Below, piece after piece: positions 1 through 64,000 of a stretch of 64,000 nt of DNA. The stretch comes from Salpingoeca rosetta (lineage: Eukaryota > Protista > Choanoflagellata), in assembly GCA_033442325.1 (NCBI GenBank), contig JAWQFM010000009.1:1614297-1678296 (forward strand). Direction: 5' to 3'. A program made the translations under genes and the position numbers. Each line of letters starts with the position of its first letter. The stretch's first letter is position 1. A model generated the notes under the pieces. It ran no database searches. It was not told the origin of the DNA and was given only the letters and a program-made list of their open reading frames with translations.

Positions 1-53
<53 letters not shown>

Positions 54-62
54 ACACACACC

Positions 63-1247
63 GCTGATAGAAGGCGACGGCGCGCGTGTTTGAGGCGAGG
101 ACGTGAAGAAGGACAGCCTTGCATGACCGCTTGCTGACGACGTTGCATGCCAGCAGCAGTTCCAGCAGCGCCGACCCTATCATTGATATGTGGCAACGCG
201 CAAGTACGTGAGCGGTTAACACTATCCCCGTGTATCATGCTCACCAGAGACAGCAAGAGCACATGATGAAGAGAACCGGCGCTCAGATTGCGTCACACAT
301 ATACACGTAAATACGAACACACACACGCACACACAGACACACAGACAGACAGACAGACAGACAGACACACACACACACACACACACAGACACACAGACAC
401 ACGCACACAGACACACACACACGCGCACGCGCACACAGACACACACACACGCACACACACAGAGGACAACGCACCTATTCCGTGGGATTGGAATCGCGGT
501 ATGACACCGAGTGTAAGGATGTACACCAAACTATACTTCTGTTCTGGATCATGCACGACGCCTTGATCCTGAAGAACAAAACAGGTTGGCGTACGTATCA
601 GAAGATGCTTGGGATTTGACGCACAGCCCATTCCAACATAATCCTGGCTCTGCAACGTTCAGGATCACAGCCAAGGCACTCACCTGCCTGCCCCTTCCCA
701 CCTCAAAACGAATATCGCCACCAATCCCCACGGCATGCACTGGACGCACCTCAATGTCCACGGTTGAAGCTGGGGTGATTTTGAAGACGATGAAGCCCAG
801 GAGAGTGCCATCATGGCTGAAGGCACCAAACGCGTCAAGCTCACTGTAGGGGATCACTGCACTGTCAAAGAACCGATCGGGGTAGGATATGGGAAACAGG
901 ACATCGTGCAGGGCTTTCAGCTGTGCGCGGTCGCCGCTCTCCAGTCGTCGGTAGCAGATGTGAGCCGTGTCCAGTGCGGGCAGAAAAGTTGTCGCGATCC
1001 TCACTGTAGCAGACGCCATCGACAGTGCTGGCTGCGCACTGCTGCTGTTGGTGCGAGCCATGTCATGACTGCTGATACCAGTGCCACCGCTCAACAGTGG
1101 TGCTGTCCCTGTCGCTGTTCTCATGGGTGTGTGACACTGTGACAGGCCACCTGTGCTTCCTCTGCTGTCCTTGTGTCTGCCGCTCATGCTGACTTGCGGT
1201 GGCTGGGTGGTGGTGGTGGTGGTGGTGTTGTTGTCGGTGTTCGTCAT
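63..1247 (-). CDS. NAA60: N-alpha-acetyltransferase 60-like GNAT acetyltransferase (multi-exon; 3' end lies outside the window)
   Basis: Exons ~1247-750, 568-475 and ~177-63 splice at GT-AG sites. They give '[20 protein letters not shown]', '[22 protein letters not shown]' (GNAT acetyl-CoA motif A) and '[21 protein letters not shown]', as in Naa60/Naa50-type NATs. The start codon is uncertain. Confidence 0.8.
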
Positions 1248-2331
1248 GGCGACACCTCCTCCTCTTGCATCCACGCCTTCGTACACCCGTGCATTCCCCA
1301 GCAGCGACACGGTTACGGTATCCCCCTTTCCAACCATGATCCCCTCACCCCCCTTTCCTTCCCCATCCAACAAAGCAGAGCAGCTTTGCTCCTCGTTGGC
1401 ACGAACGGACACCAACACAAGCACACACACACACAACCCGCACCCTCGTTTGCCTGGTGGTTTGTTTGTCTGCGGCTTCTGTTCGCCGATGATTATTAGC
1501 CCATGATGCTGCCAATTTTCAGCAAGTTCGTGAGCACAAGCACAAAGCAAGACAACAGCTGCTGCTGCTGTCTTACCCAGCACCATCCACCTCGCCTTTG
1601 TTGACTTTCAGCCTGCACACTCACACGCCCGCACGCCTCCGATCCGACGTCAAGCTCGTTTGACTTCTTGGTGCCTTCTTGTTCGTTCATCTCAACGAGG
1701 CGTTTCTCTCGGCACGGCACGTGTTTCTGAGCGTTTGCTGTGGTCGACGACCGCCCCAGGCGAGCAGCTCCACCTTCCGCTGGCACAGGTGCGTGTTGAT
1801 GCTCGGGGGGTGGGCCACACGTCCCTGCTTTCATCACGTTTCATTGAATTTGATTTGCCTCCTCCTTTGTCTGGCTGTTGTGCTCTGTGACAAAGACGCA
1901 GTCATCACCACCACGTGTCACTGTCACACACATGCTCACATGCATACACATGCGTGCATGCTCACTGCTCTCTGTGTGAACACCAAAACCACCTCTGCCA
2001 TCACTGCCGTCACAGGCACCATCCATCACTCGCGCAGGCACCTGTCTCCGTGATCAATCCAGCCCAGTTCACTTGATCGACAAAGGGCATCCACACTAAC
2101 GTGCACGCGCACAGAAGTGCTGAGCACACTGTCGACAGCACATCCTCCTCGACAACACATGCGCAGCAGCAGGCCTGGTCAGTCGTAGGACCCTCAAGCA
2201 CAATCGCCGCTGCCGAGCACCTGAGCTGAGCGCGTGTCGACAAGCTTTTTCCACAGTTGCTGTGACCCTTGTTGTTGTTGTTGCTGTTGTTGTTGTTGCT
2301 TCTGTGAGTTGTGTCACTTGGCCGTGCCACC

Positions 2332-8885
<6,554 letters not shown>

Positions 8886-10208
8886 TGAAGCAGCACCACC
8901 ACGATGTTTTGTGTGGTTCGATGAGGAGTTGTGCTGAGCTGGCGTGTTGGGAGTTATGGGTTTTGCGTTTAGCTGAGCTGAGTTGGGCTTGAGATGGTTG
9001 AGGCGGCGGTCGTGTGCCGCTGATAGTTTGGTGCAACCGGCCTTGATTTTGTTCAGGGGTAGTGTGAAGAGCAGCCGCCGTTCTGGTATCGAGCGGCTGG
9101 TGCAGCGCCACATCCGATGACGCGCGTGTTGAGCACGCGTGCTGACGACTGGCAGGCAAATTTGGGGGGGGGGGGGGTGGCGGTAATGATGTGGTGCTTG
9201 CTGGTGTGGGTGGGTGGTGAAGCTGATTGAGGTGGACGGGCGGTAGCGTTTGGCCAAGAGGATGGGCGAGGATGGGCGAGGATGGGCGAGGATGGGACCC
9301 GCTTCCATCGCCTCTGTTTTCTTTGGACTTTTTTTTTTGCTCGGCTAGTGTTGTTTGCTTGCTTCACCGCAGGAAGGGCTCATATCCAGGCCCATGCTGC
9401 TTTCGCTCTTCCATTTGGTTTCTTTTTTCTTGCTCGCAGTTAGGTGTTAAGCACATCCTTACCTGACCTACTCCTGTTGCTGTGACGTTTGTGTTCAGTT
9501 GCACGCGCGCGTGATTGCGGTTTACGCGCGTGCTCGTATTTGTGATCCTGTCCCTTGTTGACCTGTACTTCGTTTTGTTTGCTCGGATGTATCACCTGCT
9601 GTGCAGACAGTTGACTCTTGCTTGTGTTGTTGTTGACGTTGGTGCTGTCGATGGTGGTGTTATGTGCTTGACAGTGCACGTTGGGTCGTCCGTGTCATTT
9701 AAGTTGCTCTTGTCTTTATCCTCCCTTTGGTTAGCTTACAATGAAACAGCCATTGCTTTCCCTCGTCGCGCGTGTGATTGCAAGCAAGACGCTCTCTGCT
9801 CTGTTGCCAGCCTTGAGTACAGAAGGAGGAGGAGACGAAGAATTAATCTGTGAATCTCTCTCGCAACCGACACACCAAGCTGTGCACGCTGACATGGGGG
9901 GAACGTTTAATGGAAAGGCCATCATCATATAAGTAACTATGGATGGGGGACGACACATCTACAATTCGGCAACAGTATGCACAAGTGTGCCATGCGAGAA
10001 ATGCGCAACTGAGAGCAGGCAACACAGACGGAGTGGATGCGGAAACGACAAAGCACCCAGAGCAGAAGCGATGTGATGAGGAGAAAGAGAGAGGGGCAGA
10101 GAGGGAGGAAGAAGAACGAGAGAGAGAGAGAGAGAAGGAGAGCGAGTGTGTGTGTGTGTGTGTAGTGGGGGCGACCGAACACAAAGCTGCATTGAGGGAT
10201 AGCCATGT

Positions 10209-10411
10209 TCATGCCGCATTGCCTTGGAGGGATAGGGTTTCCTGGAGCTGCTGTGACACGTCCTCATCTGAGTTGCTTCGCGCCTGAGCGTCCAGCAAGT
10301 GCTGTGGCTGTTGCGCCGCTACACCTACTCGCGACACGTGGTCTCCTGGAATCATGACGAGTCCAATCGGTCTCCTGAATTCCAGCTCGTCATCCTGGCA
10401 AACCAATTGTA

Positions 10412-10474
<63 letters not shown>

Positions 10475-10797
10475 GGTGTCGGAGGATGGCGGAGTCTGAT
10501 GTTGGCACATCGACACATGCATGCAGAGGTTCTATTCACACACTTGCACCACAGGCATACGCACGCCACTGACACACTGATGCACATGCGCGTGTACAAC
10601 CGTATGCCCACCTTTGGCCATGCGTCTGCGCCCGTGATTGGCGGGCCTTTCCACTCGTTGGCGTGGGTGAGCACGATGTTACAGCCATTGTCCACGCAAG
10701 AAAACACACCCTGCACAATGCGTCCGTCAGACACCCCAACGCGCACCAGCTTCCCAAGCAAGCCCTTCAGCATCGACCTCGCTTCTTCTTCTGCCAT
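10209..10797 (-). CDS. NAA38: LSm-domain protein, NatC auxiliary subunit Naa38/LSMD1 (Mak31)-like; 2 exons
   Basis: Exon 1 (10797-10612) has Sm1 'LLGKLVRVGVSDGRIVQGVFSCVDNGCNIVLTHANEW'. Exon 2 (10394-10209) has Sm2 'RRPIGLVMIPGDHVSRV'. The intron is GT-AG, phase 0. Confidence 0.8.
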
Positions 10798-10802
10798 CTC
10801 AG

Positions 10803-10949
<147 letters not shown>

Positions 10950-11012
10950 TTGTTGTTGGATTGTGCTCGTTTACTGAAAATTCATGAACATCATCAAACA
11001 AGTTTCGGCAAT

Positions 11013-13652
11013 TCAAGGCTGCGACTTGGCTGCTTGCTTCTTGGCTGCCAGCCACTCATCAATCTCAGCCTTGAGCTCGGGCACTGCAAACATATGTGCG
11101 TGTGTGTGTGTGGTGTTGTTGTTGCTGTGTGAGTACACAAGGGAAGGGAGAGGCACACAAGGGAAGAGAGAGGCGCGAAGAGGGTGCAACCTCCACCCAT
11201 TTGTTGCTCCACCCACTCCCATCCACTCCATGCTCACCTGGCACGAGGTCATCTGCAGAGAGTGGGCTGCGGTTGAACGGATCGGTGGGATCTGAGAGGA
11301 GGTGCTGGATAATCACAGAGCGGTCCACTGATGGCGGTGGCAACATGGACAGGAGAGAGATTGGCGTAAGCACGTGGGGCTCGAGTAACGGACCCATGGG
11401 ACTGACTGCATCGAGCGCTCGCCGCACTACGATACACGCAACATGACACAACGGACACGCACAACAAAAAACAACCAAACAGACAGACAGACACGTACAC
11501 AAACAACAACCACAAACAGCCAAACAAATGCACATGCACATGCACGCAGGCAGGTGCAGGGCAGCAAACTGACTGATGGTCTGGCTGGACGGCAGTTTCA
11601 CGGGGTCCTTCATCAAGGTGTACATGACGGGATCTAATGCAATTGCGTGTGCAAGTGGATATCAGTACTGCGAATGTGTGCTTGTATGGTTGCGTGTTGT
11701 ATGTGCGGTTGTAGTTGCTCGCTTCCTTCAGTGGTGTGAAGCAACAGTAGTCCAGGCAACAGTCGTTACCAAGATACTCGTCGGGAATGTCTCCGAGATC
11801 CGCTTCCTCCGTCTGCATCTCCTCATGCGCAGCCTGGTCATGCACACACACGCACGCATGCACACAATCACGCACACACGTGCACAGAGAACCAAGTTGT
11901 GAGCGATGAGAAAGACGTGCAGTGAGGTGTGGGTGATGAGAACGCAGCGAGAAGCCACACCTTGGCCACTTGAATCAGCTGCCGGAAGTGCTTCACATCA
12001 TCCTGCAGATGCATCGCACAGGCGCACATGTGAGGATGAGAGGTGGAAGTGAACAACGGCGACATTCAAACACACACACACACGCACACGCACACACGCA
12101 CACACACACACATACGCGCGCACACACACACATACGTAAGCGGTTGAGTTTCGCTCGAGAGTTGCGAGCGCCTTGAGGAGGAACGAGTGGTCGTAGCGTG
12201 CATCCTCAATCACAGCGGAGATGAACTTGGGCTGTGGAGGTGTGGAGATGGCAGGAAGCAATGGAGAGCAAAAGTTGCTTGAGGAGAGGTGGCAGGTGAC
12301 AGCATGCACATAGATGGTCAAGCAGTGTCTGACGCCACGCGCCACGGTCGCTCACTGACCGCGCGTGAGCAAATCACACCACACATCACAAACAACAGGA
12401 ATACGTCGTCGTCATCATCATGACCACCACGACCATCACAACTGTCGCCGCCGTCAACGCACGTCTGGGTTATCGGGCCCACGGGTGGGGATGCGGGAGC
12501 AGTGAAGATAGATGGCGACGAGCTGGCGCAGAACTTCAATGGGGTTGAAGTCGTACTCGCGCAGCTGGTCAAGCTGGTGGAGGATGGGGGAAAGGGGCAG
12601 GGGATAAGAGGGGGGATGGTTAAAATGATTGGTCGGCACAATGGTGGAGGGCGCGAGGAGGCGTGACAGTGAGAGGGAAGTGACACACACACACGCACAT
12701 ACACAAACACGCAAGCACATGCATGTGAGAAAAGCAGGCGGCCAGGCAAACAGCACGCACAGCAGGCACGATGTGCAGACGCACCTCCATCTTGCTTGCT
12801 TGTGGACCAAAGAGCCACCTGATGTTGCTGTTGAGCATGCCCGCGAGACGACCAACCACCTCCGTCCGCAGAAACGGGTCGACAACAGCGCCAGAGAGAT
12901 TGTTGAAGAAGTGCAGCGTCTCCCCAGCTGGTAGTGGTGGCGACGAAAGGCAGAAGGCGTGGATGTGAACGCGTGCGTGTGAATGCGTGTTGTGTTGGGT
13001 GTTGTGGTGTGTTGTGTGTGGTGTGGTGTGTGGGGTGTGTGCGTGTTGTGTTGTGTGTGTGTATGTGTATGTGTTGTGTGAATGTGAGTGGGTGGTTCGG
13101 CACAGACACGAAGATGCGTTGGAGACGTGATCAACACATGTGGCCATCACCCACCGAGCATGGACAGTGTCTTGGCCTGGTTCTCGAGCTTCGGCAGCTC
13201 TTGCTGAGCCTGTAATGCCAATGAAAACACACGCAGGAACACACACACACACACAGACACACACACAGGCACACACACAGACACACACACACACACACAC
13301 ACAGGGGACGTCAGGGTGAATTGACTCAGAGCTTCACTCCTGAATGCATGCACCTCAGTACCATTCATTTCACCAGCACCAGCAACACTTCCGCTGTGAC
13401 TGTGAGAGGAACATCACCTCCTCGCGTGTCTGGTCTTCGTCAGTCCATTCTGCCTGCGCCAGACGCCGCTTCAGATTCTTGATCTTCACCAAACAGTCAA
13501 ACACTGCACACCATATCATGTAGGTGGCGATGGCGGCGGTGGTGTGAATGGCGACAGTTGAAGTCAGCAAGCAAACGCACACATCCAAAACAACAAGTGC
13601 ACACACGCCCGCTTTCATGCACATGTTCACCTTCGCTCGCTCCCACAACCCC

Positions 13653-13701
<49 letters not shown>

Positions 13702-13824
13702 CCTTCGTCAAAGAAGAGGGTGGTGTCGTTGATCAGCAGCATGACGAAACGAACAAAGCCGTCGTCCTGCGTGCTGGCGATGATTGCGTCACGGCTCTTC
13801 GGGTTCTGAACACAGAAGAAACAA

Positions 13825-13874
<50 letters not shown>

Positions 13875-14483
13875 CAGCCGCTTGCCGTGCATGAGCATCG
13901 AACACAGTCAACAAAACTACAACCGAACCACACACGCACACACGAGCACACACGCGCACACCTGCCACATTGACTTGAGGATGAGCTGGAGATTGTAGCG
14001 GACGCCTGGGCGGGCGTAGTAGTCCACCTCCTCCGCATCTGCACGCAGTCGCCATACGGCGATGCAGGACATGATGAGGCGGAGTTGCGATGACGTGTAC
14101 ATGTGTACATATTTGCATGTACAATTGTTTGAGAAAAACACGCGCGCAAGCCAACTCGCAACAGGCGAAAATGTGCGCATGTGCGCATGTGTGTGTGTGT
14201 GTGTTTTGGAGGAACGCACCAACGTAGAAGCGCATGAGCGCTGGTCCAAGGTGGTTCATGCCGAGGTCCGTCTGCAGCAGCGAAGACAGGAACGACGTGT
14301 TGGGTGCTTTGTCAGGCAGCAGACTCGACAGTATCTGCGATGGCAACGGTCGGCCGGTTGGTCGACCGGTTGGTTGGCGGGTGGTTGGTGGGTGGTTGGT
14401 GGGTGGTTGGTGGGTGGAGAATGGAGCAGTGAGGTTGGGATGACTCACTGCATCTTGGACGTGCTGTCTGCATAACACCGCAT

Positions 14484-14566
<83 letters not shown>

Positions 14567-15982
14567 CCAGTCGGTGGTGCCTGTCCACCAAAAGCCAACG
14601 GAGACACTAACACAGCACACCGTAACACCGCACCACACCACAGCACACTGTAGAACAATACAACACAAGCACCGCAAGGCAGCACGGCCGCACCTCGACA
14701 ATCTTTGAGCGCTCAAAGGCGATGGGAATGTGCTTTGAGCTGAGGAGAAAGGCAACGAAGAAGCGCATGATGTACGGCGTTGCCGCCGTCGACGTGAACA
14801 GATGCGGGGCACTCCTGCACACACACACAGCGATAGAGACAAGGACGAGTGAGCGAGAGTGTGAGTGAGTGAGTGAGTGTGTGTGTGAGTGAGGCAGTGA
14901 GTGAGCGAGCGAGTGAGTGAGTGAGGAGCAAATACATGCGCACACATGCAAGTGAGCTGGTCGACGTACACACACAACGCACACACACATCACACACACA
15001 TCACACACGTGCGCAAACAAGCGTGTGCTTGATTTCTTTCCACCTTGCGACGAAGAGGAAGAACTCAATCACGTCGTACACAAAGTACTCTGGCATGTTC
15101 GCCCACTGCGGCGAAATCTCGGCAGGAAGCGGGATGGTGTCGTTTCCGCCAGCCTGAACCGTCAGCGGTGGTGCATGCATGCATGCATGTGTGTGTGTGT
15201 GTGTGCGTGTGAGTGTGTGTGTGTGTGTGCAAATGTGTGAACGTGTGGACGTAAGACCGACTACGTGAGTGCATGCGTAAGCATGATGAAACCATGGCAA
15301 TAGGACACAACACATGCGCCAAAGCACTGTGCAGTGCATACTCACCACTTGGAGCAGCCACGCGGCGACAAAGCCGTAAAACTCAACCAAGTCGCCCAGC
15401 AGCGCTGATGGGAAGATGCAGCATATGCAGTGCATGCGTAGGGGTATGCAAACGCGTGTGAGCGAGGAAGAGGCGGCTTGCACTTGTCTCGAGAAGATGA
15501 ACCATGCGCAAACGGAAGACCTCAGCAGCAACACAGGGGAAAGTGGTCCAATCCCCACTTTGCACCTGTCACCATCAACATCCTCACCATTACTCCCATC
15601 CCCACCTCACCAACACCGACACCGACACCAGCAGGACCCCTCTCCCCCGCACCATCGCCTTTGCCCTACCTTCGTTGAGCACATCTGCCTCAAACGCGAG
15701 CCGCTCAGCAATGAGCGTGTCAAGCTGTGCGGCAAGCTGTGCAGCCTGCTCCCCGCGCTGCCTCGCTGCTGCCAGTTCGCGGTCAATGAAGGCAAGCCGG
15801 CTGCGGCCAGAGCGGTATGTGGCGTTGAGGCGCGCTGTTGCCGGCAGGAAGCCAATGTGCAGCACATGCAGCGTTGTGAAGAACTGCCGTGACAGCATCT
15901 AACGATGGCGGTAATGGTTATGATGGTGATGATGTTCGTGGGGGTGTGAAGACAGAGGTGTGAGTAGACAATGCTGCGCAGC

Positions 15983-16053
<71 letters not shown>

Positions 16054-16580
16054 TTCTCTCCCCCCCCCAGCCCCTTTGCCTTTGAACAGCCACAACAACG
16101 CAGGTCCAACTCCATATGACGACAACGCGCAACACACAATGGTTTTCTCTGGCAGCGGGGACGCCTGCAGCTCTGCCCGCGTGTCCTCAAACCACTTCTT
16201 CGTCTCCTCCTCCGACGCCTTCAGTCGCGTCTCCTGTTACGCAGTGCCGAAGGCGATTGGATAAGCAACGAGTATCAACCACAGGCATACGCATGTCACA
16301 CACACGTACGCATATCCAATTCAAAGTAACACCCCCACACGCACCAATTATACACACACACACACAACCACATGCATTTGTACATGTACGGGCGCACCTT
16401 CTGTGTGTCGTTGGGTGCATCCTCCATGGCGAGCATGCGAATGTCAAAATCAATCGCCTTCGCCTTGAGTTTCGCAGCATCAAACGTGACCAGCTTGTGG
16501 CTCAGCTGCGTCGTCGTTGTCGGTATTGTGGTGGTGGTGGTGGTGGTGACCATGGTGGGTGAGTTGACACGTGATGTTAG

Positions 16581-16638
<58 letters not shown>

Positions 16639-17091
16639 AAAGAGAAACTAACACCAAACATCATGCACACACACAACGCACACATACAGCACACGCCTAC
16701 ACACAAGTGCACACCTGCTTCATGAGGACGGTGAGGTTCATGGCGACGTTGTCGGAATTCGTGAACTGCATGCAAGCAAGCAAGTGGCGGCAGTGGAGCG
16801 AAGGGGTGAATCACGCGCCCGTCGAAGGCACAAACATGCACACGCACACACATCTCATGCACACAACACACACACGATTCACACACACGATTCACACACA
16901 CGATTCACACACATTCACACATATTTGTACATCCACACTGAAACAATCCCCTCGCCTCTCTGCAAGCGGCAGGCTGCCTGACCAGCATGAGGTTTGCGCC
17001 AGCGAGCTGGGACCCGAGCTGTGCGCGTTTTGCATTCACGGCACAAGCAATCTTCAGAAACGCAAAGAACCGCTGGCGCCCATCAGCCGTC

Positions 17092-17178
<87 letters not shown>

Positions 17179-18745
17179 TGCATGGTCATGATGCGGGCAA
17201 GGTATACGGTTAGGACCGGTCTATGGGGCCGTATTGTGGTTGAGTGAGACGCTGATGCGTTTGGGGAGAGCTGCGCTTCCAACCAACCACCAAGACACGC
17301 CGATACAGCGCCCTTCCACACTAAACCACACTTTGCCAACCCAACTCTCAAGTAAACCTCACACCCATCCATTCACAGTGCAATGCACGCCCACCTGAGA
17401 AAGCCCTTGCACGTCTGGACAAGGTGCTGTCGATAGAGCGCGAGGGATGTCCGCAGCGTGGACTGCGTCGACTCAACAACAGACGGCGGCAGCCTGCATA
17501 TGTGGTCATTGGGCGAGGGCGGAGGTGCCAGTGTGTGCATGTGCATGTGCATGCGTGTACGTGTGTGAGCATGCGTGTGCATGCGTGTGCGTGTGTGTGC
17601 GTGTGCGTGTGTGTGCGTGTTTTCCACTTCGACACCGTCCAAAATATCAACACAGCCTCCTCCAACGCCACCATCAGGCAGCCGCCACGCCCACGGCCAC
17701 CAATAACACACCTGCGGTCCTTGACGGTAAAGAGCGACGCTGCCGAGAACCGTGGCCGTGATGCAAGCAGCGGGAATGGCTGGACACATGTACAGAGACA
17801 AGGGAGTGTTTGATTCAGTGAGTGAGAGATACACGCACGCACGTACGCACGTACGCACGCACGTACGTGCAAAATGCACGTAAACATGCTGCGGGAGAGA
17901 GTGAGCGGTGACATGCACGTGCACGTGTGTGTATGCGTGAACGTGTGTGCGTGTATGTCGCTGCATGCGCCATGTCGTCAAGTGTGCATGCATCTTCTGC
18001 ACGCCTGTGCGCGTACAACAAGCGTGTGCGCGCATCACCTGCTCTGATGGAATGACGCCTGGCTCGAGGAAGACGCCGATGGGTGAGTTTGTCACCGCCG
18101 CCGCCGTCTCGCTGTCGGGCAGGAAGTTGGCATGCATCACAAGCTGCAGTGTTTTTTTGTTGTTTGGGGGAGAATGAAACAGGTGAGGGCAGTTGGTGGC
18201 GGTTGGTCGGTGATGGGGTGGGTGCACGGACCAAGGAAGACAGAGCAACGATGGCATGATGGACAAAGGGCAGGCGGCCACAACCAATCATGAGCAACGC
18301 GAACAGCACGAACGACACGACAACACGAACAACGCGGACAACGCAACATGTGCAGATGCCTCGCGGGTCACGTACCGCGTGTGCCACGGGAAGGGGCTGC
18401 CCTTTGTGGGCGGTGCCGAGACTGCAGCACGCCTGGAACGCCTATATTCGCCAGTGACAATGACACGGTTGAACGGACGTGAACCACGGACGAACACCAT
18501 GCACGCACACGCGAACAACGCACACGAGCAAAACTACGCATGCACGCATGCACACACACACACACCTGCAGGACTGGCAGGGCTTGCTGGATGTCGCGTG
18601 TCTGCCGCGCAATCTCACACAGCTCGCTCAGCACAGGCAGAAAGATCTGACACGGGCAAACACACGCACATGTGTGTGAACACTCGGACAGGGAATGGCA
18701 TCATTGGAAGTGCCGGGATGTGACCGTGTTTGGGATGTATCACAT

Positions 18746-18832
<87 letters not shown>

Positions 18833-19524
18833 TATGCACACACACACACACTCGTACCGTTTCGATGCCTGCTGGGTCGTCCTGTGCACACACGTCCACG
18901 ACAGCAGAGAGGAACGGACCCAGCTCCGCCTTTGTCAGCAGCGCCTGCACAACCCACTTGCGCGCATCACGCGTCTCCCTGCAGGCCACGCGGGGGGAGG
19001 GGCAAGCGAGTGTGTGATGGCGCGTGTGTGAGTGTGCGTAATTCCGCATGAGAGAGACAAACACATTGTGTGTGATTGCGGGTGGTTGTGGGTGGTTCTG
19101 TGATTGTGCGCATGTGTGTGCGTGTGCGATCATGTGTGATCATGTGCATGTGTGCAAGTGGCATAACGTCGTTGAGAGACGAGAGCACGTGGTGTGGCCT
19201 TGACTCACGCGTCCACGGGGAACATGGGCTCGTCCAGCATGAGGATCGTGTTTGCATAGCTCGCTGCAAGCTCTTGCGTCAGTTCTGCCAGGCGCCGCAG
19301 CCGCGACTTTGGAGGCAGCACGCGCAGACGGCCAGCGGCACGGTGGAAACATTGTGCAAGATACGCGATGGATTTCGGAGCTGCGGGGGCATCAGCAAGG
19401 AGATGCGCCATAATGATGGCGTCGACAAACTTGCGCTCGTCTGCAGGAGGGACATGAATGAGAGAGAGAGAGGGAGAGAGAGAGAGAGAGAGAGTTAGGG
19501 AGAGAGAGAGTTAGGGAGGGAGGG

Positions 19525-19555
<31 letters not shown>

Positions 19556-21204
19556 GAGGCAGAGAGACAAAGAGAGAGAGAGAAAGGGGGGGGGAGCGTT
19601 ACGCAGGCCACACGCGGCGACATGAAGGGAAATGCAAGTGGCAGTGGGTAAGCGGCACATAACACCACCACAAATCATGCACTCAACATACACACAGATG
19701 GATCCCGAGATAGCAACACGCACGCACGCAAGCACACACACCGAGCTCTGTGTCGTCCTTGAATTCCTGGAGCAGGTGCGGGCAGGGGACGGGCTGAGCA
19801 CCGCTGCCGCTGTTGGACAGACGCATCTGTGCAATTGACAGGTCGCCCTTTATGGTCGTGCGTCAGGTGGGAGGGTGTGGGGTCATTCGTGTGCGGATGT
19901 GTGTGTGTGTGCGTGGGTGTGTGTGTGTATGTGTGTGTATGTGTGTGCGGATGTGTGTGTATGTGTGTGTGTGTGTGTGTGATTGAATGAGCTGAGTCAT
20001 TCAATACAGCGCCGGCACCAGCACGATTATCACCGCCAGCAACAGGTCGATAGGAGAAGCAAAAGACCCACATGACCAACATCGACGAGAAAAGCGCGAA
20101 CAGGACCGCACATGCCGGCTCTGCTCATACCTGGTCTCTGTATTCCACATTGAGAACGGTGCGAGCAAAGTCGTGTGCGTACTCGTACAGGACGTTTGAC
20201 GCTGCCGCTGATGCTGGCGATGATCGAGATGGCGACATGGCCTTTGGCCTGAAAGCCACAGCAAGTTTGCACGCACGCACACGGAACGCATTCGACAACA
20301 GCGAGTGTGAATGCATGAGAACTTGAGCTTGCCACACACACACACACACACACACACACAAGTACACACAAGTGCACACACACAAGTCTACACAAGAGCA
20401 CACACACACACAAGTACACACAAGAGCACACAAGAGCACGCAAGAGCACACACACACACACAAGCATACAACACAGTGGTGCAAAGTGGTGTTGACGCAA
20501 GTGATGAGCCACGTTTCATGTGGTCGCTTACAATTTGGCTGGCGAAGCTTGCTGTGAAGCACCTGTTTTGGCGGGTGCTGCATCGTCTTGGGTCAGGCTC
20601 AGGAAAGGGTTGTCGCCGCTGCTGGTGTTGCTGCTGGTGTTGCTGGTGTCCATTGATGTGGTGGTTGCAGCCGCTGTTGCGGTGTTGGTTTTCTCATCTT
20701 TGCTGGCTGTAATTGGCGTCTCACTCGTCGCTGAATCCTGCTCGGGCGCGATGCATGCGATGTGTGAGTGCGTTGTGGTGCGTGAACGTTTGAGGTGCGT
20801 GAGTGCGTGTTTTGTTGTGAATGTGAGTGTGTGTTTGTGTGACATGGTGACCGGGTTCGCCACGGTCGACACATGTGGCCACATAGTGTCACGTGTACAC
20901 AACTCGTCGACCTTCCCTCACCCACACAAACCCACTCGCAAAACACACCCACACACACAACCTCATCACAAACGCAAACACACACCCACACACACACCTC
21001 CTGTGCAGCCCGTTTGGACGGTGGTGTTGACTGTAGCCTGGCCAAGCGTGCCAGCCGTTTTGCACGGATGTCATTCGCTGGTCGAGCAACGGGTTCGGCA
21101 GGCTGTCCGTGGGTGGCTGCCTCGCCTCCGTCCTGTGGCCCCTGCTCCTCCTCCTCTGGCTGCCGTTGCTGCCGTTGCTGCTGTTGCTCGTCGCTCCCGT
21201 CCAT
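11013..21204 (-). CDS. UFD2: Ubiquitin conjugation factor E4 (Ufd2/UBE4) U-box ligase, many exons
   Basis: N-terminal 'DIRAKRLARL'. Ufd2-core pieces include 'QFFTTLHVLHIGFLPA', 'WANMPEYFVYDVIEFFLFV', 'FVRFVMLLINDTTLFFDE' and 'PFLRTEVVGRLAGMLN'. The C-terminal U-box reads 'DIPDEYL..DPVMYTLMKDPVKLPSS..DRSVIIQHLLSDPTDPFNRSPL..VPELKAEIDEWL'. Confidence 0.92.
14484..14566 (+). repeat. (CAA)n intronic microsatellite
   Basis: Directly visible. Confidence 0.95.
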
Positions 21205-21451
21205 CTTGTCGCGGGCTGCTTGCTGCTTGCTTGTCTTGTCTGCCGTTTCTTGTTGTCTTGTCGTCGTGTCAGCAGTCTCAGAAAGTGCTGAGTCAGCAGT
21301 TCCCCAGTTGGCGCCAAACCTTCGAAAAGCGCGGAAACACACAAACCACACACAACAACAAGCACACACAAGCACACAGTGCGGCAAGTTGTCTCAACAC
21401 ACAAGCAGACCTGCAACCACCACCATGTGCGGGAGCGGTAGAGCTGATGCG

Positions 21452-22586
21452 ATGGAGACGGAGATGGAGATAGAGATGGAGATGGGAGTGGACGTGCAGG
21501 TACCGCCACTGCCGCCCGGCCCTCCGCCACGCAGCGCTGTTCGCAAAGCAAGGAAGCGAGCAAAGCGGCAACCGCAACACCCAGAACACAACGAGATGGA
21601 CCATGACGACGACAATGACAACGACACAGACTTGATGGATTCGGATGCTTCACCGCCCTCCTCTCAACCCACACCGCCAATCGTGTTTGCTGACTCGTCC
21701 CCAGAAGAACCCTCTCTTCGACTCTCGGTCAGCACTCGTGAATCCTTTGTTCACATGTGTGTGCGTTGAAGCTGTAGCACGACACCACGCCAACTCGCTC
21801 CCACTCATACTCACAGTTTTACTCACGCTTACATGTTCACACTCTCACTCAACCTCATATTCTCATACTCACTCGCTCGCATTCTCACTCACCCCTCCCC
21901 TTTCTTTCTTTCTTTCTTTCTCTCTGACACCCATAATGCCTTCATCGCGCAGCAACAAGCGGCGGCTGTCGCTGCCTTTTTCACACCCCGATCACGAAGA
22001 CGCTCATCTTCCTCAGCAACAGCAAGCACAGCGCCTGCATCGAAGCCCAAAACATCTGCAAAGCCCCGCCTTCGTCGCCGGTCACGCAGCGCCAAGTCCA
22101 GCCCCATCACCTTTCCCACCCACACTGTCCAGCTGACCGACTGGAGCAACCCGCCCCTGCCCTCCACGCGCGCACAGCAGCGCTTTTCGACGGCTGCTCT
22201 ATTTCACGCGTCTCGCACTCGACTCCGCCCAGGGATGCAGACAACACAAAGTGCGTGTGATGTCATGGTGGGCACAGAAAAGAGGGTGCAGTCTGTCGTG
22301 GCCCCTGCATGGGTTCTGCATCAACCAACACCGTGGCGCAAAGCATAGTGTCGTTGCTGCTGATACACCTGTCACCATCACATTGCCCCCCCCCCCCATA
22401 GTCACGGTCCTGATCCTTTATTCCTGCTTTCTCCTCTTCTGCAGGACACATGTCCCTGTCTCACATGCTGCGAAAGGGCGTAACCCTCACCAACGTGGCG
22501 TCGGCACATGTTGGCCAGTCCATCGACACCCTCCTTCTCCGCTACTCCCAAGGTATGATGCGCGCGCGTGTGTGGGTATGTGCAAG

Positions 22587-22642
<56 letters not shown>

Positions 22643-23097
22643 GTTGTGTAGCAGAGGCTTCGCACACAAACCCAGACGGCGAGTTGCCTACCTGCAGGAG
22701 TCTAGCATTGAGTGCGCGTAGACCGGCACCGATGACTCATTCCGTGAAAACGAGATCCTGTGGGAGTTTTGTATCACGACGCAGAACCCCTATCGTTCGT
22801 CCGCATCGCGTTTTGTTTACATCTAAGACCTGGCAGACAGTACTTTGTTTATGCTTCCTTGGCATCTTTTCGTTCTGAGCTGCCTAACCTAACCAATTAG
22901 TCAGAGCTGTACCCGCCTGTGGTATTAGTAAGGCAGTGCCCGGTTAACTGAGATNNNNNNNNNNNNNNNNNNNNNNNNNNNNNNNNNNNNNNNNNNNNNN
23001 NNNNNNNNNNNNNNNNNNNNNNNNNNNNNNNNNNNNNNNNNNNNNNNNNNNNNNNNNNNNNNNNNNNNNNNNNNNNNNNNNNNNNNNNNNNNNNNNA

Positions 23098-23149
<52 letters not shown>

Positions 23150-25334
23150 CGGGTTGTGCATCCGTTGTCGCATCAAGTGTCGCATGCCACACGTTTTCTC
23201 ACGATCACAATGTTGGTGCTCTCATGGCCGTTGCTGTTGTCGTTTTTGTTGTCATCGATCAGGGTGGCAGAGCGGGTGCCTTGCAGCATGTATTGATGGC
23301 GTGTGCGAGTTGTTTCAAGACGAAGAAGAGGGTGGCATGCAAGCCTACGACCACGCAAGTGCGTTGACACAGTGCTGTTGCTGTTGCTGTTGTCATTTTG
23401 CCCTGTAGCGCGCACAGTTCCATTCTCACACAGCCTCATATGCGGCTTCGTGTGAATTTGTGTGAATTCGTGTGAATTTGTGTGAATTCGTGTGAATTTG
23501 TGATTTTGTGTGTGTGTGTGTGTGTGTGTGTGCGTCCGACATGTACATACGTTTTGCATGTGTATACTTACGCGTAAACTTGCATACACGTGTGTTTCAA
23601 TACGTGTCGCTGCGCCCACCAGTTGAGCTTGGCAGCAGTGCTGTCTTCGACATGGCGTGGGTGCCACGTGAACCGCTCATCTCCTTTGCCGTCGACCGTC
23701 ACTGCCAACTTGTCAATCTCCACCGCATCGAATACAAGACCGTGAGTTGTGAAGCTCGATGCAAAGTTCGACGTGTTTGTTAGTTTGTTTGTTTGTTTGT
23801 TTGTTTGTTTGTTTGTTTGTTTGTTTGTCTGCTAGTGTTGGTGTTCGTGTAAGTGATGTTGCGTGCGTGCAAGTGTGTGTCCTGCCTCGTACTCGCATTC
23901 GACTGCTGTTCCATTGACAGTTTGATATATGATGCATGCACACAACGCACGCCACGCATGCGCTGTCTATGTTTGCCAGACATTTGATGCCGGGAACTTT
24001 GAAACTGTGTCGGCGATTGATGCCAACCCCGACTGCAAAGGTGTGCGTGCGGTCTTATGACACGCAGCAACAGTATTGCAAGTTGCCGTTGACTCGCCAA
24101 GGACTCGACTCGTCACTCGCATTCCCTGGCGCCCCTGCAATCACCATTCTCTCCAACGCTCACCATCACCACCATCACCATCACCACCATCACCACGTTG
24201 CAGATGTGCTTGGGAGCGGGACGAAGAGCGGGTCCATCGCCCTGTGGGACCGCCGTGTATGTGGCGGCGCAGCCGTCATGGGCACGCACGCAACATACGC
24301 AAAGCCTGCACGCGAGTGGCGTATTGACACACTGTCCACGGTCCGTTCAAACAGCAGCACCAACACGAGTCCCATCAACAGCAGCACCGGCAGCACCGCT
24401 GGGCAGACGGCACCAAGATTCAGGCAACAGCGGCCATTGACCGTCACAAGTCGGGTCGTTGACAACAATCCTGCTGCACCCTCATCATCGTCGTCGTCGG
24501 CGTCGTTGCGTCAGCGACCAGCACCGTCGCCAGCTGTGCACCGCATTCGCTTCTTCCCAGACGGTCGACACTTTGCCACAGTCACAGAGCGCAGGTGCAA
24601 AACCCGTGTGCCTGTATGTCTGTGTGTGTGTGTTTGCGTAAAGCGTGTGCGTATGTGTGTGTGTGTGCGTATGTGTGTGTGTGCGTGTGTGTCTGTCTGT
24701 GTGTCTGTCTGTCTGTGCGTGCGTATGCCTCTGCGTATATATGTGTGTATGTGTGAGTGAGTTTGTTTCCGCGCGCTTACGCTTGAAACATTATGCTCAC
24801 ATCGTGCGTTTGCATCTCAACTCCCCTGACACAGCGGCGTTCTGCTGTGGGACATGAGGAAACCGTACCGTGCGCACGCCCGCCAGCCAACACCGGTTTG
24901 CTCCATTGAGCCGCAACTGCGCACACAACGAGGTGTGGGCTGCAAAGACATTGCGTCGCCATTGCATCATGTCGCGCTGCACACGTACGAAGTGCTGTCG
25001 TGCACACTCGCCCCTCGATCACAAGCGCGTTGCCAATCACTTTTACCCTCACACACACACACACATACGCGCACACGTGCATGCGCATGCACGCTCACTC
25101 ACATGCACGCACACGCACGCACGCACACCATTGCTTGTGTACATTCTTGTGTCCTTGGAAGGGAGCAACTTTATGCAGTTTGACATTGACACGACTGGTC
25201 GGCGAATGATGATTGCGTCAGCAGCACTCGACACCGTTGTCTGCGAAGGGTTCATGGAGAACGGTGAGATCACGTTTATGAGTGTATGTGCATTGTGTGT
25301 GTGTGTGTGCGTTGTTTGTGTATGCATGTGGTAC

Positions 25335-25369
<35 letters not shown>

Positions 25370-26478
25370 AAAACTTTGTGTGTTTTGACGGTTGGAATTT
25401 ACTTCGAGCTAAGTTTGCAATCGTCTTGCACCCCAACTCAAATCACACACGATCACTCACTCACGTATTCACTCACTCACGTATTCTCTCGCATATTCAC
25501 AATTGCGCCCGTGCACTGCCACGACCCTGCAGCGTTCTCGCACGTGGTGCTGCGTGATTCCGGGATTGGATATGCACTCGACACACACATGTCCCCCGAT
25601 GGCACCGTTGTCGCCAAAACAACGTCGCTGGGACTGCTTCTCTGGCAGGTGCGTTCACGCGAAGATCGCGCGCGCGCGCGTGTGTGTCTGTATGTGTGTG
25701 TGTGTGTGTGTCCGTGTCTGTGTCTGTGTGTCTGTGTGTCTGTGTGTGTCTGTGTGTGGCGGGATCTGTCTTTGCTCTGTGTCTTTGCTCTGTGCCTGTG
25801 TCTGCGTGTCTGCGTGTCTGTCTCTGTGTCTGTCCCCGTCTCTGTGTCTGTCTCTGCTTGTCCTTCTCTGTGTGCTTGTATGCGGTTGGTGCTTGTGATT
25901 CTGTGCATGTTGCTGTTTGGGTCGCACATGCACACACATTGGCATTGCTTCAACTCAACCCCCGCCCACCCACGCAAAAACACAACCCAACAGGTGGATG
26001 AGCCCAACAACGGCTACACCGCCCTAGATGCAACGCCACTAGCGTTTGCATTTGCACCGACCAGACGCAAGCTGCGCTTCGCCGGCTTTGACTGGGCAGA
26101 CACGCTCATGGCCGGGTCAGTACGTGTGTGTGTGTGTGTGTGTGTGTCTGTGTGTGTGTGTGTCTGTGTGTGTGCGCGCGTGTGTATGTCAGTATGTGTG
26201 CGCGCGTGTGTATGTCAGTATGAGTGTGTGTATGTCTGTGTGTCTGTGTTCTTGTCGACCTTCATGTCTGTCACTTCTGTGTGCGCATGTCGCTGTCTCT
26301 CTGTCTCTGTCCGTCCGTTGCGTGAGTTCCTGCGTACGCCCGTGCCCCTGCCTCCACTCGTTCCGCTCACAGACCGATCATTCTCTGCTGTGTGAACGAA
26401 CACTGTGTACATGTGTTGCAATGTTGTTCACAGGACAATAACGACGGCGCGGTGAAGATGTACGCTTGTCACATGTAA
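21452..26478 (+). CDS. DTL: WD40-repeat protein, denticleless/Cdt2 (DCAF2)-like, divergent; multi-exon, spans an N-gap
   Basis: Exons encode 'SAVFDMAWVPRE', 'VLGSGTKSGSIALWDRR', 'GVLLWDMRKPYRAHARQPTP', 'FMQFDIDTTGRRMM' and 'HMSPDGTVV..LLLWQ', in the same order as the Cdt2 blocks (AVFDLAWVP, GxxDGxIxxWDxR, WDLRKxY). It ends 'DGAVKMYACHM*' (TAA 26476-26478). The start may be 21425 instead. Confidence 0.7.
22955..23096. other. Assembly gap (N run)
   Basis: N characters. Confidence 1.
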
Positions 26479-26705
26479 CTGACACTACGTAAACTACGCA
26501 AACTGTGCAAACTGTTGTCGCTTTATTGAAACATTAAAGTATGCAACGCAGTGTGTTACAGCCATAACTGAGCGACGTCAAATGATTTGGCACCCGCCAG
26601 CATCCCCTACCGCCACGACCAAGCAACGATGCATGCATGCAAACACACACATCCACACACAGACGCACGCACACACACACATCCACACACATCCAAACAC
26701 ACACG

Positions 26706-26784
<79 letters not shown>

Positions 26785-26821
26785 ACACACACACACACAC
26801 ACACACCAACCACCGCCACGA

Positions 26822-27543
26822 TCACGACGCTGGTGGCCCGCGGCTCCGCTCAGGGAGATTCCACACGCGCGTGTGCTCGTCATGCTCCACCGCCTCCTCA
26901 ACCATCACGTGGTGCCGGCACACCGTCATGGTGAACACGTTTGGCGAAACAGGCCTGAGCGCGTGCAGCAGCCGCTGCCCCTCTGCGCCTTGAAACGGCG
27001 CAATGTGCACCCGCGTCATGGTGTGTGTCTGGTGGTGAAAGGCGGCCCACGTCGCCACCGCCAGCTCGTCCAGCAGCAACAGCGGCGGGTGGGCGCAGCC
27101 CGTGCCCGTATCCGCAAAGAAGCACATGCGACGCGAGCGGCCAGGGTAGTCCCCTGCAGCGCGCTGGTAACATGCGCGCGTGACAGGGTGCATGAGGTCG
27201 AGGTGCGGCTCCCGGAACAAGAGCTCAAGCCCAGCCTGCAAGCACTCCTCGCGAAACGTACCCGTACGGCCGCCAATCAACAGCTCAAGGCCCTGCGCAT
27301 CAGCAAGACAGATGACAGCAGAGCCGTGATCGCGAACGACCCACATGGGCGCGGAGGGCATGTAGGCGGCAGGACGGGTGGCGCGGTGCGTGCTCTGGAA
27401 GGTGAGGCTGTCGTCAAGATGGATCGTGAGCCAGTGCTGCGGCCAGTGCCCGACCATCAGCTGCAGGGTGGTGTCTGGCGCCAGGGCATCGCGCATGGGC
27501 ACGTGGCGACAGACCACGGGCGGGCCAGACAGCACCGATGAGA
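26822..27543 (-). CDS. Terminal exon of an unidentified multi-exon gene (upstream exons probably ~27785-27855 and possibly up to ~29700)
   Basis: About 240 codons of GC-rich, complex open frame after a 'ttgcag' acceptor ('[21 protein letters not shown]...SRGPPAS*'). A phase-compatible upstream exon reads 'APQRAVEEDKNQRSSSLNPSSVR'. No family recognised. Confidence 0.55.
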
Positions 27544-27614
27544 CTGCAAGGGAGAAGGGGGGGGGGGTGGGAGAGCAAGTGTCAATAACAGTGTGAGTGA
27601 GTGTGAGTGAGTTT

Positions 27615-27646
<32 letters not shown>

Positions 27647-27648
27647 AG

Positions 27649-27698
<50 letters not shown>

Positions 27699-28175
27699 CA
27701 GTGAGTGGGTGATGATGTGGGGAGGGTACAGTCGTGATTGCATGCATGCAGACGCACAAAAATGTTGTGCGCGTTGACATGGCGCACCTCTGACGCTTGA
27801 TGGATTGAGGGAAGAGGAACGCTGGTTCTTGTCTTCCTCGACTGCACGTTGTGGTGCTGATGTAAACGCAGGCCGCAGACAGAGACAGAAAGGCAGATAC
27901 ACAGAAGCAGAGGAACAATGTGAGAGATGGGGGTGATGATGATAATAGACGAGGCAACAGTCAATTAATTTACCCAGGAGTGCACGTCATGTTCATACAT
28001 GCCCATGTGCATTGTTCGCTCACATGTAGCACGCTGCATTGCTGGGCGGCTGTCAAGACGGTATGACGTGACAGGTGACAGTGCGTCTCCTAAGCCCCTA
28101 TGAGGTACAGCACACCAGGGACGGCAGGGGAAACAAACTGGCTGCAATGAATGTGCTGGTCTGGCTTATGTTTCG

Positions 28176-28230
<55 letters not shown>

Positions 28231-30301
28231 TTGTTGCTGTTGCGGTTTCAGTCGAGCAGCAACGCGACGCAGGACCGGCAGTGCATTGCTTCAGTCACAG
28301 CCGTGTGCTCACACATGAGTGAAAAAAAAAATGTTCAAATCACCCGGACACAATCGTGTGTTGGGGATCGACACGCCAGGCCATACGTTGGGAAAGCAAT
28401 GCTGCAATGTGGGTGCGCCAAAGAAAGAAAAAAGAAGAAAACAAAAAAGGAGCAGACACAGGCAGTGATTCGTCCGTGTGTGTGTGTGTGTGTGCATGTT
28501 AGTGTTCGTGCGTGTGTGTGAGCATGTGTGTGCATGTTAGTGTGCGTGCGTGTGTGTGTGCATGTGTCTGTGTCTGTGCTTTTGTCTGTGCGTGTGTGTG
28601 TGTGTGTTTGGGTGCGTGATAACCACCAACGACAGAGGAGAACAGCCAGAGCACGCACAAACAGCAGGACAGCACGCACACATGTACACATACGTGTCAG
28701 AGGCACAGCAGCCAACCACAGGGAATAAATCTCACCACAGCAGCGCCCGGGGAGCTGAGGCAACCCACTCTACGAGGCATTACGCATGGTTGTACTTGGC
28801 ACTGCGCAGTTCGATGACATGGAACACAACACAAGCCATCTGCGCAGGTAATGCATGTATGTGGGTGCTTGTGGGTATTTGTGAGTGGGGGAGAATGTGC
28901 GTGTCCTCGTGCGTATGTGTGTGTGAGTGAGTGAGTGAGAGTGTGTGTGTGTATGAGTGAGTGAGTGAGTGTGTGTGTGTGTGTGTGTCTGCGTGTGGGC
29001 GCTGGGATATGCGCGCACATGCGTGGTTAGTTGCACAAAGTGGCCAGTTGGGGGTACGGAACCACATGCATCGAGGGTGACTGAGAGGACGCACCAAGAA
29101 GAAAAGAAGAGCGAGCGTGGATGCGCTGTCTGCACTTCTGTGTTCACACACGATGGGAAAAAGCACGTGACCACCATTGCCTGATACTTGTGAGTGTGCC
29201 ATGCCACAGCAGCCACACACCACACACACACGCAGAGCAACGACGCGGGGGAAGAACAGCGAGCAGCACTCACTCACCACTCACAATTGCACACAGTTCC
29301 CATGTAAACCCGTACACACATACACGCGCGCGCTCGCACTCATGCGCCCTCTCCTTTCCCTGAGCAGCGCATCGTCACGCATGCATGGTTCGGAAGTGTC
29401 CGTGTCATCAGACCTTGGTTCACTTCAAAGACGTCTGGGCGGCAACATCACAACGAAAAAAAGGAAGGAAGGCCTCCTTGGCCTGCCCTTACACTCTTTT
29501 TTGCTCTGCGTCCATTCCATCCATTGCGGATCGTTGCTGGCCGTGGACCACTTCAACCTGTCTGTAAGCAAGGGTGGGAGACAGCAGGGAACAAGGAAGA
29601 AGGAAGGATCAGTGAGCAAGGTGGTGGTTGGTTGGTGTTGTGGATTGTTGGGTGGCGGTTACTGAAAATTGATCCATGACGTTCCCAATCATCGGCACTG
29701 ATGCCCTCACCCTTGACCCAGAAGCAGGAAACACCTTAACACTCCTCTCCTACACTCCCTCCTCACTCACTGGCTCACTCCAGCCACCCTCGTGCTTGAC
29801 TCCCAACGTCTGATAGATCTCCTTTGCTTCTGCCGTGCACCCTGTGGTCGTGGGATTGACCAATTATTACGCAATTTATAGGAGCAGAGCAACTTCGTAT
29901 CAACAGTTAGAACAACACCGGATTACTCAATCAATTACAAGTACAAGGAAGGAACTGAAGTACGATTACGGAACTTAGCAAGGGAGCACAGTGAAGCGCA
30001 GCGAATAGCTAGCTCGTCCAATGGCCACTTCAAGGCACAAGCACTGCCACAGGCGTGTGTCTGTCTGCATGGCCATGAGGTGCACGCACACACCACATAA
30101 ACACAGATTCACACGCATGCACACGCACCTACACACGCCCACGTACTCGCACACACGCGCACGCACACACACATACTCGTACACACGCACACACACACAC
30201 ACGCACACGTAAACTCAGCAACAACAACCCAAAACACGCAGAGAACAAAGCCATAGGCGAAGCAGACAGCAAACGCAAAAACGAAAGTGCCGCCCGGCTG
30301 G

Positions 30302-30658
30302 CTAGGGTGGCCGGTTGTGCGAGTAGCGGCAGTTGCAGAAATGGGTGAACTTGCTGCACAGCAAGCAGAAGCCGACATCGCGTAGCTCAGCGGCAAGCTG
30401 TTCGAACAGGAGAGCCAGCAGGTCCTCGCTGCCGTCGATGTTGATGCGCGCCAGCAAGTTGATCACCCGGTACAGCTGTCCCCGAGTGCCACTCCGAAGA
30501 TTGCGCTCCAAGCGTTGCCTAAGCCTCTCCAATTCACGGACTGCCACACGTATCAACTCCTGCGCCTGCTCGCGTGTGATGCCGTGTATGTCGGGGCAAA
30601 ACGGGCTCATGCAATGCCGTCCATTCCCGCTCTTCACGCGCTTTGGTGGTGATGACAT
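30302..30658 (-). CDS. Small intronless Cys-rich protein A (118 aa), unnamed family
   Basis: ATG-to-stop ORF with non-repetitive sequence: 'GNGRHCMSPFCPD', a helical middle and 'LRDVGFCLLCSKFTHFCNCRY'. It is homologous to the ORF at 37790-38140. Confidence 0.7.
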   Translation of the reverse strand: MSSPPKRVKSGNGRHCMSPFCPDIHGITREQAQELIRVAVRELERLRQRLERNLRSGTRGQLYRVINLLARINIDGSEDLLALLFEQLAAELRDVGFCLLCSKFTHFCNCRYSHNRPP

Positions 30659-30953
30659 GTCAGCGTCTGCTGAGGGTGCTGCGCCTGAGAAGACTGCTGA
30701 GGCCGCTGATATGGTCGAGACTGCTCAGGCTGCTGCGGTTGGCGCGTTCCTCGCCACAGTGGGCTGAGTAGTGTGCTGGGGAACAAGGGCCGTGACGGTG
30801 GGGGCGACGAAGTATTGGTATTGGGGTTGCTGGCTTGGCTGGCTTGCTTCAACTGGTCGTGTGGCGGTCTGTCAGGCTGATGCAACGCGGTGTGCTGCTG
30901 GGCACAAGAAATGGATAACTAAGGCATGGCAGCTGCGCATGTGCACACGTCCC

Positions 30954-31011
30954 TGCTCGCGTGGCGCATGATCACGTGGCACCTGCACGTGTCAACGTGC
31001 ACATGGCCAGT
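30954..31011. promoter_or_regulatory. Putative cis-regulatory module upstream of ORF A
   Basis: Contains TGCTCGCGTG, CATGATCACGTGGC and GCACATGGCCAGT. Near-identical words occur upstream of ORF B. Confidence 0.4.
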
Positions 31012-31225
31012 CGGTGGGTTCACACACCATGCGCCCATGCGACAAACGACAAAAGGACAGCCGCACGCGACAAGAAAAAACACGTGGGTTTCGAATTTTT
31101 GTGACGACACCAGCACTTTATTTATTGATGATGTCACAACTGTAGAAGACAACATTGCACAATGCCCACAGCAGTGTTTGTATGCATGGATATGTGTACG
31201 TGTGTATGTATGGTGTGTGGATGCA

Positions 31226-33419
31226 TCAAGACAATAACTGGTGCATCACATCCCTGCTGATGGTGGGTTCTGATGCATGCCACGCTTCAAGATACGCCTG
31301 CAAGGGCGGTGTGTGTGTTCATGTGTGTGTGTTTGTGTGCGAATGATATGGGAACGTGGACAAGTCAATGTGTGAGCACATGTGTGTGTAATTTACGTGT
31401 GCAGTACAAGAGCGCACGTTGCTGATTCGCTTTCTGATGTGATTGTGCATGACAAGCCCAGCTGGTTTGTTTGCTTGCTTGCTTGGTTGTGACGATCCAC
31501 ATCAATCGTGGTGTGTTGTGACACACGCACCATCGCAACCAACCATGTCCCCCTCAAACACAGACACACACGCACACGCACACGCACACACACAGACACA
31601 ACCTTGGAGAGGAGCTGGTGGATGCGAGCGCCTGAGAAGCCGCTGGTCTGCTGCACCAGCCACTCCACATCCTCTTTCTGCCACCGCACGAAACAGGGAG
31701 GGAGGGCAAGGGGGTTCATGTGAACACATCAAGTACACGTCATTATCATCGCCGTCGTCATCAGCAGCAGCAGCACCAGCAGCACCAACAACAACTTAAN
31801 NNNNNNNNNNNNNNNNNNNNNNNNNNNNNNNNNNNNNNNNNNNNNNNNNNNNNNNNNNNNNNNNNNNNNNNNNNNNNNNNNNNNNNNNNNNNNNNNNNNN
31901 NNNNNNNNNNNNNNNNNNNNNNNNNNNNNNNNNNNNNNNNNNNNNNNNNNNNNNNNNNNNNNNNNNNNNNNNNNNNNNNNNNNNNNNNNNNNNNNNNNNN
32001 NNNNNNNNNNNNNNNNNNNNNNNNNNNNNNNNNNNNNNNNNNNNNNNNNNNNNNNNNNNNNNNNNNNNNNNNNNNNNNNNNNNNNNNNNNNNNNNNNNNN
32101 NNNNNNNNNNNNNNNNNNNNNNNNNNNNNNNNNNNNNNNNNNNNNNNNNNNNNNNNNNNNNNNNNNNNNNNNNNNNNNNNNNNNNNNNNNNNNNNNNNNN
32201 NNNNNNNNNNNNNNNNNNNNNNNNNNNNNNNNNNNNNNNNNNNNNNNNNNNNNNNNNNNNNNNNNNNNNNNNNNNNNNNNNNNNNNNNNNNNNNNNNNNN
32301 NNNNNNNNNNNNNNNNNNNNNNNNNNNNNNNNNNNNNNNNNNNNNNNNNNNNNNNNNNNNNNNNNNNNNNNNNNNNNNNNNNNNNNNNNNNNNNNNNNNN
32401 NNNNNNNNNNNNNNNNNNNNNNNNNNNNNNNNNNNNNNNNNNNNNNNNNNNNNNNNNNNNNNNNNNNNNNNNNNNNNNNNNNNNNNNNNNGGCCTGCCCG
32501 AGCGCAGCTTGCAGCAATCAAGACACAAAAGCACACACACACACACACACAACCACACACACACACGCACGCACACACAACCACACACACACACATACCC
32601 CGTACCTGCTGTGTGCTGCGGCGGCCCTGGTTGGCGCAAAGGCGTCGATGCCGTCAAAGAGAACAACAGACGGGCGGGCGCTGCGGGCAGAGGAAAACAG
32701 GCGCCGTATGTTCTCCTCCGTCTCCCCGAGATACTTGCTGAACACGTCCGTCGCCTGACACAGCACACACACACAGTCATGGCGCGTGAGCAGAGGCAAC
32801 ATCAAGCGCGTGCACGGAGTGTAAACAATTACAGGCAAACACAGGCGCAGCATATGCAGGCGTGCACAAATACAAACCCGCGTACCCGCGCGTACCCGCG
32901 CGTAACCACCACACACACACACACACACCAACATACACCATGCAGCACGTACGGAAACGGCAAAGACGGGGAGGTTGAGGCGGTTGATGATGGTGAGGGC
33001 GAGCAGGGTCTTGCCGCAGCCTGGGGGCCCATGCAGCAGCAGCCCCGACGGCGGCGTCAGCCCAAGCGCCTGCAACGACCCTCGCCGCCAGCTCTCAACA
33101 ACAGCCATCACCCGCGCGTGCGTGCTCTGGTAACCGGCAAACGCGCAGGGCGGCACGGTGTTGCGGCTCGGGTGCAGCAGCGGCGCCCACTGCGACGACG
33201 ACGACGACGACGATGATGGTGGTGGTGGTGTGCAGGTCAACAGGGGTGGCAACCGTGACGACGATGGCGGTGCTGGTGCTCCGTGCTGTTGCTGCTGTGG
33301 TGGTGGTGGCGGCGGCGGTGGTCGTAGGTCGATGCGGGTGTCAAAGTATGGCGGACTGAGCAGCGCACGTGCCACCAGCCCTGGGCGACGACACGTGCCG
33401 ATCACAGCAACCTGCACAT

Positions 33420-33464
<45 letters not shown>

Positions 33465-33680
33465 TGTGCTTTGGGATGTCGCCTAGCATGGCGTGACAAG
33501 CCACACGCGTCTGCGCCGCTGCGTGAGCAATGGTGGTCAACATACGTTATTGGCGAGGGCTGTGTCGATGAGCTGCAGAACAGCCTGCAGCAAGTTGTGC
33601 TTCCATTTCAGCGTGTCCACGTTGTCCAGCACTGAAGTTGTTCAGCGTCATGGGTAGTGCGCGTTAAGCTGAACACACAC

Positions 33681-33732
<52 letters not shown>

Positions 33733-34260
33733 ACACACACACACAAAACATTGTCTGACCGAGCAGCTGCGGTGATGATGGTGTGCCATGTGCTGGTGGT
33801 TGTGCTGTCGACAAGGATGCTTCCAGCTCGCCCTTTGCACGATCTAGTTCCTGCAAACACACACAGAATGATGCAATCATGTGAGCGTGAGCGTGGGCAA
33901 ACGACGAAGCAAGGTTGCGCACACGCAGTGCACGCAGCTCATGCAGGCGCAAATGGATGAGGACGACGCAGATGATGGTGCATACCGAAACCGTGCGAGG
34001 CCAGTTTGCAGCATCTTCAAACTTGTTCAGCAGCTGCAGGCGGCGCACACGCCATGATGGCGTGGATGCCATCAACTCCTCAACGAGTCTCGTCTGCACA
34101 GTGCCAACAACACAGGCAAAGGGAAGCAGCGACGTGAACAAGTGAGGTTGCATTATGATGTGCAACAACAACGTCAACAAAAAGGTTTAGCAAAAGCAGA
34201 CAACGCACGCCAAGAAACACACACATACACACACATACGCACACACATACGCACACACAT

Positions 34261-34345
<85 letters not shown>

Positions 34346-34420
34346 TGAGACCTTGCCACTGTGTCGTGGTCCGGCCAGCAGCGTGCAGCATGGCACTGGC
34401 CTTTGTATTCTTCTTCTTCT

Positions 34421-34468
<48 letters not shown>

Positions 34469-34771
34469 ACCACTACTACTGCTGCTCCCTGCCTTCTTCT
34501 TAGATGCATCTTCTTCGCCCTTGTCCACATTGCTCTCCTTCCCCCCAGTCGATTCCACTGATGCCACTGTTTCTTCTGGCTCATCCTCAATCACCGCCCC
34601 CAGTACCACCACCCTTGTCCTCAACTGTTGCAGCAACGCCTCTCGCTGCTGCTCCTGCTGTTGCAACTGCTGCTCCTGCTCCTGCTGTTGCTGCAGATCA
34701 TCACTGCGGCCATGACCGCCACTGCCACCACTGCGACCGCTGCCGTCGTCCTCGTGTGGCTTCATCATCAT
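31226..34771 (-). CDS. AAA+ ATPase of the CDC48/AFG2(SPATA5)/NVL-like type with a degenerate first module; multi-exon, spans an N-gap
   Basis: 'LGLTPPSGLLLHGPPGCGKTLLA' (Walker A), 'ATDVFSKYLGETEENIRRLFSSAR' (pore loop), 'VVLFDGIDAF' (altered Walker B) and a lid 'VEWLVQQTSGFSGARIHQLLSK|AYLEAWHASEPTISRDVMHQLLS*'. Upstream D1 remnants are 'VLDNVDTL' and 'VIGTCRRPGLVARALLSPPYFDTRIDL'. Confidence 0.8.
31801..32490. other. Assembly gap (N run)
   Basis: N characters. Confidence 1.
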
Positions 34772-34835
34772 CCTCTGTGTCGTGTCGGATATGCTTGAAC
34801 AGCACAATTTTCTTCCCCTTTGCAACCGAGTGTTG

Positions 34836-34907
34836 GGGCCCATAGCTCAGTGGTAGAGCGCGTGCTTTGCATGCACGATGTCCCGGGTTCAATCCCCGGT
34901 GGGTCCA
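34836..34907 (+). tRNA. tRNA-Ala (anticodon TGC)
   Basis: Acceptor stem GGGCCCA/TGGGTCC with the G3:U70 alanine identity pair, D-arm TAGCTCAGTGGTAGAGC, anticodon arm CGTGC-TT TGC AT-GCACG, T-arm GGTTCAATCC. Confidence 0.97.
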
Positions 34908-34908
34908 C

Positions 34909-34913
34909 TTTTT
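34909..34913 (+). terminator. RNA polymerase III oligo-T terminator
   Basis: TTTTT immediately after the tRNA. Confidence 0.8.
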
Positions 34914-35359
34914 GTTTTTCTTCTTCATTCATGCTCAGCCGTGTTGTGTTGCTTCTGCAATCACATCAACTGCGCACTCACAACTTCCAGCAACCATGCA
35001 GCGCACCATGCACAACTTCCAGCGCAGCAGCCTCTCCCTTTGAGCACAATAACTGCTGCGTGTGATGCTGTTGTGATGCTGCTGTGATGGGATGTGAGAC
35101 AAGCACCATTGACCAAACCCGGCGCCACGCACTCCCAGAAGTCGCCCCCTCTCGTGTTTGACTCGCCCAACGCCCACACAAGCACACAAGCGCGCACATT
35201 GGCAGTGCAGCGTGTTGTTGCACTGCAGCTCAGCTGCTTCCAGCCAACAACCCATCCTTTTCCCAATCCCCTGTCCACGCTCGTTCACACACACACACAC
35301 GCACACACACACACACGCACACACACATACACACACACATACACACACACACACGCAGC

Positions 35360-37075
35360 ATGAAGTTCTTCAGCCATGATCTGGCTGTGCTGTGTGGGGT
35401 CGTGTGCCTGCCCATCGGCTGCATGATTGTCGGCTCCCTCACCGCCTATTTCTACGCGCCTGGGCGCCGCGTGCGCTGCTGCTTCGGCTCCTTGGCCGCA
35501 GGCTTGCTGGTGGCCTCGCTCTTCTTCGAGCTGGTCCCGCTGGCAACCAAGAGCCTGGACACGCCGCACGCCGTCGCCGTCGTCGTTGGCCTGGCCGTGG
35601 CCGGCGGTATGGTGATCATCCTCGACGTCGCCGAGGACCGCATCGCGCAGGCGCATGAGAGGGCGCAGGACGAGCGCCGGCGCCAGCAGCGCGAGCGGAG
35701 GGAGAGGCAGCTGCAGAACCTCCTGGAGAAGCAGCAGCAGCCCCGTCCTGCAGAACCCAGCAAGACCAGCAGTGCCAGCCATGCAGCGCCCAACGGCAAA
35801 CCTCACACTACAGCAACCACAAGCGCCGCCATGGGCGAACGTGATGCAGCACACGCCAAGGCACACGACTACGACGCACAGCTCAACAACACCAACAACC
35901 TGACGCACCCGCAACATCAGCCACCTGCTGAGTCACCCAGCGTCAATGCGCCAGGTGGCATGCCATACTCTCGGTTTCCGTTTGCAGACATGGGCCAGCA
36001 CACGCCCTCGATGCTCATGGTGGCGCCGCCGTCGCTGTCAACATCATCCCCATCAGCATCATCGCCTTCGCCTTCGACCCCGGGAACACCTTTGACCCCG
36101 CCGCATGCGCGTGCAGACAATGACAACACGCCACCATCATCGGCACCTCTGTTAGCGTCCTCGTCACCACCACGACCACCGCCAGCATCATCTCAAGGAA
36201 CACAACCAACATCGCACCCAACATCACAACCAGCGTCACAGCCACAGCTGCCTTCTCACACAACGGATCACAGCCGTGCGTGGTCCACAGCGTCGCCGTC
36301 GGGTCAGCGCCGTCACCACCACCCGCGCTGTGTGCGCGGCGGTCGCAGGCGGCGCAGGCGTGTGGGCAGCGACAATGCCGACGATGCAGAGCAGCAGCCG
36401 CTGTTGACAGATGCAAGCAGCGTGTACAGCGCCGCAACCATCAACAACCCGCCCATCGAGTATCTGGCTGGCGAGCACTCGCTTGCGGAGAGCATTGACG
36501 CCGGCGTGTGGGACGGGCGGCGGCCGCTGCGCCTGCGCCGCACCACCTCTGCTCCGCCGGCCCCGCTGCCCGTGTCGCGGCGACGGCGCCTGCCGCACCC
36601 GGGGACGGGCGACTTCCCGCTGGGTGCCGCGGTGCTCATCGCGCTGGACGGAATGAGCGACGGGCTGGTCATTGGCGTGACCTCGTCCCTCACCCTGACG
36701 CAGGGTCTGGTGGTGAGCGGCTCGCTGGCCATGGAGATGTGCATCACGGGCGCAGCGCTCTCCAGCATCTTGTACAAGCACGGCGTGCAGCGGCGGGTGG
36801 CTGTCCCGTGCCTGGTTGCCATCCCCTTCACCATGCTCCTTGGTGCGTGGCTTGGGCGCGCCGTCATCCTTGCCATCTCCCGCTCGTCGGCTATCTTCTC
36901 TGGCATTGTTGCCTTCACCGTGGGCCAGATCACATACCTCGCCACGACGCAGCTCTACTCCGACTCGTATCAGGAGGCCAAGGCCGGCAGCTCCGCCCTT
37001 GCGCGCGCGTGCGCAGCCTTCTTCTTTGGCGGCCTCATCGCCGGCTTTTGCATGAACACGTTTCTTCCCGAATGA
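35360..37075 (+). CDS. ZIP-family (ZupT/GufA-like) divalent metal transporter, single exon, 571 aa with a very long cytoplasmic loop
   Basis: 3+5 transmembrane layout: 'GSLAAGLLVASLFFELVPLA' (TM2), a long Pro/Ser/His-rich loop, 'LIALDGMSDGLVIG' (TM4), 'SLAMEMCITG' (TM5), 'AFTVGQITYLATTQL' (TM7) and 'AFFFGG' (TM8). Confidence 0.85.
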   Translation: MKFFSHDLAVLCGVVCLPIGCMIVGSLTAYFYAPGRRVRCCFGSLAAGLLVASLFFELVPLATKSLDTPHAVAVVVGLAVAGGMVIILDVAEDRIAQAHERAQDERRRQQRERRERQLQNLLEKQQQPRPAEPSKTSSASHAAPNGKPHTTATTSAAMGERDAAHAKAHDYDAQLNNTNNLTHPQHQPPAESPSVNAPGGMPYSRFPFADMGQHTPSMLMVAPPSLSTSSPSASSPSPSTPGTPLTPPHARADNDNTPPSSAPLLASSSPPRPPPASSQGTQPTSHPTSQPASQPQLPSHTTDHSRAWSTASPSGQRRHHHPRCVRGGRRRRRRVGSDNADDAEQQPLLTDASSVYSAATINNPPIEYLAGEHSLAESIDAGVWDGRRPLRLRRTTSAPPAPLPVSRRRRLPHPGTGDFPLGAAVLIALDGMSDGLVIGVTSSLTLTQGLVVSGSLAMEMCITGAALSSILYKHGVQRRVAVPCLVAIPFTMLLGAWLGRAVILAISRSSAIFSGIVAFTVGQITYLATTQLYSDSYQEAKAGSSALARACAAFFFGGLIAGFCMNTFLPE

Positions 37076-37142
37076 AACAGACGCGCGGTCGTGTGTCTGT
37101 GTGTGTGTCTGTGTGTGTTTGTGTGTGTTGGGCATGTGTGTA

Positions 37143-37192
<50 letters not shown>

Positions 37193-37789
37193 TGTGTGTG
37201 TGTGTGTGTGTGTGTGTTGTGTCGTGCACATGTATGGATGCACCCCGTGCGCGTGTGCGTGTTGGATCCTTGGATGATGCCCTCATATCCTGACAGCGCT
37301 GACCGTCGTGCACTGTATCGTTGGCGTGAACTTCGTGCGGCCATCCCTTGGTCTGTGCCAGACCGTTGATTTCCCCCTTTCACTGTCGCGCAACGACGTG
37401 TCCGTCCACCCACGCATGTTGTTGTGTTGCTGTGTATTTGTCGTCTCGCCCACCCCCTGTTCCTCCGGCACGGCTTTGCACGGTGTGGGCCGTTTGACTT
37501 GGGATACGAAAGCACTTCGTTTACTTGGTTCACTTGATATTCAATGTGCAATGTGATGTGAGCGGGTGCTCGTGCCAATCCATGTAAACGGACTTGATGC
37601 GCAGAGACACCAGACACGCAAGCATGCACGTGTGTTGAGCAGGCAGACATGAGGGAGGGGCATCAACAAAAGGGAACAGCCCCAAGGTACGGTACTGGAT
37701 AGGGTGGACACCGTAAGTAAGAGGCACCCTTGCCAGGAAAGGCACAGCAGTCTCCCAAACTTGATGCAAGGGTCGCTTGTCGCCAGACG

Positions 37790-38140
37790 TCATGATGACG
37801 GCCTTGGAAGAGGGTTGCGGCGATAGCAGCACTCACAAGCGTTGACCAGACAGAAGCAAAACACACAGAATCCCTCAGCCATCAGTCGGTCCAGTGCATT
37901 GACGGTCAGAGAAGCACGGTGCAATTGGCGATACACTGAAAGAGCAATCACTGCTTTCCTGTCACTTGGGTTTCGCGCCACTACAGCTCCAACGGTTTCA
38001 CAGCATTGTCGCAGGTGCTCCTGTGCTCTTGGTAAGCACTGGATCAGCTCCCTGTCTGTCATCTTGCAGAACTCGGGGCAGAACTGGGCGGTGCAGCATT
38101 TGCCAGGACCAAGCCGGGGGCACGGATAAGGGCGCGACAT
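37790..38140 (-). CDS. Small intronless Cys-rich protein B (116 aa), same family as A
   Basis: 'MSRPYPCPRLGPGKCCTAQFCPE...LMAEGFCVFCFCLVNACECCYRRNP'. Motifs are collinear with ORF A. Confidence 0.7.
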   Translation of the reverse strand: MSRPYPCPRLGPGKCCTAQFCPEFCKMTDRELIQCLPRAQEHLRQCCETVGAVVARNPSDRKAVIALSVYRQLHRASLTVNALDRLMAEGFCVFCFCLVNACECCYRRNPLPRPSS

Positions 38141-38639
38141 GGTGCGATGGGAGAGATGCGCGCTGAGGAGCCAGGAAGTCAAGCGAGTCGGTTGTTTCGT
38201 GGTGGGCTGAGCTCGTCTAACTGGCGATGAAGAATGCCGAACACTGATGGAAGGTGGAGATAGCATTGAGGGTGATCACAGGGCACACGCAGAGACGGGG
38301 GAGTAAGAGGAACAGACATAGACATGGGCGTACACACAGCCAGATACACACGCATGCACACGCACGCACGCACATACATGCACACATACGCACGCACACA
38401 ATGCGAGTAACGCAGCAACAGGGTGCTTGAAGAGGCAAGGCGATGGGTGCAACTGAAGACAAACAGCACACCCGAACCTCCGACAGCAAGCGAGGACCAT
38501 GTCACACAGTTCAGCAGAGCCCACCTGTGCTGTGCTGGAGCGAAGAGCGCGGTGGAAAATGAAGTCCATGCCAAGGACACAGGCGATGGTCGGCTCAAGT
38601 CGCAAAGCTGCACGCCAGCTGTCACTGGCACGTGACGCG

Positions 38640-38681
38640 TGCTCGCGTGTGCGCATGGCCAGTATCACATGATCGCGTGGC
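38640..38681. promoter_or_regulatory. Putative cis-regulatory module upstream of ORF B (in the B/C divergent spacer)
   Basis: Contains TGCTCGCGTG, GCGCATGGCCAGT and CATGATCGCGTGGC. Confidence 0.4.
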
Positions 38682-39438
38682 GGCACATGTGCAGCACATG
38701 CATGATCGTGAGCGCGTGGCAAGTGCGTCGCCTGTTGTTGTTGTTGTCCACAGAAAACCCCTCAATGTAGTGGGCAAAAAAAATTACATTACACAATGTA
38801 CTTCTAAAGCCTAAAGCGCATGGCATGACGTCATCGACAGTACTGACGCGTGATTTCGCGTGCGTGCATGTTGACTGTCCACGTGTCGCTGTTCCTCTGT
38901 TCGCGGTGCACGTGTAATACCAGAATACCCTCCCTCATTTGTCCCTCGTGCGAGCAACCACGTGCTGTTCATGCTCCTTGCGTCTGCTGTCGGTGGTTCG
39001 CTGGTCATCATTTTCTCTTGTTCTTGTGTTGCTCACTTGCTCAGTCGCCTTCGTGTCCGTGAGTGGTTGCTTTTGGCTTATTGGCTTGCTCTCCTCTCCT
39101 CCTCCCTGCTCTCCTTGCTCTGCTCTGCACCCAACTCTCCTTCGAGGTGAGCAAGCGCCCATGCATTCGCCACACCCCACCACTCTTAGACTCTTGCACT
39201 GTCATCCATTGGCCTGATGCTCAGTTGCTCTCATCGCCATGGAGCTGGTGCCGCCCGTGAACTGCCTGTCATGCACCGTTGACACTCCTGCTGCTGCTGC
39301 TGTTGCTGCTGCCCACGCCCCCTGTCCTGACACGTGTGCGCAGTCTGCTCAAGCTAACCTGTCCCCCGCTGTTGTCCTCTCTCGTCTTGTGTGGATGGGC
39401 TTTGTTGCTGTGTTTGGGCGACATAGGAGCATCAAGAC

Positions 39439-39810
39439 ATGTTCCAGAACCGCGTCGTGTTCTGTCCGCATCACCGGTACAACCTGAGGATATGTGACCG
39501 GCTATATGACGAGATTGGACCGAACGCTGTGGGATACCATGAGGTTGTTCGAGCAGCCCAGTATCTGACCAACCTCAGACGCGATCTTGCAGCAGAAGTG
39601 AAGCGAGGCAAGAAAGGCGCCACGGAGCGCCTCGCAATTGTCAACATGGTTTCCTTTACTCTCGCACGACGACTTGAAGAGAGTCCCGAGCCTAAACCAG
39701 AGCATCTAGTCTTTGCGGCGCACGCAGTAGCCATATGCTTCAATTTTTGCGTGCTGTGCCTCTGCTTCAACCGAGCTGACTTCCATCCCAAAAATGATTC
39801 TTCTGATTCC

Positions 39811-39842
<32 letters not shown>

Positions 39843-39864
39843 CGATGACGACGACGAAGAGTAG
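39439..39864 (+). CDS. Small intronless Cys/His-rich protein C (141 aa) with a poly-Asp tail, probable distant member of the A/B family
   Basis: 'VFCPHHRYNLRIC', a helical middle, 'NFCVLCLCFNRADFH', then a DSSDS(D)nEE tail. Confidence 0.6.
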
Positions 39865-39978
39865 CCCTGTGGGACTTCTGGACTTGAGAATGACGTTTGT
39901 TTTCAAGAGGCCCATTTCGTAGCCCTTCGCTCCTCTCACCATCACTCGCCACATACCTGTCCTGTCCTTGTTGTCGCT

Positions 39979-40025
<47 letters not shown>

Positions 40026-40696
40026 GCTGTCTGTTTGCCGTGTACGTGTCTGAGCTCGCACGTATGTTGCCTCTACCCTTCGCTCTTGGGATTGCTGCTC
40101 ATTTCGTGGCTTTGTTGGCTTAGTCGACTTACTTGCAACTGGCTAACTGGAATACACATACAAGAAGCGTTAAATAGCAAGCACGGATGAAACCGGCTAT
40201 ACTGCGTTTGCGTTTCCTGCGTCGGTGAGTGTGTGTGTGTGTGTGTGTTTGTGTGAGTGAGTGAGTGTTTGTGTGTGTGAGTGTTTGTGAGTCGACAAGG
40301 AATGGGGTGGGAATGAAGCGTGGCGCTGACGTTGGCAGTAGCTGCTGCTACGGTGTCTCGACAAAGGAAGTTGGGCGTTTATGGTGCGAGATAACCAGGA
40401 GACGAAACAAAAGACGTGATATAACGAACGTCAGTCACAGTGGGTCGTAACTCAACAAAACACAGCCACAAGACGATGACGATCTTTGAGCGAAAGGCAC
40501 ACGAACAAGCAACAAAACAAAATAGTGGTGCAGCGACACGCTACTACAGCTCGGCGCTATTCACATCACATGATACAGGACGCATCAGACAGGAACGCGC
40601 CAACACTGCATTGCATGTAGTTGTTCCTGTTGGTGTCAATCAGAGCAGGCGATGGCAGGAAACGAAGAGGAGCAGCCAGAATCTGACCAAGAGTCG

Positions 40697-42137
40697 TTAC
40701 AGCTCATCCTTTGAGGCCGTTGCACCAGATGTCGACCGATCAACACGTCCCTCAACAAGCCCTGTGAGACAATGCCAAATCAGCATTCAACACACACAGC
40801 ACAATGCCGTGAGCAAAGCACTAACAAGCAGCACGGCTCGCCGAATTACCGGCATCGTCTCTCCAAGCCCCACTGCCCTGCAAACAGTTTGCGACCTAAG
40901 GGGGGGGGGCACCAGGGTAGACCCCAAAACGCAAACAGGATGTGATGTTTACCTTCGAGCTCAGCGATGCGGCCAGCAAGGTCATGATTATTGAACCACA
41001 GAAAGGCAAGTACAACCAGCAATATCACGATGATGGTAGCCTGGCAGCCATCGGTGAAAGGAAGTTGAATAGAGTGCGGAGCGTGAGTTGGTGAATGAAG
41101 ATTCGACTGGCTAGTGTCAGTTGGCTGGAGCACACAGCAGGATATACAAGACGCCTGCACGCACTTCAATGGGCGAGGCTACATGCCAAAGACAGCCAAA
41201 ATACCAGCACGCAGCCACAAGACACACGTACACATGCACTCACACACACACACACACACGCACACACACACACACGCATCAAAAAGCCACAATCATCCAT
41301 GGGACGCTAGATGCAGCCATGGGGTGATGGACTTGTGTACGGTGTCACAGAATGGCACCTGAAAAGCAATGATGATGGTTGGGCGCGGAAGGAACGACAG
41401 CCATTTTGATTTTGCCTCCTCTTCCGTTGTCGCCTCCTCAACAGTCCCTGTACACAGACAGCCATGCACGTCAGGCACAAAGAGAGCCACGGTTGCTGCT
41501 GTGGTGCACTGTCGATCCAAGCAATTATAGCTGGGGAGGGGGAAGGGGAAGGAATGGAAAGGCGGAGGGAGAGGGAGAGGAGAGGACACGCATGCACGCG
41601 CATGTATGAGGCAAGGGCACAAACAACACACCTGGAACAGCAGTTGCTTGGTCGCCTTTCTTCCTGCGCGGTGCAAACGCGGATTGCAGGTGCTTCAGAT
41701 ACATCTTGTACGTGGCTGTCATTCCGGCCTGAAGACAGGAAGAAAAAAACAAGCGGAGCAAGGGAGGGGTTAAAACGCCAGAGAAAGAGGGGCGGGGGGA
41801 GATAGCAACATCACATCACATCACATCACATCACATCACATCACAACCGGGGCGAACCTTTGCGCTGCGTGTGATGACGCCCTTGAGAAACACGTTCTTG
41901 GAGAAGACAATACGGCCAGTTGCGCGAACATTCACACGCGGGCCATCCTGGAGCAGGAAGATGCGCAGCTGCGTCACAAAGTCCTGGTAATCGTATGCAT
42001 ACACACGTGGTTTGAGTGGGGGTGAACAGGGTAAGCCACAAGCGATCACTACCGGCAGGAAGGACATGGCTGACAAATGCGTGTGCGTGGGCACGAGTGC
42101 CTTGTTTGTGCGCGTGTGCGCGTGTGCGCGTGTGCAC

Positions 42138-42175
<38 letters not shown>

Positions 42176-43617
42176 AGATCGAGGTCACCAGACAACAACA
42201 CAAGACAACAACACAATACAGCGAACGCGGCACTGCTTCCATTCCAAGCGTTATCGACAAATGACTCACAGCTCCATAGGGCACTTCGGGCGTTTTCGTC
42301 TCAATCTCCATTACATATGCATCTGGGCCAACCACATGCAATGCATAGCGTGAGCGTGGAAAAAACAAAAGCAACAACAACATGATTGTGGGGCAGAAAT
42401 GGAATGAGACAGAGGTCAAAACCGTTCATGCCCCGCGACTGTGATTCCTCAACCACATCCTCACCTTGGCAGCGGACAAGGTACTTCTGGTACTCGCACG
42501 CATGGTTTGCCTGCAACGCATGTGGTGGTGCCGTTAGGATGGAGCACAGTTGCAGCACTTGTCGCGTTCTGGCAGACATGCAGACACACGGGCGAAGATG
42601 GAACAGAAACTACAGCATAATTACACAGTACACAGTGGCACACACACACACGCACGCACGCGCGCACGCGCACACACACACATACATACATGCACACACA
42701 CACGCACGCAAGCACGCACACACATACATACATACACACACACACGCACACACACGCACACGCACGCAAGCACGCACACGCACACGCACACGCACACGCA
42801 CATGCACGCACAAAACTAGGGCGTACCTGGACAACGGATGACTTGGGGATGAGGTATGAGAACTCGCGCTGCCCGTCTTCCGTCCACGGCGTAAAGGACA
42901 GCTCTGTCAATCGCTTCTCCTCGCACATCGCCCGCAGCACCGGCGATGACTCATCAAACATCAGCTGTGGCGGTGGCGGTGCAACGACGGGGTTGGGGCG
43001 CGGCGAGTATGTGGGTGTGAGGGAGCGAGTGAGCGTGGATGCATGTTTGTGATGCATAAATAACCTTGTACACGTGCGCACTCGCATGTATGTGCATGTG
43101 TGTGCAGATACATACCCGATTTGCACGGTGCACCGATCCCTTGACTTCGACAGAAGCGAGATCCCACTGTCCACACGGCCACGCAGGCGAGAAATGCGAG
43201 AATAGTGTTGGCGAAGAAGCACTGGTGGAAACCACGGATTACACACGCCAGACCACACAAACAAACAAACAAACAAACAAACAAACAAACAAACAACCCG
43301 CATCGACGGGCGCGGGTACCTCGAATGGCTCCGGGAGCTGATCAGGGCGCGGCGTGCTTGAAATGATCTCGGGAACATCTTCTTCGTCGGACTGAAGTTC
43401 GTCTGAGGCGTCGTAGTCCTCCTCCATATCCATCGCCATTTCACGCACCAGCCACGCAGAAACTAGTGGTGGGAGGGGGCAGGGAGGGCACAGACGCGGA
43501 TGGGCAAAGGGTTAGATAGATAGACAGGCAGACACAAAAAAAGTGAAGTGAGTGGCGAGCCCGAAACGTGATGCGACGCAGGTGTAAAACGCGACCACCA
43601 CACACACACCACCACAC

Positions 43618-43669
<52 letters not shown>

Positions 43670-45007
43670 GCACGCGCGCGCAGCAAGACGGATGAGTGGA
43701 CAGCAGCGGCAGAGCACAAGGTGGTAGATGGTGATTGACACAACAGCGGGGCGCAAACACAAACGGCATGGGTTGACAGACGCGCAGAGATACGCACATC
43801 GAAGCATGCAGATGCTGCCATGCGATCTGAGTTTCATGTAGGGCGGGACGATGGTCAGTTTCTTCTTCTCGACGTAGAGATCGACGGGAACGATGCGCTC
43901 AAGCTCTTCCTCGGCCTCTTGCTCAACCACTGGCGGACACACGCGCACATGGTAGTGGGTAAGGTGGCGCAAAGAACCGTGGGCGAGGAATCACGACAAT
44001 TCTGCACAGACAGTCGGACGGACAGACAGACAGACACAGAATCACACAGACACAGACACAGACACACAGACACACAGACACACACATGCACACACACACA
44101 GATACACAGATACACACACACAGACAGACACACACACACACACGAGGCACCTGGTATGAGGCCGAGGGAGATGCTAGTTTGGCCGAGGGTGAGGTGGGTG
44201 GAGATGGAGGTGGTGATGATGAGATACACTTTCAGGAACGGCGGTGGTACGGACGCAATGATGTTGATGGGCAGGCTGATTGGCTCCGAGGTGAGGCTGT
44301 CGACGAGTGCATGTGAGCAAGCGACACGTGAGTGTGAGCGATATGATGTGTGCATGTGCATGTGCATGTGTGACTCTTTCAAGGCATCATTGTCCAAGAG
44401 GAGACACAACAGTAACAGCTGTAGCAGCAGACACCCCTCCCTCACTTGATATCCTCTGGCGCGGCGTCGCCAAATGGAATTTCAAACTCCTGCGATTTTG
44501 CCTTGATGTGGTTGGCAACAACGCGGAAGTGGAAGGATATGGCACGGTGCTTGTCGACCATCGGCACTTTGAACGCCTTCTGGAACTGGATACGCAGGCT
44601 GAGAGGAGGGGGGGCAGAGGCAACACAGGCATTGTGGTGGTTGTTGAGGGTGAGTATACGGGAGCCAGGTTTGAGGAGAAAGAGCGTGTATGTGCTTGGA
44701 GGGCCAGGGAGGAGGAAGCTCGATAGACATGCACAGTAATGCACATACAGACACAGACACACACATACACAGCCACACAGACACACACGCACACACAGAC
44801 ACAGACACACGCACACACACACATACACAGCCACACACACACACACGCACACACAGACACAGACACACGCACACACACACATAGGTACCTGCATGGCTAC
44901 ATGGAAACGGGGACGAGGGAACGTGAGCTTTGCCCGGGGTTGAAGCGACATACACAGCCACACACACACACACACACACACAACACAGACACACCACACA
45001 CACACAC

Positions 45008-45047
<40 letters not shown>

Positions 45048-46466
45048 TATTTGCCCGGCTTGAGGTGGCCGCCGTGGAGGGCGCGGGAGAGCTCGGCCAT
45101 TTCGCCCACGCTGAGGTGACTGCGTCGTCGGGCAGACTCGAGCACATCGTCTGGGGAGACACGCAAGCACAGGCAGACAGACAGACACACACATACACAC
45201 ACAATTCCAGACACACACGTGATGTGAGCAACAGGTGCCGCCAGCACATGCGTGCAGCTCAAGGGGTTGAATGGCGCATTCACGCCTTCCCCCTTTCTGT
45301 TTGGGCCTTAGCTGCACCTGGCATGTTGGCTGGCAGCTGGTAGTTGTCGGCGTCGTCTTTGCTGATGACTTGGATGGTAAGCTGTGAACAAATGGAGCCA
45401 ACAGGAAATGAAATGAATGCATGTCACAACGAGCTGACATAATCCAGAGGAACCGTTGGGTAGTGTAAGCAGAGGGGGGGGGGGCAGCTGTTTCGGTTCA
45501 CAGCTTGTTGCTGTGTGGCATGCTGCAATGCTTCCCCCCCCCACACACACACACACACAAACAACAAACAAACAACAAACAAACGCAGATGAGTGGTACC
45601 AGGAGGCTGCCACGAACGCGTGACTTGTGGGAACGTTTCTCCAGTGTGTATTCCTGGCGGATGCTTTGGTTCTCAACACCGATAAAGCGGGAGAGCGGCA
45701 GCACAACCTGCGACACAAAGCAGACACAAACGTCATCATTTACCCTGCACCAGGACACAAGGCAACATGGGCAGCTGCAAGCAAGGTGGGGGGGGGGAGT
45801 AACTGCAACCGCGCATGCGCACCTGTCCCAGGAAGGCGTGCTTGCCGATGTTCTGAATCTGTCCCGTCATCTTGCCAAACTTGTACTCCTGGTGACCAAA
45901 AACAAGTGTGTGTGTATGTGGACGCAGCCAGACATCATGAGGAATGGTTGCGAGGTGCAAGGCAAACGGCACATGAGTACAAGGGGAGGGGAGGAAGAAG
46001 GGCTGTGCTGCAACGCGACTTAGTGGGCTTACATTGCGGACTTCAAACTTGAACGCGGGCTCCCGGCTGCCGGGGGCGGGCAGCGTGTGGATGGGGACGG
46101 AGAACTCTGCGTTCCACACGGGGTTGAGGTCACCTTTCTTGGTCTGAGTGCGCCCGACGAGCTCATCGTCGAAGAACACCCTCACAAAGGGGTCAGAGGT
46201 CGCTGCAGGCCCACAACACACAGCGCAGATGAACGTGAGCAGTTGGGCAGAGGTGCAGCACACAACGGCAAGATGCACAGTATATGCCATGCGGCAGCGA
46301 GCCTGTGCGATGCTCCAAAACCTTGTGGTGTGCACGCACCATTGAGATCCTTTGCCAGGAGGTGGTTTGCGCTGTGCACGTGAATCTTGGCGATGTAAGG
46401 GGCATCTTCCTCTGGGGACGAAGGCACAGAGCTTCCGTTTGGAGACGACGCCTGCGAGTCTGTCAT
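40697..46466 (-). CDS. C2-domain + VASt (StART-like sterol-transfer, Aster/LAM type) membrane protein with C-terminal TM, short coiled coil and KDEL; multi-exon
   Basis: C2: '[16 protein letters not shown]|TSDPFVRV...[14 protein letters not shown]...HAFLGQVVLPL'. VASt: '[18 protein letters not shown]', '[23 protein letters not shown]', '[15 protein letters not shown]'. TM '[15 protein letters not shown]'. Last exon 40761-40697 reads '[21 protein letters not shown]'. Confidence 0.8.
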
Positions 46467-46728
46467 TTGATCGCTGCCTTCTGCCTGGCTGGCAAGCTGC
46501 CTGACTGGCTGGTTCGCAGGGATGTAGGTTGTTGTTGCTGTTGTTGGAGGTGGGAGCAGCGAGGCCCAGGATGACGACCTTGTTTCGTTGTTGTCGTTGT
46601 GTGTGGGGCGGGAGATGTTTGGGGTGTTCGGGTGTTGTGTTGCTGTTGGAAGAATTGATGGAAATTATGACGAATAATCGCAAATTCACTGACGTGGTGC
46701 AAAGAGGACTCGTCGCTTGCTTGGCTTG

Positions 46729-46730
46729 TG

Positions 46731-46785
<55 letters not shown>

Positions 46786-46846
46786 GGCGTTGTTGTTGTT
46801 GTTGTTGTTGTTGTTGGCGTTGTTGTTGTTGTTGTTGTTGTTGTTG
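46729..46846 (+). repeat. (TTG)n microsatellite
   Basis: Directly visible, with two GCG interruptions. Confidence 0.95.
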
Positions 46847-47092
46847 TCGCTTCAGACCCTTCCATCTTCCCTGCAATCCCTCCTTTCCCTGCTTCTCACC
46901 TCCCTTTCTCGTCTCTCCCTCCTCCCTTCACCACACGCCTACGTACTGACACGGCTACATGTGTATGTCTGTATCAGCACGCAAACCGGAAAGCAAAAGC
47001 ATACACAGCGATCCAGCGGCAGCAACAAGAAAGAAGAGAGTAGAGTAGAGGGGGGGGGAGGCGACAGATGGGGTGGACGGTGCGCCATGTCT

Positions 47093-47684
47093 CTAAGCAG
47101 AGATGACCATGGCATCCACAGCGGCAGTCTGTGGCAGATGCGACATCCTCTCAGCCCATTTCTGAGTGTGTGTGAGTGTGAGTGAGTTGAGTGAGTGAGT
47201 GAGTGAGTGTGTATGTGTGTGAGTGAGTGTATGTGCGTGTGAGTGAGTGTGTGAGAATGAGTGTGAGAGAGAGAATGAGTGAGTGTGGACACACAGCGAG
47301 GGAAGTGTCTTGGAACCCCCCCCCAAAAAAAAACCCCCCACACACGCAACGCACAGAACACACACCTTGATGTTTGAAGGGAGGGAGAGGCTTGGGTCGT
47401 GGGTGGCGGCCCAGAGGCATGCATCGGCAACTGTAAAGTCAGAGCCGCACAGGAAACCCGTCTGCAAGCATGTGTGTGTGTGTGTGTGAATGTGAATGTG
47501 AATGTGTGTGTGAATGTATGTATGGGAGTGTTGGGCGACGGTAGAAAGCATCAGTGGCAGTCTCAGAATGAGCTGAGTGCGGGAATCAGTTGGAGCAGGA
47601 GCAGAAGCAGGGGCAGCAGGTTGTCTCAGCATCAGCACACTCAACCACACGTGCATACAGAAACAGTACAACGCACACGCACAC

Positions 47685-47762
<78 letters not shown>

Positions 47763-48163
47763 CACGGGTGTGCTTGGTGCTGACNNNNNNNNNNNNNNNN
47801 NNNNNNNNNNNNNNNNNNNNNNNNNNNNNNNNNNNNNNNNNNNNNNNNNNNNNNNNNNNNNNNNNNNNNNNNNNNNNNNNNNNNCCCCCCCAACACTCCC
47901 GTCGAGCATCGTATGTTGTTATATCATACATCTTATATATATGTATTGCCCTGTGTGGGTCGGAGTTATCTCTCTCTGACATTGGTGATTTTAGATTTAT
48001 CCTCTATGAGACATATATATTTTTTGTATGTCTCGCGTCAGTTATAGATATATTCACTATATGTAAATGGAGCTATACACCTATAGATTTATAACTTTGT
48101 ATTATTATACATATTTGAAGGGGTATTTATTGTTTGTTATCGTGCTGCGCTCTCACACATGCA

Positions 48164-48224
<61 letters not shown>

Positions 48225-49115
48225 GCACACACACACACACACGCACGCACGCACACACACACACACAAACACATAGACGCAAATACACACATGTATGCGT
48301 ACCGTCGTTTGCCCAGATGATTGTGAGGCGAAGGTCGCAATCAGCCTGGAGAGAGGAAAAGAGGGCAGGCGTGAGTACAGATGTCAGCACCACCAGGACG
48401 AACACAAACACAGGTTAGCGTGCTCGACCGCCAGCTCTTACACAGAGGTACACAGAGACACAACTACGCTGAGGCAGACAGACAGACGCACACACATTAA
48501 CATACAGACGCACATACACATACATACACGTGAACGCATGCACGCACCGATGCGCATGGCCCGGTGGGCTTGAAGCTGTCTGGAGCAGCACCCAGGCTGG
48601 AGTGCCAGAACTGTGGTGTGCAGACATTGAGTCCCTGGGCCTGCATACACCACATGCAACAGCAAGCCAAGAGCGGACGAGCGTGCGTATTTCGTCAGAA
48701 ACCAATCCCAATATCAGAGGCGCACTCACTCGTAAGCAGTTTCAAGTTGACATGTTCTTCACCTCATCGTCCATTGCTTGCCCTCTTCACCACACCTCAT
48801 CCTACTGCACACCCACGCTTCACACGGCGTTGTTTCAAGGCACCTTCAGCTGCTCCACAAGGAGAAGTGTGGCGTAAGGAGGGTTGGAGGGCTTGCAGCG
48901 CACGACAACGGACATGCCTTTGATCTTGGCAGCCTGATCCGCGCCAGGCTGCACCTGACCATGCTTGCCCTGTTGATGTGTGCACGCATGTATGCAGACG
49001 AAATGAGATGCAAGAAGTGAGATGCACGAAATGAGATGGCGAGTTGTCACGCTCATGCGCATCCATGCGGGCGTGCACACCATTGCACTCATGCACGTTC
49101 TCACGCAACAACAAG

Positions 49116-49168
<53 letters not shown>

Positions 49169-49630
49169 GCACACGCGCGCGCGCGCGCGCACACACAAAC
49201 ACCTGTTTCGCTGCAGAGGGGGCCGTTGGAGCGGCACCCGTGGGGCCGACGCCCAGGAGCGAGTTTGTCATGGTCAGCAGATGCTGAAGGTTGGCCAAGT
49301 TCTTCATCTGGCGCTGATACAGACGGCCGCGGCGGTCGTTGGGGAGCTAACACAGCAACACACGGCATGTACATACGCGCGCAAGCGAGTGAGTGTCATC
49401 TCTGAGCTCGGAACCATAACTGAAGCATGGACCAAGACGCTGTCACCACCACCACCAACACGCACATTCACACACATACAAACACACTCTCACACAGACG
49501 CAGCTACCTTGGGCTGCTGCCCCTGCTCGGTGCTTGGGACGTTGATAAGGGGGTCCATGCGGTACATGACATCTGTCACAGGAGGCTGTGGCTCCTGGTA
49601 CATGGCATCTGCCTTGTACATGCTGCCCAT
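47093..49630 (-). CDS. AIMP2: AIMP2 (p38/JTV1)-like scaffold of the multi-aminoacyl-tRNA-synthetase complex; multi-exon, spans an N-gap
   Basis: '[19 protein letters not shown]' (cf. AIMP2 MYxVxPY..CMYRL), a zipper '[15 protein letters not shown]', '[17 protein letters not shown]' (cf. IVINANPASPPLSLL), 'FWHSS', 'LRLTIIWAN' and a GST-C region '[23 protein letters not shown]|KWAERM'. Confidence 0.75.
47785..47884. other. Assembly gap (N run)
   Basis: N characters. Confidence 1.
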
Positions 49631-50446
49631 GGTGGGTGGTTGTGTGTGTGTGAAAGGGGAGGAGAGCGTGTGGTGACTGGTTGGTTACACAAGTGCTGCG
49701 GCTGCACATGGATCGTGAAAATTGACAAAACCTTTGCCCAATATTCTAGCCAAAAGCAACGCTGGTGCAGAAGGGACTGCACACTGGCTGCTTGCGTTGC
49801 GTGTGTCTGTCAGGTCTGTGTTCTCCTCTCCACGCGTCGTGTTCTGTTTACGCCTTGCACACCACACATGTGACATGACTCAGGACTCACGTCCTCTCGC
49901 GTCCGTACCGTGATATCGTACCGCCAACTCCTTTCATTTCCTTTCTTCACATGATAAGAAAACAACAACTTGGAACAACAGACGCCACTTCCAAGAAGCA
50001 GGAACAACACCACCAGGCAAGCAAGCAAGCAACAAGCAAGCAGGCAGACACACTGACACGCACCACTGCACCAGCACAGCACACCACCACAACTGCACTG
50101 AACTGCACGCAAAGAAAAGCAGGGCAATCAACAGAGACGGAAGCACGCGAGACATGAGGGCTTCTCAGCAATAGGAAGGCAGCAACAACAAAGCACGCAG
50201 AATGACAAGCACGACGCAAGAACACACCACACCGGTTCGGGTGGATGGTAACGGCCGACGCAAAGGCAAAGGACAACGACGACAAGCAAGAGCAAAGAAA
50301 GAAACACCACAGCAGGTGCAGCCAACAGCAACACAACAGCCACAGCAAACAAGTCAGCGTTTAAGCAGCGGGCTGTGGTGGAGCGAATCTCAAAGAACCG
50401 CGTTCACACACGCCCACAGTTGCCACGCTTGCTTGCATTCGTGTGC

Positions 50447-58362
<7,916 letters not shown>

Positions 58363-58812
58363 AACCCCTTCTGTGTGTGTGTCTGCGTGCGTGCGTGTGC
58401 GCGCGTTGACGACGAGGGTAAGCAAGTGCGGAGAAGTGCCTTGCTTTTGTGCGTGTGTGTGAGCGCCAGCTAGTTGGCTACTAGCTTGATCGCCCCTGCA
58501 GGTATTGACTGTTGGTTGGCTGGCTCTCTTCTGCTGCTGATGCCTCAACTCCACGCTCGCAGTCTGCTACACACACAACCGTTGGCAGCCACACAGGCAG
58601 GTGGATGGATGCGTCGTTCACCGTTGTGGTTGTGTATTGTTTGAGAGCGCAAGCGCTTGGCTTCTTTCTTGCTTGCTTCGCTTTTTGCCTTGCCTTGCCT
58701 TGCTTGCATGCAAACCGCTGCGAAACAACGGAACTCGCGGCAGTCAGGATTCGGTGGCGAAGGCTACACAAAACTTAATTTATCATGTCGCTTACAAATT
58801 TGCGTTGTGGTG

Positions 58813-58869
<57 letters not shown>

Positions 58870-58965
58870 GTTGTGTGTGTATGTGTGTGTGTTGGTGAAC
58901 GCTCACGCTTGCACCACGCTGGCCGCCTCACTTTCCTTTCACTCCCCCCTTTCCTGCCTCACTCA

Positions 58966-63874
<4,909 letters not shown>

Positions 63875-63955
63875 CCTGCGGGGTGCGTGCGCGTGTATGT
63901 ATGTGTGTGTGTGTGTGTGTGAGAGAGTGAGTGTGCGTGTGTGTGTGAGTGAGTG

Positions 63956-64000
<45 letters not shown>

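Follow-up and report, generated by a model that had tools for sequence, protein, structure and literature searches.

In Salpingoeca rosetta, the small proteins encoded by genes A, B, A' and B' appear to form a protein-coding family restricted to this species, with six conserved cysteines that are predicted to close a zinc-binding helical bundle. Two further genes, C and C', are probable relatives of this family, and B seems to escape the homogenisation that affects the DNA around it. We hold this combined reading with moderate confidence. Genes A, B and C are located in the window, a stretch of 64,000 nucleotides of contig JAWQFM010000009.1, and all three ORFs that an initial annotation of this DNA had placed there are present (Table 1).

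Table 1. Features of the analysed window (positions are those of the 64,000-nucleotide stretch).
Feature	Positions	Strand	Description and basis
Gene A	30302..30658	-	118 aa, A-type member; ORF and family alignment
Inverted repeat arm 1	31243..40164 (ends approximate)		Pairs with C9:1770781-1760699; arm alignment
AAA ATPase gene	31393..33543	-	Exons to the left and right of the gap; neighbour, outside the family
Assembly gap	31800..32490		Inside the AAA ATPase gene; flanks collinear with arm 2
ZIP zinc/iron transporter gene	35360..37075	+	PF02535; 571 aa, single exon, convergent with B
Gene B	37790..38140	-	116 aa from MSRP, B-type; hypothetical protein in GCA_000188695.1
Divergence island	37795..38095	-	B codons 16-116 compared with B'
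Gene C	39439..39864	+	141 aa; helical, FCP, FCxxC, poly-Asp tail

A family of four proteins with six invariant cysteines

A profile search of the 55-Mb S. rosetta genome returned exactly four intact ORFs, corresponding to A, B, A' and B'. The last two belong to a second cluster (A', C', B'), which this contig carries some 107 kb further downstream. This second cluster, the inverted repeat and the divergence island within the B coding sequence are all absent from the initial annotation.

The proposal that A and B align from end to end was supported by BLASTP (31% identity, E 3e-8) and by comparison with shuffled controls, in which the Smith-Waterman z was 13.7 and none of 1000 shuffles reached the observed score. 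A and A' matched each other with an E of 6.8e-10 genome-wide and a Smith-Waterman z of 22.4 (1000 shuffles), and the remaining pairs of A-type with B-type proteins gave z values of 14 to 15.5, the observed score being reached in 0 of 1000 shuffles. At identities of 26 to 60%, the four ORFs have all six Cys and their motifs in common, and the motifs quoted earlier for A and B can be read as given (MSxP, GxG[RK]xCx3FCP[DE] and Lx3GFCx2Cx6CxCxYx2N). The proteins are about 115 aa long, and their six invariant Cys are arranged in two motifs, Cx4CP towards the N-terminus and CxxCx6CxC towards the C-terminus, the invariant alignment columns including C16, F20, C21, P22, G96, F97, C98, C101, C108, C110 and Y112. 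About 75 residues, predicted to form three helices, separate the two Cys motifs. As had been claimed, the Cys positions are kept across the family alignment while the middle has diverged. The view of A and B as real, old paralogues also holds, with robust homology. Coding constraint is seen in the dN/dS of B against B' (see below), and pN is lower than pS in all six family pairs. The ORFs are indeed single-exon, and the B frame extends open up to 38266. However, the contrast once drawn between them and an intron-rich genome is weaker than claimed, because the adjoining 571-aa ZIP gene is also one open exon.

No existing family name could be attached to these proteins, in agreement with the initial annotation. 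Pfam searches with six proteins at E<=10 produced only noise, far below the gathering cut-offs, and neither PDB nor PHROGs yielded a match above noise. Among 5.8 billion protein clusters, only S. rosetta proteins matched the family, and an exhaustive HMM scan of 1.84 billion representatives found no relative outside S. rosetta, its two other hits being repeat proteins that scored through many weak stretches. Viral contigs and metagenome contigs likewise contained no relative. With no homologue outside S. rosetta in the libraries searched, the family appears to be an orphan, that is, taxonomically restricted. The zf-FCS/MYM-type and other Pfam families were discarded as candidates, as none matched at gathering score; the zf-FCS motif is FCSxxC, and the FCxxC spacing of the family differs from it. 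The suggested virus or transposon origin was also rejected, since there are no viral matches and the genes do not belong to any dispersed repeat.

Records of these genes elsewhere are few. A and A' are absent from the gene-product collection that includes the GCA_000188695.1 annotation, and neither PTSG_12244 nor PTSG_05034 is mentioned in the searchable literature. B' and C' are absent from one published differential-expression table, and of this locus the supplements of Fairclough 2013 list a single neighbouring gene, PTSG_05035 (ZIP'). Upstream of the genes, no motif of at least 9 nt was shared by three of A, A', B and C.

Gene C and its twin C'

Gene C, whose twin C' is PTSG_05034, carries the features first ascribed to it, namely an N-terminal FCP, an FCxxC close to the C-terminus and a poly-Asp tail. 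C and C' are probably distant members of the A/B family. The inclusion of C in the family stands as far as both motifs are concerned, which C' keeps as well, but the two proteins align with the family only at a borderline level. The A-C comparison gave a BLASTP E of 0.011 and a z of 3.6, with 6 of 1000 shuffles as good, and C showed no significant alignment with A', B or B' (Smith-Waterman, 1000 shuffles). Its score against the family profile was 3.1 bits, which 40 of 1000 shuffles also reached, and C was not reported by the genome-wide profile search at E<=10. In addition, C has neither the first Cys nor the Cx6CxC spacing.

These weak scores and missing positions would fit a C and C' unrelated to A and B, in which FCP and FCxxC are coincidental in a small helical, acidic-tailed neighbour of B. 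We consider this a serious alternative, with chances somewhat short of even. The A-C alignment speaks against it, and so does the occurrence of both motifs at the right ends, found in 1 of 100,000 shuffles of C for motifs that were picked post hoc. C also belongs to the size class of the family and has a helical middle in its model. Finally, C and C' lie close to family members: C is head to head with B, the start codons being 1.3 kb apart, and the distance to A' is 1.2 kb for C'.

A different lead came from a language-model feature search, in which C was linked to DUF3504, DUF3435 and Phage_int_SAM_1 clusters with scores of 0.85-0.92. This would liken C to the N-terminal domain of Crypton-type tyrosine recombinases, with a low count of shared features. 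In contrast, A and B gave no such hits in the feature search, and there is no recombinase gene nearby. C itself had no Pfam hit and no fold support, as an atlas fold search with its model returned only generic bundles (TM < 0.5 by query). Across the genome, DUF3504 gave a single sub-threshold match, on another contig. The Crypton reading of C was rejected, and the lead is treated as chance.

The inverted repeat and the divergence island in B

B and C are contained in arm 1 of an inverted repeat, together with the AAA ATPase gene, a tRNA-like spot and the ZIP gene. The two arms, of about 9 kb each and 107 kb apart, are 94-100% identical outside B (ungapped, 200-bp windows), and a 1-kb block of the ZIP gene (35528-36527) is 100% identical between them; a transposon-like insertion is present in one arm only. 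In the AAA ATPase gene, the AAA core with Walker A spans 32518-33543, and the match to the AAA lid (31393-31719) is weak and sub-threshold. The assembly gap within this gene overlaps none of A, B and C, and its counterpart in arm 2 consists of 884 bp with AAA exons and a long simple repeat coding for leucine and glutamine. An assembly artefact can be ruled out as the source of the repeat, since the older independent assembly GL832965.1 has both copies, in the same orientation.

High but uneven identity, combined with blocks of full identity, points to concerted evolution between the arms. The arms of inverted-repeat palindromes, such as those of sex chromosomes, are kept alike by gene conversion, and the genes in the arms are homogenised too. 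The S. rosetta repeat resembles these palindromes in its two inverted arms on one chromosome, their high identity and their patches of 100% identity, but differs from them in that one 300-bp coding stretch within the arms is about 34% diverged under purifying selection. A and A', which are very diverged, lie less than 1 kb outside their respective arms, which suggests that the paralogy of the loci far predates the present homogenisation. A tblastx search of the flanks for wider ancient paralogy returned only microsatellite-type hits, and a history of old duplication followed by concerted evolution is therefore not proven.

The diverged stretch covers codons 16-116 of B, where 105 of 306 sites differ from B' (about 34-35%) without any indels, compared with differences of 1.6-3.7% in the flanks (105/306 vs 30/1079, Fisher p 7e-49). 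Over these codons, dS is 0.94, dN 0.36 and dN/dS 0.39, and the two proteins share 60% amino-acid identity. These values indicate that B and B' form an old paralogous pair that is subject to purifying selection and is spared the surrounding homogenisation. Judged by these comparisons, the coding region of B is the only part of the arms in which an old divergence has persisted. The pattern would be consistent with selection, or a mismatch barrier, that keeps conversion from fusing two paralogues of distinct function. Transitions (54) and transversions (52) are balanced in the unbiased substitution spectrum, which rules out hypermutation of the DGR type. Conservation of hydrophobic compared with polar positions between B and B' did not differ significantly. 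None of the family comparisons gave a dN/dS above 1, which would have pointed directly to diversifying selection.

Alternatively, the island could be a replaced patch within a recent repeat, the coding part of one B copy having been overwritten through ectopic gene conversion by another divergent gene of the B type, since lost or missing from the assembly. Such an event would suit a stretch that is short (~300 bp), indel-free and wholly inside the coding sequence, the sole place where divergent paralogues share enough homology to start conversion, and it would also suit the nucleotide-identical blocks within the island. However, the genome contains only the four copies and no donor, A and A' being far more distant from B and B'. 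Furthermore, a single patch should be uniform, and the divergence of the island is graded, with a dS of 0.35 at codons 16-40 and of 1.1-1.3 beyond. The old A-type paralogues beside both arms also argue for a long-standing pairing of the loci. We consider replacement rather unlikely and favour old paralogues that have escaped conversion.

Predicted structure and possible roles

The initial annotation had envisaged a helical hairpin clamped by zinc. The AF2 model agrees with the helical character but not with the hairpin, as it consists of three helices (29-50, 56-71 and 78-94) and a small C-terminal Cys hairpin at CxxC, with a short helix after CxC. Confidence is low, with pLDDT values of 64 and 61 in two models and below 50 for residues 1-20 of the A model. 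Around C98, C101, C108 and C110, residues 97-98 and 103-104 are modelled as strands and residues 111-114 as a helix, with a pLDDT of only about 50-72. Fold searches with the A model found only generic helical bundles (Z < 8) and no Foldseek match at E<=0.001, and the atlas structure search with B stayed at TM < 0.5 by query. A prediction of the B-C complex scored 0.09 and returned no complex, which counts neither way.

The C-terminal part as predicted would be similar to zinc knuckles and treble clefs, with CxxC on a predicted beta-hairpin, a further pair of Cys immediately ahead of a short helix, and a Cys spacing that is invariant while the remainder diverges. It differs from them in that neither sequence nor fold searches gave a match to a family of this kind and in that the putative ligands, Cx4C...CxxCx6CxC, are split by a helical bundle of about 75 residues. 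Zinc binding by the conserved Cys is plausible on this model. In the mechanism that we consider most likely, the two Cys motifs would bind zinc and thereby hold a small helical bundle closed at its ends, and its rapidly diverging helices would provide the surface through which a small adaptor or regulator contacts its partners.

The conserved Cys might instead form disulfides, hold an Fe-S cluster or carry S-acyl lipid anchors, with no zinc involved. Gene A encodes exactly six Cys, each at one of the six conserved positions of the family, and B and B' have 14 and 11, many of them outside these positions, so that disulfides, acylation or Fe-S binding are possible; clusters of the CC and CxC kind are frequent as motifs of acylation or Fe-S binding. 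Against this, the sequences show hydrophilic N-termini without a signal-peptide-like stretch, so that the proteins are presumably intracellular and an oxidising compartment is unlikely, and the low-confidence model places CxxC on a hairpin followed by a helix, like zinc knuckles. We judge a zinc-free role of these residues to be unlikely and retain the putative zinc-binding bundle as the preferred reading. That the ORFs are non-functional (chance ORFs, pseudogenes, or virus or transposon relics) is highly improbable: A and A' are absent from a collection including the public annotation, and a lack of relatives is typical of doubtful ORFs, but four intact ORFs keep six Cys and their motifs at such low identity, B and B' are constrained at a high dS, and there are neither viral hits nor membership of a dispersed repeat.

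The paired arms also invite comparison with yeast MAT cassettes and flip-flop MAT loci, in which unrelated (idiomorphic) centres with shared flanks are subject to position-dependent expression or switching. Here too, a centre that differs is bordered by nearly identical sequence, and the DNA between two inverted repeats of one chromosome could be flipped. However, the B and B' centres are homologous and thus not idiomorphs, which led us to reject a mating-type-like cassette pair. Moreover, the proteins are not known regulators, there is no evidence of inversion or switching, and the two assemblies have the same orientation. It is very doubtful that B and B' are selected alternative specificity determinants (for cell type, mating or self-recognition) that are kept distinct despite continual gene conversion in the arms of a 107-kb invertible palindrome, with A, A', C and C' as partners; if this were true, the locus would be the first of its kind described in a choanoflagellate. 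A function in cell identity or recognition would be of interest for research on animal origins.

The locus provides a defined orphan family of four to six genes with a clear Cys signature, two members of which are missing from the public-annotation collection. It also represents a natural experiment, in which a 300-bp coding stretch is about 35% different inside DNA apparently kept near-identical by gene conversion. This pattern may be taken as evidence for synthesis of the proteins and for a B-B' difference that either matters or protects itself.

A species-restricted family of small Cys-rich proteins

The initial annotation had described three small ORFs in the window (A, B and C), and all three were recovered at exactly those positions (see the table). 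As it had claimed, A and B align end to end (31% identity, E 3e-8), and the motifs quoted for the pair are found as written. A six-frame profile search of the 55.4-Mb assembly returned exactly four copies genome-wide, every one an intact ORF: A, B and two counterparts about 107 kb downstream on the same contig, A' and B'. They fall into two subtypes, A with A' and B with B'. Smith-Waterman scores against 1000 shuffles gave z values of 22.4 for A-A', 13.7 for A-B and 14 to 15.5 for the remaining A-type/B-type pairs, and none of the 1000 shuffles equalled the observed scores. B' corresponds to PTSG_12244, a hypothetical protein of Salpingoeca rosetta, and neither A nor A' is recorded as a gene product in the collection to which the public annotation of this species (GCA_000188695.1) belongs. 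In copy 1, that annotation also has a same-strand 52-aa multi-exon model (38217-38656, minus strand) just 5' of B, which copy 2 lacks; the model may in fact represent B's 5' UTR.

Coordinates of the ORFs, repeat arms and neighbouring features. Plain coordinates are window positions, C9 is the contig numbering (the window spans C9:1614297-1678296), and L002 is local numbering.
Feature	Position	Strand	Description
A	30302-30658	-	118 aa, family ORF
B	37790-38140	-	116 aa counted from MSRP, family ORF
C	39439-39864	+	141 aa ORF
A'	C9:1759412-1759741; also L002:1492-1830	-	112 aa, intact ORF
B'	C9:1762694-1763032	+	116 aa, intact ORF
Arm 1	~31243-40164		inverted repeat, approximate
Arm 2	C9:1770781-1760699	inverted	~107 kb downstream of arm 1
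Assembly gap	31800-32490		between A and B; overlaps none of the three ORFs
AAA core with Walker A	32518-33543	-	PF00004, E 1.4e-19
AAA-lid match	31393-31719	-	weak, sub-threshold

The family was rightly called unnamed. Nothing above noise was found in Pfam (all six proteins, E<=10), in PDB sequences with the family profile, in PHROGs, in viral and metagenome contigs or, beyond S. rosetta, among 5.8 billion protein clusters. When 1.84 billion representatives were scanned exhaustively by HMM, the hits were limited to the S. rosetta protein and a pair of long tandem-repeat proteins; we do not accept this pair as relatives because their score is the sum of many weak stretches. One source of the searched protein collection was EukProt, which we presume may include the published choanoflagellate transcriptomes; provided that it does, these transcriptomes lack the family at the sensitivity of HMMER. 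The A/B family is thus species-restricted and of an ordinary kind, that of lineage-restricted small Cys-rich proteins. The suggestion of a virus- or transposon-derived gene set is rejected, as the viral and PHROGs searches were empty and the genes are not dispersed repeats.

A divergence island inside an inverted repeat

Either arm of the inverted repeat carries an AAA ATPase gene, a tRNA-like spot, a single-exon ZIP zinc/iron transporter gene (PF02535) and the B- and C-type ORFs. Measured without gaps in 200-bp windows, arm-to-arm identity is 94-100% everywhere except in the B coding sequence. Within the ZIP gene, 1 kb (35528-36527) is 100% identical between arms and the adjoining stretches 94-98%, so that this segment looks like a recent gene-conversion tract; the uneven arm identity indicates that conversion between the arms is continuing.

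From codon 16 of B to its last sense codon (38095-37795), 105 of 306 sites differ from B' with zero indels, against 7/435, 1/45 and 22/599 bp in the adjacent stretches (Fisher p 7e-49). Changes are most frequent at third codon positions, and the divergence is graded, with a dS of 0.35 over codons 16-40 and of 1.1-1.3 beyond (island dS 0.94, dN 0.36). An assembly artefact, neutral decay and targeted A-biased hypermutation are dismissed in turn, since the older, independent assembly GL832965.1 also contains both copies, dN/dS is 0.39, and all substitution classes occur (54 transitions and 52 transversions). The island is thus old protein-coding divergence within young or homogenised DNA. To find such an island confined to coding sequence, within an otherwise homogenised palindrome, is unusual, and the pattern can be put to the test.

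We favour, as the probable history, two anciently paralogous loci whose arms were homogenised by conversion while B escaped, either through selection against merged copies or because the 35% mismatch itself would block heteroduplex formation. A and A' share 33% identity with unalignable flanks, and each lies less than 1 kb outside its arm; so divergent a pair beside the arms implies a relationship between the loci far older than their present identity. This relationship, the lack of a donor in the genome and the graded divergence make it unlikely that the repeat is recent and that a third B-type gene, missing today, overwrote one of the two B copies; the profile search found no candidate for such a donor beyond the four copies. 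Two points nevertheless speak against ancient paralogy: the flanks hold no other old paralogue pairs, and A and A' adjoin opposite arm ends, which requires an extra inversion.

Predicted fold and the status of C

The four genes are real coding genes under constraint; their products share six invariant Cys around a helical middle that varies. The columns invariant in A, B, A' and B' are M1, S2, G11, C16, F20, C21, P22, T28, E34, L35, L46, G96, F97, C98, C101, C108, C110 and Y112, and the six Cys of A are exactly the conserved six. On direct reading, the N-termini are hydrophilic and show nothing resembling a signal peptide. AlphaFold2, run on the four-sequence alignment, gave a pLDDT of 64, with helices at 29-50, 56-71 and 78-94, the CxxC on a small hairpin and the CxC followed by a short helix; residues 1-20 were modelled without any confidence. 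Structure searches returned generic helical bundles only (Z < 8), Foldseek gave zero matches at E<=0.001, and an atlas search stayed at TM < 0.5 by query. From this anatomy, a zinc-stabilised three-helix bundle is a reasonable hypothesis. The two Cys motifs would bind metal and clamp the small bundle, and we give a zinc clamp of this kind an even chance. The variable helices might bind partners, and B and B' could have distinct specificities; any specific cellular role is very doubtful.

By alignment, C is a borderline case. It aligns with A at E 0.011 (z 3.6, reached by 6/1000 shuffles), its pairs with the other three proteins are not significant in the shuffle test, and its 3.1 bits against the family profile were matched by 40/1000 shuffles. 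Yet both motifs that never vary in the family, FCP near the N-terminus and FCxxC near the C-terminus, stand at the correct ends of C, an arrangement reached by only 1 in 100,000 of its shuffles in a post-hoc test. Its middle is predicted to be helical; B is 1.3 kb away and A' 1.2 kb. On balance, we lean towards membership. C has a single twin, C' (PTSG_05034 of S. rosetta; 97% identity), located between A' and B', and everything else that C hits in the genome matches the poly-Asp tail. A language-model search with C pointed to Crypton-type recombinase domains, but neither Pfam nor the fold and genome searches bore this out.

The assembly gap and neighbouring features

The gap lies inside the minus-strand AAA gene, and the reading-frame question that it raises is confined to that gene. 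Its sides are collinear with the second copy, where 884 sequenced bases separate them, so the gap flanks are continuous in order and orientation. That second-copy stretch (L026:4290-5173, local numbering) contains more AAA-like exons together with a long leucine/glutamine-coding simple repeat. By this comparison, the gap hides AAA ATPase exons and probably also such a repeat, which likely caused it.

Arm 2 alone carries an insertion of ~835 bp (L026:860-1730 = C9:1765860-1766730, opposite window ~34974-35004), adjoining the tRNA-like spot. At least eight near-full-length copies of this dispersed element lie on other contigs (97-99% identity), so that it is probably a solo LTR or a young transposon. 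At 34820-34900 in the window, the ORF translation resembles what is usually obtained when a tRNA gene is translated as if it were coding. B neighbours the ZIP gene, an adjacency that may be a coincidence.
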